This document shows, piece by piece, positions 1-64,000 of a DNA stretch of 64,000 bases. This stretch comes from Bdellovibrionales bacterium. GTDB lineage: Bacteria > Bdellovibrionota > Bdellovibrionia > Bdellovibrionales > UBA1609. A program made the translations under genes and the position numbers. Location: contig JAPPLG010000028.1 of the NCBI GenBank assembly GCA_028819545.1, positions 5,646 through 69,645 on the forward strand. The letters are read 5' to 3'. Numbering within the stretch: the first letter of the stretch is position 1; each line of letters opens with the position of its first letter. Below the pieces are notes generated by a model, which was given only the letters and a program-made list of their open reading frames with translations, had not been told where the DNA came from and did no database searches.

Positions 1-11
1 TGAGGTATCCG

Positions 12-2432
12 CTATAGTTCAGAGCTTTCAATAACTGATTGGGCATCGGAAGACTCTCTTTGAGCTTTCTGTCCTGGTTTCAATTTGCAGGAGAGACAAA
101 TACCCCAGGCCATCAGTGTTTCTGAAATATTCTTTTTGGCGGATGAATTTTTAATTTCTCTGGAGAAAGCGTTCAAGTTAAAAGAGCTTTTCTCCGCAAT
201 TTTTTGAAAACTGTCCAAAACGTCTGTCTGCTGGGAAGGAGGTAGCCTTTTTACGGCATTTAAAAGTCTTTGAACAGAGCGTGTGGAGTGTTTTTGGAGT
301 AAGCTTTGAATGGATTCCACATATTGATTGTTTTCCTTGAGGATATTTTGCAGTTGATTGTCTCTTACACCAAAAGCGGGAGGTTCGCTTAAGGACTTTG
401 CTTTATTGATAGCAGAGCGAATTCTGTAAGCGTCAAAAACCCCCAAAGTCAGAGTCCATCCTGCATGAACCTGCTCTTTCACTTTGGATTTCCATTCGGT
501 TCTGATATCTTCAATGCTTTGATCGTCCCCCAATTGAGATAGATAAGCATTGAGCATGTCCTCCTGATTTCTGGAATGCCTGTTGATTTCAGATATTCTA
601 AAACTCAAATCAGCCGCAGTCAGCCCTATGCCTGTAGTTATGGAAAGATTTGTAGCCATGGAGATCGGAGCTCCTGTTCCCAAGGTGAGAATAGCCACTG
701 TTATAGATCCCGCTACAGAGCCAATCAAAAATCCTGTTTTTAATGTGCGTTTGAACTGTCTGTCATTTTCAATTTTTTCCGCGACTTTGCATAATACAGA
801 GGAGTATTCGGGGTTATCCAGCAGTACAGGGTTTATTGTTTGTGGACTGAATAAAATCAATTTTGACAGCCGGTCAAACCTTTGATCCTGATACCACTTG
901 TTTAAATCTTTTTCTTCAGAAGAGTCTTTTTGCAGGCGGTCCAGATACTCCTGATCTGTTTTATGTTTATTTCTTTGATCAGAAAGAAGCTCTCCAATGT
1001 TTTGGTCCATACGATGAAAACGCTCCTGTACAGCCAGGCGGGCTGTGCGGTCATCAATGGGTTCCAAGAGAGGAAAAGGTTCATGGTGTGTGAGTTCGGT
1101 TTCTTCAAACCCCATCAACCCCAACCCTTTGGCTGTTATTTTTTCAATCTCTTTAAAATTTGATTTATTTCTTACGACATCTGTTTGTAAGAGAGATCCT
1201 GCTCCACTTGCGTGCAAAAGAGCCAGCTCCCGTTTATATTCCAAAAAGAATGTTTTTTTAATCCTCTGTAATTGATCATAAAATTTTTTGCGCTGTAAAG
1301 AATATTCATGTTCAGCTTTTCTTTTTTCAGGTAAATTTAAAAAATCTGCTGGGTCTATACTCGGATTTTCCAAAGCCCATTGTTCTTCCAGCTCTTTTTT
1401 ATGATTATTATAATCCTCCAGTATGGAGTTAAGACTGGCTATTCGATAATTAATGTCAGCGGTAATGACCGGCGGACTCAAAGAGTCCATTTGATTTTCC
1501 CCCACCGGTTCAGGAGGAGCAGATTGAAACTCATAAACACTTGTCTTTATACATTTGTTCTTCCTTTGGTCTTTAAAGCACTCTTCATCCTGGTGAGAAA
1601 ATTTTGTTGGGTGTTGAATCAACTCCTTGGCATTGGCTGAAGTTACGGCATTGTCAATAATGTTGTTTATAATTTCTTTGTCTTTTTCACTGCAAATCCA
1701 GGTTTCTTTTTTTCTTGTCCTGCGGGCCTGGGTGGATGCAGGAGCATTTTCTGTGCAAAATTTGTCTAAAAGTTTTTGTTTGAAACTTTGTGTGTTGATA
1801 TTGTCGTCTCCTGTTTGTCTGGTAAACTTTATTCTGCTTTGAATGTTGGTTTTGAGTGCTTGTGAAAATAAATCATCTTCAAAAGAAGATTCTGTTGATA
1901 CATTTTCGGGGAGGACGGTTTCCTTTAAATGCTTTCCAAATAGAGCTATACTGTCCTTTGAAATAGGTGAAACAGATTTACACTCATCAGGATTTTCCAA
2001 ACCCATCGAAATATTGGATTGAGTACGATGTAAAATATCGTTTTTAGCTATGGATTTTTCTTTCGAGCAGGATTTTAGTTTTTTGTGAATATTTATAAAA
2101 CTTTTTAACCTGTGATATTCCTGGCCTAAAGGAGTGTTGATAAAATCAGGATTTTTCGTATCAACAGAACTTTCAGTTTTGTGCAACAGTTCTTCAAAGG
2201 GTTCAGAGTTGTCTTCCCATTGCATGTCTATCCAGCAATCTGTGTTATTTTTGCCTCTGTGTTTGTGATTATGGCATTTTCTTTCAGGCATAAGCAGGGT
2301 TATATTTTCATGAAAAGGTGAAAGTGTTTCATATTGAGACATTAACTCTGAAGTTTCTTCTGACCATGAAAAACTGTTTAATAAAATTGCAAAAAATATT
2401 ATAAAAAACACCATCGTACAGTCTGAATGCAA
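12..2432 (-). CDS. large hypothetical exported/membrane protein (806 aa)
   Basis: Long uninterrupted ORF. N-terminal hydrophobic signal-like segment (MVFFIIFFAILLNSFSWS). Gly/Thr-rich hydrophobic segment in the C-terminal third (GFLIGSVAGSITVAILTLGTGAPISMA). The rest is charged and helical with no catalytic motif I recognise. Start is ambiguous (TTG 2432 or ATG 2414). Confidence 0.6.
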   Translation of the reverse strand: MHSDCTMVFFIIFFAILLNSFSWSEETSELMSQYETLSPFHENITLLMPERKCHNHKHRGKNNTDCWIDMQWEDNSEPFEELLHKTESSVDTKNPDFINTPLGQEYHRLKSFINIHKKLKSCSKEKSIAKNDILHRTQSNISMGLENPDECKSVSPISKDSIALFGKHLKETVLPENVSTESSFEDDLFSQALKTNIQSRIKFTRQTGDDNINTQSFKQKLLDKFCTENAPASTQARRTRKKETWICSEKDKEIINNIIDNAVTSANAKELIQHPTKFSHQDEECFKDQRKNKCIKTSVYEFQSAPPEPVGENQMDSLSPPVITADINYRIASLNSILEDYNNHKKELEEQWALENPSIDPADFLNLPEKRKAEHEYSLQRKKFYDQLQRIKKTFFLEYKRELALLHASGAGSLLQTDVVRNKSNFKEIEKITAKGLGLMGFEETELTHHEPFPLLEPIDDRTARLAVQERFHRMDQNIGELLSDQRNKHKTDQEYLDRLQKDSSEEKDLNKWYQDQRFDRLSKLILFSPQTINPVLLDNPEYSSVLCKVAEKIENDRQFKRTLKTGFLIGSVAGSITVAILTLGTGAPISMATNLSITTGIGLTAADLSFRISEINRHSRNQEDMLNAYLSQLGDDQSIEDIRTEWKSKVKEQVHAGWTLTLGVFDAYRIRSAINKAKSLSEPPAFGVRDNQLQNILKENNQYVESIQSLLQKHSTRSVQRLLNAVKRLPPSQQTDVLDSFQKIAEKSSFNLNAFSREIKNSSAKKNISETLMAWGICLSCKLKPGQKAQRESSDAQSVIESSEL

Positions 2433-2594
2433 TGCTCCTTATATTATAATCGGTATTTAAGTGTGTATTTTGAGTTTTATAAAAAGCACTAAATGGAAGT
2501 TTTTACTCTTCTTGGACTATAGTATTGAAAAACAAATAAACATAAAGAATTCGCCTAAGCTGTACGATTAGTTTACAGTACGGAGGACTTTATT

Positions 2595-4079
2595 ATGTTG
2601 CAATGGGATCAATACCGCCATCTTCATGTGATTAGAAATTTGAGAGATTTAGTTGGAAATCTATGGAAGAGTGACATTGTTTTTTTAAATGAAGAAGGGC
2701 AATTTACAAATCCGTTAAATGAAAGTTATTTTTACAATAGCTCTGTAGCCGCTGTTCTTAAAGACTCTCATTTAAATAAGTCTTTATCTCGATTGTTGCA
2801 GGATCAAACTTCAAAATCCAAAGAATTGGTTTTATTGGAATGGGAGGAAACAGGAATGAGTGTACTAGCTGTACCTGTTTTCTTTAATCAAAAATGGCAG
2901 GGATCGGTTGGGGTTTTGGGTTTTGTGAGCCGTGAAGAACAAATCACCCGATTTAAATCTGTCGCGGAGAGTTTTAATATTAGTGATTTTTCTGTGAAAA
3001 TTGTTGATTCTAATCAATTGGGAATAATGAAAACTATTGTATCCAGTTTAACTCAGGAAATTATTCTGGTAGATGAAGTGGAAAAATCAAGAAAACATTT
3101 AAGAGACCAGTTTTTAAATTCTTCAAACAAATATGGAGATCTTGTTGGAAATTCACAATCCATGCAAAATCTTTATTCTATCTTGGATAAAATTAAAGAT
3201 TCAGACAGCAGTATCTTAATTCAAGGTGAAAATGGAACAGGTAAGGAGCTTGTTGCTCAATCCATCTATCAGAATTCCAAGAGAAAAAATGAAGCTTTCT
3301 TAGCTCAAAACTGTTCTGCTTTTAATGATAATTTGTTGGAGTCGGAGCTTTTCGGCCATGTTAAAGGGGCTTTTACAGGAGCTATTCAAGATAAAAAAGG
3401 TCTTTTTGAACTTGCAGATGGAGGAACATTCTTTTTAGATGAAATTGGAGACACTTCCTTAACTATGCAGGCCAAACTGCTTCGTGTTCTTCAGGAAGGA
3501 ACTTTCTTTAGTGTAGGCTCTGTCAAACCTAAAAAAGTAGATGTAAGAATTATTGCGGCAACCAATAAAGACTTAAATACGATGATGAAACAAGGTTCTT
3601 TTAGAGAAGATTTGTATTATCGTCTTAATGTGATCAATATAAAAGTGCCTTCTTTAAGAGAGCGTGGAGAGGATATAAAACTTTTGGCTGAATATTTCTT
3701 GTTTCAGGAATCTAAGGGGCAAAAGAAAGTTTTTGATCCTATGATTTTTGAGTCTTTTAACTCTTATGCATGGCCTGGAAATGTGCGCGAACTTCAAAAT
3801 GAAATTCAAAGATTAGTTATTCTATCACATTCCAATGAGAGAATTTCTAAAGAGCTGTTGTCCAATAAGTTTTTTGAGAAAGAAGACAGTATGTCGGCTC
3901 TGTCCAAAATTGACAGCTTAAAAAGAGCTGTAAAAAAATTGGAAAAGCAAATGATTGAAAGATGTTTGAAAGAAGAAAGCTGGAATAAAACCAGGGTGGC
4001 AAAAAAACTGGGAATTAGTCGAGCCGCTTTAATTTCAAAAGTGAAAAGTTACGAATTGGAAAAGAAAAGTATTGCTTAA
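2595..4079 (+). CDS. sigma-54-dependent transcriptional activator (bacterial enhancer-binding protein), non-receiver N-terminal sensory domain
   Basis: AAA+ sigma-54 interaction motifs GENGTGKELVAQSIY, ESELFGHVKGAFTGA, GGTFFLDEIG, RVLQEGTF. C-terminal Fis-type HTH (WNKTRVAKKLGISRAALISKVK). No phospho-acceptor receiver signature in the first ~170 aa. Confidence 0.9.
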   Translation: MLQWDQYRHLHVIRNLRDLVGNLWKSDIVFLNEEGQFTNPLNESYFYNSSVAAVLKDSHLNKSLSRLLQDQTSKSKELVLLEWEETGMSVLAVPVFFNQKWQGSVGVLGFVSREEQITRFKSVAESFNISDFSVKIVDSNQLGIMKTIVSSLTQEIILVDEVEKSRKHLRDQFLNSSNKYGDLVGNSQSMQNLYSILDKIKDSDSSILIQGENGTGKELVAQSIYQNSKRKNEAFLAQNCSAFNDNLLESELFGHVKGAFTGAIQDKKGLFELADGGTFFLDEIGDTSLTMQAKLLRVLQEGTFFSVGSVKPKKVDVRIIAATNKDLNTMMKQGSFREDLYYRLNVINIKVPSLRERGEDIKLLAEYFLFQESKGQKKVFDPMIFESFNSYAWPGNVRELQNEIQRLVILSHSNERISKELLSNKFFEKEDSMSALSKIDSLKRAVKKLEKQMIERCLKEESWNKTRVAKKLGISRAALISKVKSYELEKKSIA

Positions 4080-4110
4080 CTCTTAATAAAAAGTGTTCTA
4101 AGTTATTTCT

Positions 4111-4902
4111 ATGATAGATTTGATAAGAGCTTTTATCCTTGGGGCGCTTCAAGGGTTGGCTGAGTTTTTACCTATTTCAAGCTCAGGGCATTTAGCGGTG
4201 ACTGGCCTTTTTTTTCAGTTGGATCAGATATTTCTTTTTACTATTGCTGTTCATTTTGGAACTTTATGTTCTCTTCTTGTTTTCTACAGAAATAAATGTA
4301 TGAGTTTGATAAAAAATATTTTATCTCCACCCAAAGAAAATTTATTTTTTAAACTTGTAGTAGCCTCTATCCCTGTTATGTTAATTGGATTCTTTTTTTA
4401 TAGTTCTATACAAAAGTTATTTCATAATATGTATTTTATTTCTTTTAGTTTTATCTTTACAGCTTTATTTCTTTTAGGAACTTTTTTTGCCAAGAGGGGC
4501 AATAGATATTCATCTGATGTCGTGGATTCCAGTTTTGTATGTATTTCTTATACAAAAGCTTTTTTAATAGGGTTAGTCCAGGTGTTGGCTTTAGCTCCCG
4601 GAGTAAGTCGGGCAGGTGTGACAACAGGGACAGGTCTTTATCTTGGAGTGCCTCCCCGGACAGCCCTTGACTTTAGCTTTCTTTTGGGGATTTTTTCTCT
4701 TTTTGCGGCGTGTGCTTTGGAATTTATAGCTGGTTCAAATACCTTATTTCATTGGCCTTTTTTGATTGGTTTTTTAAGTGCATTTGGCTTTGGTTATTTG
4801 GCTCTGTATTGGATGAGGTCATGGGTTTTTAGTCTTTATAAATTTGGGTTTTATCTTTTACCTTTGGGGTTGTTGTTGTTTTTATATTTGTATTTGCAAT
4901 AA
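4111..4902 (+). CDS. uppP: undecaprenyl-diphosphate phosphatase (BacA/UppP)
   Basis: Polytopic membrane protein with the BacA motifs GLAEFLPISSSGHL and PGVSRAG. Confidence 0.9.
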   Translation: MIDLIRAFILGALQGLAEFLPISSSGHLAVTGLFFQLDQIFLFTIAVHFGTLCSLLVFYRNKCMSLIKNILSPPKENLFFKLVVASIPVMLIGFFFYSSIQKLFHNMYFISFSFIFTALFLLGTFFAKRGNRYSSDVVDSSFVCISYTKAFLIGLVQVLALAPGVSRAGVTTGTGLYLGVPPRTALDFSFLLGIFSLFAACALEFIAGSNTLFHWPFLIGFLSAFGFGYLALYWMRSWVFSLYKFGFYLLPLGLLLFLYLYLQ

Positions 4903-4965
4903 AATTTTTACTAAAGATATGAGGTCTTGACTTAAAGATCGTTTTCGTAAAAAACATGAAGATCA

Positions 4966-5038
<73 letters not shown>

Positions 5039-5238
5039 TATTGAAAAATCAAGAAGCTGAAAAGCTATTTGATTTTTCATCGGAAAAGGAATCGAAATGA
5101 GAGAGCGACTTGTGTTGAACGCGAGAGTGTTTAATACAAGGCAGAAAATCTGGATGATTTTCTGAGAGAGCGAAGTGAGCCTACGCAGGAAATGAACAGG
5201 ATGTGAATGACCATAGTAGGCGATTCCGTCCCGAGCCA
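5039..5238 (+). mobile_element. miniature tRNA-associated element, copy 1: terminator-like hairpin, ~130-nt conserved structured module, exact 18-nt repeat of the tRNA-Phe 3' end
   Basis: CGATTCCGTCCCGAGCCA occurs at 5021-5038 (inside the tRNA) and at 5221-5238. Hairpin at 5043-5078. Module 5093-5220 aligns without gaps to 55072-55199, with compensatory stem substitutions. Confidence 0.55.
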
Positions 5239-5275
5239 CATTTGATCTTCTTTTAGAAAAAGAAGCAAAACCAAT

Positions 5276-5306
5276 CTGTCATTCCGGACTTGATCCGGAA
5301 TCCAGC
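5276..5306. repeat. palindromic repeat module A (ATTCCGGA-CTTGA-TCCGGAAT core)
   Basis: CTGTCATTCCGGACTTGATCCGGAATCCAGC. Near-identical copies at 16713-16749, 16630-16666 (degenerate) and 30558-30587 (degenerate). Confidence 0.8.
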
Positions 5307-5312
5307 ACATGA

Positions 5313-5380
5313 AAATACTTTGTATAAGCGACTCAAGTCTCAGACACACAACTTGCTTGAGCCACTTATACAAAGTATTT
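5313..5380. repeat. hairpin (MITE-like) repeat, D family, short variant D1
   Basis: 16-bp terminal inverted repeats AAATACTTTGTATAAG / CTTATACAAAGTATTT with inner CTCAAG/CTTGAG. It is the reverse-oriented, internally deleted relative of 30598-30714. Confidence 0.75.
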
Positions 5381-5683
5381 CAATTTTTGAATATCAACTT
5401 GTTTGAGCCTTTATGTAGAGCATTTCTCTTCGATTCTACTTTTTATTTTCACTTTTAAAAGACTTCGTACAAGGGAATTAAAGTCAGACATGCAACTCTT
5501 TTATCACTTATACGGAGGTGTTTTAACTCAATCTTATAGCCTTTTTAAGATATGTTGTTTTAAATCCTGGTTTTTTGAAGGTATTTCCTATTGATTATAC
5601 CTATAGTTATAGACATAATAATGAATGACTTTGTTTCGGTTCTTTTGAAATTAAAAATAAGATTAAATTTAATAAGTGTTGAA

Positions 5684-6763
5684 ATGAAAAAGGTTTTATT
5701 TTTTTTATTTGTTAATTTTACTTTCTATATTGAAGGAGAAATAAAATTTTCTCACTCCAATCAGGATCTCTGTGTGCAAACACTTAATACCTATGGGATG
5801 TTTTACTCTGACAATCTGGAAGAAAGACATCAACAGACTTTAAGTTTTTTAAGACGACATGACTGCGATATTGTTTTACTTCAGGAAGTTTGGCAGGAGG
5901 AGCACTATCAGAATTTAAAAGAGTTATCCCAAGATATAAATATGAAAAGTGTCTATTTTAGAAAACCATTTGATGATAAAAAAAGCGGCCTTGTTGGTTT
6001 ATTTAAGGGCGGCGTTCAAACCAGTGATATATTCTATTTTCCTCCTGCTGTTCAAAGTGGTTTAGGTCTTTTATCTGATGTTTTTAAAGCGCTGGATAAA
6101 GGGTTTGGAATGGCACAAGTACATTCCTCTTGGACACCTCAAGATTCTTTGTTGGTTTTTAATTTTCATTTAAACCATATTTCTCAAATGGAAAGAGTAA
6201 ATCAGCTTTTGCTGTACTTAAGGTGGATTTTGGAAAATTCTTATCTGAATCAAGCCATTATTGCAGGTGGAGATTTTAACTTTGAGCCTGACAGTCTGGA
6301 ATTTCGTATTATAAGGAGTTTATTCCGATTTGAAAATCCTTATGAACAAATCAGAAAACAGCCTGAATGCACTCATTTGTGTGAAGATGGCGGGTATGAG
6401 GTTTTTAACTTTCTAGTAGGTGAAGGCATTAGAGACTACATTTTTTTTAGATCTTCACCACAAATGAGCTTTAATACTCAGGATGTTTTTGCTTTTCCTA
6501 AACATTATAATGATACATTTTTATCTGACCATTTTGGTTTGCGGGCTATTTTCCACTTGGGGGATTCTTTTGAAAAGCCATTAGAAGTTTCGGCTGAAGC
6601 AGAAGCTTTCAAAGAAAGAATAAAAGCATTTAAGTGGAACCTTCAAGAAGTGGAGTCTTTTTTTCTAAGTGGGTATGATACATCTTCAATGGGTTTTATA
6701 CAGTCTCTTTATGAAGATTTAGAGAATCCTGAAAGCAACGTGGTTCAATATCTGAAATATTAA
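5684..6763 (+). CDS. secreted endonuclease/exonuclease/phosphatase (EEP, DNase I / sphingomyelinase-like) family protein
   Basis: EEP motifs DIVLLQEVW, FNFHLNH, GGDFNFEP, LSDHFG. The ORF opens at TTG 5591, but ATG 5684 (MKKVLFFLFVNFTF) gives a signal peptide, so I take it as the start. Confidence 0.8.
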   Translation: MKKVLFFLFVNFTFYIEGEIKFSHSNQDLCVQTLNTYGMFYSDNLEERHQQTLSFLRRHDCDIVLLQEVWQEEHYQNLKELSQDINMKSVYFRKPFDDKKSGLVGLFKGGVQTSDIFYFPPAVQSGLGLLSDVFKALDKGFGMAQVHSSWTPQDSLLVFNFHLNHISQMERVNQLLLYLRWILENSYLNQAIIAGGDFNFEPDSLEFRIIRSLFRFENPYEQIRKQPECTHLCEDGGYEVFNFLVGEGIRDYIFFRSSPQMSFNTQDVFAFPKHYNDTFLSDHFGLRAIFHLGDSFEKPLEVSAEAEAFKERIKAFKWNLQEVESFFLSGYDTSSMGFIQSLYEDLENPESNVVQYLKY

Positions 6764-6885
6764 GATTGTGTTAAGTTTTTTTAAGCTCTTTTCAGTCTTT
6801 TTAATATTTTTAGTCTTCTTTTAAGGTTCAAAAAAGCTGTTTTTATTAATGATTGTATTCTTCTAAAAATTAGAAAGTGTAAAAT

Positions 6886-6900
6886 ATGTAAATTTTACAC
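6886..6900. promoter_or_regulatory. 15-bp palindrome ATGTAA-ATT-TTACAC (candidate operator), nested in the longer inverted repeat GTGTAAAAT-N6-ATTTTACAC (6877-6900)
   Basis: Read directly from the sequence. It lies 63 nt upstream of the 6963 start. The same motif class occurs at 14760, 31369 and 52670. Confidence 0.3.
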
Positions 6901-6962
6901 ACTATTGAAAAAAAATTTTATATTTCATGTATCGTATAGTATTTTGCTTTTAATCAATAAGG

Positions 6963-9900
6963 ATGTCGATTATGAAAAAGACGGATGTTTTTTCTGTATT
7001 TCAACATATATTTCAATATGTTCTGATTCTTTTATTTTCTTTCTTTTGTATTTTTTCTTATGCGGAAACTTATTATGAGATACTTGGAGTTTCTCCAAAT
7101 GCTTCTCAAAAAGAGCTTAAGGATGCCCGTAATAGTTTGGTGCGTGAATACCATCCGGATAAACACCCAAATGCGAGTGAAAGTAGGAAAAAAGAACTGG
7201 CTGAAAAAACGGCGGAGATTAATAGAATATATGAAGAATTGTCTAATCCGGAAACAAGAAGAGCTTATGATGCAGATTTAAGATCAAGGCAAAATGACAA
7301 TAGAGTTTTTCAAGATGACATAAACTTTGAAGGACGAACTCCTCCCCCAGAGGAAGTAAAAGATGCGAGAGATTTGAAAGATCTCTATTTAAAAGAAGCT
7401 CGGCCTGTTGAAATTCAAACCAGGCCTTTGGAAAATCCATATGAAGTTTTAGAAGTCGAACGAAATGCAACAGAAATGCAGATAAACAGAGGATATAGCA
7501 GTCTGGATCGTAAACTTCGTCGTGATTTACATAAGCAGTTTAGACGGCTACATAGAACCCCAAGAGACTCTGCGGAGAAAGCTCCTTTAGAGCAAAAAAT
7601 TGATCAAATCATTCAAAAACTTCACAGACTTTATTCGGCTCATCAGGTTTTATCCCATTCAGTTTTAAGGGAGCAGTGGGATCGAGACGGCCGGATGGCT
7701 CTTCGGGGAACCTTTCTGTCATTTAAAGATATGAGGACAGGTTTATTTGTTCATTACTTCGAAGGTTATGATGGCAAGTTGTACGATATAGCAGAGTCAA
7801 ATGACGGCAGAAGAATTCATTTGATTCGCAGAATGAATCAAGCTCCTCCTTTTATAGGTTCTGAAACACATATCACTGATGTTTTACGTCTTGATACAAC
7901 GTTAAAATATGCAGGTGAATCTTTTGAAAATATGAAAGATATAGAAAAGCCAAATATTGCAGAATTAGAAGCAAAAGAATCAAAAACTTCCCAGTTGTTA
8001 AATAAATATAGAGAAATAATTCGGGATCGAGTGGCACGTGTTATGAATCAAAAGCGCAATATGGATGGTAGAGGTTTGCCAGTGGTTTCTGCAAGTGATG
8101 GAAGCTCAAGATCTCAAAGCTCTTCTCATACAGGGAAAAATCTGACTCGTCCCGGACAAGTCACATTTAAAGCAAGTCCTAGTCAATTAACTTTTGAAAC
8201 TTTAGATAGAATGATTCATCCTTTTGCTGAAAACTCCACACATCAATTGAAATTAACAGAAGCAATGAGACAACTGCCCCCCAATATGCTGAGTTTTTAT
8301 GCGGCTCTGGGAGCCTATATGTTCAGTAGAACTTATTGGGATTCTCACACGTATGATGGGGTTGAGGTGGATCCGGAATGGGAGCAGTCTATAGTTACTG
8401 CCATTTCCACACCTTTAGGATTATTTAGTCTTGCGGCCTTTGTGGTTGTGTCCGGACAAGTGACTCGGGGAATAGAAGTTGCTATTAATAAATACGTTAA
8501 TGTTAGAAAAAATAAAGATCTGTTCATGAATGTCAGAGGGTCCAAGCTAACACCAGATAATGTAGCGGCCAGTCGCAAATATTTTGAAGAAATTGAAACA
8601 TCTACAAGAAGAGCTACTAACGCTATTCGATCTCTTAGAATGCCTTTGTCATTATCTGCAGGGATGATGGTCAGTATGGCTATTATGGAATTAAATTATG
8701 ATCCTAATGCAATAGCTTGTTGGGATGGAATGAGGGAGCCAAATAAAAGAGGTTATAATTTTATGTCGGCCTGTGATCGTTTTTATCAGGACTGGAGTAG
8801 TTTTATTGAATTTTTAATTGTAACTCCTATGACATTTGGAGCTCTTGTAGGGGCTAATAAATGGGTGCACCCGAATAAAAGAGCTTTAGCAAAGGGAGTT
8901 ATAGGTATGCTCTGGATTGCAATGATGACATTTGAGATCAATGGTGAATTTCAAGACTGGGGTAAATTAAAAGAGTGGGCTCCAATGATGGCGACTATGA
9001 TAGCAGCTGGACTCAGTTTACAAGGGCTTGGGTGGTCTTTAAAAAAAATTAAGGGGATATATGATGCTTTTCAACTTAAAAAAGCTTCAACAGCTCAAGG
9101 ATCTTCTTCGAAAACAAAAAATACAAATCCCAGGATTTCAACAAATACCCGTCCTCAGGCTCTTCTGGAAGATATTTCAAATAACAGACGTTCTTTATCA
9201 AGGGTTGCAAATACAATAAAAAATGGAACTTTCTCTGCGGGAAAACGTTCTTTACTGTTTATGGTCAGCAGATTTGGAGGTTTTTTTTCTAGCGCTTTCT
9301 CCATTGGTGTATTTATCGCTCTGGATCATCTTTGGCATCCATTGATTGGAAAAAAACTGAGAGATGGAGTGGGAAAAGATATTGTATATAAAAAAGATCA
9401 ACTGAATTCTTATATTACAGGTTCAGGTACATGGAGTGATCAAAAGAGGGATTTTACTTTTTGGGAGCTTTGGCCTGATCAGGAGTGCTCTATATCCAAC
9501 CCTGCAGAGATGGGTTATGTTGAGTTGATAGGAGAAGTAGCTTTTAATAATAATCGAAGAAACTGTGCTGGAAGATTTTTAGCCCATCAATTGGATGATT
9601 TTTCTTCTCTCTTTTCTGATTGGAGAGAAAATCAATTGGGCATGTTTCCGCAGAAATATGGAAATTGGTCAAGAGATATTTCGCCTCTATTATTTTGGCA
9701 TAATGAAAATATGCACATTTTAGAAAGTACAGGGATATTGCCTGAAGGGCGGGAGACAAATCCTTTTCAGCGTCAGGTTAAACAAATTGAAGAAAATTGG
9801 ACAGGAATTCAATATCATAATCTTTCATGGGGAGATCCTCGTAAGAATATAAAAGGAAGCGATGAAATAAAAAGAATAAAAGATGATTTGTTAATGAATG

Positions 9901-12056
9901 AGGAAAAACGTCTGGAAATTGAAGAGTCTACTGTTTCTTGGTATCTTTTTGAGTATGGAAGCGAGGAGGATGTTCAATTAGAATCGATACAAGACTTTCG
10001 TGATAGGAATGCAGACGCCATAGAAAACTTAGTAAGAGAAAGAATATATATCACTCTTTTTTTGATTGATCAGGGAGTGGATGAAAGTCAAATTACAGAT
10101 GAGATGTTATTGGAAGTGAGTCAAAACAAATCTGATGAATTAGAGCAGTTTAAACAAAGAAAAGATCAGGAAATGCAACACCAATATTATAGCGAGCGGG
10201 TTCAAAGTAAAGTCATGGAAGTTGTAGTTAGAGAAAATTATTTGAATTTACCTTATAACTTGTTTAAATGGGCAGTGAATGAACTGGATCAATATATTGC
10301 TGAAAAAGGAAATAGCAGTGAGTTTCTCTTAAATAAAGAAATATTGTCGGACATTTATGACAGTAATTATCTGAATTTCAAACAAAGTGCTAACCTGTCA
10401 GAAGAAGAAACAGTAGGCTCTCTCAGAGCTTTATTTAATGCTGTAGATTTTAGTGTGCCTGTTTATAATTATTATGACAGACGTCAAATAGAAGAGTGTG
10501 AAAGAAATTTGAATTGTAATGAAGCTGTTTTACGAGCTAGAGCTGTATCGGCGGGTGTTGATCTTTTAAATCTAGTGTCTGGATTTTATAGAGCAGGTGG
10601 AGGCGAGTGGGGAGCGTCCGATCATTGGGAATTTATAGCAGATATTCGTAACTCCTTTAAAGACTTTCTTAATGGAAAAGATCCTCGTACGTACTCCACA
10701 CCTTTTGCCTTTAACTCTAATGATCAAATAATGGAATCCGGGATAGAATATCAAAGAGAAGGAAAGGGTTGGTTTGCCCCCTTAATGGATGGTTTGCCGG
10801 CTCATCCTATGAAGCATGTTGTGTATCAAATGGTGTGTGGAGCTGAATTGAATTCCTATTTCCCTCCAATAGATCAAACATGTACAGACCAGGATGACTT
10901 GAATCAATTAGCAGAAGAATTGCCTTCTATTGATAAAGTATTTAATAAGACCTCTTATATATTGAATATACCAAAAATTATTAGAGGGGAGGCGCCGGCC
11001 GGTATTTGTGATAAAAGCCCTTCTAAAGCTTTTGATACTCCCATTATTATTGGAAATAAAAGATATCAAAATTTGTTGGAGTATGTGTTGGATTTTCAAA
11101 ATATTAGATCCGATATTGATCAACTCTGGGAAGAAAAAGTGGAAAGTCAGTATTCTTTATTAATGGCATGCTTTGAAGATCTTTACGGCAAAATTTACAA
11201 CAATCATTTCTTGAAGCCTATACATTCAAAAGAAGTTTATACTGTAAATACTGCTATGGATAATACTGCGGCTTACTCTTCTTCTTTTGGTGGGGCGCCT
11301 GTTTACCCTGTTGTTTCTCAATCTGTTCCTATCAGTGCTGAAGTTCCAAAAGGAGTTCTGGAGTCTTTAATGAATCAAACAGAATTTTTATTTGATCTAT
11401 TAAAAAGAGTGTACACCTATAATGGTGAGATCTTACCGGAAAGAGTAAAAACTATAGAAAGTGCATGGAATAATCTGGATGGAGCACGAACCGTATTGCC
11501 TCATATATGTAAAGAACAAACAGACTTTACTTCATTACAGGAAAAAGCTTATATGAGTATAGAGTGTTCTGAGAAATTAACTTTAGATTTATTTGAATCT
11601 ATTGCAGAGCAAATTAAAGTTGAACAGTGTGGAAGTTTATTGCAATTTGAAGTTATCGAGATTATGGGAGACAGGTTTACATATATTCAAGAGCATATGA
11701 GATTTCTTATGATATCAGATTTAGATCCAATGCTTCCTCCTGACTACCCTGATGATAAGGTGTTTGCCAGAGCAGATTGTTTTGTCAATTCAACAAATAA
11801 ATGGTGTGATATGTATTCACTAAGACCTCGTGATACAGCGACACTTTTAATTGCTAAACATCATTTAGGTCAAGTCTTTAGAGATTTAATGGATTTGTAT
11901 ACGAAAGTCACTTTTTTCTCAGGGAATTCAACTCCGGAGGAATGTGATAGTATGCAGAACGAGGCGGAAAGGGTTCCCCTTATTCAAGAGGTTATAGATG
12001 AGTATCCAAAGTTATCCTTAGATGAGATATATTCTAGGGCTGTTTTTAATCAATAA
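6963..12056 (+). CDS. giant (1697 aa) signal-peptide/polytopic protein with an N-terminal J domain and a second degenerate J-like domain
   Basis: Signal-like N-terminus ([26 protein letters not shown]). Canonical J domain [34 protein letters not shown]...RRAYD. Second J-like segment [20 protein letters not shown]...LREQWDRDG has no HPD. About 7 hydrophobic helices lie between roughly residues 430 and 800. The ~900-aa C-terminal part has no motif I recognise. Confidence 0.85.
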   Translation: [1697 protein letters not shown]

Positions 12057-12074
12057 AAAATATATTATTAAAAA

Positions 12075-13313
12075 TTACTTTGTCTTATGTTGAAACTCTT
12101 CTTTGGAAGCTATAGCTCCCTGAGAATAGGCAATTTCTAAAGGGATATCCTGCATATTATAAGTTTGAGACATGACTGCTCCATAAGCTCCAGCATCACA
12201 AATACAAAGCCAGTCTCCGCTGGACAAGGCAGGCAGAAGACGGTCTCTGGCTAAAATATCTGCAGACTCACAAATAGGGCCGGCTATTGTATAATTTTTC
12301 TCTTCCTGATTGGATTGTTTGACAGGCAGAATGCGGTGATAAGCTTGGTATAAAACAGGCCGCATCAGATGGTGCATCCCTGTATTTAAAATAGCAAAAT
12401 TTCTTAAAGATGTTTTTTTAATATATTGAATTTCACCAAAGAGCCATCCATAGCGTGCTGTTAGGATGCGTCCGGGTTCGCATAAAAGACGCCCCTCAAA
12501 ATTTTTGAATACTTTTTGTAAGCTGGATCCATAAAATTCAATTCTTCTTATATCGTCTTCCATATCGTTTGTTCTGTAATCAATACCCACTCCTCCTCCA
12601 ATATCCAATGTTGTTAGAGAGTGCCCCTCTCGGTTAAGTCTTTCATAAATATTTTTTACTTTTTCAGAAGCCTGAATAAGTGGATCTACAGAAAGCCCTT
12701 GAGATCCAATGTGCATGGCTAAGCCTTGAAATTGAACAAACGAGGAATACTTTCTTACAATTTCGATAAATTGAGGGAGGGCATTTTCATCTATTCCAAA
12801 CTTATGATCTTTTGTTCCTGTTTGAATAAAAGCATGAGTGTCTAGTGTGACGTTAGGATTTACACGACAAGCAACTTGTGCTTTAAGTTTTAGTGATGAG
12901 CAAAGGCTTCCAATACGCTCCAATTCCTCCAAACTTTCTACGTTGATTTGAAAAATTTGAGATCTTAAGGCTTTTTCCAATTCCTGCTTGGTTTTAGCCA
13001 CTCCTGAAAAGACAATTTTTTTAGGGGAGCATTTTAAATTTAAACTATGTTCAAGCTCTCCTTTGGAAACAATATCCAGGCCGGCCCCTTCTTTTAAAAA
13101 GGATTGAACTAAAGCTTTATTGTTATTGGATTTTAAGGAGAAATAAATTTCTATCGGATCAACTAATTTTTGAAATAATTTCAATCTTTCAAGAGAACCG
13201 TCTATATCGTAAAGATAAAAGGCCTGATCCATATTTTTAGCCAATTCAACAAGATCTATTTTATGGGTGCCTTGAATAAGAGTGAGGTGATTTTGAGTAT
13301 AAGTTAAAGGCAT
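12075..13313 (-). CDS. lysA: diaminopimelate decarboxylase
   Basis: PLP-dependent fold-III decarboxylase motifs: YFSLKSNNN (PLP lysine), GGGVGIDY, CESADIL. Lies immediately downstream of lysC. Confidence 0.9.
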   Translation of the reverse strand: MPLTYTQNHLTLIQGTHKIDLVELAKNMDQAFYLYDIDGSLERLKLFQKLVDPIEIYFSLKSNNNKALVQSFLKEGAGLDIVSKGELEHSLNLKCSPKKIVFSGVAKTKQELEKALRSQIFQINVESLEELERIGSLCSSLKLKAQVACRVNPNVTLDTHAFIQTGTKDHKFGIDENALPQFIEIVRKYSSFVQFQGLAMHIGSQGLSVDPLIQASEKVKNIYERLNREGHSLTTLDIGGGVGIDYRTNDMEDDIRRIEFYGSSLQKVFKNFEGRLLCEPGRILTARYGWLFGEIQYIKKTSLRNFAILNTGMHHLMRPVLYQAYHRILPVKQSNQEEKNYTIAGPICESADILARDRLLPALSSGDWLCICDAGAYGAVMSQTYNMQDIPLEIAYSQGAIASKEEFQHKTK

Positions 13314-13316
13314 ATT

Positions 13317-14516
13317 TCATTCCAAATTAAATGTTTTATGAAGCCCCTTCATTAGAGGAAGAGAGTTGTTTTTATCTACAATAGCACTGATTTTAATATC
13401 AGATGTTGTGATTAAGTGAAGATGAGCAGAGCTGTTTTTTATTGTTTCAAAAAATTGAGCGGCTACTCCTGATTGATTCGCCATACCCACACCTACAATA
13501 GAAACTTTGGCAACATCTTTTATAACTGTTATTTTATCTTGTCCCAATAGAGGTGAAAGAATTTCCAAAGCGGATGACAACTGCTCCTCTTTTATAGAGA
13601 AGGCCAGCCTTTGCCCTTCAGAATTATAACTTTGAGAGATGACATCTACAATAATGGATTTTTCAGATAATTTATTAAAAACATTTGAGATAAACTCCAC
13701 TCCTGCAGGAATGGGAAAAAGTTTAATAATACAGGTGTTCATATCACTGATAACAGAAGAGACTATTGGACTTTCCATGATTTCCTCCTTTGGCAGAACC
13801 CAGGTTCCTGATGTTTTTTCGAAAGTAGATCGCAGGTGAACTTTTATATTAAATTTTGCCGCTAATTCCACACATCTAAAGTGCAATACCTTTGTTCCCA
13901 GTATAGCCATTTCCATCATTTCTTCAAAGCTCAGTTGGGTTATTTTTCTAGCAGTTTTTACAAGGCGGGGATCTGCTGTGTAAATATTAGGAACATCTGT
14001 ATAAATTTCACAAGTGGATTGCTTCAAAGCGGCGGATAGAGCTACGGCTGTAATGTCACTTCCACCGCGGCCTAATGTTGTAATTTGATTGTCTTTATTA
14101 ATTCCCTGGAACCCGGCAATCAGAGGAATTTTGTTTTGTTTGATTAGTTTTAAAATCAAGTCTGTATTGATATTTTGGATTCGGGCTGAAGAAAAAAGAG
14201 AATCTGTTTGAATTCCCACCTGATAGGCAAGTAAAGGGACAGCTGATAAACCTTTTTTGTTTAGGGCAATGGATAGAAGGCTGATACTGACCTGTTCCCC
14301 TGAGGCTAAGAGCATATCATAAGCCATTCCTTTGTAGGCAGGGTTTATCTCTTGAGCCATTTGGACTAGGCGATTTGTTTCTCCGGACATAGCAGAGAGA
14401 ACAATGACCATTTTTTCTCCGGACTGATGACATTCATAAATTCTGTCTGCAACAGCCATAATCCGATCTATGGAGCCTACAGAAGTGCCGCCAAATTTTT
14501 TGATAAATAAGTTCAA
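13317..14516 (-). CDS. lysC: aspartate kinase
   Basis: KFGGTSVGS, VVLSAMSGETNRL, GRGGSDITA, plus C-terminal ACT-like repeats. Confidence 0.9.
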   Translation of the reverse strand: MNLFIKKFGGTSVGSIDRIMAVADRIYECHQSGEKMVIVLSAMSGETNRLVQMAQEINPAYKGMAYDMLLASGEQVSISLLSIALNKKGLSAVPLLAYQVGIQTDSLFSSARIQNINTDLILKLIKQNKIPLIAGFQGINKDNQITTLGRGGSDITAVALSAALKQSTCEIYTDVPNIYTADPRLVKTARKITQLSFEEMMEMAILGTKVLHFRCVELAAKFNIKVHLRSTFEKTSGTWVLPKEEIMESPIVSSVISDMNTCIIKLFPIPAGVEFISNVFNKLSEKSIIVDVISQSYNSEGQRLAFSIKEEQLSSALEILSPLLGQDKITVIKDVAKVSIVGVGMANQSGVAAQFFETIKNSSAHLHLITTSDIKISAIVDKNNSLPLMKGLHKTFNLE

Positions 14517-14759
14517 TATGCCGTGCTTTGAAAAGGTTATTTAAATAATATCTTCCACTTTCCATAACCTTGTTTGTCCGGTTCATCAACTGGAATAAAC
14601 TTTAAAGAGGTTGAATTGGTGCAATAACGTAAACTGCCGCGGGCTTGGGGCTGTTATTGAAGACATGACTGAGGTGGAAATTGTCGTATTTCAATTGTAA
14701 TTCTATTACTTTGTACAGGTGAGGGCCTGTGACACACAACAACCAAAGGCTGTGATAAT

Positions 14760-14774
14760 ATGTAAAAATTACAT
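14760..14774. promoter_or_regulatory. perfect 15-bp palindrome ATGTAA-AAA-TTACAT (candidate operator)
   Basis: Read directly. It lies 57 nt upstream of the 14831 start. A TGCTAGAAT extended -10-like element follows at 14800-14808. Confidence 0.35.
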
Positions 14775-14830
14775 TCCATATGGATAGTTTTTTTTAATGT
14801 GCTAGAATACATAACAATATTATAACAGAA

Positions 14831-15694
14831 GTGATTTATATGTTTATAAAGTTATTTGTTATTGGTTTGATGTTACTTCCTGTCTCTGCTTTGGCTGATG
14901 AAGAAGAGCTTGTTATTGTTCCTGTGGAATACCAGGAAATACCAGATGCTGTTAAAAGTGTAATGGGTGCTATAGGGGAGCTCGATGCACTTGATGCAGG
15001 TGTAGGGTTCTTCATGGATAAAGATATCTTTATTGCTCCTATTGAAGAAACGATACCTCCTTCTGTTTCTTATGATGTCACTCAACTTCAGGAAGCTGTT
15101 GCAAAAGAAGCGAAACTCCACGGTTATCCTGTTATAGAAGATGAGGTTATCCCTGTGACTTCTGGAAAAGTGAAGATTGTGCAAGATCGATATGGCTGGG
15201 GTGTTTTTACAGTCAATACAAAAAATGAAGATGAGTTATTGAATCGTGAACCAACACAATTTTTAAAATTTTCTAAATTTCACCCGGGAGATACAGTTTT
15301 TATTTTGACCAACGCCCATTATAGCGACAGGGATTCTTCAGCGGGAAGGGTTTATGAAAAACGTTTGATTATGAAAGTTTCTAGCTCTGATGTTCAGAAT
15401 ATAGAGTCAGAGATAAATTTCAAAGAAAGTCAGTTGCTTGATGCAATTAGAATAACATTTAGTGGGGTTGCAGTTAATCAAAAAGGAGAAGTGATCGGGT
15501 TTCTGAACTTGAAATTGGGAAGAAGAAAGAGATTGGTTGCACTTCATTCTGGTGTCATTGATTTCTTTTCTGAAGTGAGGCAAGAAACTCTGAATACTAA
15601 GGGAGGAAGCGAAGCTCTTCCAATACAAGGAAGTGTCAGAATTGCTGAGCAAGAACAGAACAGGTGCGACACTTTATTTACAAGAGAGAATTAA
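14831..15694 (+). CDS. secreted protein with a probable trypsin-like (chymotrypsin-fold) peptidase domain
   Basis: Signal peptide (FIKLFVIGLMLLPVSALA). LTNAHY (His motif, as in ILTNxHV of S1 peptidases), and FSGVAVNQKGEVIGF resembling GNSGxPV...G.vIG. The triad assignment is tentative. Start is GTG 14831 or ATG 14840. Confidence 0.55.
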   Translation: MIYMFIKLFVIGLMLLPVSALADEEELVIVPVEYQEIPDAVKSVMGAIGELDALDAGVGFFMDKDIFIAPIEETIPPSVSYDVTQLQEAVAKEAKLHGYPVIEDEVIPVTSGKVKIVQDRYGWGVFTVNTKNEDELLNREPTQFLKFSKFHPGDTVFILTNAHYSDRDSSAGRVYEKRLIMKVSSSDVQNIESEINFKESQLLDAIRITFSGVAVNQKGEVIGFLNLKLGRRKRLVALHSGVIDFFSEVRQETLNTKGGSEALPIQGSVRIAEQEQNRCDTLFTREN

Positions 15695-15703
15695 AGAATA
15701 GAT

Positions 15704-16387
15704 TTAATCGGATTTTTGAGTAGGAGAGGTGCATATGGCGGGAGCATTCTCTTTTTCTGTAGAGGAAGTTTTTGAACATTGAGCAGTGTTGCCCCAGGTT
15801 TTTTTGATAAAATCATCTCTTCCGCTTAATTTTCTGTAGAAGCCATATTTTATAGAATTTTTCTTATAGAAGTTTTGATGATATTCTTCTGCAGGGTAAA
15901 AATTTATAAAAGATGTAATTTCTGTAACAATTGGTGCTTTAAAAATTTTACTTTCTTCCAATTGCTTTTTAGAGGATTCAGCCTCTTTTTTTTGTTTTTC
16001 GTTATGGTAAAAAATAACAGTCCGGTATTGAGAGCCGTGATCATTAAATTGTCCATTTTTTTGAGTGGGATTAATATTTCTCCAATAAATGTTTAAAAGT
16101 TCGCTATAAGGAATTTTTGCAGGATCATAAGTCACCTGGATGCTTTCTGCATGACCGGTTTGACCGCTTTTTACTTGTTCATACGTAGGATTTGCAACAG
16201 TTCCTCCTGCATATCCTGAAATAACACTCTTCACTCCGGGAAGAGCTTCAAAAGGGTGCTCCATACACCAAAAACAGCCGCCGCCAAAAGTTGCTTTTTC
16301 CATCCTGGTTTCTTTATCATTTTTTCCATAGGCTGTGGAATATAAAAAAATTAAAATAAACAGATATTGTATTCTTAATAATTTCAT
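15704..16387 (-). CDS. msrA: peptide-methionine (S)-S-oxide reductase, exported form
   Basis: GGGCFWCMEH active-site motif and GYAGG, with an N-terminal signal peptide. Confidence 0.9.
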   Translation of the reverse strand: MKLLRIQYLFILIFLYSTAYGKNDKETRMEKATFGGGCFWCMEHPFEALPGVKSVISGYAGGTVANPTYEQVKSGQTGHAESIQVTYDPAKIPYSELLNIYWRNINPTQKNGQFNDHGSQYRTVIFYHNEKQKKEAESSKKQLEESKIFKAPIVTEITSFINFYPAEEYHQNFYKKNSIKYGFYRKLSGRDDFIKKTWGNTAQCSKTSSTEKENAPAICTSPTQKSD

Positions 16388-16588
16388 AATGGATTAATCC
16401 TATTTTACATCATGTACTGCCACTTACTGATATAGTTTCTTTCTATCATTTTATCCTGTGTGTTTTGCCTCACTATCCCCCCTTTTTGGTCCTTTTTAGA
16501 GAACTCACACGCTCTCTTACTTTGCCAATTCTGTCAGCGAATTAGTGAACATTTACAATAAACACATATCGTTCCCATTCGTACCTGT

Positions 16589-16749
16589 AAGCCTTCGCTC
16601 AGCAGTTTCGGCTGGCGCCTGCACTGCTTCGTCGTTATATTCCGGATTTGATCCCGAATCCAGTCGTGCTTGAAAGCCTTCGCTCAGCAGTTTCGGTTGG
16701 CACCTGCACTGCTTCGTCGTTATTCCGGACTTGATCCGGAATCCAGTCG
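16589..16749. repeat. two tandem ~85-bp mosaic repeat units (hairpin module B + palindrome module A)
   Basis: AAGCCTTCGCTCAGCAGTTTCGG(C/T)TGGC(G/A)CCTGCACTGCTTCGTCGTTA..TTCCGGA.TTGATCC.GAATCCAGTCG starts at 16589 and again at 16674. The units differ by a 2-nt indel and a few substitutions. Confidence 0.85.
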
Positions 16750-16820
16750 AAGAAACAAACACAATCTCCCATATACAACTGAACTTTACATACATGAATG
16801 ACAACAAAGCAGTGTAGAGT

Positions 16821-17687
16821 TTATCCTTGTATTCTTCGAGATGAAAAATAATGCCATAGATATTGTACTATAAAAACCAGAAAGATTCCCATAAATAAAA
16901 GAATAAAGTTTTCTATCCCTTTTTGTTGGAAGGCTTCTATAGATTTTAAAGGAAAAACCCCCATCCCTCCGCCTAAGGTTAATCCGGTAAGAGAGATCAT
17001 TGTATAATTTTTATATCGATTCAATAAATGCTGGATCAATTTTGAACATGAGAGAAGGCTAAAAACAGCAATACCAATAATAAGAAGAGATTTTGTAGAA
17101 AAACTTTTAAGTATTTCCAAAACTTCAGTGTAAGTTCCCATTAAGATTAAGATATAGGAGCCGGAGGTTCCGGGAAGAATCATGGCTAGAGCCGCCAGAT
17201 ATACAGAAAGAAAAATCCAAAAATAAGAAGAGAGGGAAACAGGATTAAAATAAGATAAAGAAAAACTGATTAAAGTGCATAAAAATAAAATCCATGCACT
17301 GCGAATGTTTATAGTTGTTTGTTTTAATAAGAAGGGAATGGAGGCTAAGATAACACCTGAAAAAAATGAGTAAGAAAAAAGAGGAAACATTGTGATGAGG
17401 GAATAAACCCATTGAATTGAAAGAATAAGCCCTAAAAGCACCCCTATAAAAACAGGAATCAACTGAAAAAACAGATCACTTGTTTTTGCCAATTGTCTTT
17501 TAAAGACTGTATCTTGAATGTTAGATAAAAAAGAAATGATGGGTGAGTAGAGGCCTGTGATCAAAGCCATAGTTCCGGCAGAAATTCCCGGAATAATTAA
17601 GGCCATGCCTAAAAGGGTTCCTTTAATTAAGGATAAAAGTTTATCTTTCATTTTGTTTTTTCCAAATTTGCTCAATGACTTCAGCAT
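16821..17687 (-). CDS. DUF368-family polytopic membrane protein (family implicated in undecaprenyl-phosphate recycling)
   Basis: Duplicated PG.S(A/G)G.. motifs (IIPGISAGTMALITG and ILPGTSGSYILILMG) in an 8-10-helix membrane protein. Family call is from memory of the DUF368 signature. Confidence 0.7.
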   Translation of the reverse strand: MLKSLSKFGKNKMKDKLLSLIKGTLLGMALIIPGISAGTMALITGLYSPIISFLSNIQDTVFKRQLAKTSDLFFQLIPVFIGVLLGLILSIQWVYSLITMFPLFSYSFFSGVILASIPFLLKQTTINIRSAWILFLCTLISFSLSYFNPVSLSSYFWIFLSVYLAALAMILPGTSGSYILILMGTYTEVLEILKSFSTKSLLIIGIAVFSLLSCSKLIQHLLNRYKNYTMISLTGLTLGGGMGVFPLKSIEAFQQKGIENFILLFMGIFLVFIVQYLWHYFSSRRIQG

Positions 17688-18222
17688 AAAATGCTTTTTC
17701 TATTTTTTTAACTCTTTCCTCTAGAATTTCAGGGGTGTCATTATCTAACACGTTTATTTTTTTTTGAGCAATAATCGTTCCTTTATCATACTCTTCATTC
17801 ACATAATGTATAGTGACACCTGTGGTTTTTCCTTGAGCCTGAAGCACAGCTTTATGAACATGTATGCCGTACATACCCTGGCCTCCAAACTTAGGCAGTA
17901 GGGCAGGGTGTGAGTTAATGACTTTATTTTTAAAAGAGGAAAGGACAAGAGGGCCGACACGGCATAAAAACCCCGCTAATATCACTAAATCTATAGATTT
18001 ATTTTCTAAACATTTCAACACAGCTTCATCCCAAAGCTCAGTTGATGGGTATTCGTGAGGGCAAATGGTGAATGAAGAAATATTTAAATTTTGAGCCTTT
18101 TTTAATACAGGGGCTTTTTTGGTATTTGTGATTAAACATACAGCTTGGAATTGAGCTTGTTCAGCCAGGTATTTAAAAGTTGTTCCCTCTCCGGAACATA
18201 AGAAGGCTAAACGCGGCTTCAT
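17641..18222 (-). CDS. purN: phosphoribosylglycinamide formyltransferase
   Basis: LAGFL, INSHPALLPKFGGQGMYGIHVH, and typical size (193 aa). Confidence 0.9.
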   Translation of the reverse strand: MKPRLAFLCSGEGTTFKYLAEQAQFQAVCLITNTKKAPVLKKAQNLNISSFTICPHEYPSTELWDEAVLKCLENKSIDLVILAGFLCRVGPLVLSSFKNKVINSHPALLPKFGGQGMYGIHVHKAVLQAQGKTTGVTIHYVNEEYDKGTIIAQKKINVLDNDTPEILEERVKKIEKAFYAEVIEQIWKKQNER

Positions 18223-18266
18223 AAATAATATATCCTGCTATTTTTTGGAAGCATCTTACTTTTTAG

Positions 18267-19127
18267 TTAAAAACTCAAATAAAAAGAGATCATTTTTTGG
18301 TCCAGGAAGGGTACAGAGAGAAAAACCAGAAGGCTGATATTTAACCATGAGAAAAAAGGAAGCCAGTTTTTTTGTCGATAAAAACAATAATATTCAAAAA
18401 GAATTTTTAAACATAAAGGCAGGGCAATAATCAGATAAATAAAACTTGTGTTAAGAAATAAAGGAGCTAGTAGGGCCAAACCTACATAAGACAAGGTGTA
18501 AAGGCCAATATGAAAAAAAGTTTTATCTTCTCCAAAATAAATAGGCAAAACAGGTATTTTTGCCTGGGAATAGTCTTTTTTATAGTGAAAAGCCAAGGAC
18601 CAAAAGTGGGGGATTTGCCATAAGAACATAATAAGAAATAAATAGCCGCATTCAATAGATAAAATAGAAGAGGTATTAGCGGAGTAGCCAATCACTACGG
18701 GCATAGCTCCGGGGATAGCTCCAAAAAATACAGCTCCGTAGGGATATTTTTTCTTCCACCTTAGGGTATAAAAAAAGTTATAAAGTAAAATTGTTATGAC
18801 AGCGAGGAGTACAGATAAGATATTTACATACATAAGAAGAAAAAGTCCCAGGAGAACTGATAACCACCCTAAAATACGAGCAGCATCAGGGGAAACAACC
18901 CCTTTGGGAATAGGGCGGTTTTTAGTGCGGTTCATTTGAGAGTCCAGCAGATGTTCACTGGCTTGATTTAAAATAAAACTGCCACTGCTGACCCAGTAAA
19001 TACCGGCAATTAAAAAGCACAGAACAGAATAAGAAAAATTAGGCCCCAGGATATATCCAAGTAAGGTTGTTAATAAAACCAGAAAGACAATACCAAATTT
19101 ACTTAATTTTAAATAATTTTTTATCAT
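18267..19127 (-). CDS. ctaB: protoheme IX farnesyltransferase (heme O synthase)
   Basis: UbiA-family membrane protein with D..MNRTKNRPIP. Adjacent to the oxidase genes. Confidence 0.9.
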   Translation of the reverse strand: MIKNYLKLSKFGIVFLVLLTTLLGYILGPNFSYSVLCFLIAGIYWVSSGSFILNQASEHLLDSQMNRTKNRPIPKGVVSPDAARILGWLSVLLGLFLLMYVNILSVLLAVITILLYNFFYTLRWKKKYPYGAVFFGAIPGAMPVVIGYSANTSSILSIECGYLFLIMFLWQIPHFWSLAFHYKKDYSQAKIPVLPIYFGEDKTFFHIGLYTLSYVGLALLAPLFLNTSFIYLIIALPLCLKILFEYYCFYRQKNWLPFFSWLNISLLVFLSVPFLDQKMISFYLSF

Positions 19128-19141
19128 TACCTTTTAGTCTT

Positions 19142-19438
19142 TTACAAAACACTTTTTTCTACAACACGTGTGATAATATCGAAGCTGGAAAATAAGAAAA
19201 TAATTGCAAGAAAAAATACTCCAACAAGAAAAATCACAAGATAAGACTTATCATCATATTTTAAATGCATAAAGTACATTAATACTAAAGCGGCTTTAAA
19301 TGTGGCAATTCCCATAGAAATAATTAAGTTAAAAACTCCAAAATCTACGAGAGAGACCAAAACTGTAACTACCGTTAGTGCAATAAGCACTAAAATAACG
19401 TTAAAATAAGTTTTAAATGGTACAATATGATCAGACAT
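19142..19438 (-). CDS. ctaF: cytochrome c oxidase subunit IV (small caa3-type subunit)
   Basis: 98-aa three-helix membrane protein directly downstream of subunit III. The N-terminus HIVPFKTYFNVILVLIALTVVTV is typical of this family. Confidence 0.75.
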   Translation of the reverse strand: MSDHIVPFKTYFNVILVLIALTVVTVLVSLVDFGVFNLIISMGIATFKAALVLMYFMHLKYDDKSYLVIFLVGVFFLAIIFLFSSFDIITRVVEKSVL

Positions 19439-19458
19439 TTCCTTTTCTCCTTATCTTT

Positions 19459-20088
19459 TTACTCTACCAAATAGAGTAGGGGAAATAAATAAATCCAGAT
19501 GAGATCCACCAAGTGCCAAAAGAGCCCAACGCATTCCAAAGGTAAAACGTAACCCGGGCCAAAATGCTTTTTATGGGAGCGAATAATCAGCCAAAAAATC
19601 AAAGCCAGACCCGCTAAAACGTGAGAACCATGAAGACCTGTCATGGAGAAATAAAAAGAAAAATAAAGTCCCAGGTTTTCACTTCCGGCATGAGAAAAAA
19701 GTTCGCCCGGCAACAACCCGTCATGAATTTTATGGGAATATTCAAAATACTTTACGACCATAAAAATCACACCGCAAAGAAAAGTGATCCATAAACACAT
19801 AGTGGAATATGTAAGTTTTTCTTTTTGTGCATAATAGATGCTTAAAGCCATTGTAAAAGAGCTTAAAAGAAGGACCAGGGTGTTTAAGGAGCCTAGTTTC
19901 CAATCCAGGAATTTGGAACCTGCTAGAAAAATCTCAGGGTATTGATTATGATAAATAGCATAAGCAACAAAAAGCCCTCCGAACATTAATATTTCTGTGC
20001 ATAGAAAAATCCATAAACCAAGTTTGCTGGCTGAAGCTTCATGAGAAGCATCCCTAAAATGGTGAGCGGCGTGATGTTTAACGTTCAT
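19459..20088 (-). CDS. ctaE: cytochrome c oxidase subunit III
   Basis: Polytopic protein with conserved [13 protein letters not shown] and FWHLVDLIW motifs. Confidence 0.9.
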
Positions 20089-21643
20089 AAGGACCTCTTG
20101 TCACTTCCGGTTGCTTTTCAAAATTTTCATGAATAGGAGGGGACTGGGTCTGCCATTCTAAAGTACGTCCATCCCAGGGATTGTCAGGAGCTTTTTTGCC
20201 TTTTAATAAGGAATGGATAATGGCAATAAGAACTAAAAGAAATCCAGCTGAAATCAGCCAGGAGCCGACAGTTGAAATTTGATTAAGGGTTTCGTAAGGT
20301 TTGATGTAATCATAATATCTTCGAGGCATTCCTTGTGTTCCGGCAAAAAATAAAGGGAAAAACGTTACGTTAAAACCTAAAAAGATAAGAGCAAAAGCTG
20401 TACGCCCTAAAAGTTCGCTATACATTTTACCGAACATTTTTGGAAACCAGTAAAATATGGCGCCTACCAAAGGAAATAAAGTTCCCCCCACCATCACGTA
20501 GTGAAAATGCGCCACAACATAATAAGTGTCGTGAACATGGACGTCTAAAGCGAGTGTGGCTAAAACAATCCCCGTCATTCCTCCAATAAGAAAGACAAAA
20601 ATAAAACCTAGGGCATAGAGAAAAGGAGTTTCAAAACTTAAAGATCCTTTATACATAGTACTGACCCAGTTGAAAACTTTAATGGCTGTAGGAACACCTA
20701 CAAGCATTGTGATGATTGAGAATAAAAAATTAGCGGCATCAGACTGTCCGCTGACAAACATATGATGCCCCCAAACAAAAAAACTAACCAAAGCAATACC
20801 AACACTGGAAAAAGCAATAGCTTTATAGCCGAAAATGTTATTTCTTGAAAATGTTGCCATCAGCTCACTGACAATCCCCATAGCTGGTAAAATCATAATG
20901 TACACAGCCGGGTGGGAATAAAACCAAAAGAAATGTTGAAATAAGACAGGATCTCCACCAAGTTTTGGGTCGAAAATACCAATGCCAAACATTCTTTCCA
21001 AGGTGAGAAGAAGTAAAGTAATAGCTAAAACCGGTGTGGCTAAAACCTGAATCACTGCTGTGGAATAAATTCCCCAGACAAAAAGGGGCATTTTGAAAAA
21101 TCCCATTCCTGGAGCTCTTAATTTATGAACAGTTACAATAAAATTCAGTCCGGTTAAAATAGATGAAAATCCCATAATAAAGGCTCCGACAACCACCCAT
21201 ATCGTTCCATTATCTGTTCGAATGCTGTAAGGAGTGTAAAAAGTCCATCCTGTATCTACACCTCCTGTGACAACAGAGACAATAGCCACAAGAGCTCCTG
21301 TCATTAAAAGATACCAGCTCAACAGGTTTAATCGCGGGAAAGCAACATCTTTTGCTCCTATTTGTAAAGGAAGAAAAAAGTTTCCAAAAATAGCTGGAAC
21401 ACCTGGAATAATCACCATAAACACCATCATTACTCCATGGAGAGTCATTATTTGATTATAGGCTTCGGGACCCATAATTGTTTCTCCAACAGTAAAAAGC
21501 TCAAGACGCAGGAGAAGGGCAAAAATCCCTCCGATAAAGAAAAATGTTAAAACAGAAAATAAATAAAGCAGACCTATACGTTTATGATCCAAAGTGGAAA
21601 GCCATGACCATAAACCTGTTTTTTCATTTAAGTAATTTTTCAC
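20078..21643 (-). CDS. ctaD: cytochrome c oxidase subunit I
   Basis: Heme-copper oxidase signatures [34 protein letters not shown]. Confidence 0.95.
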
Positions 21644-21650
21644 TGATACC

Positions 21651-22625
21651 TCACTTTTCTGGTTTTAATGATTTAATGTATTCCACAAGACCTGTCATTT
21701 CTTCTTCTTGAAGAAGTCCTGCAAAAGGAGTCATTTGATCTGGAAAATCTTTAACAATTCGGACTGAAGGGTTTAATATGGATTCTCGAATATAATTTTC
21801 GTCTGCTGTTAAACTGTCTTGTTCTTCAAAATGTCGAACAGAACCAAATATTCCGGCCAATCCTGGTCCAATCATTTTTTGTGTAGTGGTTTGATGGCAG
21901 GCTGTACACCTTCCTCTAAAAACTTTCTGTCCTATTTCCACCATACTGAGACCTTCATAGGGATCAGTGGAAATCCACTTTTCCCAGTCCTCTAAAGACA
22001 TCACGTGAACTTTGGACAACATGCTGTAATGTCCGGTTCCACAATATTCTGTGCAAAATATATTAAAGAGGCCTTTTCTTGTGGCTTTAAACCAAAGAGC
22101 TGTATATCTGTTTGGCAGAACATCTTGTTTGATTCGAAAAGCGGGGACATAAAAACTATGAATAACATCCCGGCTGGTCATAATTAATTTTACAGGAGTA
22201 TTGACAGGAACATAAAGAGCTTCAGCTGTTTTTCTTCCGTTTTTATACACATAATCCCAGTTCCACATTTGTCCGTAAACGTGAATTTCCAAAGCATTTT
22301 TATAAGGAGTTCGCATTTTATCATAGACCAGCCAGCCCCATGCGAACATGAACATAAAGATAAAGAAAGGAATAATACTCCAGGTCCATTCCAGCCAGGC
22401 ATTGTGGTGAACAGTGGCTGTAGCTTGTGAATTATTTTTTCTTCTGTAAAGAACAGCAAATAAAATAAAAGCGCCTACAATAAGAAGTCCGCACCCCAAG
22501 CTTAATACATGTATAAAATAGTACATTTGATCCACTTCTGTGGAGATGGGTGTTGCAGGGCTTGGAAAAGCACTGGAGAATGCTGAAAGAGGAAGTAATA
22601 ATAGGAAGATGAAAATATAAATCAT
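21651..22625 (-). CDS. ctaC: cytochrome c oxidase subunit II with fused C-terminal cytochrome c domain (caa3 type)
   Basis: CuA site [12 protein letters not shown] and C-terminal heme-binding CTACH. The ORF extends to 22673, but ATG 22625 forms an ATGA overlap with the SCO1 stop and gives a signal-like N-terminus ([17 protein letters not shown]). Confidence 0.9.
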
Positions 22626-23446
22626 GGCTGTCCCTGTTTTTTTATTCGCACCCATGCAGGAATGAGCAAACATAAAATAAGAATAACAGTTAAGAGTCCG
22701 CCTGCTCTCATTACATTGTATGCATAAATGGTGTAGCGATTTTTTCTTGGGTCAAACTGGAAGCAAAATAATAAAATACGTTCAATGAGACCTCCAATCC
22801 GGCCTTGAGAAGCTTCCACTAAAGACAGTTTTAAAGTTTTGGTTTCCATTTCCACTCCATAGAGATAACGGGAAATTTGTCCTGCTGGGGTTAATACATA
22901 AGCTACAGGCAGATGGGCAAACTGTTTTTGTTCTTCATTCCATCGAAATTTAAATCCAACCTGCCGACTGATTTTTTTTATAGGTTTTTCCCTGCCTGTT
23001 AGGAAGTGTAAATTTTCTGGTGTGGGTAATTGATATTGTTTTATGTAGTTTGCTTTTTTAGCTTTAGCCAAAGAAGGGCGTTCACTATGATCCATACTTA
23101 AAGCGACAAATTCAAAATCATCTGCGATATCCAGGCCTTTCATTCCCTGCATCAAGCCATTAAGATGAAGCTGGCAGAGGTTGGGGCATTTATAATAGAT
23201 AATTGTAAATAAAACAGGTTTATTTTGGTTAAAATAGCGGCCTATTTTTACTCTCTGACCTTCTTCATTTGAAAATTCCAAATCAAGATCAATGAACTCT
23301 CCAAGTTTTTCAGTAATATTAATTCCCCTTAATTCATGAGGAACTTCAGAAGCTTTTAGGTTTCGAGTGGTATCATAGGCTATGGATTGTTGAACTAAAC
23401 ATCCCATTAAAATAGTAAATAAGAATCTTGATGAATTACTTAGCAT
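22622..23446 (-). CDS. SCO1/SenC-family copper chaperone
   Basis: Thioredoxin-like CPNLC motif (YYKCPNLCQ), conserved downstream His (FAHLP), C-terminal membrane anchor. Start is ATG 23446 (or TTG 23455). Confidence 0.85.
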   Translation of the reverse strand: MLSNSSRFLFTILMGCLVQQSIAYDTTRNLKASEVPHELRGINITEKLGEFIDLDLEFSNEEGQRVKIGRYFNQNKPVLFTIIYYKCPNLCQLHLNGLMQGMKGLDIADDFEFVALSMDHSERPSLAKAKKANYIKQYQLPTPENLHFLTGREKPIKKISRQVGFKFRWNEEQKQFAHLPVAYVLTPAGQISRYLYGVEMETKTLKLSLVEASQGRIGGLIERILLFCFQFDPRKNRYTIYAYNVMRAGGLLTVILILCLLIPAWVRIKKQGQP

Positions 23447-23948
23447 TTGTGGCAAATTCCTTTGTTTGAACAGGGTCGTCGGGAACAGGATTTTTTGTTA
23501 GAGAGCGGACGAAATGTACAAGAGCCCATCTTTCGAGTTTTGGAATGTGAGCGAAGGAAGCCATGGAGGTTCCTTCAGAACCTTCAGTAATTACTTTGAA
23601 TAAATCAATACTGCCCCCTCCGTATTTCCAGTCTCCTTCAAAAAAGTCTCTTGGCGGCGGTTTTAACCCTCTTCCTGCCACTCCATCCCCCCGGCCGGCT
23701 GTTCCATGACAAAGAGCACAGTAAGTCGCATACACCTCAGCTCCTTTTTGCACCATCAGCTCTCCACTCACCCAGTATTCTTCCACCTGACTTATATCCA
23801 CACTGCCTATGATGACAGGTGGAATATTGGTTTCTTCTCCCAAATCTACAGGGACTTGTACAATCATAAAGTATAAGATCCAGACAACACTGAAGGATAC
23901 AGTGGTGATGAGAACAATCCACCCCCATTTATTATATGAATCAGACAC
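23436..23948 (-). CDS. membrane-anchored c-type cytochrome
   Basis: N-terminal TM helix and CALCHG heme-binding motif. First gene of the oxidase cluster. Confidence 0.8.
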   Translation of the reverse strand: MSDSYNKWGWIVLITTVSFSVVWILYFMIVQVPVDLGEETNIPPVIIGSVDISQVEEYWVSGELMVQKGAEVYATYCALCHGTAGRGDGVAGRGLKPPPRDFFEGDWKYGGGSIDLFKVITEGSEGTSMASFAHIPKLERWALVHFVRSLTKNPVPDDPVQTKEFATNAK

Positions 23949-24171
23949 TCTCTATTCCTTTTTAAAAAAGAAGCAAAGGTAACAACTTCTCTTTATTTAA
24001 TACGATCAAACATCTTAAGAGAAGCTATTTTTTGCTTCATTATTTATGTGTAAATTGGAGTTTTTAACATATACCGGCCATTTTCAAATGTCCACTATCA
24101 AAATACCTATATTTTTTGTTTCTTGAGCTTAGAGGATTTTGGTCAGTGTAAAATCAGTTTCACCTTATCTC

Positions 24172-24900
24172 TTATTCTGTCAATGTGGACTTTTGTGTCC
24201 AATGAATTTTCACAGATAAAGGGGAGAGCTTTCTTACCAAATACACCATTTGAACTGCACTGAGATTATTTATGGTCAAGGTGTTGTTAGAGGGTTGATT
24301 GGGGCAGTCTAGTCTTACTCGAGGACTTTTTAAAATATGGCGGATTTTATCAAACACAGCTTTGGAAGAAATTTCATTGATGTGCAAATAATAAGTAAAG
24401 TGATTTTTTTGATTGTGGACATTTCCAAAATCCAGGATGTTGGATAGGTTGTCAGATTCTTGAGATGACGGATTTTCTTCTGCCGAAAAAGAAGGTTGTG
24501 AAAAACTTTCCTGAACTGGATTCCCGCTCCTGTCTTTGCTAGGGGTAAGTTCTCCTTGAGAATGAAGTGTGTCTTGAGGGTGGTGTTCTCCATGGGCGTG
24601 GTTTTCCTCTTGGAGATGATGTTCGCCCTGAGCTGGGAAAGGAGGTGTATCGGTCGAAATAGGGGGTTCTGGAAAATCTTCTGGAACTGGATTCCCGCCT
24701 TCGTGGGAATGACGCTCTTCTTGGGAAGCTTCTGGTTGTTGCGGCTTCTGCTCATAATGTGTAGAGGTATTTTCATTTGGTGCTTTTAAAAGTTTAAGTT
24801 CATTATTTTCTAATTGTAGAGAAGCTCCACAGGCTGTACAGTCAAAAAATTCCCATAAATCAGGTGCTTCAATTTGGTTTTGGCAATGAGGGCATTCCAT
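24172..24900 (-). CDS. hypothetical protein: N-terminal zinc ribbon, His/Pro/Glu-rich repetitive linker, C-terminal globular domain
   Basis: CPHC...CTAC ribbon in the first 25 aa. Internal repeats (GNPVPEDFPEPP / GNPVQESFSQP; HHLQEENHAHGEHHPQD). No strong SD. Lies downstream of secA on the same strand. Confidence 0.55.
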   Translation of the reverse strand: MECPHCQNQIEAPDLWEFFDCTACGASLQLENNELKLLKAPNENTSTHYEQKPQQPEASQEERHSHEGGNPVPEDFPEPPISTDTPPFPAQGEHHLQEENHAHGEHHPQDTLHSQGELTPSKDRSGNPVQESFSQPSFSAEENPSSQESDNLSNILDFGNVHNQKNHFTYYLHINEISSKAVFDKIRHILKSPRVRLDCPNQPSNNTLTINNLSAVQMVYLVRKLSPLSVKIHWTQKSTLTE

Positions 24901-24945
24901 AATTGGATAGTATATGGTTTTTTTGCTCTTTCAGGTAGATAATTT

Positions 24946-27606
24946 TTAGATTTTAATTTTACGTTTCTTTTTGGACTGCATCCTTCTTTGAGCCCGATTT
25001 AACTGTGATCTTTCTTCGGAGGTATTGCCTTGATTATAAGAAAGAGCTCTTTGTTTTCTAAGCGCCTCTTCCCTGGCCATTTGCAGGTTTTGCCAATTAT
25101 TGTCAGGGGAATCTCCATCACTGTAGTCCAGCTGTTCTTCGTTGTAATGAGGGGATATATCGTAATTGGTGGATTCAGAGATTTGTATTTTAAATAGTTT
25201 TTCAATACATTCATTGGCAATCTGTTGATTGACTGTTTCAAAAAGACTGAAGGCTTCTTTTTTATATTCAATAAGAGGATCTTTTTGTGCATACCCTCTT
25301 AAATTGATGCCCTCTTTCAGGTAGTCAATGTTTTCCAGGTGTTCTTTCCATAAAGAATCAATTGTTTGAAGCAGAATAAATTGAACCACAGAAGAAAAGT
25401 GTCGACCAAGCTCTTCCTTTTTCCTGTCATAGGCTTGTTTCACTCCTTCCTGTACTTGTTGTGTAATAACATCTGCACTGTCTGCATTTGAAAATTCAAG
25501 AGAAATACCAAAACTTTTAAGTAAAGACTGAGATAAGTTTTTTAAATCCCAGAGTTCTTTTTTAACGTTTTCATTAACAAAAGAATCCAGTAAATCAGAG
25601 GTCACATCACTGAGATAATCCAGGATCATTCTTTCTAAAGATTCCACACGAAGGATTTTTCTTCTCAGTGTATAAATAGCTGTCCTTTGTTGGTTCATAA
25701 CATCATCGTAGTCTAAAAGATGTTTTCTAATACTGAAGTTATGCCCTTCCACTTTTCTTTGTGCGCTGGCGACAGCACGACTGACCATTCGATCTGTAAT
25801 GGCTTCATCTTCAGGGATTCTTAAAGTATTCATGATTTTTGTCATACGTTCTCCGCCAAAGATTCTCATTAAATTATCTTCTAAAGAGAGATAAAAGCGG
25901 GAAGCTCCGGGATCTCCTTGTCTTCCGGATCGTCCTCTTAATTGGTTGTCAATTCGTCTGGCTTCATGTCTTTCTGTTCCCACAATATAAAGACCGCCGG
26001 CGGTAAGAACGTCTTTTTTCTCGGCTTCACATATTTTTTGATATTTTTCTAATGTCTCTTTTGGAACGTCTTTGGACTTTGCTTCCGCTTGAGCCAGAAA
26101 CTCGGCATTTCCTCCTAAAACGATATCTGTTCCACGTCCTGCCATATTGGTGGCAATGGTGATTGCTCCTTTTCTACCGGCTTGAGCCACTATTTCCGCT
26201 TCTCTTTCGTGGTGTCTGGCATTGAGTACATTATGGGGCACTTTGGATTGTTTGAGGACTTGTGAAATTTCTTCAGACTTTTCAATACTAATAGTTCCTA
26301 CCAGTACAGGTTGTCCTCTCTTCTGGCAGTCTTTGATATCTTCTATAATATTGTTAAATTTTACTTTTTCTGTTTTATAAATCACGTCTTCTAAATCTTT
26401 TCGTTGGATGGGTTTATTTGTAGGAATAACCATGACATCGAGATTGTAGATTTTTTTAAACTCAACAGCTTCTGTTTCCGCAGTTCCTGTCATACCTGCC
26501 AGTTTGTTGTATTGGCGAAAGTAATTCTGAAATGTAATAGTGGCTAAAGTTTGATTTTCTTTCCTGATTTTCACTCCCTCTTTAGCTTCTATAGCCTGAT
26601 GAAGCCCTTCACTCCACCTACGGCCTGGCATCAGTCTTCCTGTAAATTCATCAACAATCATGATTTCATTGTTTTTCACCATATAATCCACATCTCTTTT
26701 ATAAAGATGATGAGCTTTGAGGGCCTGATAGATGTGGTGCAGGCGGCTGATATTTGAAATGTCATAGAGATTTTTAATTTTTAAAAGTTCTTCAACTTTT
26801 AAATTGCCTTCTTCTGTGAGGGAGACAGTTTTTGATTTTTCTTCCATAGTGAAATGTTTATCGCGCTCCAAAGAGGGGATAATCCGGTTGATTTCCTGAT
26901 ATTTACCGATAGATTCGTCTTTGGGGCCTGAAATAATTAGAGGAGTTCGCGCTTCATCCACTAAAATAGAGTCACACTCATCCACAATAGCGTAGTTTAA
27001 TTCTCTTTGAACGCAATCTTCTGCATTAAATTTCATATTATCTCTAAGATAATCGAAACCAAATTCATTGTTGGTGCCGTAAGTGATATCTTTTCGATAA
27101 GCTTCTTTTCTTTCTTTATCTCCTAAATCGTGAATGATTGTGCCTGTGCTTAGCCCTAAAAAATTATAAACTTGTCCCATCCACTCTGTGTCTCTTTTCG
27201 CCAGGTAATCATTAACGGTGACAACATGAACTCCTTTTCCTCTTAAAGCTTCCAAATATACAGGAAGGGTCGCCACCAGTGTTTTACCCTCTCCGGTTTT
27301 CATCTCGGCAATTCGGCCTTGATAGAGAGCCCAGCCTCCGATGATCTGGACATCATAGTGCCTCATTTTCAACACACGCTTGGAGGCTTCCCGACAAACA
27401 GCAAAAGCAGGGATCAACAAATCATCAGGGTTTTTCCCTTTTTCGATTTGCTCTTTCATCAATCCTGTTTGTGCCTGTAGTTCAGAGTCGCTCATTTGAG
27501 CAAATTGTGGCTCCACATCGTTAACGGCATTTACAATAGGGCGAAGTTGTTTAATTTCCCTCTCATGTTGAGTGCCAAAAATACGAGTTAATAAAGAAGT
27601 TACCAT
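24946..27606 (-). CDS. secA: preprotein translocase ATPase SecA
   Basis: Full-length SecA: MKTGEGKTLVATLP (Walker A), DEVDSILVDEARTPLIIS-like DECDSILVDEARTPLIISG, TNMAGRGTDI, RGRSGRQGDPG. Confidence 0.97.
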   Translation of the reverse strand: MVTSLLTRIFGTQHEREIKQLRPIVNAVNDVEPQFAQMSDSELQAQTGLMKEQIEKGKNPDDLLIPAFAVCREASKRVLKMRHYDVQIIGGWALYQGRIAEMKTGEGKTLVATLPVYLEALRGKGVHVVTVNDYLAKRDTEWMGQVYNFLGLSTGTIIHDLGDKERKEAYRKDITYGTNNEFGFDYLRDNMKFNAEDCVQRELNYAIVDECDSILVDEARTPLIISGPKDESIGKYQEINRIIPSLERDKHFTMEEKSKTVSLTEEGNLKVEELLKIKNLYDISNISRLHHIYQALKAHHLYKRDVDYMVKNNEIMIVDEFTGRLMPGRRWSEGLHQAIEAKEGVKIRKENQTLATITFQNYFRQYNKLAGMTGTAETEAVEFKKIYNLDVMVIPTNKPIQRKDLEDVIYKTEKVKFNNIIEDIKDCQKRGQPVLVGTISIEKSEEISQVLKQSKVPHNVLNARHHEREAEIVAQAGRKGAITIATNMAGRGTDIVLGGNAEFLAQAEAKSKDVPKETLEKYQKICEAEKKDVLTAGGLYIVGTERHEARRIDNQLRGRSGRQGDPGASRFYLSLEDNLMRIFGGERMTKIMNTLRIPEDEAITDRMVSRAVASAQRKVEGHNFSIRKHLLDYDDVMNQQRTAIYTLRRKILRVESLERMILDYLSDVTSDLLDSFVNENVKKELWDLKNLSQSLLKSFGISLEFSNADSADVITQQVQEGVKQAYDRKKEELGRHFSSVVQFILLQTIDSLWKEHLENIDYLKEGINLRGYAQKDPLIEYKKEAFSLFETVNQQIANECIEKLFKIQISESTNYDISPHYNEEQLDYSDGDSPDNNWQNLQMAREEALRKQRALSYNQGNTSEERSQLNRAQRRMQSKKKRKIKI

Positions 27607-27641
27607 AGTTTGCTCAGATTACATGAAAGAAACATCATGCT

Positions 27642-28106
27642 TCAAGATTTGATTGAGTATGAGTGCTGACGGATAGCTTCATATAATACAATAGCAACAG
27701 CATTGGAAAGATTTAAACTTCTGGCAGACTCAGACATGGGGATTTTAAAGCAATGTTTTGAGTTGGAGTCTAATATTTTTTGACCCAGCCCTTTTGTTTC
27801 AGAGCCGAAAACAAGACAGTCTTGGTCTTGAAATTGGTGATCGTACAGATTTCTCTTTGCTTTTGTTGAAAAGAAATAACGGGAAAAACCTGAAAACTTT
27901 TGCTCCCATTCTTTATAGTCTTTGTAGATCGTATACTGTAAATGGGTCCAATAATCCAAGCCTGCTCGTTTCAACTGTTTGTCGCTTAAATCAAAGCCTA
28001 GGGGTTCTATAAGGTGAAGGTGTGCATTGGTGTTAACGCATAAACGTCCAATATTTCCGGTGTTTGAAGGTATTTCAGGATGTACAAGCACCACATGAAA
28101 TTTCAT
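27642..28106 (-). CDS. trmL: tRNA (cytidine/uridine-34 2'-O)-methyltransferase, SpoU/TrmL type
   Basis: 154 aa. N-terminus MKFHVVLVHPEIPSNTGNIGRLC and C-terminal SLNLSNAVAIVLYE, typical of TrmL. Confidence 0.85.
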   Translation of the reverse strand: MKFHVVLVHPEIPSNTGNIGRLCVNTNAHLHLIEPLGFDLSDKQLKRAGLDYWTHLQYTIYKDYKEWEQKFSGFSRYFFSTKAKRNLYDHQFQDQDCLVFGSETKGLGQKILDSNSKHCFKIPMSESARSLNLSNAVAIVLYEAIRQHSYSIKS

Positions 28107-28690
28107 TGGGTAAAATCCATTTTATCAATTTGCTGAAAGTCTTTGGGGATTTCTATGTCCCACGAGAAACGAGAAGGGCTTTTATATTCTCTGATTTTTG
28201 CTGAAAACCCCTCTTTTTCAAGTCTTATGCGAATTTGATTTTTCCGGAAAAATTTCTTTTCCCATTCAATAATGGAACTATTTTTACTGCATTTTTTTGT
28301 TTCTTCACAATTCCAGCCGTCTGGAGTTTGTTGCAGTAAAGCTTGGTAGAACCATAGAGGGTTTTGGATGATCCCTTGAAAAGGAAAGTTAGAGGGCCAT
28401 TTGGGCTGTTTAAAGTATTGTTTTCTGGAGGGCAGTAGGATTTGGTGTGTACGGCTATCCCATAAGTATGTTGCAAAAACCCCTCCAAAAGGAGTTAAGA
28501 GGTTTATAAGTAAAACAGGCCGGGTGGAATCTGTGTAGATTTCCACAGGATAGCTCTGTTTATTTTGAGCCTGCTCTACATTGAAATATCCTTTGAAGTA
28601 CAGGATATTTGTTTTTTCAACGGTTTGACAGGACGTTAGAAAAACAACAAAGCAAAGTGCGAAAACTCTTTTCAAGTGTTCTTCTAGCAT
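28103..28690 (-). CDS. hypothetical lipoprotein
   Basis: Lipobox LTSC after a signal peptide. Size and position are compatible with a LolB-like outer-membrane lipoprotein, but I found no diagnostic motif. Confidence 0.55.
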   Translation of the reverse strand: MLEEHLKRVFALCFVVFLTSCQTVEKTNILYFKGYFNVEQAQNKQSYPVEIYTDSTRPVLLINLLTPFGGVFATYLWDSRTHQILLPSRKQYFKQPKWPSNFPFQGIIQNPLWFYQALLQQTPDGWNCEETKKCSKNSSIIEWEKKFFRKNQIRIRLEKEGFSAKIREYKSPSRFSWDIEIPKDFQQIDKMDFTQ

Positions 28691-28753
28691 ATCTATCCAT
28701 TACAATAGGAATACGTTTAAGGCTAGTTTTTAAAGTGTTTGGTGAGTTTCAGC

Positions 28754-29569
28754 TTATAAATTGTGAATGACAGGATGATCCAGAAGCAAATCCTCTAATT
28801 TTTCTAACATCTTATCTTGTTTTCCTTGTCTTAAATAAGCTCTGGCCATGAGTGAAGCTATGTAAGTATCTTGAAAATCTGTTTTTTCCATGAACTGAGT
28901 GAGTAGATGATATTGATTCTTATATCCATAGATTTGAAAAAGTCTCAAAGCGGCCATGCGATTGGAAGGCTCAAGCTCTAAAGCTTTTTTAAAAGAATGG
29001 ATGGCTTTTTGTTCTTTTCCCTGAGACAGGTATAAATTTCCCTTGTGTTGGTGGAATTCAGTTTGATGCGCCAGTTTTTGAAGAATTGAATCTGAAACAG
29101 GACGATTGAATTCTTCCATAAGCAGTACGTATTGAAGGAGAGCTGATTTGTTGTTTTTATTTATTTTTAGTATGTTTTCATATTGTTTTAAAGCCAGCTC
29201 AAGCTGATTCATGCTGGTGTGAATTCCGGCAAGCAGTAGGTATCCTTTGGTTTGTTTGTTTGAGGTAGGGCTTTGAGCAATGAATTTCTCGCATTCTGTT
29301 TGTGCCTGATCTATCAAGCCTTGTTTCAAGTACTCTTGAGCCAGCCTGAAATGTACGATATTAGCAGGGGAATTTTTTAAAACGTTGTTGAAGGAGTCTA
29401 TAGATTTTTGTGTTTGACCTTCAAGACTTGATATTTCTGCTATTAAATAGTGATAGTCAGGATATTTCTGACCATAAATGTCAATCTGCGGCTGTGTAGA
29501 AAATTTCAGACTGGAAGCACAAGAGAAACAGAAAAATACAAAGAAAATATATTTGCTCGTATGTATCAT
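28754..29569 (-). CDS. TPR-repeat lipoprotein
   Basis: Signal peptide plus Cys (FFCFSCAS), and repeated 34-aa TPR-like units (A..YL..G....A...F..AL...P). Confidence 0.7.
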   Translation of the reverse strand: MIHTSKYIFFVFFCFSCASSLKFSTQPQIDIYGQKYPDYHYLIAEISSLEGQTQKSIDSFNNVLKNSPANIVHFRLAQEYLKQGLIDQAQTECEKFIAQSPTSNKQTKGYLLLAGIHTSMNQLELALKQYENILKINKNNKSALLQYVLLMEEFNRPVSDSILQKLAHQTEFHQHKGNLYLSQGKEQKAIHSFKKALELEPSNRMAALRLFQIYGYKNQYHLLTQFMEKTDFQDTYIASLMARAYLRQGKQDKMLEKLEDLLLDHPVIHNL

Positions 29570-30005
29570 TATAATATGTGAATCGGACGTGATATTAAGA
29601 AGCTTGATGTTTTTGATAATTTGACTTTAATTTTTTTTAATTAAAAAGCTTGACAGAAAAAAAGAGATTTTTAATTTGTATTTTTTGGTTTTTAGAAACA
29701 ATAATGGGGCAGAAAGTCTGGGTGCAATATTTAAAGTATCTTTATTTGTTTTGTGGCTTAATTCACTAAAAAAATTGTATTTTTATTCCATTGTAGATTG
29801 AGCTATAGATCATCAAAAGTCGTGGTCTGTTCAAACTTCATGCATTTTATGAATGAAGTTCATTTTTTGTGTTTGAAAAAAATATTAATGAAGTATTGAC
29901 AGATTCTTTTAATCATCACTAGAGTAGGGCTCGATTATTTATGCATCCACGGATAGGGTGTTACTTGGGGTCACGATGATCCTCCAATCTCAAAGGGGGT
30001 AAGAA

Positions 30006-30536
30006 GTGAATCAAGATTTCGTTGTTAATAAACCGCAGAAAAAAGAAAGACAGCCAAAGATTATTAAAAGATACGGCAATAGAAAGCTCTACGATACGGA
30101 GCAGAGTTCTTATGTCGTTTTAAATGATATTGCAAAGATGATTAAGAATAACGAAGAAGTTCGTGTTATTGATAATGAAACAAAAGATGATATTACCAAT
30201 TCCACGTTTACTCAGATTATTTTTGGAGCTGAAAAACGTGCGGCCTGTTCGGTTCCATTGGATATTTTGAAGAGTATTATTATGAAAGGGGATGGAAGTT
30301 TGTCTAACTTTCTTGCAGAGTTAGGGCTTTTTACACCTGTGCCGAATGTTTCTCAAGCCACTCAAAGTGCTTCTGCTTCTGTGGAAGGCTCTTCGCCTTC
30401 AGCGCAAAAGCCGACAGCTTCTTTGGAGGAGCGTATTGTGAATGCCGCAACAGTTTCATCTCATGATATTTTAGAAGATGGTGATTTACCGAAGCTTCCG
30501 AATGCGAATAAGAATCTGGCGGACACAACCAGTTAA
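30006..30536 (+). CDS. phaR: PhaR-type polyhydroxyalkanoate synthesis regulator
   Basis: N-terminal PHB/PHA accumulation regulator DNA-binding signature IIKRYGNRKLYDTEQSSYVVLNDIAKMIKNNEEVRVIDNETKDDITNSTFTQII. GTG start preceded by AGGGGGT. Confidence 0.8.
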   Translation: MNQDFVVNKPQKKERQPKIIKRYGNRKLYDTEQSSYVVLNDIAKMIKNNEEVRVIDNETKDDITNSTFTQIIFGAEKRAACSVPLDILKSIIMKGDGSLSNFLAELGLFTPVPNVSQATQSASASVEGSSPSAQKPTASLEERIVNAATVSSHDILEDGDLPKLPNANKNLADTTS

Positions 30537-30557
30537 TACAAAACTTTATTCTGCAAA

Positions 30558-30587
30558 CGTCATTACAGACGTGATCCGGAATCCAGT
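30558..30587. repeat. degenerate copy of palindromic module A
   Basis: CGTCATTACAGACGTGATCCGGAATCCAGT, compared with 5277-5305. Confidence 0.65.
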
Positions 30588-30597
30588 TGTTGCTCTA

Positions 30598-30714
30598 GCA
30601 AACACTTTGTATAAGTATCTCAAGCGAGTTCGGCTTTGATCATAGAGTGGCTGAAAGACCACTCTGTGGCAAAACGCATGTCTGAGCTTTGAGTTGCTTA
30701 TACAAAGTGTTTGC
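30598..30714. repeat. hairpin (MITE-like) repeat, D family, full-length copy D2
   Basis: 18-bp terminal inverted repeats GCAAACACTTTGTATAAG / CTTATACAAAGTGTTTGC. Inner CTCAAG...CTTTGAG and internal stem AGAGTGG/CCACTCT. The core CTCTGTGGCAAAACGCATGTCTGAGC is shared with 55257-55366. Confidence 0.8.
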
Positions 30715-30878
30715 CTGACCTCTCTTGTTTCTTAGTGTAGACGCCAGTCTATATACTCGAAGTTCTCTTATTTTCATATGAGAGTGGGCTCGTATTTTGA
30801 AAATTGTTTCTTACAAAAATGAGTCCTGTGGACTGATTTTTGTATGACATAAGAGAGAAAAGAGGACTTTGTGTAAAG

Positions 30879-30952
30879 CGTACCCGGTAGGATTTGAACC
30901 TACAACCTCCTGATCCGTAGTCAGGTACTCTATCCAGTTGAGCTACGGGTAC
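30879..30952 (-). tRNA. tRNA-Arg (ACG)
   Basis: Reverse complement folds as a cloverleaf: acceptor GTACCCG/CGGGTAC, anticodon arm CCTGA-CTACGGA-TCAGG, T loop TTCAAAT. Confidence 0.9.
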
Positions 30953-31159
30953 TTGATATCAATCATTCTTGGAAATTATACTGAAAATCAAGAGTTTACT
31001 TCTGTAAAGTCTTTTTTTCTCTTTTTCATGAAACAATTGAGACAAACTGAGCAAAAATTTTTCGGGAAAAATGAAAAAGATGATTATAGTCTATCTCTAT
31101 GGGTTTATTTTTTAAGTGATTAAAGTTAGAAATTATACTATACAGGCTAAGTTCATTCG

Positions 31160-31248
31160 GGAGGGATGGGTGAGTGGCTGAAACCGGTTGTTTGCTAAAC
31201 AACTGTATGGGTAAAACCATACCGGGGGTTCGAATCCCCCTCCCTCCG
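31160..31248 (+). tRNA. tRNA-Ser (GCU), long variable arm
   Basis: Acceptor GGAGGGA/TCCCTCC, anticodon arm GTTGT-TTGCTAA-ACAAC, long extra arm, T arm GGGGG-TTCGAAT-CCCCC. Confidence 0.9.
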
Positions 31249-31367
31249 TATGAAAAAAAGGAGCGAAGCGATGAATCGCCAGCTGAAATCGCTAAGCAAA
31301 GGCACGCAAAAATTAACAACATCAATGTATTTTCTGTAAAAAGCTTAAATTATTTTAGATGACTGAA

Positions 31368-31384
31368 GATGTGAAATTCACATC
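31368..31384. promoter_or_regulatory. perfect 17-bp palindrome GATGTGAA-A-TTCACATC (contains ATGTGA-AAT-TCACAT)
   Basis: Read directly. It lies 160 nt upstream of the 31545 start. A half-site-like TGTAAAAATTAC also occurs at 31442-31453. Confidence 0.3.
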
Positions 31385-31544
31385 AAATTGTTTTATATAC
31401 TGTAGATATAATAAGAACTAACCAAAGTTTCTGATCGACATTGTAAAAATTACCTGTCTATAGGTATTCCTTGCAAGAGTGTTTTGTTTTTGTTACTTAT
31501 TCTAGCTTGTATTCTTGAATGTTGTAATTTTGAAGGTGTAAGTT

Positions 31545-34500
31545 GTGAAAAACACTTGGATTTTTAATAAAGAAAACATCTTTCAAATAGTCTTTTTGAA
31601 CTTCCTTTCATTTTTATTTATTTTTCCCATCTATGCAGATGAGTGCCAGTATGCGTTCACACGCCTTGTAGCTGAACGTAAATTTATTGAAAAGAGTTAT
31701 GAACATTTAGACCCCACTCACTCAAATTTTTTTGAGGATCGAAATCGGGTATTACAATGGGGTACCAGAAGGAATCACACTCCTAACCTTTTAAAGCTCC
31801 CGAAAGGTGTACATTACATACATCAGCGGCTTGAGTACAGTCCTCGTCCTTATCTTGTGCGTTTGGAAGAAGGTTTGAATATGGTCGGCATTGCCCGGGC
31901 CCATTATACGTATAATAATATTCCTTTTTCCACAGATGTTGTTTTTGGAAAAAATGTCTTTAGAGATCACTTATCTGGAAATAAACAGTGGCTTATTAGT
32001 CCTCATGCAAAGGCGGCTGTTTTAATGCTACATGGAGGAGGAACACGTACTACAGGGAGTTCGGTTTTTGCCGCTAATCTTGCACATTTTATAAGATCAG
32101 GAATAGAAGGTCTTTCTATAGATCTTCCTATGCATGCCAGAGGTTCGAGAAATGTTTTAAGTAGTTTTAGGGAAGAAATTCTTGCTATAGGGGCTTTCGC
32201 AAAAAAGTATATTCCTCCGCACGTACCACTCTTTGTTTATGGTCATAGTTGGGGGGCTGTGTTTGCAGACGAACTTATGAGGATGACAGGTGAATATAAA
32301 GATGCTGATTTTTTTCATCCTGCACTGAAAGGGGTTATTATAACTTCTCCTGCGGTAGATGCAGCGCCTGGAGGGTCCGTTGAAGAAAAGGTAAATAATT
32401 ATGTTGAACATAATCATAAGGCAAAGAGTTTGGCAGAAGAGCAAGCTCCTGAACCAGAGCAAAGAATTTGGTCAGATATGATTAGGAATGGGAAATTAAG
32501 TTTGCTTGGGGGTATTTTTTTATCGACGACTTTAGCTCAAATTGATCAAGTTGTACCTGATCATAAAGGGAAAAATTATGTTCCTGGTTTAATGGTTGTT
32601 GGAACAGGAGACCCTCTTGTTTATCTTGGTTTTGAAGATTTGTTTCACAATTATTATGATCAGTTACAAAATGTGGAAACACATTATTTGGAATCTTTAC
32701 ATTATGCTCATTCTGACACAGAGGAGCCGATAAAGGTAGGACATTTATTAACAGATTATCAGTTTTCTAAAGAGATAAAAACACCTGTAAACTTAGAGTT
32801 AGCTGTTCGATTTATAGCACGCCAACTGGGGACTACACCGGCACATCTTGTTGAAGAAACAAGGCGCTGGACTCAAAATACTCCCAACTATGTTGATGAT
32901 ATAGCATCTATACAACAGTTGTACTCCAATAACCTTGCCTTTAGAGAGTTTGTCCGTAACTATAATGCCCATAGAATTGATCATGAATCGGTATTTATGA
33001 AAGAGTTGAATGATCAAATGACTGAAGAACGTGAAGCAATTACACATTTGATGAGAGACAACTTACCGAAAAATCAACTGCTTGCTATACTCAGACAAAT
33101 TGCTGTTGCACCTTCTTCATTCTCTAAAAGAGATCTTCGATCTGTTCAGGAAAAGATGGCAAGTTTAACATTACCTAAAAATATACAATCATTTTCTTTG
33201 TTTGAAAGTTTATTGTTAACAGATAGTGTGAAAGAAGCGGAGGGTTTAGCTAGAGAGTTATTAGGTAAATTTTTTCTACAGCTTTCTGCATCCACAATTA
33301 TCAATGCTGTTGAAGGAGAAGTGGCAAAAAACAAGAGAAACAAGTCAAACCAAGAAATAAAAGAAGAGAGGGAGCGGTTGTTTATGGAAACTGTAGATTC
33401 TTTCCCTTTTAAATCAGGACAAGTTATTCCGGTAGATTCGGAGTTTTCCCTTTCTCCTTTGGAGAAGGAACATCTGATAAGTCTGTACCGAATATATAAT
33501 GAGTCTCAATCACAATGGGTTCGTGGAAAAATAATGAAAGAAATAAATCAAATTATAAATACCTATGATTTGGATAGAGTTTTATATCGTGCTCTAATTA
33601 GCTTATCCAAGGTTTCAAAACCTCTAAGAAAATATCATAAACAACTTAGGGAGTATTTGGATAAATTAAGTCAGTTTCTGGATTATAATAGTGACCTTGC
33701 TCGTGACTTAAGAAGTCTTATTAAGCAAAAGTCAGATTCTGCAATAGTACAGCATGCTGTCTCTATTGTAAGAAATCACCCTGTTCTTCCCCTTGAGGTA
33801 GCTTACTCTTTATTTCGTTTGGAACCTCTTATGGCTGATGAAAATTTCACAGAAGATAATTTAATTTCATATTTGGAGCAGTTTCAACTTCCTAAAGATA
33901 TTCAAGATCAAATTGTTAATATGAAACAAACTGTTAATAAGGGTGATGTTTTTTTTGCTGTTAAAAAGCTTATTGTTGCTCATTCTCCTGCCAGTGTTCA
34001 TTATGATTTGATCCAGACTCTAAGAGAAATGACATCAGCTCATACTTTAGAAAGGTACATAGAAACTTTTCCTTCTGCACTTGATGATAAGTTAAGAGAA
34101 GTTTTATCTGGTAAGTTATCTCCTTACTCTGTTATCAGAGATAGATATTACTCTAATTCTGGTGTAGAAAAAACCATTGCGCAACTCAGTAAAGTTTTTC
34201 AAGGCCATGGGAATATACGTACTTTGTTGGATCTTCAACCTCTTGATAAAGATGTCAAAGAGCAAATTTTAATTCATTATAATAAGCACATGGAGATTGA
34301 AGGTTTTATAGACAGAGATCGTATTCCAACAGTACAAGATTTTGCTGAATCAAAGGGTATGACAAAAGAAGACCTTACACAGGAGCAGTTAGAAGAATAT
34401 TCAGAAAAGATTAAAAAAATTGAAAACAATGTAGAAACTGTGCAACAGTTACAACTCAGGGCTTTAAGCTTGTTTAATGAAAAGAAAGGCTTATTAAAAA

Positions 34501-35234
34501 AGGTCAGGAAGTCCATAAATAAAGTTCGACATAATATAAGATTGGTGCGTGATGCTTTTCATCAGGTGCTTGTAAACCCTCCAGAATCCATGAGAAAGAG
34601 GTATAGTAATTTAAGCAACGATTTTGAACATGTGGAAGAACTGGCAAGTGAATGGTCGGATTTATTGGATAAATCCAGTTTAGATTTACTTTCAGATGGA
34701 AAGGTAATGAGTGAGAAAAATTTTGAAATTCTACTGCTAAGTAATGAAGTAGAAAGTGCTAATGAAAGGTTTGAAGAAAAGTTTGCTCTTTGGAAGAATA
34801 AGTTTCAGAAGTTTCTAAGAGATGTCATTAGTCCTATAATTAGTGGAGAAATGGGAATTCAATTTCAAAAAGCATTTCAAAGCATTTATGGGAGTTCACC
34901 TGATTTTGATTTAGGTATCAGGATTAGAAGTGACTATTCTCAATTGGAGGATGATTTATCTAAAATAGCAATTATAGAAGAAGATTTGTTTGATATTAAT
35001 GAAGAATTGGCGACATTGGCTGTAGAGTACAATGTACTTCACCCTAATAAAATGTTGGTGATAAAGAGATCCATTCAACCTCTTCAGGTTTTAAATCCTA
35101 CACTTGGAACAACTGCAAGGGCTTCTTCTCAATCTGAATATATACATAGACATCGAACTTCATTTAGAGACATTCTGATGAGATGGCATGATATGGAAGG
35201 CACTCTACCTCCTGCTCTTCCTGATTTGCATTAA
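31545..35234 (+). CDS. giant (1229 aa) signal-peptide protein: N-terminal alpha/beta-hydrolase domain plus ~800-aa helical C-terminal region
   Basis: Signal-like N-terminus (IVFLNFLSFLFIFPIYA). Oxyanion-hole-like LMLHGGG, nucleophile elbow GHSWG, GTGDPLV (Asp) and a later His. The remainder is Lys/Glu/Leu-rich and predicted helical. GTG start. Confidence 0.8.
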   Translation: MKNTWIFNKENIFQIVFLNFLSFLFIFPIYADECQYAFTRLVAERKFIEKSYEHLDPTHSNFFEDRNRVLQWGTRRNHTPNLLKLPKGVHYIHQRLEYSPRPYLVRLEEGLNMVGIARAHYTYNNIPFSTDVVFGKNVFRDHLSGNKQWLISPHAKAAVLMLHGGGTRTTGSSVFAANLAHFIRSGIEGLSIDLPMHARGSRNVLSSFREEILAIGAFAKKYIPPHVPLFVYGHSWGAVFADELMRMTGEYKDADFFHPALKGVIITSPAVDAAPGGSVEEKVNNYVEHNHKAKSLAEEQAPEPEQRIWSDMIRNGKLSLLGGIFLSTTLAQIDQVVPDHKGKNYVPGLMVVGTGDPLVYLGFEDLFHNYYDQLQNVETHYLESLHYAHSDTEEPIKVGHLLTDYQFSKEIKTPVNLELAVRFIARQLGTTPAHLVEETRRWTQNTPNYVDDIASIQQLYSNNLAFREFVRNYNAHRIDHESVFMKELNDQMTEEREAITHLMRDNLPKNQLLAILRQIAVAPSSFSKRDLRSVQEKMASLTLPKNIQSFSLFESLLLTDSVKEAEGLARELLGKFFLQLSASTIINAVEGEVAKNKRNKSNQEIKEERERLFMETVDSFPFKSGQVIPVDSEFSLSPLEKEHLISLYRIYNESQSQWVRGKIMKEINQIINTYDLDRVLYRALISLSKVSKPLRKYHKQLREYLDKLSQFLDYNSDLARDLRSLIKQKSDSAIVQHAVSIVRNHPVLPLEVAYSLFRLEPLMADENFTEDNLISYLEQFQLPKDIQDQIVNMKQTVNKGDVFFAVKKLIVAHSPASVHYDLIQTLREMTSAHTLERYIETFPSALDDKLREVLSGKLSPYSVIRDRYYSNSGVEKTIAQLSKVFQGHGNIRTLLDLQPLDKDVKEQILIHYNKHMEIEGFIDRDRIPTVQDFAESKGMTKEDLTQEQLEEYSEKIKKIENNVETVQQLQLRALSLFNEKKGLLKKVRKSINKVRHNIRLVRDAFHQVLVNPPESMRKRYSNLSNDFEHVEELASEWSDLLDKSSLDLLSDGKVMSEKNFEILLLSNEVESANERFEEKFALWKNKFQKFLRDVISPIISGEMGIQFQKAFQSIYGSSPDFDLGIRIRSDYSQLEDDLSKIAIIEEDLFDINEELATLAVEYNVLHPNKMLVIKRSIQPLQVLNPTLGTTARASSQSEYIHRHRTSFRDILMRWHDMEGTLPPALPDLH

Positions 35235-35442
35235 ATTGTTTTTTTGTGTTTTGGCCCCCAATTGACTATACACCTTCATAATAAGGAGGAGTGGTCAGTC
35301 ATAAGGGTGTCTTATGTGTTCTTTTAGGTTTTTTTAATGTAAAAGACATTCTATAGACTAAAGTATAAAACTTTTTATACCGATAAATTTTTATAGAGGT
35401 TTTTTGAAGTATTAATGTAAAAATATTTTTTAGGAGGGTTCA

Positions 35443-35691
35443 GTGAAATACTTTTTTATACTGTTTCTAGGTTTGGCATCTGTTTTATCTCAGGCCAGTA
35501 TTTTATCTGATAAACAGGAATGTGAGTTTTCCGGCCATGCTCATTCAGCTTTTGATGCTACAGATAGAAGTTATTCAAATATTTGTAATGACGGTATTGT
35601 TAAATCCACCCTTTCGAGTTGCAATGTCGTTGCCGGTGATTCTAAAGGGTCTAAGGCTCAACAGGATCAATCTTCTCAGGGTGTTCGATAA
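35443..35691 (+). CDS. small secreted protein (82 aa)
   Basis: AGGAGG 6 nt upstream of the GTG start. Signal peptide MKYFFILFLGLASVLSQA. Three Cys in the mature part. Confidence 0.5.
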   Translation: MKYFFILFLGLASVLSQASILSDKQECEFSGHAHSAFDATDRSYSNICNDGIVKSTLSSCNVVAGDSKGSKAQQDQSSQGVR

Positions 35692-35857
35692 ACTCACAAA
35701 TCGTCCTGTTTTTTATATTTTATTTAATTCTTCTAAGTTATTGATTATACTTGTTTTTTTGAATATTCCCCGTTCATGGGTGCCGAAAAACTGATTTTTT
35801 TCTGGATTTTACAGTTCTTATCTGATAGCAATTTCTGACTGGGGAAAGGGAGGTATT

Positions 35858-36061
35858 ATGTCATTAATTATAGTGAAAAAAACCAAAGACTTATTTAAAG
35901 AAAGAGGGCTTAAAACCTCTGCTGAGGCTATGGAAGCTCTAAATAAGCAGTTTGAAAAACTTTGTCATAAAGCCGCAGATAATGTGGTGGCTGATAAGTT
36001 AAAGACTGTTAAAGCTAATCATGTGCCTAGCTTGGACGGCCTTTTAAATTCTGATTCTTAA
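35858..36061 (+). CDS. histone-fold protein (bacterial singlet histone, HBb/Bd0055-like, DUF1931-type)
   Basis: 67 aa with a strong SD (GGGAGG-N4-ATG). The pattern IIVKKTKDLFKERGLKTSAEAMEALNKQFEKLCHKAADNVVADKLKTVKANHV parallels my recollection of the Bdellovibrio histone (VVTSKVKKLIKEKGQMNTSAETIDVLSKAIEQLCLKGVESAKADGRKTVMARDI). Confidence 0.7.
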   Translation: MSLIIVKKTKDLFKERGLKTSAEAMEALNKQFEKLCHKAADNVVADKLKTVKANHVPSLDGLLNSDS

Positions 36062-38076
36062 TCCTGTAGGATTTGCTTGAATTTCTTCCAATTTATGCAA
36101 GGGATGTTCAGTTTTTTAGCTTTGGAGTATTTAGATCCTGGGTTTTCTCCGCAAAGAAGATAATTTGTTTTGGATGTTACAGAGGATAAAACACGTCCTC
36201 CATTGGATTGAATGAGTTCTGAAATAGTATTTCTTTTTTGCTGGAAACTCCCTGTGATGACAAAGGTTTTTCCTTCTAATGTGTGTCCTTTGTTTTTTGA
36301 AATTAGTGTGATACCTGATTGAAATAAATTTCGAATTTCCGAAGATAAGTTTTTAAGTTCAGTCAATAAAGATTGAGCTACAACTGTTCCCACATCATCA
36401 ATTTGAATAAGCTCTTCTTCTGTTGCTTTTAACAGTTTTTCCAAGCCTTTTTTGTTTTCTCCAAAGTGGTACCCGATTTTTAAGGCAATTTGTTCTCCAA
36501 CGTGTCGAATTCCCAGAGCAAATAAAAATCGGTTGAAGGATGTTTTTTTGCTTTTTTCAATATTATGGAGGATTTTATTTGAAAGTTTATCTCCAATACC
36601 GGGTAAACCATTTAAATCTTCTTTTTTTAGTTTATAAATATCAGAAAAATTTTGAATCAGTTTATTGTTGAAAAGCTGTTCAATTAAGGCATAGCCGAGA
36701 GTTTCAATATCCATAGCTTTTTTAGAACAAAAATGCTGAAGCTTTCTTAAGGCTATAGAAGGGCAATGGGCATTGGTGCAGTATATGAGATCTTCTATTT
36801 CTGTAAGTTTATGGGTGCATGACGGGCAAGTTTCCGGCATTTTGAAAACTTTGGTCTTTTTAGGGCGTTTTTTTAAATCAACTTCAATCACTTCAGGGAT
36901 GACATCACCGGCTCTTTTAATATATACAAAATCCCCTTCTCGAATATCTTTTTTTCTAATTTCACTTTTGTTATGTAAGGTGGCCTGACTGACAATTACT
37001 CCACCCACAGAGGTGGGGCTCATACGCGCTACAGGGGTGACAATGCCTGTTCGGCCCACCTGTAAATGAATCTTTTCAATTTGAGTGTAAGCGGATTCAG
37101 GCGGGAACTTAACAGCGGTAGCCCACCTGGGACTGCGGGCGATGGAACCTAATGTCTCCTGCTCTTCAAAAGAGTTTACTTTGATGACGATACCGTCAAT
37201 TTCAAAGGGCATGAGAGGTCTGAGTTTTTGTAAAGTGTGATAGTAAGAAATTAAATCTTCAGTTTTACTGCAAATTAAGCAAAGGGGGTTAGAAAGACTC
37301 GTCCATGTTTTATTTAGAGATTTGGAATATGGAAGTACAGGAAGATGAAAGTTTTTGAGCAGATCATAAAACTCACTTTGTGTTTTCGCTTTGAAAATAA
37401 CTCCAGGACCATGACAAAAAAGACGGAGTTTTCGGGTAGAGGCAATCCGAGGATCTAAGTTTCTTAAGGCGCCGGCTGATGCATTTCTCGGATTGGCAAA
37501 AATCTTTTCTCCTTTCTTTTTATGTTCTTCATTTAGTTTTATAAAATCTTTTTTGAACATCAAAACTTCAGCTCGGGCTTCAAAAACAGGAGGAGGGTTT
37601 TTTGTTTTTAAAAGAAGAGGGACAGATTTAATAGTTTTAATATTTTCTAAAACATTTTCTCCAAACTGTCCGTCTCCTCTGGTTAGAGCATAAGTCAATA
37701 TTCCTTTTTCATAGATTAATTCAATAGCCACTCCATCTAATTTAGGCTCGCAAAAATAGATCACCTTTTCTTTATTTAGAGTGCTTGAGATTTTATCTGT
37801 AAACTGGTGAATATCATCAATAGAGTAGCTGTTTTCAAGAGAAAGCATCATTTTCCGGTGGGGGAGCTTTTCGAAGCGGTCTAAAGCCTGTCCTGGCACT
37901 CTCTGTGTGGGAGAGTTTGGTTCTATCCACTGAGGGTTTTCTGCTTCCAATTTTTGCAGTTTTTTGTAAAGCTGGTCATATTTGTAATCAGAAATGGAAG
38001 GGCTGTCTAAGACATAGTATTTATAGTCGTGAGCTTGTATTTCCTGTTTTAATTTTTCTAGTAGTTTTTTAGACAT
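36058..38076 (-). CDS. ligA: NAD-dependent DNA ligase
   Basis: Adenylation motif CEPKLDG, Zn-finger cysteines CPSC...C..C, HhH region, C-terminal BRCT (GKTFVITG). The ORF extends to 38121, but ATG 38076 (MSKKLLEKLKQEIQAHDYKYYVLD) matches the usual LigA N-terminus. Confidence 0.93.
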   Translation of the reverse strand: MSKKLLEKLKQEIQAHDYKYYVLDSPSISDYKYDQLYKKLQKLEAENPQWIEPNSPTQRVPGQALDRFEKLPHRKMMLSLENSYSIDDIHQFTDKISSTLNKEKVIYFCEPKLDGVAIELIYEKGILTYALTRGDGQFGENVLENIKTIKSVPLLLKTKNPPPVFEARAEVLMFKKDFIKLNEEHKKKGEKIFANPRNASAGALRNLDPRIASTRKLRLFCHGPGVIFKAKTQSEFYDLLKNFHLPVLPYSKSLNKTWTSLSNPLCLICSKTEDLISYYHTLQKLRPLMPFEIDGIVIKVNSFEEQETLGSIARSPRWATAVKFPPESAYTQIEKIHLQVGRTGIVTPVARMSPTSVGGVIVSQATLHNKSEIRKKDIREGDFVYIKRAGDVIPEVIEVDLKKRPKKTKVFKMPETCPSCTHKLTEIEDLIYCTNAHCPSIALRKLQHFCSKKAMDIETLGYALIEQLFNNKLIQNFSDIYKLKKEDLNGLPGIGDKLSNKILHNIEKSKKTSFNRFLFALGIRHVGEQIALKIGYHFGENKKGLEKLLKATEEELIQIDDVGTVVAQSLLTELKNLSSEIRNLFQSGITLISKNKGHTLEGKTFVITGSFQQKRNTISELIQSNGGRVLSSVTSKTNYLLCGENPGSKYSKAKKLNIPCINWKKFKQILQD

Positions 38077-38154
38077 CTGTTTGCACTTTTGTAAATTAAG
38101 GATTAGGCTAACATAACTCATGATAATAATGAATCAATTTCAAAGGGTTTTACA

Positions 38155-38427
38155 ATGGATATATGGACTCGCATTACAAAACTGGCACACTTAAAAATGA
38201 GAAAAGAAGAAGAGGAAATTATTTTTCCGCAAGTGCAAAATATTGTGGCTTTCTTTGATCATATCTCTCAAGTGTCTACAGAAAATGTGGAGCCCTTAAT
38301 ATCCCCTATGGAAGACCCTCTTCCTTTTAGAGCAGATGAAGTTTGTGAAAAATCCAAATTGTTGGATCAGGCTCCTTCTTCAGAAGGGGCTTTTGTTAAA
38401 GTTCCTTTAGTTGTGCAAACAGATTAA
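38155..38427 (+). CDS. gatC: Asp/Glu-tRNA amidotransferase subunit C
   Basis: 90 aa, LAHLKM..EE......Q...I..F...I..V.TENVEP pattern, directly upstream of gatA-gatB. Confidence 0.85.
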   Translation: MDIWTRITKLAHLKMRKEEEEIIFPQVQNIVAFFDHISQVSTENVEPLISPMEDPLPFRADEVCEKSKLLDQAPSSEGAFVKVPLVVQTD

Positions 38428-38441
38428 AAACGGGTGGACTG

Positions 38442-39881
38442 ATGAATAAATCTGCTTTGCAAATAGCTAAAGATATTCGAGAAAAGAAGGTTTCTTCTTT
38501 TGAAGTGACTGCTGAATTTTTAAAAAGAATTGAAAAATTGGACCCTAAAATTAATTCGGTAATTACAGTTAATGAGCAGGCCTCACACTTATCTAAGAAT
38601 ATTAAAAACTTTGATGAAAAACCTTTAGCAGGAGTTCCTATTCTCTTTAAAGATATGTTTTGTACAAAGGGAGTGAAGACCACGGCGGCTTCAAAAATAC
38701 TTGAAAATTTTATTCCTCCTTATTCAGCGACTGTGGTGGAGAGGCTGGAGCAAGCTGGAGCTTTTGTTTTGGGAAAATGCAATCAGGATGAGTTTGCTAT
38801 GGGGCACTCTACAAGAACTTCTTATTTTGGTGCTTGTAAAAATCCCTGGAACTTCAATTACACTCCAGGAGGGTCAAGTGGAGGAAGTGCTTCAGCTGTA
38901 TCTGCTGGATTTTCTCCTGTTTCTCTAGGTACAGATACGGGAGGGTCTATCCGTCAACCTGCTCATTTTTGTAATTTGGTTGGAGTTAAACCGACTTATG
39001 GCAGAGTGAGCCGTTTTGGTATTGTGGCTTATGCTTCCAGTCTGGATCAGGCAGGGCCTTTAGCTCATACTGTGGAAGATTGTGCTTTGATTCTTTATTT
39101 AATTAGCGGGAAGGATGAAAAAGATTCAACAACCAGTAATGAGAAAGTGCCTCCTTGGCATACAAACTTATCAGCTGATGTTGCAAATTTAAAAATTGGC
39201 ATACCAAAAGAATTTCTAAAAAATGTATCTCCAACTGTAGAAAAAAGTTTAAATACAGCTCAAGATGTTTTGGTGAAAAATGGAGCAAAAATATCAGAGG
39301 TTTCTCTGTCTTTGTCTTCTTATTTTCCTCATACATACTATTTAATTTCCTCTTGTGAGGCGAGCAGTAATCTGTCCCGTTATGATGGTATAAGGTATGG
39401 ATTTTCTTCTCGAGGACCTTCTCAATCACTAATAGATTTCTATTCTCAAACAAGAGGGGAGGGTTTTGGTTCTGAAGTAAAACGTAGAATCTTAATGGGA
39501 ACTTTCTGTTTGTCTGAAGGATACTATGAAGCTTACTTTAAAAAAGCTCAAAAAGTGAGACGCTTAATTCGGGAGCAGTTTAACCAACTGTTTAAAGATG
39601 TGGATGTTATTTTAGCACCTGTCACACCGGACCTTCCTCCTCCTATAAAAGATTCTTCTGAGGATTTAATTAAAAATTATACCAGTGATATGTTTACAGT
39701 TCCTTCTAATTTGTCAGGCTTGCCCAGTTTAAGTGTGCCTGTTGGTATTTTTGATGGGTTTCCTTTTGGAGTGCAGTTGATAGGCCGGGCTTTTGATGAA
39801 CAAACATTGTTTAACACAGCTTACTTCTTACAAGAAGAACTGCAGGCTTATAAAAATAAACCAACTTTTGAGGGTCAGTAA
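38442..39881 (+). CDS. gatA: Asp/Glu-tRNA amidotransferase subunit A
   Basis: Amidase signature GGSSGGSASAVSAG...GTDTGGSIRQPA. Confidence 0.95.
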   Translation: MNKSALQIAKDIREKKVSSFEVTAEFLKRIEKLDPKINSVITVNEQASHLSKNIKNFDEKPLAGVPILFKDMFCTKGVKTTAASKILENFIPPYSATVVERLEQAGAFVLGKCNQDEFAMGHSTRTSYFGACKNPWNFNYTPGGSSGGSASAVSAGFSPVSLGTDTGGSIRQPAHFCNLVGVKPTYGRVSRFGIVAYASSLDQAGPLAHTVEDCALILYLISGKDEKDSTTSNEKVPPWHTNLSADVANLKIGIPKEFLKNVSPTVEKSLNTAQDVLVKNGAKISEVSLSLSSYFPHTYYLISSCEASSNLSRYDGIRYGFSSRGPSQSLIDFYSQTRGEGFGSEVKRRILMGTFCLSEGYYEAYFKKAQKVRRLIREQFNQLFKDVDVILAPVTPDLPPPIKDSSEDLIKNYTSDMFTVPSNLSGLPSLSVPVGIFDGFPFGVQLIGRAFDEQTLFNTAYFLQEELQAYKNKPTFEGQ

Positions 39882-39883
39882 AA

Positions 39884-41314
39884 GTGGAAACAGTTTCGAA
39901 TAAGAGAGATGTCGTTATTGGTTTGGAAATTCATGCTCAAGTTCAAACTCAAAGTAAAATGTTTTCTCCGGATTCTGCTGATTTTGCCTCTGAAGGAAAT
40001 GAGAATATTCATCCGGTAAGTTTGGGGTTTCCAGGAGTGCTTCCCTGTCTTAATAAAAAAGTGGTGGAGTCTGCTTTACAGGTGGGTGTGGCTTTTCATT
40101 GTCAAATTCAGGAAAAGTCTATATTTGCCAGAAAAAATTATTTTTACCCGGATCTTCCCAAAGGATATCAAATTTCCCAATTTGATCTTCCGTTATTAAG
40201 AGAAGGTTTTGTGGAGTTTTATTCACAAGGGGAAAAAAGAAAAGTGCATCTTGAAAGAATTCATCTGGAAGAAGATGCAGGCCGACTGCTTCATCATAAA
40301 GATTATTCTTTGGTGGATTTTAATCGAGCTGGAGTTCCACTGCTGGAAATTGTTTCTTACCCTGAGATTTCTTCTCCTAATGAAGCCGCTGAGTATGCAA
40401 AGATGGTTAGAAATATTTTACTTTACTTAAAAGTTTGTGACGGTAATTTACAGGAAGGTTCTATGCGTTTTGACTGTAATATTTCTCTAAAACCAAAAGG
40501 TTCTTCAAAACTAGGGACAAAAGTGGAATTAAAAAATTTAAATTCCTTTCGCTTTATGGAAAAAGCGTTGAATTTTGAAATTAAAAGACAAAGTCATTTA
40601 TTGGACAATGGAGAGTCTGTTCAGCAGGAGACCAGATTGTTTAATCCGAAAAAGAATGAAACTTTTCCTATGCGCTCCAAAGAGGAGGCTAGTGATTACA
40701 GGTATTTCCCCGAGCCGGATTTGCCTCCTTTGATGATCAAAAAGCCTAATGCTCTTTCTATTAAAGAGCTTCCTTTTGATAAAATAAACCGTTTTTGTTC
40801 AAAATATAAACTTCCTTTGAATTCAGCTTCTATAATTGTAGGAGAGATGGAATTATGTTCTTATTTTGAAGAGGCTTTAAAACAAACCGCTCATGCAAAA
40901 ACTTTGTGTAATTGGCTGATAAATGAAGTGATGGCCCGCTTGCATGAAAATAAAATATCTATCCAAAAAATGTTAATTCAACCCCATCAGATGGCTGAAT
41001 TTGTGAATCGAATTGAAGCTAAAACCTTGTCTTCTAAAATGGCTAAAAATGTTTTTACAGAGATGTGGAATACAGGTAAATCAGTGGACACTTTGATTAA
41101 AGATTTAAATTTAACAAAATTAGATAGTGAAGAAGACCTTTTAAAAATAATCAACCAAGTCTTTAATGAGTTTCCCAAGCAAGTGGAACAGTATCGCGGC
41201 GGCAAAACCGGAGTTTATAAATTTTTAATGGGTCAGGTGATGAGATTATCCAAAGGTCAGGCAGATCCTGTAAAAACAGATTCCTTATTAAAGAAGATGC
41301 TAGAGAAACAATAA
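39884..41314 (+). CDS. gatB: Asp/Glu-tRNA amidotransferase subunit B
   Basis: VIGLEIHAQV, NYFYPDLPKGYQISQ, FDCNISL, C-terminal GatB/YqeY domain. GTG start 2 nt after the gatA stop. Confidence 0.95.
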   Translation: METVSNKRDVVIGLEIHAQVQTQSKMFSPDSADFASEGNENIHPVSLGFPGVLPCLNKKVVESALQVGVAFHCQIQEKSIFARKNYFYPDLPKGYQISQFDLPLLREGFVEFYSQGEKRKVHLERIHLEEDAGRLLHHKDYSLVDFNRAGVPLLEIVSYPEISSPNEAAEYAKMVRNILLYLKVCDGNLQEGSMRFDCNISLKPKGSSKLGTKVELKNLNSFRFMEKALNFEIKRQSHLLDNGESVQQETRLFNPKKNETFPMRSKEEASDYRYFPEPDLPPLMIKKPNALSIKELPFDKINRFCSKYKLPLNSASIIVGEMELCSYFEEALKQTAHAKTLCNWLINEVMARLHENKISIQKMLIQPHQMAEFVNRIEAKTLSSKMAKNVFTEMWNTGKSVDTLIKDLNLTKLDSEEDLLKIINQVFNEFPKQVEQYRGGKTGVYKFLMGQVMRLSKGQADPVKTDSLLKKMLEKQ

Positions 41315-41450
41315 GCTGTACTGTCTAATGATATGACGCAACTTAATTTTATATTTAGATAATCCATCTTAAAGTCTAGAGAAGGTTTGCCTCTATGACC
41401 TTGTCTATGTTGTGATCAATTAAAGACTTTAGATTAGGAAGTATTGTCTC

Positions 41451-42629
41451 ATGACTCTGAAACATTTTCTTTTACAATTTGTTTTTATTTTTATCTTTTC
41501 TTCTTGCACTTCATCTGGGGGTTTTGATGATGAAGCCTTTCAAGCAGAAGAAGAAGAGTATATGGAGTCCAAAGGTGGCGATAGTCAAGTTGCTTTAAGT
41601 GAGGATGATGAAGGCGCAGACGATATTTACGAAGAACAAGAAATAGATGGTGAGATATTAGCAGGTGATGAATCTGATATTATGGGAGGGGATACTTCTA
41701 TAGATGGAGAAGCAACAGGTGATTTTGATGATAGTTTATCGGATGAATTTGATACGACAGGAGCAGATAATCTGGTTAATGTTGGAACTTCCCAGCTACA
41801 GAAGAAAACTTGGGTTCCTTTAAAAAAGATCCCCACTCAATCATGGAAACAAGATGGCAAGTGGGTGAATGCTGTTTATATAGCTCGCGATGGAGAAGAT
41901 CTCAGTCAAATTAGTGCTAAGATATATGGGCATACTAATTTAATTGATGAGTTAAGAAACTTTAATCCATTTTTAAAAAGAAGAAGTCCAAAAGTAGGAG
42001 ATAAAATTTATTACAATTCTCCAAATCGTCCTAATGATGGTGTAAAATTTTCACATTATTATGAGGATAATAATCAAACAGCTATGACTCATGATATTCA
42101 GGCAGGAGAGAATATTCGAACCATTGCCACTCAGCTTTTGGGGCATAAGGATTCATGGAAAGAGATTTGGGCTACGAATCCTCAGGTGGAATCTAAATGG
42201 ACTGTCAGTGAAACTGTAACTGTATATTATTGGCCTGGTTCAGCCGCAATGGTTGCAGAAAATACAGCACCGGAACCGGAAGTTTTACCTGAACCTGAAG
42301 CACCTTCTGAACCTGAAAGTGTAGAAGAAATGCCTATTGCAGAAGAACCTCCAACTTTGGATGGCGGAGCTGAGGATTTAGCTATGCCTGAAGAAGTGTT
42401 ACCAGCTCCTTCTCCAGAGCCAAATATCCCTCCTTCTGAGGGTATTGGTGCAGACAGTGATGGATCTTCATTTGCTTCTAAAAATGCAGGTAAAATCAAA
42501 GTGATTGCTATTGCGGGTATTTTGTTGATTTTAGCGGCTTTCTTTATTCGAATGATTCGAAATCGAAAAAATCGTGCTGACTTTGATTTTTCTCAAACTC
42601 ATATTGATATCGACAACATTGAAGAGTGA
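41451..42629 (+). CDS. LysM-domain lipoprotein with acidic N-terminal region, Pro/Glu-rich linker and C-terminal TM anchor (FimV-like architecture)
   Basis: Lipobox FSSC. Two LysM-like segments (YIARDGEDLSQISAKIYG...GDKIYY; HDIQAGENIRTIATQLLG). PEPE repeats. C-terminal helix VIAIAGILLILAAFFI. Confidence 0.75.
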   Translation: MTLKHFLLQFVFIFIFSSCTSSGGFDDEAFQAEEEEYMESKGGDSQVALSEDDEGADDIYEEQEIDGEILAGDESDIMGGDTSIDGEATGDFDDSLSDEFDTTGADNLVNVGTSQLQKKTWVPLKKIPTQSWKQDGKWVNAVYIARDGEDLSQISAKIYGHTNLIDELRNFNPFLKRRSPKVGDKIYYNSPNRPNDGVKFSHYYEDNNQTAMTHDIQAGENIRTIATQLLGHKDSWKEIWATNPQVESKWTVSETVTVYYWPGSAAMVAENTAPEPEVLPEPEAPSEPESVEEMPIAEEPPTLDGGAEDLAMPEEVLPAPSPEPNIPPSEGIGADSDGSSFASKNAGKIKVIAIAGILLILAAFFIRMIRNRKNRADFDFSQTHIDIDNIEE

Positions 42630-42909
42630 GAAAATCTTTTTTATGTGCGAAAATAATGTCTGATGAAGCTCTGTAAATACTTGAAAATACAAAATTTTTT
42701 TGGATAATTTCTGACTATTGCAGGGATAAATGCTCTTATATTTTCAAAGCATGGAAAAGATGGTTTTTGTAAATAAAATTTGACAAAGACCGTTAAATAT
42801 AATTAGAATAAGTTCTCATAGAATTTCGTTTTGATCTTACATTTTTATTTCTTGAATTTTTTCTAGTTTTCTTTTTTTTAAATAACAATGGGATATAGGT
42901 TTTAGAATA

Positions 42910-44418
42910 ATGAACTCAGAATCAGGTAGTATAAAGGATCAACCTAAAAGTACCTTTAAAAGTAAAAGAGGGGATGATTCTTTTAAACATTCCGGTAGAA
43001 GAAACTCAAAGTCTCGTTCGAACAGATATCATCATAAAGATAAAAATAATAATGTAGATCATCATAATCGTTATCCTAAAAAGGATGTGGATTATGAATA
43101 TTTGAATAATAACAGTAATCAAGAGCCTGTTGATCTCACAGGGATTTCTCTAACAGAGCAAGAAAAAGAAGCTTTGGCATTTAAAAATCTTAAATCAAAG
43201 GATATTCGTGAGATTACACAATTGGCACAGAAGTTGAAAATTGAAAATCCTGCATCTATGAAACGACAGGATATAGTTTTTGAAATTTTAAAGCGAGCGG
43301 CTCAATTAGGAGATATTTATGGCAATGGAGTATTAGAAATTTTGCCGGATGGGTATGGGTTCCTCCGTTCTCCGGATTATAACTATTTGCCGGGTATTGA
43401 TGATATTTATGTCAGCCCTGCTCAGATTCGAAGGCTTGGCTTAAGAACAGGTGATTTTATTAATGGGACTATACGTCCTCCAAAAGATGGAGAAAGGTAC
43501 TTTGCTTTGTTAAAAGCGGAAGGCTCTGAAGGGGAAGGTCGTAAAGATGTTTCTGAAAAAATATTTTTTGATAACCTCACTCCTCTTTATCCCAATAGCC
43601 AATTGAAATTGGAATGGAACCCGTCTGAAGTGACCACTAGGGTTGTTGATTTAATGGCTCCTATGGGTAAAGGGCAAAGAGCTTTAATTGTAGCTCCACC
43701 GCGTACAGGTAAAACAGTGTTGTTGCAAAATATTGCTAATGCTATTGTAAAAAATCATGAAGAAGCTCATTTGATTGTTTTGTTGATTGATGAACGGCCT
43801 GAAGAAGTTACAGATATGTTAAGGCACGTTAAGGGAGAGGTGATTTCATCTACATTTGATGAACCTCCATCTCGACATGTACAAGTTGCTGAAATGGTTA
43901 TAGAGAGAGCGAAAAGACTAGTGGAAAAAAAGCAAGATGTTGTCATTTTGTTGGATTCCATTACCCGATTGGCAAGAGCTTACAATACTGTAGTTCCTCC
44001 CTCTGGAAAAATTTTATCCGGTGGTGTGGACTCCAATGCCTTACATAAGCCAAAAAGGTTTTTTGGTTCAGCCAGAAATATTGAAGAAGGCGGCAGTCTT
44101 ACAATTATTGCTACAGCTTTAGTGGACACAGGTTCTCGAATGGATGAAGTTATTTTTGAAGAATTTAAAGGAACTGGTAATGCTGAAATTCAGCTGGATA
44201 GAAAATTGATGGAGAAAAGAATCTTTCCTTGTATGGATATCAATAGATCCGGCACTCGTAAAGAAGACCTTTTAATTCCGGAAAATGAATTAAACAGGCT
44301 TTGGATTTTAAGGAAAGTTCTAGCTCCAATGAATGTTGTTGATAGTATGGAATTCATTTTAGATAAACTCAAATCGACTAAAACTAATTCTGAGTTTTTA
44401 GAAAATATGAGCAATTAA
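42910..44418 (+). CDS. rho: transcription termination factor Rho with ~75-aa basic Asn/His-rich N-terminal extension
   Basis: Rho_N ([20 protein letters not shown]), RNA-binding CSD-like region ([14 protein letters not shown]), Walker [14 protein letters not shown] loops. Preceded by a 280-nt leader. Confidence 0.95.
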
Positions 44419-44443
44419 AAGTTTTTAAGGATCTTTTACGGTC

Positions 44444-45499
44444 ATGTGGAATCAATTGCAGGAGATGGAAAAACAATACGTTGATTTAGAACAACAGCTT
44501 CAAAATCCGGAACTTTTAAATAATAGAGATCTATACAATCAGACAGTTTCAAAATTTTCTAAACTCAAAATTCCTGTAGAATTGTATAGGGAATATAAAA
44601 AACTTAAAAATGATCTTATATCTCACAATCAGCTGGCAAAAGAAGATCAGGATATTGCAGTTTTAGCTCGAGAAGAAATTAGTTTTATTAAAAAAAAAAT
44701 AAATGAAATAGAAATAGAATTGAATAATATATTAACTGCTAAACCAGAGTCTGCTTTGGATAAGAAGAATATTGTTTTGGAACTGCGGGCTGGGGCAGGA
44801 GGTGAGGAAGCAGGGCTTTTTTGTAAAGAGTTGCTCCAAGCTTACGAAAGATACGCTTCTTCAAAAGGCTGGAAAGTAGAGTCTTTATCCCTTTCTAATT
44901 TACCTTCGGGGGGAATCAGAGAGGTGGTTTCTAAAATTTCTGGTCAAAATGTATATGCACATTTTAAATTTGAAAGAGGGGTGCATCGTGTTCAGAGAGT
45001 TCCGAAAACGGAGTCTCAGGGGCGTGTTCATACTTCTACTGTGACAGTAGCTGTTTTGCCTGAAGTCACTCAAACTGAAGTTAAAATTAAAAATGAAGAT
45101 TTAAGAATCGATGTTTGTAGATCCAGTGGTGCTGGAGGCCAGCACGTGAATACAACAGATTCAGCAGTGCGTATTACCCATCTTCCAACAAAATTAGTTG
45201 TTTCTTGTCAGGATGAAAAATCACAGCATGCCAATAAGGAAAAAGCTTTAAAAATCTTATATGCAAGACTCTTTGCTTTAAGGGAAGAAGAGAAAAGAAA
45301 AGAAGATTCTCAAATGAGGCTAAAACAAATTGGAACAGGAGATCGTTCAGAAAAAATTAGAACTTATAACTTCCCACAATCAAGAATTACAGATCATAGA
45401 ATTGGCTTAAGTGTGCATTCACTGGATCGTGTGATGAAAGGGGAGTTAGATTTCCTTGTTGAGCCTTTAACTCAAGCTGACAATAAAGGAGAGATATGA
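44444..45499 (+). CDS. prfA: peptide chain release factor 1
   Basis: GGQHVNTTDSAVRITHLPT (GGQ) and RVQRVPKTESQGRVHTS (PxT recognition loop; x is Lys here). Confidence 0.95.
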   Translation: MWNQLQEMEKQYVDLEQQLQNPELLNNRDLYNQTVSKFSKLKIPVELYREYKKLKNDLISHNQLAKEDQDIAVLAREEISFIKKKINEIEIELNNILTAKPESALDKKNIVLELRAGAGGEEAGLFCKELLQAYERYASSKGWKVESLSLSNLPSGGIREVVSKISGQNVYAHFKFERGVHRVQRVPKTESQGRVHTSTVTVAVLPEVTQTEVKIKNEDLRIDVCRSSGAGGQHVNTTDSAVRITHLPTKLVVSCQDEKSQHANKEKALKILYARLFALREEEKRKEDSQMRLKQIGTGDRSEKIRTYNFPQSRITDHRIGLSVHSLDRVMKGELDFLVEPLTQADNKGEI

Positions 45500-46332
45500 A
45501 CACAACAATTGGGCAGTGGTTGAGATCTCCTTCCTTTTCTTCTTATTGTGATCGTGAGTATATTTTACAGCATGTATTGAATAAAAGTAAAAGTGAGATT
45601 TATCTTTTATGGGAGCAGACTTTACCTAAAAATCAGCTGAAAAAATGTTCAGACATTTTATTTCGACATGAGAAAGGGGAGCCTTTGGCTTATATATTAG
45701 GCGAAGTGGAATTTTACAGTGATACATTTTTCACAGATGCAAAAGTTTTTATTCCAAGGCCGGAAACTGAAATTTTAGTAGAATCTGTTTTAAACTATTA
45801 TCAAAATTCTTATCCACGTCATTTTGTTGATTTTGGATGTGGAAGCGGCTCTATTGGTTTGAGTTTACTGAAACGCTGGCCTAAATCTCAATTACTGGCT
45901 GTGGATACAAATAGATATGCTTTAAATTTAACTTTAAAAAATGCTGGGAAGTTTAAGTTGGAAAAACGTATTCACTTGTGTTTTCAAAATATTATAGATT
46001 TAGAAATTAAGCATCCTATTCAATTAATTACAGCGAATCCTCCTTATATAGCAAAGGGGGATGTTGGCCTTCAACCTGCTGTGGAAAAATATGAACCTGA
46101 AACAGCTCTATTTTCTGAATGGTCGGGTTTGAAGGCGATTTGTACATGGTTGGATAAAGCCTGTTCCATTTTGTCAAAAGAAGGGGGAAATTATTTCTTT
46201 GAAATTGGATATAATCAATATGAAGAAGTAAAAAATATATTGAAAAATAAACATTTAGTGAAATATTTTACTTCATATAAAGATTATCAGGGTTATAAAC
46301 GTGTGATTCATTGCTCTGTTAAAAGAAAATAG
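45496..46332 (+). CDS. prmC: release-factor glutamine N5-methyltransferase
   Basis: SAM motif DFGCGSGSIG and NPPY. Overlaps the prfA stop by 4 nt. Confidence 0.9.
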   Translation: MNTTIGQWLRSPSFSSYCDREYILQHVLNKSKSEIYLLWEQTLPKNQLKKCSDILFRHEKGEPLAYILGEVEFYSDTFFTDAKVFIPRPETEILVESVLNYYQNSYPRHFVDFGCGSGSIGLSLLKRWPKSQLLAVDTNRYALNLTLKNAGKFKLEKRIHLCFQNIIDLEIKHPIQLITANPPYIAKGDVGLQPAVEKYEPETALFSEWSGLKAICTWLDKACSILSKEGGNYFFEIGYNQYEEVKNILKNKHLVKYFTSYKDYQGYKRVIHCSVKRK

Positions 46333-46338
46333 GTTGAA

Positions 46339-47589
46339 ATGGATCGAATCTATATAAAAGGCCGTAAAACACTTAGTGGTGAAGTAGAGATTTCAGGTTC
46401 GAAAAATTCTACTCTTCCTTTATTATTTTCAACACTGTTAGCTGAAGGCTCTCATACTTTTCATAATGCTTCACAGGTTAAAGATGTTGATACAGGTATT
46501 AAACTTTTACAAAGTTTTGGCTGTGAAGCTTATTGGAAAGGCACTTCACTGACTGTCATTGTACCTGACAAAATTGAAAACTTTACTGCTCACTATGATT
46601 TAATGAGAACTATGAGAGCTGGAGTGTTGTGTTTAGGGGTTCTCCTTTCCAGGTACGGTAAGGCGCAGGTCAGTCTTCCTGGAGGCTGTGCTATCGGGAC
46701 AAGACCCATTAATTGGCATGTAGAGAATTTAAAAAAAATGGGAGCCGGCATTGAAATTCAAAAAGGCTATATTTATGGCAAAAGCGCTCTTCCTTTAAAA
46801 GCGGCTCAAATCAAATTGGAAAAACCTTCTGTAGGAGCTACACAAAATTTATTAATGGCTGGTGTATTGGCAGAAGGACGGACTGAAATACAAAATTCTG
46901 CTCGTGAGCCTGAAGTTGTTGATTTAATTCATTACTTAAAAAAGATGGGAGCTGATATCGAAGGGGGTGGAACAAGTACTATTACTATCCAAGGGGTTTC
47001 CTCTTTAAAACCTTCAGAGCATACAATTATTCCAGATCGCATTGAAACAGCAACACTTCTTATGGCTGGAGCAATCACTCTGGGAGAAGTGGGTATTTTT
47101 AAATGTGCTCCTTCACATTTAACTCAAGTGATTGAGAAATTAGAGCAAAGTGGTTTTGATATTCAACAGGGGGAAGACCGGATTCACTTAAAATCTCCTA
47201 GAAAGTTTTCTGCTGTAAATATATCTACTTCCTTTTATCCGGGATTTCCCACAGATCTTCAGGCACAATTTATGGCATTAATGACGCAGGCTGAAGGGGA
47301 GAGTATTATTGAAGAATGTATTTTTGAAAATCGCTTTATGCATGTCCCTGAATTGATGCGTCTCAATGCTCATATTACAACTCATGGAAATAAAGCTCAT
47401 ATTCACCCTAGTCCATTAAAAGGCGCTGTTGTAATGGCCACTGATTTAAGGGCCAGCGCCTGTTTGATCTTAGCTGGTCTGGCCGCAGAAGGGGAAACTT
47501 ATGTTCGTCGTGTTTACCATTTAGATAGAGGTTATGATAAATTGGAAAGTAAATTAGCCTTGTTGGGAGCTGATATTAAAAGGATATGA
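46339..47589 (+). CDS. murA: UDP-N-acetylglucosamine 1-carboxyvinyltransferase
   Basis: ISGSKNS, active-site loop LPGGCAIGTRPI, and conservation along the full length. Confidence 0.95.
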   Translation: MDRIYIKGRKTLSGEVEISGSKNSTLPLLFSTLLAEGSHTFHNASQVKDVDTGIKLLQSFGCEAYWKGTSLTVIVPDKIENFTAHYDLMRTMRAGVLCLGVLLSRYGKAQVSLPGGCAIGTRPINWHVENLKKMGAGIEIQKGYIYGKSALPLKAAQIKLEKPSVGATQNLLMAGVLAEGRTEIQNSAREPEVVDLIHYLKKMGADIEGGGTSTITIQGVSSLKPSEHTIIPDRIETATLLMAGAITLGEVGIFKCAPSHLTQVIEKLEQSGFDIQQGEDRIHLKSPRKFSAVNISTSFYPGFPTDLQAQFMALMTQAEGESIIEECIFENRFMHVPELMRLNAHITTHGNKAHIHPSPLKGAVVMATDLRASACLILAGLAAEGETYVRRVYHLDRGYDKLESKLALLGADIKRI

Positions 47590-47601
47590 TAGACTTTAAT
47601 C

Positions 47602-50460
47602 ATGTGGTTAATTAAAGATAAAAATTCTCAAATTCTAGGGCCATTTTCTGATGAAGATATTTGTCAGCAAATTAACTCTTTTCGATTAAGTGGAGATGAA
47701 TTAATTTCCAAAAATTCTTTAGGGCCTTGGAAACCTCTATCTTCTCACCCTCCTTTCTATAAAGAATTATTAAAAGTTTTATCTGATGGTCCACACACAA
47801 AAACACCTAATTCTACAATTAGTTTAAAAGATCCAAAAACCCCTCTTTCTGATACAGATAAACAAACTATAAAACCTTCAACGACGAAGTCTTCTTCTAA
47901 AAAACGATCTATGTCCAGAAAAACTAAAGTAAGCAATAATGAACATATTTCCAATCAAACTCCAACCCATCAGGTTAAGGTTAGAAAAAAAAGTGCAGAC
48001 AACTCTGTTATCGAAATGGCTGATGTTCAGTCAGAAGTATCTAAAAGTTTTATAAGAAGAATCTCTGTTCCTCTTATTGTAGGGGCTCTTCTTTTTTATA
48101 TTATTTTTAATGTACTTGTAAGAGAAGAAGATGTCTCTGAAGGAGATATTCAACTGATCTCCCCCAGGGAAAACCAGCCTGCTGTCTCCCAAGAGGAAAC
48201 TGTAGAAAGAATTAGAAATGGCATGCAGTTTTTTTTAAAAGATGAAGTTTCTTCTTATTTAAAAGCTCAAAGTACGTTTGTACAAGTTGTTGAGGGGGAT
48301 TCTAACAATAAATTAGCTATGGCTTATCTCTGCCTGGCTTATTTTGAACTTTGGCCTTACTCAAAAAGAAGCTCTAAAGATACTCAGTTAGTTTCTTCTA
48401 TTGTTCGAAAGATTAATACTGTAGATCAAGGAGGGGTGTATTCAGCTCTTTGTCGTTCTGTAGAACTTCTTATACACGAAAAATATGAACGTTTAGGCAG
48501 TTTCGTTCAAACGGCTATTAGTGAGCTTTCTAAAAATAAAAATCCGGAAAATGTTTCAATATTTTTCTATTACATAAAAAGTTTATTTCAAATAAATGAA
48601 TTAAATTATAAACAAGCTTTAATTAGTTTGGAGCATGTTCGGACGACGTATCCTAACTGGGTTCGCCCTTATATTGTGAGTGGGAAAACTTTGGAAAAAT
48701 TAAATAACCTAAGTGAGGCTTTGAAATTTTATAACTCTGCTTTAAAGATTAATCCACAGCATAAAACAGCGTCTTTGAAAAAAGGTATTTTAACTTACAA
48801 GTTTCTAAAAAAATATAAAGAGAGTGAAACCCTTATCCAAGGTGCTCTGAATTTACCGGATAAAGTTTTGCCAGAAGATTTGGCAGAAGCTTACTTTGTG
48901 TTATTTCAGCTTGCTCGGAAAAATAATGATACTGCACAAGCAAAAAAATATGCAGAACAGTCTTTTATTCTAAACCCATCTTCAGTAGAGTTAAGAGATT
49001 TTCTTTCTCAATTTAAAAAGAAGGGAGCTAGAATTGTTTCAGATGAGCAAATAAAGAGCAGAAGGCTCATCGAACAAGGGGATCAATTGGAGAGAGAAGG
49101 GCGTGACCTGGAAGCCCGTAGTTACTATAAAATGGCGTTTAAAATAGATGATGACAAGAATTCTATTGCGGCAACTAAAATGGGAGAGAATTTATGGAAC
49201 TTTGGTTTAACAACAGAAGCTATTCAGTGGCTTAAAAAAGCTGTTGTTGCAGACCCAAATCATATGCCTCCTTATATTTTAATGGCAGATTATTATTCTC
49301 AAATTTATGATTTTGATAACGCCTCTAAAATTTTAAAAACAGCATATAGAAAATTTCCAGACAGCCTGGATATTTTTAAAGGGTATGCTTTACTACAGTT
49401 AAGAAGAAACAATTTTGAGTCTACTATTTCCTATGCTCAAAAGGCATTAGCTCTTTATGAGTCTGATGTTGAGTCTTATATTCTGCTTTCAAGAGCTTAT
49501 CAGTCTATGGAGAAATATGATGAGTCTTTGAAAGCGGCTCAAAGAGCTTTAGAAATTGACAGCAATGACAGACAGGTACAGCTTCGTTATGGCGAAGTTT
49601 TAGGATATATCTATGGGGTGGATGTAGCTTTTGATTATTTTGAAAAATTAATATCTAATTCGGAAGTAAACTCTAAAAACTATATTGAATATATTTTGGG
49701 ATTGTCTGATTTTCTTTATGATAACAACAAATATGATCAGGCTTTAAGTGTTATAGATAACTTGTCCGGTCTTCCAGAAAAACCAGCTCGTTACTTTAGT
49801 CTTAGAGGTCAGATATATGATAAGAAAGATAATCTTCAGAGATCCTATGAAGAGTTTATTAATGCTTTGTCTTTAGAGCCCAATAGTCCAACGATTATGT
49901 TTTACCTTTCTCAAACTTTAATTCGCGGTGGTAGGTATGGCGATGCTCGAGAGTACTTACAGCGCATATCCCAGTCTTACCCTCGATATCCTAAGGTGCA
50001 CTATTATATTGCCCGGACCTATTTTCTGGAAGGGGGGACGGAAAACTTAAATAAAGCTCTTAAAGAAACCATAACAGAGAGTCAGTTAAATCCTTTGTTG
50101 CCGGATGCCTATCAGCTGGCAGGAGAGATTTACTTTAGCTTAAAAAAATATATGCTATGTGCTCAAACGTTTCAAAAAGCTATAGAATTGTTGCCGGATG
50201 ATTCTGAACTTTACTTAAGAGTGGCTGAGTGCTATAGAAGATCAGGATATTTAAATTTAGCTTTACAAATGTTGAGGAGCATATCCCAAGGGAAGAATAG
50301 AACTTCAAATCCCAAGGTTTATAGAGAGATGGGAGCTTTATACGAGATGAAACAGGATTATGATAATGCCAGAAAATCTTATGCTATTTATTTTGATATT
50401 TTACCTCAGGCTAAGGATAAAAAAGAAATTGAAGCACGTATTAAACAGTTTGGATTATAA
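47602..50460 (+). CDS. large TPR-repeat protein with N-terminal GYF_2-like domain and one TM helix
   Basis: N-terminus WLIKDKNSQILGPFSDEDI...GPWKPL (GYF-2/DUF4339-like), TM VPLIVGALLFYIIFNVL, then many 34-aa TPR units. Confidence 0.75.
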   Translation: MWLIKDKNSQILGPFSDEDICQQINSFRLSGDELISKNSLGPWKPLSSHPPFYKELLKVLSDGPHTKTPNSTISLKDPKTPLSDTDKQTIKPSTTKSSSKKRSMSRKTKVSNNEHISNQTPTHQVKVRKKSADNSVIEMADVQSEVSKSFIRRISVPLIVGALLFYIIFNVLVREEDVSEGDIQLISPRENQPAVSQEETVERIRNGMQFFLKDEVSSYLKAQSTFVQVVEGDSNNKLAMAYLCLAYFELWPYSKRSSKDTQLVSSIVRKINTVDQGGVYSALCRSVELLIHEKYERLGSFVQTAISELSKNKNPENVSIFFYYIKSLFQINELNYKQALISLEHVRTTYPNWVRPYIVSGKTLEKLNNLSEALKFYNSALKINPQHKTASLKKGILTYKFLKKYKESETLIQGALNLPDKVLPEDLAEAYFVLFQLARKNNDTAQAKKYAEQSFILNPSSVELRDFLSQFKKKGARIVSDEQIKSRRLIEQGDQLEREGRDLEARSYYKMAFKIDDDKNSIAATKMGENLWNFGLTTEAIQWLKKAVVADPNHMPPYILMADYYSQIYDFDNASKILKTAYRKFPDSLDIFKGYALLQLRRNNFESTISYAQKALALYESDVESYILLSRAYQSMEKYDESLKAAQRALEIDSNDRQVQLRYGEVLGYIYGVDVAFDYFEKLISNSEVNSKNYIEYILGLSDFLYDNNKYDQALSVIDNLSGLPEKPARYFSLRGQIYDKKDNLQRSYEEFINALSLEPNSPTIMFYLSQTLIRGGRYGDAREYLQRISQSYPRYPKVHYYIARTYFLEGGTENLNKALKETITESQLNPLLPDAYQLAGEIYFSLKKYMLCAQTFQKAIELLPDDSELYLRVAECYRRSGYLNLALQMLRSISQGKNRTSNPKVYREMGALYEMKQDYDNARKSYAIYFDILPQAKDKKEIEARIKQFGL

Positions 50461-50735
50461 TGGGCGCTAAAACTGATGCAAAATTTATTTTATGTCTTTT
50501 GTTATTGTTTTTAAAAATTTTTTCCGGGTTTATTCTGGGATTTACAATAGCCATCATTGTTCAGACTTTATTAAAGTCTGGTATTTTTTCTGTTATTTTT
50601 GTCACAATAACAATGGCTTTGGCCTTTTTGAAGCTCGTGTGGAACTATAAATTTATGGGGCTTATTGTTTGCAATTTGGTGTTTATCTCGTTGTTTTTAT
50701 TATTTCAACTCTATGTCAATATGTCTGCGGCCTAA
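50460..50735 (+). CDS. small membrane protein (91 aa, 3 helices)
   Basis: TAATG stop/start overlap with the upstream gene. Strongly hydrophobic throughout. Confidence 0.5.
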   Translation: MGAKTDAKFILCLLLLFLKIFSGFILGFTIAIIVQTLLKSGIFSVIFVTITMALAFLKLVWNYKFMGLIVCNLVFISLFLLFQLYVNMSAA

Positions 50736-50738
50736 ACT

Positions 50739-52010
50739 ATGATTGATTTGAAATTATATGAAAAAGATTCAGATTTTCAACAAAGATACTTAACCAGTTT
50801 AAAGAATAGAGGTGAAGATGCTTCTCCTCTGGATAAGGTGATTGAGTTAAATCAATCCAGAAAGAAGATGATTTTTGAAATAGATCAGCTTATTGTTGAA
50901 AGAAGAACACTTGAAAAAAGTTTAAGAGCCTCTGATTCTAATAAAAAAAAGGAAATTGTATCCAAAGCTCAATCCATTGGGAATCAAATTTCTAATCTTC
51001 AAAATCAGCTTAGAGATCTGGAATTAAAAATTGATCATGATCTCATGCATTTTCCCAATATTTGTCACTCAAGTGTTCCTGTAGGATCTACAAGTGAGGA
51101 TAATCAGCTTGTGAGAGAAGTGGGCAGTCCTCGTCAATTTACATTTCCTATATTGTCTCATTTGGAAGTTGCCGCTCAACATATTGATACTCAAAGAGCG
51201 GCTAAAGTTACAGGCGCCAGGTTTTCTTTTCTAAGGGGAGAGGCGGCTTGGCTTGAAAGGGCTTTAGCTCAATATATGCTGGATGTGCATACTAAAAAAA
51301 ATGGATATGAAGAATTGCATACTCCCTATATTGTCAATGCCTCTTCATTAAGACATACAGGGCAACTTCCTAAGTTTAAGGAGGATGTATTTCACCTTTC
51401 AAATTATGAAGGATATTTAATTCCAACTGCAGAAGTGTCTGTAACTAATTTTTTTGCAAATGAAATTTTATCTGATAAAGATTTACCTATAAGGTTTGTG
51501 GCTTACACTCCTTGTTTTCGTTCAGAAGCGGGAGCTTACGGCCAGGATACCAAAGGACTTATTCGTCAGCATCAATTTACAAAGGTGGAGTTGGTTATGT
51601 TTTCTCACCCCTCTTCTTCTTATGATGAGTTGGAAAACTTAACCTCTCATGCAGAAGGTATTTTAAAAAACCTTGAGCTTCCTTATCGTGTCATGAGTCT
51701 TTGTACAGGGGATTTGGGGTTTGGAGCTTCGAAATGTTATGATTTGGAGGTTTGGCTTCCTTCACAAAATACTTTTAGAGAAATCAGCTCTTGTTCTAAT
51801 TATGAGGACTATCAGGCCCGAAGAGCTAAAATTCGTTTTAAATCAGATAAAAAAGTTTCTTTTGTGCATACATTAAATGGTTCCGGTTTAGCGGTGGGAC
51901 GTACTTTAATTGCAATATTGGAAAATTATCAAAATGAAGACGGAAGTGTCACAGTTCCCAAAGTGATTCAACCTTATATGGATGGAAAAAAAGTTATTTT
52001 TGAAAAATAA
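50739..52010 (+). CDS. serS: seryl-tRNA synthetase
   Basis: N-terminal coiled-coil arm and class II motifs (TGQLPKF, CFRSEAG, GSGLAVGRT). Confidence 0.95.
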   Translation: MIDLKLYEKDSDFQQRYLTSLKNRGEDASPLDKVIELNQSRKKMIFEIDQLIVERRTLEKSLRASDSNKKKEIVSKAQSIGNQISNLQNQLRDLELKIDHDLMHFPNICHSSVPVGSTSEDNQLVREVGSPRQFTFPILSHLEVAAQHIDTQRAAKVTGARFSFLRGEAAWLERALAQYMLDVHTKKNGYEELHTPYIVNASSLRHTGQLPKFKEDVFHLSNYEGYLIPTAEVSVTNFFANEILSDKDLPIRFVAYTPCFRSEAGAYGQDTKGLIRQHQFTKVELVMFSHPSSSYDELENLTSHAEGILKNLELPYRVMSLCTGDLGFGASKCYDLEVWLPSQNTFREISSCSNYEDYQARRAKIRFKSDKKVSFVHTLNGSGLAVGRTLIAILENYQNEDGSVTVPKVIQPYMDGKKVIFEK

Positions 52011-52055
52011 ATATTACTTTGTGTGAATAATTGTAGCACTTCGATCTTTTAGATG

Positions 52056-52092
52056 AAGGGGTTCGGTAACAGAATTTGGCAACCCCTTTTTT
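52056..52092 (+). terminator. putative intrinsic terminator after serS
   Basis: AAGGGGTT (52056-52063) pairs with AACCCCTT (52081-52088), followed by a T run. The 17-nt loop is large, hence moderate confidence. Confidence 0.45.
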
Positions 52093-52264
52093 CTAAGGGA
52101 ATACATGAGAACTAATACAACAAAAAGAGCTAAAACAAGAAAGTTGATTTTTACATAGAGATAAAGTTGTTTTTTAGTAAGCTTCATTCTTTTTTGGAAA
52201 ATTACCTTCCAATTCCTTTAATTTCGATCACAGTCTGTTACCATCTGATGTAGCATAGATCATT

Positions 52265-52603
52265 TTAATGATCTATGTTTTCAGCTTCTTTTGCAATATA
52301 TGGACACTCATTGCTTGGCGAGCGTTCTTCTGCGCACACTTTTGTATTATCATATTTTATTACGTATCCTTCTCCTTTTGTATTGTCTGTATTTTCAGTA
52401 TCTTCTTCACATGAGTGTTGTGTAACTAAACATTGATTATTCCCCAAGTACGTTATTTCTACGCCTATTGCTGAGTTTTCACTGCAGTAAACTTCTGTTT
52501 CTCCTATTTCAAGATCCATGTCTTCGCAAGGTTCTATTGAAAAAGCAGATTGTGACAATAAGAATACTGCTGTTAAAAAAAGATACTTTATTATGACATT
52601 CAT
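52265..52603 (-). CDS. small secreted Cys-rich acidic protein (112 aa)
   Basis: Signal peptide MNVIIKYLFLTAVFLLSQSAFS and six Cys in the mature part. Confidence 0.55.
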   Translation of the reverse strand: MNVIIKYLFLTAVFLLSQSAFSIEPCEDMDLEIGETEVYCSENSAIGVEITYLGNNQCLVTQHSCEEDTENTDNTKGEGYVIKYDNTKVCAEERSPSNECPYIAKEAENIDH

Positions 52604-52669
52604 AGAAAACCCCCTTGCGTGAGCAAGACTACTATATTTGCTATAAAAATACTATTTTTTTTAATATTT

Positions 52670-52684
52670 GTGTAATATTTACAT
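52670..52684. promoter_or_regulatory. 15-bp near-palindrome GTGTAA-TAT-TTACAT (candidate operator) in a divergent intergenic region
   Basis: Read directly. It lies 67 nt upstream of the start of the minus-strand gene (52603) and 143 nt upstream of ATG 52827. Confidence 0.3.
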
Positions 52685-52826
52685 ATTCATGAGATTTATT
52701 GAGAAAAATTTTGTTTTTCATGTGTTTTAATTGAAGCACAAAAACGTGATTATGTTTTTTCTTGATTTATAATGTTTCTGCGAATAATTTATTATTGTTC
52801 TGTTTTATTTGCAGACAGGTGTTTAT

Positions 52827-53300
52827 ATGTTTTTTTCTAAAAATAAATTTTTAATTGCTTTGATTAGTGTCTTCATTTTATTTCCTTTTCATATATTAGG
52901 ATCAGAGCCTTCTGATATAAAGGAGGAGCTTCAGGAGCGATTAGATGATATAGGATCTTCTATTATGGATTTTTTAGAAGAACATTCGCCTGATGAATGG
53001 AAAATTGGTTGGGTAACAGATTGGATAGGAAATCCAGATTGGGTGTCATGTAGATATACTGAATATAAATTTCTTGATTTTGATAAGTCAGAACCTATTC
53101 ACAAGTGCTATGAAGTAAATATGAAAACTGTTGGTATGATAGAATATTTCAAGGAGGATGGTATTGATACTGTCAGGTTTTTTCTACCTGGAACTCTTGG
53201 TGAAGATTATACGGATTGTTCTATAGCCAATTTACGGATAGGTAAAGTATGTACAGAACTTTTGAACAATACCTCTGAAGAAAATATCTCTAATAGATAA
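52827..53300 (+). CDS. small secreted protein (157 aa)
   Basis: The ORF opens at TTG 52809. ATG 52827 gives MFFSKNKFLIALISVFILFPFHILG (signal peptide). Confidence 0.55.
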   Translation: MFFSKNKFLIALISVFILFPFHILGSEPSDIKEELQERLDDIGSSIMDFLEEHSPDEWKIGWVTDWIGNPDWVSCRYTEYKFLDFDKSEPIHKCYEVNMKTVGMIEYFKEDGIDTVRFFLPGTLGEDYTDCSIANLRIGKVCTELLNNTSEENISNR

Positions 53301-53709
53301 TTAAAGTTCTTTTTATTTACGTAAAACATCATCCAGTATAGAAGTGATTCGTGTATATAAATTGCCGGTTGCCAATAAATATGTTTCACGATAAAAAAAG
53401 AAATGTTTTCATTAATATAGTGAAAGAAAAACTGTATGAATTTTCACTACAGTATGATTCCAAATATTTATTAAATAAAAAGTAATTATGTAAACAATCT
53501 AAAATTAAAAAAGAGATTTATCATAAACAAAACTTTGTAATTTTGTAAAAAAACTTTACAAATAATTATTTCATTTTGAGTCACTTTATTTTAGAGGTTC
53601 TTAAGGTGAATCTCAATTTATTCAGATAAATCAATGTTTTATCTCTTTCTGTCATAGAATTTGCAAACCTTAAATATGACATTACAGTCTTAAAAAAAGG
53701 GGGCATTCA

Positions 53710-54486
53710 GTGAAAAATAAAATATTTTTTATATTACTTAATTTCATACTATCCAACTATACTTTAGCTGAAGAAAAATTTAATATTCTGGATTCTGTTG
53801 ACACTGAAGAATACGTTCTCTGGGCGGAAATGGCTGTCACACATTCTGTTGTAGAAGCTATTAAAACATTTCAATCCACAAACGAAGCTTTAGGGGTGGA
53901 TCAACTAAACCAAGATCAAAAAAAGATGGTGTCTATTCCCTTATCTGTTGGAGCCCTTGCTACTGTAGCTCTTGCCTCAAACTCTGCCTATAATACAATA
54001 GGCTCTACCCGCACAGTCACTCCGCAGGCTAATGCCTATTTAAGCAAATACATAGATCAAGTATCTTCTTTAGATGACTTGGTTGAGTATGGAAGCACAC
54101 ATTCTGCAAGAGTGAGGCGAAATAAATATGCGAGAGCAAGGCGAGTTTTAGCTCAACAAAATATGTTTCAATTTCAAGAAACAACACAACAACTAAAATC
54201 TCACATTACCGGCTCTTCTAAAGCCAGTGTACTTTCCCGCTTCAATAGAGTCGCTAGAGGAGCAGGAGTTGCCGTAGTAGGTGCTTTAACTACTGGGGCT
54301 TATCTTGCTATTATCGGAAGCACCATGACTGTTGCCTTCGCAAATGAAATGGAAATGCAATTGGTCTTAGAAAAATTTTCAGAGGACATTTATGAAATAG
54401 CAGAAATACTTGAAGTTTCTGATGGTATGGAAATTGCTGGAGCTTTTGATACTATACCCCTTGAAACGGGTGTCGCAACACTTTAA
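53710..54486 (+). CDS. secreted hypothetical protein (258 aa) with Ala/Gly-rich hydrophobic segments
   Basis: AAAGGGGG upstream of the GTG start. Signal peptide IFFILLNFILSNYTLA. Confidence 0.55.
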   Translation: MKNKIFFILLNFILSNYTLAEEKFNILDSVDTEEYVLWAEMAVTHSVVEAIKTFQSTNEALGVDQLNQDQKKMVSIPLSVGALATVALASNSAYNTIGSTRTVTPQANAYLSKYIDQVSSLDDLVEYGSTHSARVRRNKYARARRVLAQQNMFQFQETTQQLKSHITGSSKASVLSRFNRVARGAGVAVVGALTTGAYLAIIGSTMTVAFANEMEMQLVLEKFSEDIYEIAEILEVSDGMEIAGAFDTIPLETGVATL

Positions 54487-54653
54487 ATCGACATAAGTGA
54501 TTTAGAATAAAAATTTATTTACATAGGGGTGTACTTTTAACTGAGATTAGATCTTTTTGGAGTAAAAGTAATCTGCAAGATATTTTGATGTCTTTCAGCT
54601 ATGTGTTCAGTATAAAATGTAACCCATGTCTCCGGTATGGACCCACTTTTTAT

Positions 54654-54729
54654 TGGCTCAGGTGGAGGGACTCGAACCCCCGACAGGGTGGTTAACAGCC
54701 ACCTGCTCTACCAACTGAGCTACACCTGA
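54654..54729 (-). tRNA. tRNA-Asn (GUU), CCA encoded
   Basis: Reverse complement: acceptor TCAGGTG/CACCTGA, anticodon arm GGTGG-CTGTTAA-CCACC, T arm GGGGG-TTCGAGT-CCCTC, then G-CCA. Confidence 0.9.
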
Positions 54730-54840
54730 AAATCCTTAAAAATGTAAACAATATGAGGGTTTTATGTCAATAACACTATTGTCTTATATTGATTTCGGTA
54801 TCTATAGAGGATAACTTAACTAATTGTGTTGTTTCAAAAT

Positions 54841-54927
54841 GGAGAGGTGGCAGAGCGGTTGATTGCACTGGTCTTGAAAACCAGCAGACCTTCGCGGGTC
54901 TCGTGAGTTCGAATCTCACCCTCTCCG
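54841..54927 (+). tRNA. tRNA-Ser (UGA), long variable arm
   Basis: Acceptor GGAGAGG/CCTCTCC, anticodon arm CTGGT-CTTGAAA-ACCAG, extra arm, T arm GTGAG-TTCGAAT-CTCAC. Confidence 0.92.
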
Positions 54928-55221
54928 TTTTGTGCAAAGGTTGCGAAGATATAAAAATAGTCCTATGGACTATTTTTATAAAAAACAACTTTCACAAATC
55001 AATAAAAGATGATTCTTCAAGCTAAGAGGGTCTGAATTGTTTTAGGTTGGCACCTAAAACAATTCAGGATTCGAAGTGAGCGAACGACTTATGACAAAAG
55101 CGAAAGTTTTTGTCATAAGGGATCAAAACAGGATGTTTTGATTAGTGAGTGAAGGGAGCCTACGCAAGGAATGAGCAGGAAGCGAGTGACTGTAGTGGGC
55201 GAATCTCACCCTCTCCGTTTT
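54928..55221 (+). mobile_element. miniature tRNA-associated element, copy 2: two perfect hairpins, ~130-nt conserved structured module, exact 22-nt repeat of the tRNA-Ser(UGA) 3' end and flank
   Basis: CGAATCTCACCCTCTCCGTTTT occurs at 54910-54931 and 55200-55221. Hairpins at 54951-54979 (13 bp) and 55034-55065 (14 bp, loop TGGC). Module 55072-55199 is homologous to 5093-5220. Confidence 0.55.
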
Positions 55222-55256
55222 ATTATTAAAAGAGAAGTAAAATTGTTACGAGAGCT

Positions 55257-55366
55257 ATTTTGTATCAGTGTCTCAAGCGAATTCAGATTTGATCACAGAG
55301 CAGACTGTATAAGTTTGCTCTGTGGCAAAACGCATGTCTGAGCCTTGAGGCATATTAATACAAAAT
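55257..55366. repeat. hairpin (MITE-like) repeat, D family, copy D3
   Basis: Terminal inverted repeats ATTTTGTAT.../...ATACAAAAT, inner CTCAAG/CTTGAG, internal stem CACAGAGCA/TGCTCTGTG. The core CTCTGTGGCAAAACGCATGTCTGAGCC is shared with D2. Confidence 0.75.
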
Positions 55367-55435
55367 ATTCTCGGAAAGTTCAAAAATAATGGGGTTTGAA
55401 GTCAAGGGTGCTGTCTGAGCTTAAATGAGGTTTAA

Positions 55436-56404
55436 TTATTTCTGAATGGAGCGTTTTTTCCATAAATCTTCTAATTGGTAATACTGTCTGAGATAGTCGT
55501 AAAAAATATGAATGATTAAAAAATTGTAATCCAATACAATCCATTGAGATAGAGTTTCTCCTTCAATGTATTGTGGGGAGATTCCATACATTTTATGGAT
55601 ATAGTTTTGTACGGATAGGCATAGTGATCGTACATGGCGGGTGTTTAAACCTGATGTCACTAAGATGGATTCATAAATTGTTTCTTTAAATTGAAATAAT
55701 TGGGGGTTTAAAGCGCCTTTCTCGGCTAAAAAAGTGGTGATGTCATTAAATACCTGATTTTGAGAAGATGTATCTTTCAAATATTTATAATGCTTTTGGA
55801 TCAATGGGGTGGTTTTAGGATGTAACATTTCTGAAACAGGTAAATCCAACTTAAGTTTATTTCTAACTTGAGTGGAAGAAATATTTTGAAACCTTATGGG
55901 TTCAATTAAATTTAGTGTTTTCCCTGTATTTAATTCTCCTTTATTTTTGTCCAATTTTTTTAGATATTTTTGAAAGATGACAGGCCAGTTTTTTTTCTTT
56001 TTAAAATCTGTATGAGAGAAAATAATTAAGTTTACTTTATGGAGAATTTGCTCGAAATTTTTCCAGGAGTGAAGTTGAAAAAACAGCTCTTCTCCAAGAA
56101 TAAGATAGACTTCTTCTTTTTCCAAAGAGAGTTGATTAAGAGTGTCTATAGTGTAGCTGGTATCTCGTCTCTTTATTTCAAGGTCTAATACTTTAACTTT
56201 AGGGATGTCTTTAAAGGATTCTGTAATTATTTCCAAACGCTCTTCAGGTTTTATTTGAGACAGATCTTTACCCGGAGTTTGATAAGATGGAATGATATAA
56301 ATGTCATCTAAATTCATTTCTTGTATGCAAGTTTCAACAACCCATCTATGTCCTTTATGAGGAGGATCAAAACTGCCTCCAAATATTCCTATTTTTCTTC
56401 TCAT
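55436..56404 (-). CDS. nadD: fusion protein: nicotinate-nucleotide adenylyltransferase (NadD) + ribosomal silencing factor RsfS
   Basis: N-terminal IGIFGGSFDPPHKGH ... ISSTQVR (NadD). The C-terminal ~110 aa, LVTSGLNTRHVRSLCLSV...WIVLDYNFLIIHIFYDYLRQYYQLEDLW, matches the RsfS/iojap signature (W.v.D.g.v.vH.f....R.yY.LE.LW). Confidence 0.85.
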   Translation of the reverse strand: MRRKIGIFGGSFDPPHKGHRWVVETCIQEMNLDDIYIIPSYQTPGKDLSQIKPEERLEIITESFKDIPKVKVLDLEIKRRDTSYTIDTLNQLSLEKEEVYLILGEELFFQLHSWKNFEQILHKVNLIIFSHTDFKKKKNWPVIFQKYLKKLDKNKGELNTGKTLNLIEPIRFQNISSTQVRNKLKLDLPVSEMLHPKTTPLIQKHYKYLKDTSSQNQVFNDITTFLAEKGALNPQLFQFKETIYESILVTSGLNTRHVRSLCLSVQNYIHKMYGISPQYIEGETLSQWIVLDYNFLIIHIFYDYLRQYYQLEDLWKKRSIQK

Positions 56405-56871
56405 ATTGTATTTTTCTTTTTTATCTGTAAATCAATTTCCAAGCTTTGGCTTTTGCCAAATACTCCCACTTTATTGGGAGCTTGATTGATACTATTTTTA
56501 AAATAGTTGTTTCCTCGCCCTCCTCGCCCTCCTTTTATAAGGAGATAAGGTGCATCTTCGCCAATTAAAATTTCAAGATTTTTGGTTTTTAGCCATGTAT
56601 GAGGGGGCACCTCAATAATCAGGTTTTTTCCTTTACGCCCTGTCTGGCGTCTGGATTTTCCAGGCCTGCCGTCTTCAGCCTTATAAATTTTATTTTTATT
56701 TAAATGAGATAAAGAACTTTTCTGGTTATTGACTTCTATCCACACATCTCCGCCTCGTCCTCCATCTCCTCCATCTGGTCCTCCTCGAACCTTTCTTCGG
56801 GAAGAAGCGAAACTTAAACACCCTCTACCGCCTTTTCCAGAACTGACTTTTAAGCGGATTTTATGGATCAT
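56401..56871 (-). CDS. obg: stand-alone Obg-fold (GTP1/OBG N-terminal) domain protein; no GTPase domain
   Basis: Gly-rich Obg-fold motifs KGGRGCLSF, RGGPDGGDGGRGGDV, GGRGGRGN. The ORF ends (..LEIDLQIKKKNTI*) where the G domain normally begins, with an ATGA overlap onto nadD. Confidence 0.8.
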   Translation of the reverse strand: MIHKIRLKVSSGKGGRGCLSFASSRRKVRGGPDGGDGGRGGDVWIEVNNQKSSLSHLNKNKIYKAEDGRPGKSRRQTGRKGKNLIIEVPPHTWLKTKNLEILIGEDAPYLLIKGGRGGRGNNYFKNSINQAPNKVGVFGKSQSLEIDLQIKKKNTI

Positions 56872-56877
56872 GCTTTC

Positions 56878-57123
56878 TTATTGTACATGAACTGTGGATT
56901 TTTTTCGAAATTGTTTGAAGAAAACTCGTCCTTTTTTTAAGGCAAATAAAGTGAAATCTTTGCCCATGCCTACATTTTGTCCGGCATAGAAACGAGAACC
57001 TCTTTGTCGAATAATAATAGTACCTGGTAAGACTGTTTCGCCTCCAAAGCGTTTAACGCCTAAACGCCGCCCTTTCGAGTCTCTTCCATTTTTCGTACTT
57101 CCTGAAGCCTTCTTGGATGCCAT
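56878..57123 (-). CDS. rpmA: 50S ribosomal protein L27
   Basis: [27 protein letters not shown]...G.IIIRQRG. Confidence 0.95.
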
Positions 57124-57124
57124 A

Positions 57125-57595
57125 TCATGAACCTCTTTTTTTCACTGTTTTTTTAGCTGTTGCTTGAACTTTTGTTGTAGTTTTTGTTTTACTTTTTTGC
57201 AATTTTTTTTGTGGTTTTGCTTTGACTTTAGGTTTTTCTGTGGATGATTTTTTAGGGGTTTTAGTGACCCACTGGCCAGCGGAATCGGAAAGAGCCTCAA
57301 TATGAATTTCAGTAAATAGCTGTCTATGGCCTAATGTTCTGCGATAACCCTTTCTTCTGTTTTTTTTCAGTATTAAGACTTTTTTGGCTTTTCCATGTCT
57401 GACCACTCGCGCTTTAACTTGAGCTTTGTTAATAAAAGGCTCTCCAAAAACAGCTTCTCCATTATCCTTTTGGATGGCTAAGACTTCTTTCCCAAGCCAT
57501 AAATCTCCTTTTTTTACGTCCAATTTTTCCACTCTTAAACGAGAGCCAAGACGAACGGAGAATTGCTTATTACCGACTAAAATTGTGGAAATCAT
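57125..57595 (-). CDS. rplU: 50S ribosomal protein L21 with Lys-rich C-terminal tail
   Basis: L21 core ([19 protein letters not shown]...[26 protein letters not shown]). ATG 57595 is preceded by AGAGGA. The ORF track's longer start at 57628 is less likely. Confidence 0.9.
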
Positions 57596-57652
57596 AATAT
57601 TCCTCTTTAGGAAAGCAACTTCTCTCATAAAACGAGGGTTTTTGTCAACTTT

Positions 57653-59110
57653 TTACAACTCATCAAATTCGAAATGTGCAGGGGAACAAGTTTGATCCTC
57701 TTTAAATTGCAGTGTAATACGATACTTTTTTTTCAAATAAGAGAGATGGTCTCCTTCGTTTTCTTGTATCCAGGAGTGAACGGAGGGATGAAGAAAGACT
57801 TGTAGTTTAGTTGATTTTGTTTTCCATAAGCCTTTATTGTCTCCATAAGTGTTTTGGATGCTTCGGAATAGTTCACAGGAGACTGTATGGGGAGATTTAA
57901 TCCAACCTTGCCCTTCACAAAGTGCGCAGGGGCGGCACAAAGAGGCTCTCAGACTGGGCCTGGTTCTTTTACGAGTCATTTGAATGACATTAAGGGGCGA
58001 AAGAGACACAATTTCAGTGTAAGCTCGATCTTGCTCTAACTCTTGTTCGAATTGTTTCATAACTTTGGTTTTTGAGGTTTTGGAACTCATATCAATCAGG
58101 TCAATAACAATAATACCTCCGCAATTTCTAATTCTTAATTGTTTGGAGATCTCTTTTACTGCTTCAAGGTTGGTTTTTAAAATATTTGTTTCCTGGGATT
58201 TTTTTCCTGAAAATTTGGAAGTATTTACATCTATACTGACTAAAGCTTCATTTTCGTCAATAACAATAGATCCTCCTGATTTTAAATAAACAGTCCTGCT
58301 TAGAGCATGGGAAAGTTGTTTTTCAATATTGAATTTTTCAAATAAAGGGGGGGTCTTGTCGTAAATTTTTATATTTTTTTTAAACTCCGGCATAAATTCT
58401 TTTACAAATGTCAAAGCTTGAGAATGTATCTCTTTATTGTCTATCCATACCTGATCTTGCAGAGAGTGTAATTCATCACGGATCATTTGAATTTCCGGAG
58501 AAATTTCTCTATGAACTAATCCAACAGTTTTTCGTGTTTGTTTTTTTTGAATGGTTTTCCATAATTTTTTTAAATTATTTAAATCTTTTTTAAAATCTGA
58601 ACGGCCTTCCGCTTTTGTGCGTACAATCACTCCTCCTTCCGGTTTGAGTTGTTTAATGTGGCTTATAATCCTTTCTCTTTCTTCTTCATCTTCTATTTTT
58701 TTAGAGATTCCGATACCGCTGGAATAAGGCATATAGATAAGATAGGGAGTCGGCAAACTAATCTGCATCGAGATACGTGGGCCTTTAGTAGAGATAGGAT
58801 CTTTAATGATTTGCACTAGAATCATCTGATTGACTTTAATATCTTGAATATTCGGTTTTTGTTCGACCCCGTCTTCAGATTTAAAGGGGAGCAGTTCTTT
58901 AACATAGAGAAAACAATCCCGCTCCAAACCAATATTGACAAAACAAGCTCCCATTCCGGGCAGTACTTTAGTGACTTTACCTTTATAGATAGATCCCACC
59001 AGGGTGGGTTGGGTGTTTGCAATGAATTGAATAACAGAGTCTCCTTTAAGGTGGACGGCTCTGGTTGGGCTAGGTTGAGCTGAAATTAGAATTTTAGATT
59101 TTTCTAACAT
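57653..59110 (-). CDS. rng: ribonuclease G/E-family endoribonuclease
   Basis: S1 domain GSIYKGKVTKVLPGMGACFVNIGLERDCFLY, catalytic region GGSIVIDENEALVSIDVN, and Rng-like size (485 aa). Confidence 0.9.
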   Translation of the reverse strand: MLEKSKILISAQPSPTRAVHLKGDSVIQFIANTQPTLVGSIYKGKVTKVLPGMGACFVNIGLERDCFLYVKELLPFKSEDGVEQKPNIQDIKVNQMILVQIIKDPISTKGPRISMQISLPTPYLIYMPYSSGIGISKKIEDEEERERIISHIKQLKPEGGVIVRTKAEGRSDFKKDLNNLKKLWKTIQKKQTRKTVGLVHREISPEIQMIRDELHSLQDQVWIDNKEIHSQALTFVKEFMPEFKKNIKIYDKTPPLFEKFNIEKQLSHALSRTVYLKSGGSIVIDENEALVSIDVNTSKFSGKKSQETNILKTNLEAVKEISKQLRIRNCGGIIVIDLIDMSSKTSKTKVMKQFEQELEQDRAYTEIVSLSPLNVIQMTRKRTRPSLRASLCRPCALCEGQGWIKSPHTVSCELFRSIQNTYGDNKGLWKTKSTKLQVFLHPSVHSWIQENEGDHLSYLKKKYRITLQFKEDQTCSPAHFEFDEL

Positions 59111-59234
59111 AAAATAACTCTGAATGTGTCAGGTTTCTTTCTTGTTTATTGACTTTAGTAGGCATGATTTTTATTATAAGTTGTCCAGTTCATTTGGGAC
59201 TAAGTTCAAACAAATAAGGTTGTGAAGTAACAAA

Positions 59235-60524
59235 GTGTTTATTTCAGATTTGAGTAATTCTGTCAATCAGAAGGTTAAACTTACAGGTTGGGTTTATAAT
59301 CTGCGCTCTAGCGGTAAGATCCGGTTTATTCTCTTAAGGGACGGTACAGGGATTACTCAGTGTGTTTTGGAATATAGTGAAGAAACCAAAAATGCATTTG
59401 GGGTATGTGAGACTCTCACACAAGAAAGTGTTGTTGAAGTTCAGGGTGTTGTTAAAAAGTGGAAAAACGGATTTGAGATTCAGGCTTCTGATCTTCGTTT
59501 AATTTCCACATCTGAGCCTTATCCTATCTCCAAAAAAGAACATGGAATTGATTTTTTGATGAACCATAGACACTTGTGGATGCGTTCTAAAAAAACTCAT
59601 GCGGTTTTGCGTGTACGTCACCATATCATTCATGCTATTCATAATTTTTTTAATTATAAATATTTTACACAAATAGACCCTCCTATTTTTACCCCAACAG
59701 CTTGTGAAGGAACTTCCACTTTATTTGAAGTTCAAATGGATTTTATGGACTCCGTTTATTTAAGCCAAAGTGGTCAGATGTATTTGGAAGCGGCCAGCGC
59801 CGCATTCAATCAGGTGTATTGTTTAAGCCCGACTTTTCGTGCAGAAAAATCCAGTACGAGAAGACATTTAATGGAATTTTGGATGTGCGAAGCTGAGATG
59901 GCTTTTTGTGATCTCAATCAGAATATGGTTTTGATTGAAGAATTTATTGTTTCAATTATTCAATATGTTTTAAAAAGTGCAAAAGAGGAGTTGAACACAT
60001 TAGGAAGGGACTTGAGCCTGTTGGAAAAAATCAAAACTCCTTTTCCAAAATTGCATTATGATTCAGCTTGTGAACATTTAATAAAGAAAAACCCTCAATT
60101 CATCAAAGGTTCTGATTTTGGAGGGGCGGATGAAACTTTAATCAGTTCTCTTTATGATCAACCTGTCTTTGTCCATCATTACCCCTCTCAGGTGAAAGCT
60201 TTTTATATGAAACAAGATAACAGAGAAGGGTACTCTTTAAGTTGTGATTTACTGGCTCCGGAAGGGTACGGTGAGCTTGTCGGGGGAGGTCAAAGAGAAA
60301 CAGATAAAGATGTTCTTATCAAAGCTATTCAACATCATCAGTTGGATCAAAAAGACTTTGAGTGGTATTTGGATTTGAGACGCTACGGCTCTTTTGTTCA
60401 TTCTGGTTTTGGACTGGGGGTGGAGAGGCTGGTGTCCTGGCTTTGTGGGTTGGATCATGTACGGGAAGCTATCCCTTTCCCCAGGGTTTATGGTCGAAAA
60501 TTCTTCGAGCAACCTAGTTCTTGA
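59235..60524 (+). CDS. asnS: asparaginyl-tRNA synthetase
   Basis: OB anticodon-binding domain and class IIb motifs ([30 protein letters not shown]). The 3' terminal ~25 nt appear to be element-derived (see the asnS/TA cassette finding, 60411-61305). Confidence 0.93.
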   Translation: MFISDLSNSVNQKVKLTGWVYNLRSSGKIRFILLRDGTGITQCVLEYSEETKNAFGVCETLTQESVVEVQGVVKKWKNGFEIQASDLRLISTSEPYPISKKEHGIDFLMNHRHLWMRSKKTHAVLRVRHHIIHAIHNFFNYKYFTQIDPPIFTPTACEGTSTLFEVQMDFMDSVYLSQSGQMYLEAASAAFNQVYCLSPTFRAEKSSTRRHLMEFWMCEAEMAFCDLNQNMVLIEEFIVSIIQYVLKSAKEELNTLGRDLSLLEKIKTPFPKLHYDSACEHLIKKNPQFIKGSDFGGADETLISSLYDQPVFVHHYPSQVKAFYMKQDNREGYSLSCDLLAPEGYGELVGGGQRETDKDVLIKAIQHHQLDQKDFEWYLDLRRYGSFVHSGFGLGVERLVSWLCGLDHVREAIPFPRVYGRKFFEQPSS

Positions 60525-60559
60525 TATGTCTATATTTAAAGATACTCTAAAAAATGGGG

Positions 60560-60892
60560 TTAAGAACTTAGTTCACAAATAATTCGAGAAATATTTTTGA
60601 GGGTTGGATTGCCTTCTTTAGAGAATAGTCTAAAAAGAGTTCTTTTTGAAAGCCCCACTTTTTTTGCAAATTGCTCCTTATTTTCAAGCTCTAGATAAGT
60701 ACGAATAATCTCCTTAAATCCATCTGTATCTCCAGCAGATAAGCATTCAAACAAAGCTTTAGAAACATATTTTTTATTTCTCATTCTTTTAGAAGCTTTG
60801 AATGTAATAAGTTTCATGCGAGTTTTAGCTTTCAAACTCGGCATATCTTCTAAGGAGTTTATAAGCTTTTTTGATATCTTTTTTTTGTTCAT
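60560..60892 (-). CDS. HTH antitoxin (HigA-like addiction-module antidote)
   Basis: C-terminal HTH FAKKVGLSKRTLFRLFSKEGNPTLKNISRIICEL (the EGNP motif is typical of this antidote family). Lies downstream of the toxin. True start is probably internal (ATG 60844 or 60817). Confidence 0.7.
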   Translation of the reverse strand: MNKKKISKKLINSLEDMPSLKAKTRMKLITFKASKRMRNKKYVSKALFECLSAGDTDGFKEIIRTYLELENKEQFAKKVGLSKRTLFRLFSKEGNPTLKNISRIICELSS

Positions 60893-61121
60893 TTTTTAAC
60901 CCTCCAGTGAGTAATAAAATAGTATCACTCTGTAGTTTTACAAAATAAATTCTTCTTCCATTCTTCCATCTTAATTCTGCTAATCCATTTGAAATATATT
61001 TCCAATCTCCTAAATGCTTATATTCTTCTATTCGAGCAATACGGGCGTCCACCTGTACTTTTTCTCGAAAAGTTATTTTTTTATACCAATCACTAAACTC
61101 CTTAGTGGACAGAATATTCAT
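60825..61121 (-). CDS. RelE/ParE-superfamily toxin (HigB-like addiction-module killer protein)
   Basis: 98 aa. F.dW......R..V..RI.R......GD.K....G..ELR...G..YRIYF pattern (here EFSDWYKK...DARIARIEEYKHLGDWKYISNGLAELRWKNGRRIYF). Toxin-first gene order. Confidence 0.7.
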   Translation of the reverse strand: MNILSTKEFSDWYKKITFREKVQVDARIARIEEYKHLGDWKYISNGLAELRWKNGRRIYFVKLQSDTILLLTGGLKNEQKKDIKKAYKLLRRYAEFES

Positions 61122-61200
61122 TTAAAAAATGTGCCATATGTGGCATTATTTGTCAATAATAATTTGAAACCTTTCTGAAATATACATGATTTGATCTTTT

Positions 61201-61305
61201 GGACTGGGCGTGGAGCGTTTGGTATGCTGGCTTTGTGGGTTGGATCATGTACGGGAAGCTATCCCTTTCCCCAGGGTTTATGGTCGAAAGTTCTTTGAGC
61301 AATAA
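61201..61305 (+). pseudogene. displaced 3' fragment of asnS (encodes [34 protein letters not shown])
   Basis: In-frame copy of the last 34 codons of asnS with mostly synonymous differences. Its stop lies 16 nt from the convergent tatC stop. Confidence 0.75.
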
Positions 61306-61321
61306 ATCTGAAAATTCTAGA

Positions 61322-62098
61322 TTATTTTTTAGATGAAAATAAGAGACCAGCTGTGAAGATGGCCATTTCATATAATAAGTAAAGGGGAAGTAATAAAAAA
61401 ATCATACTAATAATATCCGGAGGAGTCACTACAGCAGAGATGACAGCTAAAATGACAATTGCATAGCGCCGGCTATGCTTAAGTTGTTGTATACTTAAAA
61501 CCCCTACCCATACCAGACCTAAAATAATAAGGGGGGTTTCAAATAAAAGTCCAAAAATAAGGGTTGTAAGAATAAAAAATGATAAATATTCTTTTACAGA
61601 GATTAAGGCCATAGAGGAGCCGACATTCATCAGGAAGTTAAATGAAAGTGGATATACAATAAAATAAATAAATAAAATGCCTGAAAAAAATAAAACAGTG
61701 GATGCTATGTGCAAAGAAATAAAAAATATTTTTTCTTTTTTGTAGAGCCCTGGAGATAAAAACTTCCATAAATGAAATATGAAAATTGGAAAGCTTAAAA
61801 CTAAAGCTCCAAAAAAGGCCACTCGAATATGAGCTAAAAACTCATCCATAGGAGCAGTGAAAATCAGATGACCTTCGCTTTGTTTTAAATAAGGAGAGAT
61901 AGGCTGGGCAATCCAGTTTAAAATATTTTCGCTGAAAAACCAGCAGACAATAAAAAATAGTGTAAAAAAAATAGTGAAAGAAATAAGCCGGGATCTTAAC
62001 TCAGATAAATGATGGGTGAGACTCATGGAAGCATTAGGATTTGTCATTTTTATTTTTTGTTGAAGGTTTTTTTTGGAGAATTGCAGATGCTTCGTCAT
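61322..62098 (-). CDS. tatC: twin-arginine translocase subunit TatC
   Basis: HLSELRSRLI N-terminal motif and six TM helices. The start is more likely ATG 62047 or 62026 than the maximal 62098. Confidence 0.9.
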   Translation of the reverse strand: MTKHLQFSKKNLQQKIKMTNPNASMSLTHHLSELRSRLISFTIFFTLFFIVCWFFSENILNWIAQPISPYLKQSEGHLIFTAPMDEFLAHIRVAFFGALVLSFPIFIFHLWKFLSPGLYKKEKIFFISLHIASTVLFFSGILFIYFIVYPLSFNFLMNVGSSMALISVKEYLSFFILTTLIFGLLFETPLIILGLVWVGVLSIQQLKHSRRYAIVILAVISAVVTPPDIISMIFLLLPLYLLYEMAIFTAGLLFSSKK

Positions 62099-62258
62099 TT
62101 ATGGATGAAACTTGCTTTTGAACGTCATCTTTGACAGACCTAAGTTGATGAATTAAACGTGCTAATTCTTTTGCTAATTTTGGGAATTTCTCTGGGCCTA
62201 AAATCACCAAGGCAAGTGCACATATAATAAGGAGTTCAAGTATACCAATAGAAAACAT
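62034..62258 (-). CDS. tatA: twin-arginine translocase subunit TatA/E
   Basis: MFSIGILELLIICALALVILGPEKFPKLAKELAR: TM helix, hinge Gly-Pro, amphipathic helix. Confidence 0.88.
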   Translation of the reverse strand: MFSIGILELLIICALALVILGPEKFPKLAKELARLIHQLRSVKDDVQKQVSSINDEASAILQKKPSTKNKNDKS

Positions 62259-62303
62259 GAAGAAAAATTATAAGTTTTCCATTGAGAAAGCAAATGAAAA
62301 ATC

Positions 62304-62897
62304 TCAGTGAGGTTTATTATTTTTTTCCATTGAAAAACCATGATCTTCCAATTGATATCCGGCAATTTTGGATCCGGTTTCCAAGTATTTTACACAAACT
62401 TTCATCAAATCTTCATCCGTTCGAATAGAGTGTTTGCAGGCAATGTAAGAGAGGACATCCATAAGATCGATAAAATGGTAAGACAGCTCTCTAAAGATTT
62501 CTTCTTCCGGGTGATAATCTGCAAGACTGTCATAAGCTCCCTGGCCGATATGAGAATAGTAATTGGGGTTGATGAGTTGTTTGTTTAAGGACTCTCTAAA
62601 GAAACCTCCTAGATAAAGGCTTCTATCTCCTACTTGCTTTAAAAGAAAAAGCTTTTCTGAGAGCGACACTTTTTGAGCCTTCAAATAAATTTGTGCTAAA
62701 GGAGTAAGATTTTTTTTACCTGAGTTTGTATCTGTTTCAAAGAGTTGATCTGATTGAATATATGAGTGCAGAAGGTTTCCTAAATAGCTTTGAACGGGTA
62801 GAGAAACCTCGATTCTCATTCTATCTAATCCGTCAGTTACAATAGATTTGAATATTTCTTCTAAAGTCATAGTCTCTAAAAATTTAATTATAATCAT
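62304..62897 (-). CDS. hypothetical cytoplasmic protein (197 aa)
   Basis: Clean ORF upstream of tatA with no motif I recognise. An alternative start is ATG 62870. Confidence 0.5.
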   Translation of the reverse strand: MIIIKFLETMTLEEIFKSIVTDGLDRMRIEVSLPVQSYLGNLLHSYIQSDQLFETDTNSGKKNLTPLAQIYLKAQKVSLSEKLFLLKQVGDRSLYLGGFFRESLNKQLINPNYYSHIGQGAYDSLADYHPEEEIFRELSYHFIDLMDVLSYIACKHSIRTDEDLMKVCVKYLETGSKIAGYQLEDHGFSMEKNNKPH

Positions 62898-63075
62898 TTT
62901 TTATGTAAAATAACCTCTTTTTCTTTAAAATATGTCTTAAAACCCTTTTTATATTAAAACTTAAGGGCAGGTCTTTTTATTAAGTGTGTTGTGAGATGGT
63001 ATCTGTTTATGTTCTTTGGGTGATGAGCCGAAAAGTGGAGAGTTAGAGTTGTATTTTTAAAGAGTAAGGCTACCT

Positions 63076-63741
63076 ATGGAAAAACAAAAAGATTTGAAAC
63101 AGAAGACGACAACTTCATCTGAAAATATTAAAGAGAATTCATCAACTAAAGGGTCTAGTAAGGCTTCTGAGCATAGTGAGTCTGGTGTAAAAAAATCTTC
63201 CAAACCTTCTATACTTAAAACGAGTGTTTTAAAAAAACCTCAAGTAAAGAATAAAGAATTGGAAAAGAAAATACAGGAGTTGGAAGAACTCAATAAGTCG
63301 TATCGTTATTTGCAGGCTGAGTTTGCTAATTTTAAAAGAATCGCTCAAAAAGAAAATGAACAAGCTATTAAGTATTCAGCTTTTAGCTTTCTTCAGGACG
63401 TAATTTTAAATTTCTTAAATGATTTTAATCGTGCTATGGAAAAAAATTGGGAGAGTAAAGATTTTGAAAATTTTAAAAAGGGAGTGGAAATGCTCCATTC
63501 TAAATTTATCAAGATTTTACAACAGCATGGTGTGACGGAAATCATTCCAAAAGGAGACCTGTTGGATCCGAATGTACATGAAGTTGTAAGTGTAGAACAA
63601 AATGATGAACATCAGGAAAACACTATTTTGCATATTTTAAGAAATGGATATCAGCTTCACGATAGATTAGTTCAACCGGCACAAGTGGTTGTGAGCAAAA
63701 ATTCTCAAGCTCAGGATTCTTCAGAGGATCAAGAATCATGA
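63076..63741 (+). CDS. grpE: nucleotide exchange factor GrpE
   Basis: Coiled-coil N-terminus then YLQAEFANFKRIAQKE and the C-terminal beta domain (G...V.P.KV.V). Confidence 0.9.
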   Translation: MEKQKDLKQKTTTSSENIKENSSTKGSSKASEHSESGVKKSSKPSILKTSVLKKPQVKNKELEKKIQELEELNKSYRYLQAEFANFKRIAQKENEQAIKYSAFSFLQDVILNFLNDFNRAMEKNWESKDFENFKKGVEMLHSKFIKILQQHGVTEIIPKGDLLDPNVHEVVSVEQNDEHQENTILHILRNGYQLHDRLVQPAQVVVSKNSQAQDSSEDQES

Positions 63742-64000
63742 AAGATTATTATCGCATTTTGAATGTTTCCCCTGCTTCCACCAAACAAGCTATTCGAAAA
63801 TCTTATAGAAAATTAGCCGGTCAATTTCATCCGGATAAAAATCAATCTGCTGAAGCTGAAGAAAAATTTAAACAAATCTCAGAGGCCTATAATGTTCTTT
63901 CTAATGAAGAAAGAAGGAAAGAATATGATCAATCCAGAAAAGTGGTTCATATGGATTCTTTTAGTAAAGCGCACAAAACAGACTACAAGAAAAAAGCTCA
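63738..64000 (+). CDS. J-domain co-chaperone (DnaJ/CbpA class), 5' partial at window end
   Basis: My translation: MKDYYRILNVSPASTKQAIRKSYRKLAGQFHPDKNQSAEAEEKFKQISEAYNVLSNEERRKEYDQ. ATGA overlap with the grpE stop. The sequence after the J domain is not Gly/Phe-rich. Confidence 0.85.
   Translation, partial: MKDYYRILNVSPASTKQAIRKSYRKLAGQFHPDKNQSAEAEEKFKQISEAYNVLSNEERRKEYDQSRKVVHMDSFSKAHKTDYKKKA

Follow-up and report, generated by a model that had tools for sequence, protein, structure and literature searches.

Two tRNA genes in the window (the whole stretch of 64,000 nucleotides analysed here) are each followed by a second copy of their own 3' end, and in both cases a structured module lies directly upstream of that copy (Table 1). 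The first is tRNA-Phe(GAA), a gene that does not encode CCA. Its terminal 18-mer, CGATTCCGTCCCGAGCCA, occurs exactly twice in the 64-kb window, compared with a chance expectation of 0.02 when up to three mismatches are allowed, which bears out the exact duplication described in the initial annotation. The first nucleotide of the second copy, C5221, is common to this repeat and to helix P4 of the module, and the native tRNA terminator hairpin (5247-5265) lies downstream of the repeat, as it does at empty sites in relatives. The spacer between the tRNA and the module is missing from those empty sites. Judged by eye, the Phe spacer shares homology with those of the Gly, Tyr and Asn copies from related genomes. 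The second gene is tRNA-Ser(UGA), for which an equivalent arrangement had been claimed and is present: the 22-mer CGAATCTCACCCTCTCCGTTTT is found in the window only within the tRNA and its trailer and again behind the module (expected count 0.00). The two modules align without a gap (5087-5226 with 55066-55205, 73.6% over 140 nt, E = 1e-19), in agreement with an earlier hand count of 94 identical positions out of 129.

In a Pfam scan of 30 of the 47 larger ORFs of the window, every ORF with a match was a housekeeping gene. No recombinase, integrase, transposase, reverse transcriptase (RT), TnpB/IscB, Cas or nuclease gene was found near any copy or in the window, as had been noted from the reading frames, and no autonomous relative of the element was found in the sequence examined. 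Rfam at gathering thresholds returned only tRNAs and noise for the window, and permissive E-values gave the same for the Phe locus and for a related region with three copies (L015). Hammerhead, twister-sister and HDV-like cores were considered and rejected, as was group II domain V, to which the likeness of a GAGCC motif is superficial and the pairing a misfit. Exact-pattern scans gave no match in IMG/VR on either of two occasions, two chance matches only in JGI metagenomes, both within coding regions, and none in a first scan of the GTDB genomes, where a second, relaxed scan retrieved one genome only, OZ240230.1. The modules had no blastn match in phage and plasmid collections, a profile built on the antisense frame that is open across them found nothing in a database of 5.8 billion proteins, and a literature search found no description of such an element.

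Table 1. Parts of the Phe and Ser copies in the window, with positions counted from its first letter.
Feature	Position	Strand	Description or source
tRNA-Phe(GAA)	4966-5038	+	Target gene; ARAGORN, Rfam, pattern search
Phe left direct repeat	5021-5038	+	Last 18 nt of tRNA-Phe, C56 to discriminator
Phe spacer	5039-5087	+	Element-borne; A-run/hairpin/T-run, terminator-like inverted repeat at ~5042-5079
Phe antisense segment	5088-5096	+	GGAATCGAA, exact reverse complement of tRNA-Phe T54-C62; 5' strand of P1
Phe constant core	5097-5220	+	Begins with purine-rich junction GAARUGA..GA...AC
Phe P2	5109-5122/5127-5140	+	GAGA loop
Phe P3	5142-5150/5156-5164	+	Followed by junction J3/4
Phe invariant segment	5177-5187	+	GAGCCTACGCA
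Phe P4	5179-5184/5216-5221	+	Internal tandem G·A
Phe right direct repeat	5221-5238	+	tRNA-Phe C56 to discriminator; 5221-5227 is the 3' strand of P1
tRNA-Ser(UGA)	54840-54928	+	ARAGORN, Rfam
Ser left repeat	54910-54931	+	C56 to 3' end plus TTTT
Ser spacer	54932-55066	+	Element-borne; two hairpins at ~54950-54980 and ~55032-55067
Ser antisense segment	55067-55075	+	GGATTCGAA, complementary to the T loop of tRNA-Ser, TTCGAATC(U), one of the pairs being G·U
Ser constant core	55076-55199	+	
Ser P2	55088-55119	+	GAAA loop
Ser P3	55121-55143	+	
Ser invariant segment	55156-55166	+	GAGCCTACGCA
Ser P4	end at 55200	+	
Ser right repeat	55200-55221	+	22 nt; tRNA-Ser C56 to 3' end plus TTTT

A strand-specific covarying fold

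The module is about 135 nt long and has a consensus fold of four helices, P1 to P4. The order of parts is the same in all copies, namely tRNA, spacer, antisense segment, the junction GAARUGA..GA...AC, P2, P3, a purine-rich junction, P4, and then tRNA sequence from C56. The spacer varies from 40 to 139 nt and is usually a terminator-like A-run/hairpin/T-run. The common anatomy includes a P3 of 9 bp, a purine-rich junction upstream of P4 with the invariant GAGCCUACGCA at its end, and a P4 that pairs GCCUAC with GURGGC and has an internal helix with tandem G·A. The initial annotation had recognised three of these helices as stems. For P2 its four double substitutions and two changes from G-U to Watson-Crick pairs stand, the helix being 14 bp long and not 12. 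P3 is compensatory as described, with four double changes rather than three, and P4 does adjoin the tRNA-derived segment.

Compared with shuffles, the + strand of the two window modules folds with z = -4.8 and -4.9, and the - strand with z = -3.0. With seven copies aligned by MAFFT, double substitutions occur at 20 of 41 pairs. When the larger set of 11 copies from five genomes is aligned to the covariance model described below, 97.1% of pair cells are paired, as against 34-43% with the partners slid, and double changes are seen at 25 of the 41 pairs, a number matched by none of 500 shuffles; some of the alignments on which covariation was counted were thus fitted by the model itself. The covariation first noticed between the two window copies is therefore upheld. 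An alignment of nine copies contains 23 G·T or T·G cells and three A·C or C·A cells, which indicates that it is the tRNA-sense strand that folds, as had been proposed from the G-U pairs of the window copies. P2 carries a GNRA loop in five of the nine copies and there is a tandem G·A inside P4. This motif content favours RNA over single-stranded DNA, short of proof. The promoter scan found no sigma-70-like promoter on the + strand between tRNA and module, and the module is preceded by a terminator-like hairpin, so that we can only infer its transcription.

Occupied and empty tRNA genes in related genomes

The window belongs to a metagenome scaffold of 120 kb. Related loci (given here by L numbers) in other metagenome genomes, one of them the public record OZ240230.1, were reached by synteny from homologues of BacA and NadD-RsfS, proteins encoded nearby. 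A covariance model built from seven copies was used to search about 0.34 Mb of related sequence, and found 11 copies in five related Bdellovibrionales metagenome genomes. All 11 lie directly 3' of a tRNA and in tRNA sense. They occupy six tRNA species (Phe in three genomes, Ser-UGA in four, and Tyr, Thr-UGU, Gly-UCC and Asn in one each), and none was found away from tRNAs in the sequence searched. A filter-off search of the 64-kb window gave no further copy above noise. Unoccupied tRNAs include Arg-ACG, Ser-GCU and Asn in the window and Thr-GGU in OZ240230.1.

Empty tRNA-Phe loci, with which the initial annotation had proposed a comparison, were found in L006, L008, L011 and the distant L016. 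In L006 the sequence directly after tRNA-Phe, CATTTTGATCTTCTTTTAGAAAAAGAAG, is the one that stands behind the second 18-mer in the window. The same tRNA is filled in L007 (the same locus as L014) and L012, while tRNA-Ser is filled in the window, OZ240230.1 and L017, decayed in L019 and empty in L018. L008 and L018 belong to one genome, which is empty at Asn as well. These exact empty sites at both tRNAs show that the unit is an insertion. Filled and empty genomes are intermingled on a tree built from two flanking proteins, which means that there have been at least two events of gain or loss; the empty sites could come from plain deletion between the repeats. In L009 the contig breaks off at the end of the tRNA, a hint of polymorphism. 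At the Ser locus of L017 an older copy that lacks its 5' part stands behind the intact one, and a third, degenerate repeat comes after it, which is what repeated insertion at one tRNA would leave.

The direct repeat starts at C56 in every copy and has a length of 18, 19, 21, 22, 23, 25 or about 58 bp. In the Ser copy of OZ240230.1 it includes 38 nt of gene trailer. Since no CCA is encoded and trailer is part of the repeats, the repeat must have been copied from the gene or a precursor and not from the mature tRNA. The variable outer boundary rules out a staggered-cut target-site duplication, and it also rules out a guide of defined length. We rejected a retroviral-type primer-binding site as well, the repeats being tRNA-sense and having gene trailer in place of CCA.

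The length of the repeat bears directly on one of the two proposals of the initial annotation, according to which the module is the scaffold of a TnpB omega-RNA or a Cas12k homing crRNA and is followed by a guide of about 18 nt at its 3' end. A structured scaffold is indeed followed by sequence identical to the tRNA 3' end, and the general idea of a structured tRNA-sense RNA with a target-matching sequence survives. However, the 3' segment ranges from 18 to about 58 nt with trailer included, and so is no guide of defined length. The empty sites identify this segment as a duplication made by the insertion, and we found no tnpB, iscB, cas12k or tns genes, no IS200/605 ends, no CRISPR repeats and no Rfam match. 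We regard this proposal in its literal form as largely refuted and very improbable.

A retroelement or ribozyme type of insertion has somewhat more in its favour. Here a module RNA produced by read-through would be copied by an RT from elsewhere or would be reverse-spliced, with its tRNA-sense 3' tail annealing to the target. The RNA-like fold is consistent with such a route, as is a repeat boundary that is fixed at the 5' side and ragged at the 3' side, and a 3' tail with variable trailer is like a read-through transcript that stops at the native terminator. Against this, no RT was found in any sequence examined, models of group II introns, retrons and self-cleaving ribozymes were all without a match, and neither a poly-A-like tail nor another hallmark was seen. 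The presence of trailer instead of CCA in the repeats also means that mature tRNA was neither primer nor template. We therefore consider this route quite improbable.

The module cores cluster by tRNA. Orthologues are 83-94% identical for Phe (three genomes) and 84% for Ser, while paralogues within one genome are 62-82% identical, which indicates that the insertions are older than the split of these genomes. Among the copies compared there are no near-identical paralogues and there is no sign of recent movement. Orthologous pairs differ at two to three doubly compensated pairs and have at most one broken pair. This indicates that the fold has been under selection since insertion, unlike a decaying att remnant. 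Decay is seen in the Asn and Tyr copies, in L019 and in the distal copy of L017.

The other proposal of the initial annotation was a miniature integrative element formed by crossover in the T loop. The empty sites, the start at C56, the variable length of the repeat and the tandem copy all support it, and the missing part is an integrase or related autonomous element, neither of which was found. The simplest form of this proposal is an ordinary CIME-like remnant, in which tyrosine-integrase islands inserted in the T loop have lost their interiors and the 135 nt are a double-stranded attP arm next to attR, without any function as RNA. Repeats that begin at one fixed sublocation and vary in length like att identity blocks are expected of such a remnant, and so are empty sites in relatives, a tandem array with an older distal copy and a terminator for the tRNA that is supplied by the element. 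Strand-asymmetric covariation and compensated changes between orthologues, however, are unexpected of a double-stranded protein-binding arm, and a plain decayed att remnant leaves the strand-specific fold and its conservation between orthologues unexplained. In addition, separate internal deletions would need to have left identical boundaries at each of six tRNAs, a classical attP gives no role to an antisense T-arm segment lying 125 nt from the core, and neither an integrase or island nor a phage, plasmid or IMG/VR match was found. A CIME remnant is thus disfavoured by the covariation, and we think it unlikely.

Target-matched ends and a possible mode of insertion

The initial annotation overlooked both the helix that closes the module, P1, and the antisense segment that forms its 5' strand. 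P1 of the Phe copy is made up of GGAAUCG (5088-5094) and, from the tRNA-derived part, CGAUUCC (5221-5227), and that of the Ser copy of GGAUUCG and CGAAUCU. At the DNA level, 6-12 nt of the cognate T loop and T stem recur as their reverse complement in the 5' strand of P1, and across copies this antisense segment varies with the identity of the tRNA. Counted from T54, the number of Watson-Crick pairs with the copy's own tRNA is 9 for Phe, 8 for Ser, 12 for Tyr, 10 for Thr, 12 for Asn and 6 for Gly. When G·U is allowed, the cognate tRNA is the best or joint best match of the antisense segment in 8 of the 11 copies. One misfit is the Gly copy, whose antisense segment can form 11 pairs, one of them G·U, with tRNA-Asn, and only 6 with its own tRNA-Gly before a mismatch. 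This points to movement from one T arm to a similar one with adaptation left incomplete, and it argues against re-templating of the antisense segment from the target at each insertion. The antisense segment matches the genuine tRNA over 2 nt more than it does the module's own 3' copy. A match of 12 nt to the genuine tRNA persists in the Tyr module, where that 3' copy is damaged, and in the Asn module, which has lost it. If the module has a guide, the 5' antisense segment is a better candidate for it than the 3' segment.

In the predicted minimum free energy fold of a co-transcript of tRNA-Phe and the element, the genuine T loop is bound by the antisense segment and it is the downstream 3' copy that completes the acceptor stem. 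We treat this refolding as a lead rather than as evidence. It would suit a domesticated RNA that serves the host, in which the module is co-transcribed with the tRNA and tunes its maturation or level, the antisense segment sequestering the T arm and the downstream copy substituting for it, while mobility belongs to the past. The long conservation of the fold between orthologues is in keeping with such a role. So are the predicted pairing of the 5' acceptor strand with the downstream copy and an antisense segment that fits the genuine tRNA better than its own copy and is kept where that copy is damaged. On the other hand, close relatives have no module at the same tRNA and no visible substitute, some copies decay, a terminator-like hairpin stands between tRNA and module, and the spread to six tRNAs is left unexplained. 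We judge a host-serving role to be unlikely, if somewhat less so than insertion by a retroelement.

P1 is also central to a further alternative, that of a folded single-stranded DNA att site of the CTXphi attP or integron attC type. P1 on P4 would here mimic the tRNA duplex at 55/56, a tyrosine recombinase would exchange one strand, and replication would resolve the product. The strand-specific fold with its tolerance of G·T fits this idea, as does the position of P1, which copies the T-loop duplex and adjoins the constant GCCTAC/GTAGGC helix in every intact copy. The geometry predicts the observed order of tRNA, repeat, spacer, antisense segment, core and repeat, and a promoter would be unnecessary. 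Nevertheless, the GNRA-type loops, the tandem G·A and the long conserved purine-rich junctions are more RNA-like, P1 has just 6-10 bp, the circle of about 200 nt would have no function in replication or transfer, and we found neither a recombinase candidate nor the context of a single-stranded-DNA phage or plasmid. A DNA site of this kind therefore seems to us improbable, much as a CIME remnant does.

Our preferred reading, to which we give a probability of roughly 0.45, is that these copies belong to an old family of protein-less elements, lineage-specific and about 200-290 bp long, which home to the 3' parts of tRNAs in an uncultured Bdellovibrionales clade, with an enzyme provided in trans and guided by RNA. 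On this best reading the element is non-autonomous and selectively maintained, and the structured RNA is its sole cargo. We infer that the module is transcribed, that an enzyme acts in trans and that pairing is the means of targeting. Each copy behaves as DNA inserted at the T-loop position 55/56. Its left end brings a replacement for the tRNA sequence from nucleotide 56 onward, with 0-38 nt of trailer besides, and in this way leaves the tRNA intact. Behind the left end come the terminator-like hairpin and then, on the tRNA-sense strand, the four-helix module of about 135 nt, in which P1 joins the antisense segment of 6-12 nt to the displaced tRNA 3' end. Transcription might proceed by read-through from the tRNA promoter or from a promoter that the scan did not recognise. 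The module RNA could then act as the specificity or recognition cofactor of a recombinase-type enzyme encoded elsewhere in the genome, the T arm of the target being read by base pairing with it and the constant junctions and P2-P4 probably serving as a scaffold for protein binding. Strand exchange at 55/56 would give rise to the direct repeat.

A more far-reaching version of this, that the module is the RNA part of an undescribed RNA-directed recombination or homing system or is itself a small self-inserting catalytic RNA, with the antisense segment reading the T arm and having been retargeted to at least six tRNAs by a few nucleotide changes, is possible though in our view doubtful. Even the conservative reading amounts to a new structured RNA family that has been under long-term selection, is strictly linked to tRNAs and has an unusual closing helix made of target-derived sequence. 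The filled, empty, tandem and decayed sites at six tRNAs also form a natural series in which target switching can be followed.

Comparison with known systems

The closest likeness in integration is to tRNA integrative elements of the T-loop class and CIMEs. Like these, the element is inserted in the 3' part of a tRNA and re-supplies its 3' end, its repeat begins at one fixed tRNA position and is variable at the outer end, and there are tandem accretion and precise empty sites in relatives. The att-like flanking repeats with an intact tRNA at attL and the unoccupied attB of a tyrosine-integrase element are both present, while no cognate integrase or autonomous relative with the same att was found in the window, the related loci, IMG/VR or the phage and plasmid collections. 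Unlike CIMEs, the whole unit is only 200-290 bp long, is free of genes, has a strand-specific covarying fold of four helices and contains an internal segment antisense to the T arm of the target. A MITE is a poor comparison, the inverted segments here being derived from the target and different for each tRNA, and the duplication measuring 18 to about 58 bp instead of a fixed length. Retron ncRNAs have a closing helix, as the module does, but no RT is found beside any copy.

With TnpB omega-RNAs and Cas12k crRNAs the module has in common a scaffold whose 3' end runs into sequence identical to that of a tRNA gene. In contrast to these, the 3' sequence here is a repeat of variable length made by the insertion, and no effector or transposase genes, CRISPR repeat or IS end were found at the copies. 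For omega-RNAs in particular, there is no tnpB and no IS end, and the flank is duplicated to a variable length. Homing by type V-K CASTs involves cas12k, tnsB/tnsC/tniQ and a CRISPR repeat and spacer, with insertion about 60-66 bp from the target. At the copies described here these genes and repeats are absent, the insert abuts or overlaps its target, and the distance from target to insertion is not fixed.

The strand-specific fold recalls CTXphi attP(+) and integron attC. There too a duplex imitating the chromosomal target arises by pairing of two inverted segments, and after integration an inverted copy of part of the site is likewise found about 100 nt from one junction. The geometry of P1 on P4 is compatible with a folded single-strand att site of this kind. 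The differences are that the target is the T loop of a tRNA and not dif or attI, that a conserved multi-helix fold with RNA-like motifs lies between the two segments, and that no XerCD or IntI sites were recognised.

In IS110/IS1111 bridge (seek) RNAs and in the EBS-IBS pairing of group II introns the target is specified by short complementary segments of RNA. The module resembles both in being a structured, RNA-like unit with segments of 6-12 nt that vary with the target, members of the family being tuned to different ones. It differs from both in that no DEDD recombinase or intron-encoded protein was found beside a copy, there being no adjacent ORF as in IS110, and in that the target-derived strands close the fold, without two internal guide loops or domains I-VI. 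With group II introns only the idea of target pairing is common, the core being about 125 nt long and without a match to any intron model. A further difference from bridge RNAs is that the two target segments, sense and antisense, overlap one another and are paired, the target-matching sequence making up one closing helix. No family described so far was found to combine these features, and we conservatively place the element among tRNA-targeting integrative elements. If the module RNA does set the target, it would represent a new and very compact form of nucleic-acid-programmed DNA insertion, naturally tuned to the safe-harbour sites that tRNA 3' ends provide, and would take its place beside bridge RNAs, omega-RNAs and group II introns.

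Repeat families 3’ of tRNA genes

Besides the module, the ~135-nt covarying four-helix fold (P1-P4) inserted 3’ of tRNA genes, we identified a second repeat family, a long and near-perfect palindromic hairpin (…ACTTTGTATAAGCGACTCAAGTCTCAGACAC…CTTGAGCCACTTATACAAAGT…) found 3’ of tRNA-Phe, tRNA-Ser(UGA) and tRNA-Arg(ACG). As this repeat is also found at the Phe site of the related metagenome locus L006, which is empty of the module, it is independent of the module. A conserved motif is also seen 3’ of tRNAs, both with and without the module, in which the hairpin CAGTCCACAGGACTC is followed by a T-run and then by GTAAGAAACAATTTTCAAAA. This motif is probably a tRNA terminator or operator typical of the lineage.

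Coordinates of repeats, altered module copies and neighbouring features in the window and related loci (L-numbers)
Feature	Location	Strand
Palindromic hairpin repeat	window 5313-5380, 55290-55385, 30600-30745; L006 11020-11090; L007 11215-11285	
CAGTCCACAGGACTC/T-run/GTAAGAAACAATTTTCAAAA motif	window ~30800-30850 (minus strand), ~54985; L015 ~7640-7665; L019 11855-11900	
Second module, tandem, 5’-truncated, distal to intact Ser module	L017 10990-11085	minus
Internal partial duplication (~30 nt, ACAACTGTAG repeated) inside P4 of Phe module	L007 11080-11140 (= L014 3730-3792)	
~240-bp unit, three tandem copies, 3’ of Phe module	L012 11140-11860	
tRNA-Asn/tRNA-Ser(UGA) pair, inverted in relatives	L018 and L019 11000-11850 vs window 54650-54930	
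156-aa ORF, then fused NadD-RsfS ORF	window 55436-56871	minus
1697-aa ORF, N-terminal DnaJ domain	window 6963-12056	

Altered module copies and the Phe locus

The truncated second module in L017 retains the 3’ half of the 9-bp helix P3 and a degenerate P4, the helix abutting the tRNA-derived repeat copy, and is followed by a partial third tRNA-Ser repeat. The Phe module with the internal duplication is that of OZ240230.1, and because the duplication lies within P4, this helix tolerates length changes. In L012 the native tRNA-Phe terminator hairpin stands at the start of each of the tandem units. In L009, a close relative, the contig ends at 10928, exactly the last base of tRNA-Phe, which fits either an assembly break at the repeat or a population with both filled and empty alleles.

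Neighbouring genes and gene order

Two relatives, L018 and L019, carry the divergent tRNA-Asn/tRNA-Ser(UGA) pair in the opposite orientation with respect to nadD-rsfS. In L018 the tRNA-Ser is followed by ~3 kb of small ORFs that lack annotation. The sole recognisable part of the 1697-aa ORF is its DnaJ domain; the window and L012 both have this ORF, and it is missing from the corresponding position of L006, L007, L008 and L011. The 156-aa ORF has the N-terminal GTP1/OBG fold only, without the GTPase domain, and lies directly before the fused NadD-RsfS ORF, an arrangement kept in the relatives L017-L019.

Follow-up and report, generated by a model that had tools for sequence, protein, structure and literature searches.

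The 22-nt repeat found behind the tRNA-Ser(UGA) gene in the stretch of 64,000 nucleotides analysed here (the window) belongs to what is apparently an undescribed family of tRNA-homing, structured, non-coding elements. The explanation that we prefer, with moderate confidence and with movement itself being inferred, is that these are non-autonomous mobile elements that are mobilised in trans and that home to position T55|C56 in the T-loop of tRNA genes. In these terms the 22-nt Ser repeat is the duplication that flanks an insertion, and the tRNA gene stays intact. The anatomy is the same from element to element: a terminator-like hairpin is followed by a module of ~134 nt with five helices, and the module is followed by a copy of the local tRNA from C56 to its 3' end.

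The repeated 22-mer, CGAATCTCACCCTCTCCGTTTT, occurs exactly twice on the + strand of the window, at 54910-54931 and at 55200-55221, with a spacing of 290. No third match was found in the window at ≤3 mismatches and none of 100 shuffles produced one, so the 3'-end repeat 290 bp downstream described in an earlier note is real. An intact tRNA-Ser(UGA) gene lies on the + strand at 54840-54928 according to ARAGORN and at 54841-54927 according to Rfam (58 bits), and its last 19 nt (C56-G73) form the left repeat. From these placements it follows that the 22-nt repeat, of which copy A is 54910..54931, consists of C56 to G73 plus TTTT. Copy B (55200..55221, + strand) directly abuts a ~134-nt module that is homologous to the one behind tRNA-Phe. 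Its C56 closes helix P4, its G57-T62 pair with the antisense box to form P1, and the remainder is a single-stranded tail.

Between the two Ser copies all of the features are on the + strand. The left part holds two hairpins. The first (54950..54980, arms of 14 bp at 54950-54963/54967-54980) has A/T flanks and is terminator-like; it is a member of a family of tRNA-trailer hairpins, with further examples behind the tRNA-Arg(ACG) gene of the window and within the Ser element that a relative, L012, carries. The second (55032..55067, arms of 16 bp at 55032-55047/55052-55067) is conserved in the L012 Ser element, with compensatory changes. Both of the perfect hairpins noted earlier therefore exist, with arms of 14 and 16 bp, not of 13 and 14 bp. 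The proposal that a hairpin centre is held in common with the repeats at 16.6 kb finds no support: GGTTGGCACC is one shared 10-mer at chance level, and at ≤1 mismatch it has at least two matches in 37 of 100 shuffles. The antisense box, GGATTCGAA (55067..55075), complements T54-T62 of the tRNA with one G.U and provides the 5' strand of P1. It leads into the conserved module core (55076..55199), which scores 167 bits with the covariance model and contains the P2 hairpin (55088-55119), the P3 hairpin with its GGAUG loop (55121-55143), the invariant GAGCCTACGCA (55156-55166), the 5' strand of P4 (55158-55163), the P5 hairpin (about 55167-55192) and the 3' strand of P4, GTGGG (55195-55199). Folded as a single sequence, the Ser copy has an energy of -52.3 kcal/mol (z=-4.1).

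The same arrangement is present on the + strand behind tRNA-Phe, which is intact at 4966..5038 and contributes copy A (5021-5038). A left hairpin plus T-run (5043..5078) is counted within the insertion because it is missing at the empty site in L024 described below. The box, GGAATCGAA (5088-5096), and the module, which ends in ..CATAGTAGG, together occupy 5088..5220 and also score 167 bits; the 18-nt copy B, C56..A73, is at 5221..5238, and from 5239 the sequence is the native tRNA-Phe trailer. The Ser module (55066-55205) and the Phe module (5087-5226) form an ungapped alignment of 140 nt with 73.6% identity (E=1e-19). Both junctions read ..TAGTRGG|C56 and so agree in their placement, as had been claimed for the Ser junction. 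The insertions are 290 bp (Ser) and 200 bp (Phe) in length; both are non-coding, and no credible ORF was found in elements of 200-290 bp. The remaining three tRNAs of the window were said to lack a duplication, and in fact no downstream copy was detected within 1.5 kb at ≤3 mismatches and no match to the covariance model was found at them. The earlier note had overlooked the conserved fold, the antisense box and the native-trailer nature of the hairpin after Phe copy B.

Relatives were located by means of the neighbouring NadD-RsfS gene, and their contigs were retrieved. A first pattern, taken from the two copies in the window (GAGCCTACGCANNNAATGANCAGGA), was too strict and had no match in the genome collection; a relaxed DNA pattern that fits all of the copies identified seven loci in two MAGs named "Bdellovibrionales bacterium", of 1.40 and 1.56 Mb. 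When a Phe copy that was obtained separately is counted, one genome carries ten copies, so that at least 10 copies are present in a genome of 1.4 Mb. The family as a whole comprises 14 full copies behind 12 tRNA species, in small-genome Bdellovibrionales MAGs and in the window, and the host tRNAs named are Ser-UGA, Asn, Leu-AAG, Arg-UCU, Arg-UCG, Gly-UCC, Gly-GCC, Thr-UGU, Tyr, Gln and Phe. Further copies, which the earlier note had left to be sought, are thus present in relatives behind at least 12 tRNA species, each with its own C56-to-3'-end. Every module is on the same strand as its tRNA gene, 35-150 nt downstream, and in each the ..TAGTRGG continues into the local tRNA from C56 to the 3' end, including CCA where this is encoded by the gene. 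The start of the repeat is constant, at C56 in all loci. Its far end is variable, and the repeat ranges from 18 to 57 nt, mostly 18-21 nt, with 22 for the Ser copy of the window, 25 for Thr, 31 for Gln and 57 for the Ser copy of OZ240230; at 6-7 of 11 loci the far end coincides exactly with the 3' end of the tRNA. One copy, which separates the two genes of a Thr-Tyr tRNA operon, is without the terminator-like hairpin. Tails are damaged or missing in the Tyr, Arg-UCU and Asn copies, and the Gly-GCC tail has a smaller lesion, a 1-nt deletion. Paralogous copies are mosaic and 61-84% identical, and orthologous Ser copies are 81-85% identical, from which we conclude that the family is old; the paralog identities give no sign of recent bursts.

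Outside of these genomes the family was not encountered. A scan of JGI metagenomes with a pattern that fits all known copies gave no matches. A scan of IMG/VR gave seven, which is about the number estimated for chance, and all of these failed the covariance model (best, 11 bits). No match was obtained with blastn against plasmids and phages. With Rfam 15 at gathering thresholds only the tRNAs of the window pass, and E-value scans of two elements returned weak, unrelated noise (≤18 bits). A search of the literature on the invariant 11-mer, on TnpB and retroelements that target tRNA genes and on T-loop insertions uncovered no description of the element. The element belongs with the mobile elements that use tRNA 3' ends, which are a known kind; it is the family itself that is apparently undescribed.

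An alignment of 13 copies yielded a consensus structure of 41 pairs in five helices. In this alignment 97.4% of the cells are paired and 28 of the 41 pairs show changes on both sides; none of 500 shuffles reached any of the five measures used, and slid controls were ~40% paired. There are 36 G.U cells vs only 4 A.C cells, and the structure is therefore read on the tRNA-sense strand. A folded single strand of DNA would fit the covariation and the tolerance of G.T equally well, and an RNA intermediate has not been shown. P2 is a hairpin of 14 bp, and P3 is a hairpin of 9 bp with an invariant GGAUG loop. P4 pairs GCCUAC with GURGG plus C56 of the downstream copy, this C56 being used in the final pair, and encloses the P5 hairpin. 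P1 is formed by the 5' box and the downstream copy from G57 onward, and stacks on P4. Conserved, unpaired, purine-rich joints link the helices, and GAGCCUACGCA does not vary. That ..TAGTRGG together with copy B might mimic a T-arm was also considered and rejected, as the register yields no T-stem.

The box is the reverse complement of the T-loop and the 3' strand of the T-stem (nt 54-65) of the local tRNA, and box and tail are the sole inverted pair of the element; this pair is tRNA-specific. The uninterrupted match of the box is 8-13 nt in 11 of 13 copies, and in 11 of 13 the cognate tRNA is its best or tied-best partner. The observed box-cognate score is 122, compared with a permutation mean of 97 (p<1e-5). 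Promoter prediction found no independent promoter for the module and the terminator-like hairpin separates it from the tRNA, so transcription of the module may be weak.

The Gly-UCC element is the clearest sign that the sense copy is made from the target at insertion and that the box is inherited. Its tail matches the local tRNA at 21 of 21 positions; its box matches Gly-GCC at 13 of 13 and its own tRNA at 11 of 13. The module is nearest to that of the Gly-GCC element, with 83% identity overall and 93% in P4-P5. The perfect local 21-nt tail, together with a box that fits Gly-GCC, bears out what had been inferred earlier, namely that it is the target, not inheritance, that dictates the duplicated segment. 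The Gly-GCC and Gly-UCC tRNAs differ at ~6 paired positions. Pasting of a fixed segment that included the left copy would have produced a chimeric Gly tRNA with about six mismatched pairs, and the native copy A of Gly-UCC therefore argues against it. In the three intact Ser orthologs, the tails match at 18/18, 18/18 and 17/18 positions, with modules that are 15-19% divergent and flanks too different to be aligned. Either selection, conversion from the tRNA or re-insertion thus maintains the tail.

Comparison of occupied and empty loci defines what was inserted. The Phe locus lies within a conserved BacA-tRNAPhe-EEP synteny. In L024, the closest relative with the Phe region, tRNA-Phe runs directly into CATTTTGATCTTCTTTTAGAAAAAGAAGCAAAA, and in the occupied window and in L023 the CATTTTGATCTTCTTTTAGAAAAAGAAGCAAAA sequence comes after copy B. 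The empty site therefore identifies the insert as hairpin, box, module and 18 nt, with clean boundaries and an 18-bp duplication, and the hairpin after Phe copy B as the native trailer. The presence/absence polymorphism that had been left to be looked for is thus found at tRNA-Phe with exact boundaries, L024 being empty and the window and L023 occupied. The tRNA-Phe site of L025 is likewise empty, so that the occupancy at Phe is +,+,-,-. Identities of the neighbouring proteins suggest that the L024 lineage branches inside the occupied lineages, in which case precise loss of the element would be the simplest origin of the empty site; slippage during replication, from one repeat to the other, could be another. 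The Ser element is intact in the window, in L002/L005 and in L003, is decayed in L012, where P4 and the tail are gone, and is absent from L013 and L015. Behind tRNA-Asn there is a copy without a tail in OZ240230, there are 5' stubs in L012 and L013, and nothing is present in the window or in L003. In L003 and L009 a second, partial module with a decayed tail is located downstream of a full copy, as expected if new copies re-enter at 55|56 and push the older ones outward. Occupied, empty, nested and decayed sites together display the turnover that is typical of selfish DNA. A likely example of genome dynamics is that the Ser/Asn pair of tRNAs has been inverted between copies of opposite orientation.

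If the element is mobilised in trans, there should be an enzyme, and none was located in the flanks, so that mobilisation in trans remains an assumption. Pfam identified only housekeeping genes among the flanking ORFs and no recombinase, RT or TnpB in any flank examined. Neither tnpB, tnpA, cas12 nor a tns gene was present in about 300 kb of flanks (whole genomes were not covered), and no integrase and no Y1/HUH gene was found in the flanks examined. Two candidate nucleases were considered. A gene of the EEP family (Exo_endo_phos), located 350 nt past the Phe element, was rejected as the endonuclease partner: it is a single-copy, vertically inherited, syntenic gene of the clade that is there with or without the element. 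A Hjc-like PD-(D/E)xK/DUF8196 gene beside the Gln element (L011) was also rejected; it belongs to an unrelated multi-copy family with >2500 homologs, whose paralogs lie away from tRNAs and modules. Group I and group II introns and retrons were rejected by inspection, there being no adjacent RT and the tRNA being complete without splicing, and the module is one that we take to be too small for a known intron core.

We propose the following scheme for insertion. The element would act in a single-stranded form, which is most likely read-through RNA started at the tRNA promoter, and would find the T-arm of a tRNA gene by base pairing, with the box pairing to the sense strand and the tail to the template strand. 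Two breaks would then be made in the target by an enzyme encoded elsewhere, one at 55|56 and the other at the 3' end of the tRNA or a few nt past it, after which the element would be joined to the target or copied into it. The fixed right junction would be accounted for if copying were target-primed from the annealed tail. Filling of the gap would duplicate the segment from 56 to the end, leaving the tRNA intact and giving the new copy a tail that matches its new host tRNA. We favour target-primed copying because one junction is fixed and the other is variable, and because an RNA tail could anneal to the template strand. A point against the scheme is that in 6-7 of 11 loci the repeat stops exactly where the tRNA does, which resembles a defined length or the outcome of selection more than a second break at random. 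Group II introns are, to our knowledge, the only target-primed retroelements known in bacteria. The mechanism would be new for bacteria, and no RT was found in the flanks. Staggered integration of the Cas1/casposase kind would also give long duplications at tRNA 3' ends.

There are parallels to this scheme in eukaryotes. Site-specific R1/R2 non-LTR retrotransposons use read-through target sequence in insertion, and R1/R2 and SINEs share with the present elements a fixed 3' junction, a variable duplication, an RNA 3' tail of downstream target sequence that could anneal to the nicked target, a structured 3' module and non-coding members that are mobilised in trans. The elements described here differ in their bacterial host, in having no poly(A) and no known RT partner, and in showing what is most simply a precise loss. 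The criterion for a SINE-like element, namely a fixed 3' junction, a variable duplication and a tail able to anneal to the target, is met. A more far-reaching proposal, which we advance only tentatively, is that of a protein-less mobile RNA element that chooses its target by pairing to both strands of the T-arm, is copied from its annealed tail by an unidentified enzyme and has its tail rewritten at each jump; such a self-retargeting, SINE-like or bridge-like element is unknown in prokaryotes. A MITE derived from a DDE transposase differs from the present elements, which have no terminal inverted repeats common to all copies and a duplication of 18-57 nt that is not fixed. In eukaryotes, fish among them, the Dada DNA transposons likewise choose specific positions within genes for tRNA or snRNA (PMC8869645). 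Unlike the present elements, they are protein-coding and eukaryotic, and they are not known to have a structured RNA module.

Among the alternatives, the one that survives best, although we judge it unlikely, regards the module as a scaffold and copy B as the 3' guide of an omega-RNA- or crRNA-like RNA that serves a TnpB- or Cas12k-type protein encoded elsewhere. G53-T54-T55 would be the 5' TAM or PAM, and the RNA gene would be spared since GG replaces TT. The ~134-nt scaffold does run directly into at least 18 nt identical to the target, in every copy GTT precedes the target and GG precedes the self copy, and the old Ser orthologs have kept their tails despite the 15-19% divergence of their modules. 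In IS200/IS605 elements the guide simply is the right flank, and a guide of this kind would explain a tail specified by the target. Likenesses to IS200/IS605 elements with their TnpB omega-RNAs, and to PATEs, their non-autonomous derivatives, include subterminal hairpins, a right-end scaffold followed by flank-derived sequence, seamless excision and, in anatomy only, a T-rich motif 5' of the target that is missing at the self copy. However, IS200/IS605 elements make no duplication and carry no flank copy at the left end, and the guide reading leaves the existence of the left repeat unexplained. Moreover, the true tRNA gene 200-290 bp upstream of each element is a perfect GTT-flanked self-target, at which a cleaving effector would be suicidal; the reading requires a non-cleaving protein that directs insertion at the tRNA gene or binds it. 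The first 6-10 nt, the putative seed, are sequestered by the box in P1. Finally, the flanks examined contain no tnpA, tnpB, cas12 or tns, and no Rfam family of the omega-RNA type is matched at gathering thresholds, the E-value scans being weak and unrelated.

A precedent for guides against tRNA genes does exist in the type V-K CASTs, whose 17-nt att guides match diverse tRNA genes beside a GTN PAM, and whose att-crRNA is a truncated repeat ending in ...GAAAG plus a 17-nt spacer that is inverted relative to the protospacer (bioRxiv 10.1101/2021.02.06.429022). The present elements resemble these in holding a short (~17-18 nt) copy of a tRNA-gene segment beside a GTN motif and in using many tRNAs. 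V-K CASTs differ in that they are 20 kb in length, with cas12k, tnsB, tnsC and tniQ, insert 60-66 bp downstream with a short duplication and are essentially confined to cyanobacteria. Near the element we found no ...GAAAG repeat and no cas12k/tnsBC/tniQ set, and the repeats are direct, whereas the V-K att guides are inverted to their targets.

It is also conceivable, but in our estimation improbable, that the same element moved as folded single-stranded DNA in the manner of IS200/IS605 PATEs, REP/RAYT or an integron/CTX-like folded att site. The element would then extend from C56 of copy A to ..TRGG, a linker would restore the tRNA, and copy B would be the displaced original end, with no true duplication. 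In keeping with this, hairpins lie close to both ends, at distances of ~20 nt on the left and ~9 nt on the right, structure is confined to one strand, and the apparently seamless loss at L024 fits peel-and-paste excision. P4 pairs the last bases of the element with sequence 5' of the terminal hairpin, which resembles the pairing of guide and cleavage site in IS608. A jump to a new tRNA would, however, create a chimeric and probably dead tRNA, yet copy A of Gly-UCC is perfectly native. Repeats of up to 57 nt that include native trailer are not expected, and the Y1/HUH gene that might be looked for is missing from the flanks examined.

We are more doubtful that the module is a small RNA with a host function, co-transcribed with the tRNA, in which the box pairs with the T-arm and the tail mimics the 3' end, and which might act, for example, in processing or quality control, as a regulator, or by luring away nucleases directed at tRNA. 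Strong conservation of the fold and of the unpaired, purine-rich joints would fit such a role, as would the ancient nature of the copies, with Ser orthologs retained in three lineages, and the retention of at least 10 copies in a 1.4-Mb genome; and the copy within the Thr-Tyr operon must be transcribed. Opposed to this are the patchy occupancy (+,+,-,- at Phe; three intact, one decayed and two absent at Ser; degenerate copies or stubs at Asn), the nested partial copies, the damaged or missing tails at Tyr, Arg-UCU and Asn with the 1-nt deletion at Gly-GCC, and the terminator-like hairpin upstream of the module. Repeats that reach into the trailer would be unexplained.

The last alternative is that tyrosine-integrase islands once resided in these tRNA genes and left behind independent att relics or CIME-like remnants. 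It starts from the fact that elements integrating into tRNA genes, whose sublocation classes were reportedly set out by Williams in 2002, classically leave direct repeats of a tRNA 3' end that begin in the T-loop. It is very improbable and largely refuted by the homologous arms at 12 different tRNAs, the junction that is identical to the base in all copies, the conserved fold with a box that tracks the tRNA, and the absence of an integrase gene from the flanks examined. The likeness to tRNA islands and CIMEs of the T-loop class of tyrosine integrases is nevertheless close, in that T-loop-to-3'-end direct repeats, an intact tRNA and the possibility of precise loss are common to both. Unlike these, the present elements are only 200-290 bp, have no integrase, and combine a fold supported by covariation with an antisense box and a tail that is re-specified for each target. 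Whereas a lineage of islands uses one or a few tRNAs, here one homologous module is found at no fewer than 12 tRNA species.

Our preferred explanation, a family of non-autonomous elements homing to T55|C56, bears on how mobile DNA selects its sites. tRNA genes are classic landing sites, and in the known cases the site is read by a protein or is matched by a guide that a large CRISPR-transposon carries and has had to acquire. Here a non-coding element of ~200 bp contains, within a conserved fold, both the complement of its target and an identical copy of it, and the identical copy is renewed at each insertion. If pairing determines the target, this would be a very compact and naturally reprogrammable module for site selection. 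Since insertion takes place beside essential genes without harm, the enzyme would be worth finding. On the most modest reading, the family provides a new structured RNA or DNA motif that is strongly supported by covariation, and a means of following genome dynamics in a poorly known clade of small-genome Bdellovibrionales.

The tRNA-Ser/tRNA-Asn pair is inverted in orientation among lineages, as seen when a related Bdellovibrionales contig, L002 (11021-11714), is compared with two others, L012 (11557-12113) and L013 (11019-11294). In L002, modules, the conserved five-helix parts of the element, lie in opposite orientation on both sides of the pair. The Ser element of L012 looks chimeric, with a box (the segment antisense to the tRNA) of the Ser type and a P3 hairpin of the Asn/Phe type. 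Together, this element and the opposed modules of L002 fit an inversion of the pair by recombination between its two flanking modules. The left part of the same L012 element has a near-identical counterpart on the minus strand of the window, downstream of tRNA-Arg-ACG, where the trailer (~30750-30877) contains a hairpin and AAGAAACAATTTTCAAAA. This trailer sequence is also related to window 54950-54995, and it is not followed by a module.

Several copies are irregular. The tail of the Arg-UCU element, its copy of the tRNA 3' end, is broken at L007 706-745 by a 33-nt hairpin insertion (CTTCAAAGACAC..GTGTCTTTGAAG), and ~95 nt beyond this insertion another element is represented by a 25-nt 5' stub (L007 800-825). 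The Phe element of OZ240230 carries an internal duplication or insertion of ~30 nt (L023 5600-5645) 5' of its 3' end (..CTGTAGAGTCAATTGGGGGCCAAAACACAACTGTAGTAGG), and in the Asn element of this genome the expected tail position is occupied by ATTCCTGCCTTCGCAGGAAT. The latter is a variant of ATTCCGGACTTGATCCGGAAT, a small palindromic unit that recurs in intergenic DNA (window 5283-5305, 16639-16659 and 16722-16742; L002 ~11703-11722). On the minus strand of L011, a perfect 20-nt direct repeat, GTTTGTTGAATGAGTTGGTG (1560-1579 and 1888-1907), encloses box, module, tail and a further 113 nt and is interleaved with the 31-nt tRNA-Gln repeat, an arrangement for which we have no explanation.

A gene of ~200 aa encodes an Hjc-like PD-(D/E)xK domain and DUF8196 (L011 786-1439, minus strand; L026 5001-5621; L027 5001-5600). 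It has more than 2500 homologs, with several copies each in many other genomes; one 1.56-Mb genome holds four paralogs that share 79-83% identity with the L011 copy. By appearance this is a small nuclease gene of the selfish or defence type that has no connection with the module. On the minus strand of the window (55436-56871), an ORF that holds no more of Obg than its N-terminal domain (156 aa) overlaps the beginning of the gene for a 322-aa NadD-RsfS fusion, an arrangement kept clade-wide.

The tRNA trailers also contain a second repeat family, to which the D-type hairpin repeats belong (window 5313-5380 and 55257-55366; L023 5725-5790; within L009 4450-4615 and L024 5625-5790). 5' of the D-type repeat, L009 and L024, the latter with an empty tRNA-Phe site, share a stretch of ~100 nt composed of a CTTCTTTTAGAAAAAGAAG hairpin and CTTAGATTCTCTTCGTYATAG. 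Its 3' end (..TTGTAGTAGG in L009, ..TCTAGTAGG in L024) resembles in both cases the 3' end motif of the module, and the stretch may be a decayed remnant of an earlier generation of the tRNA-homing element.
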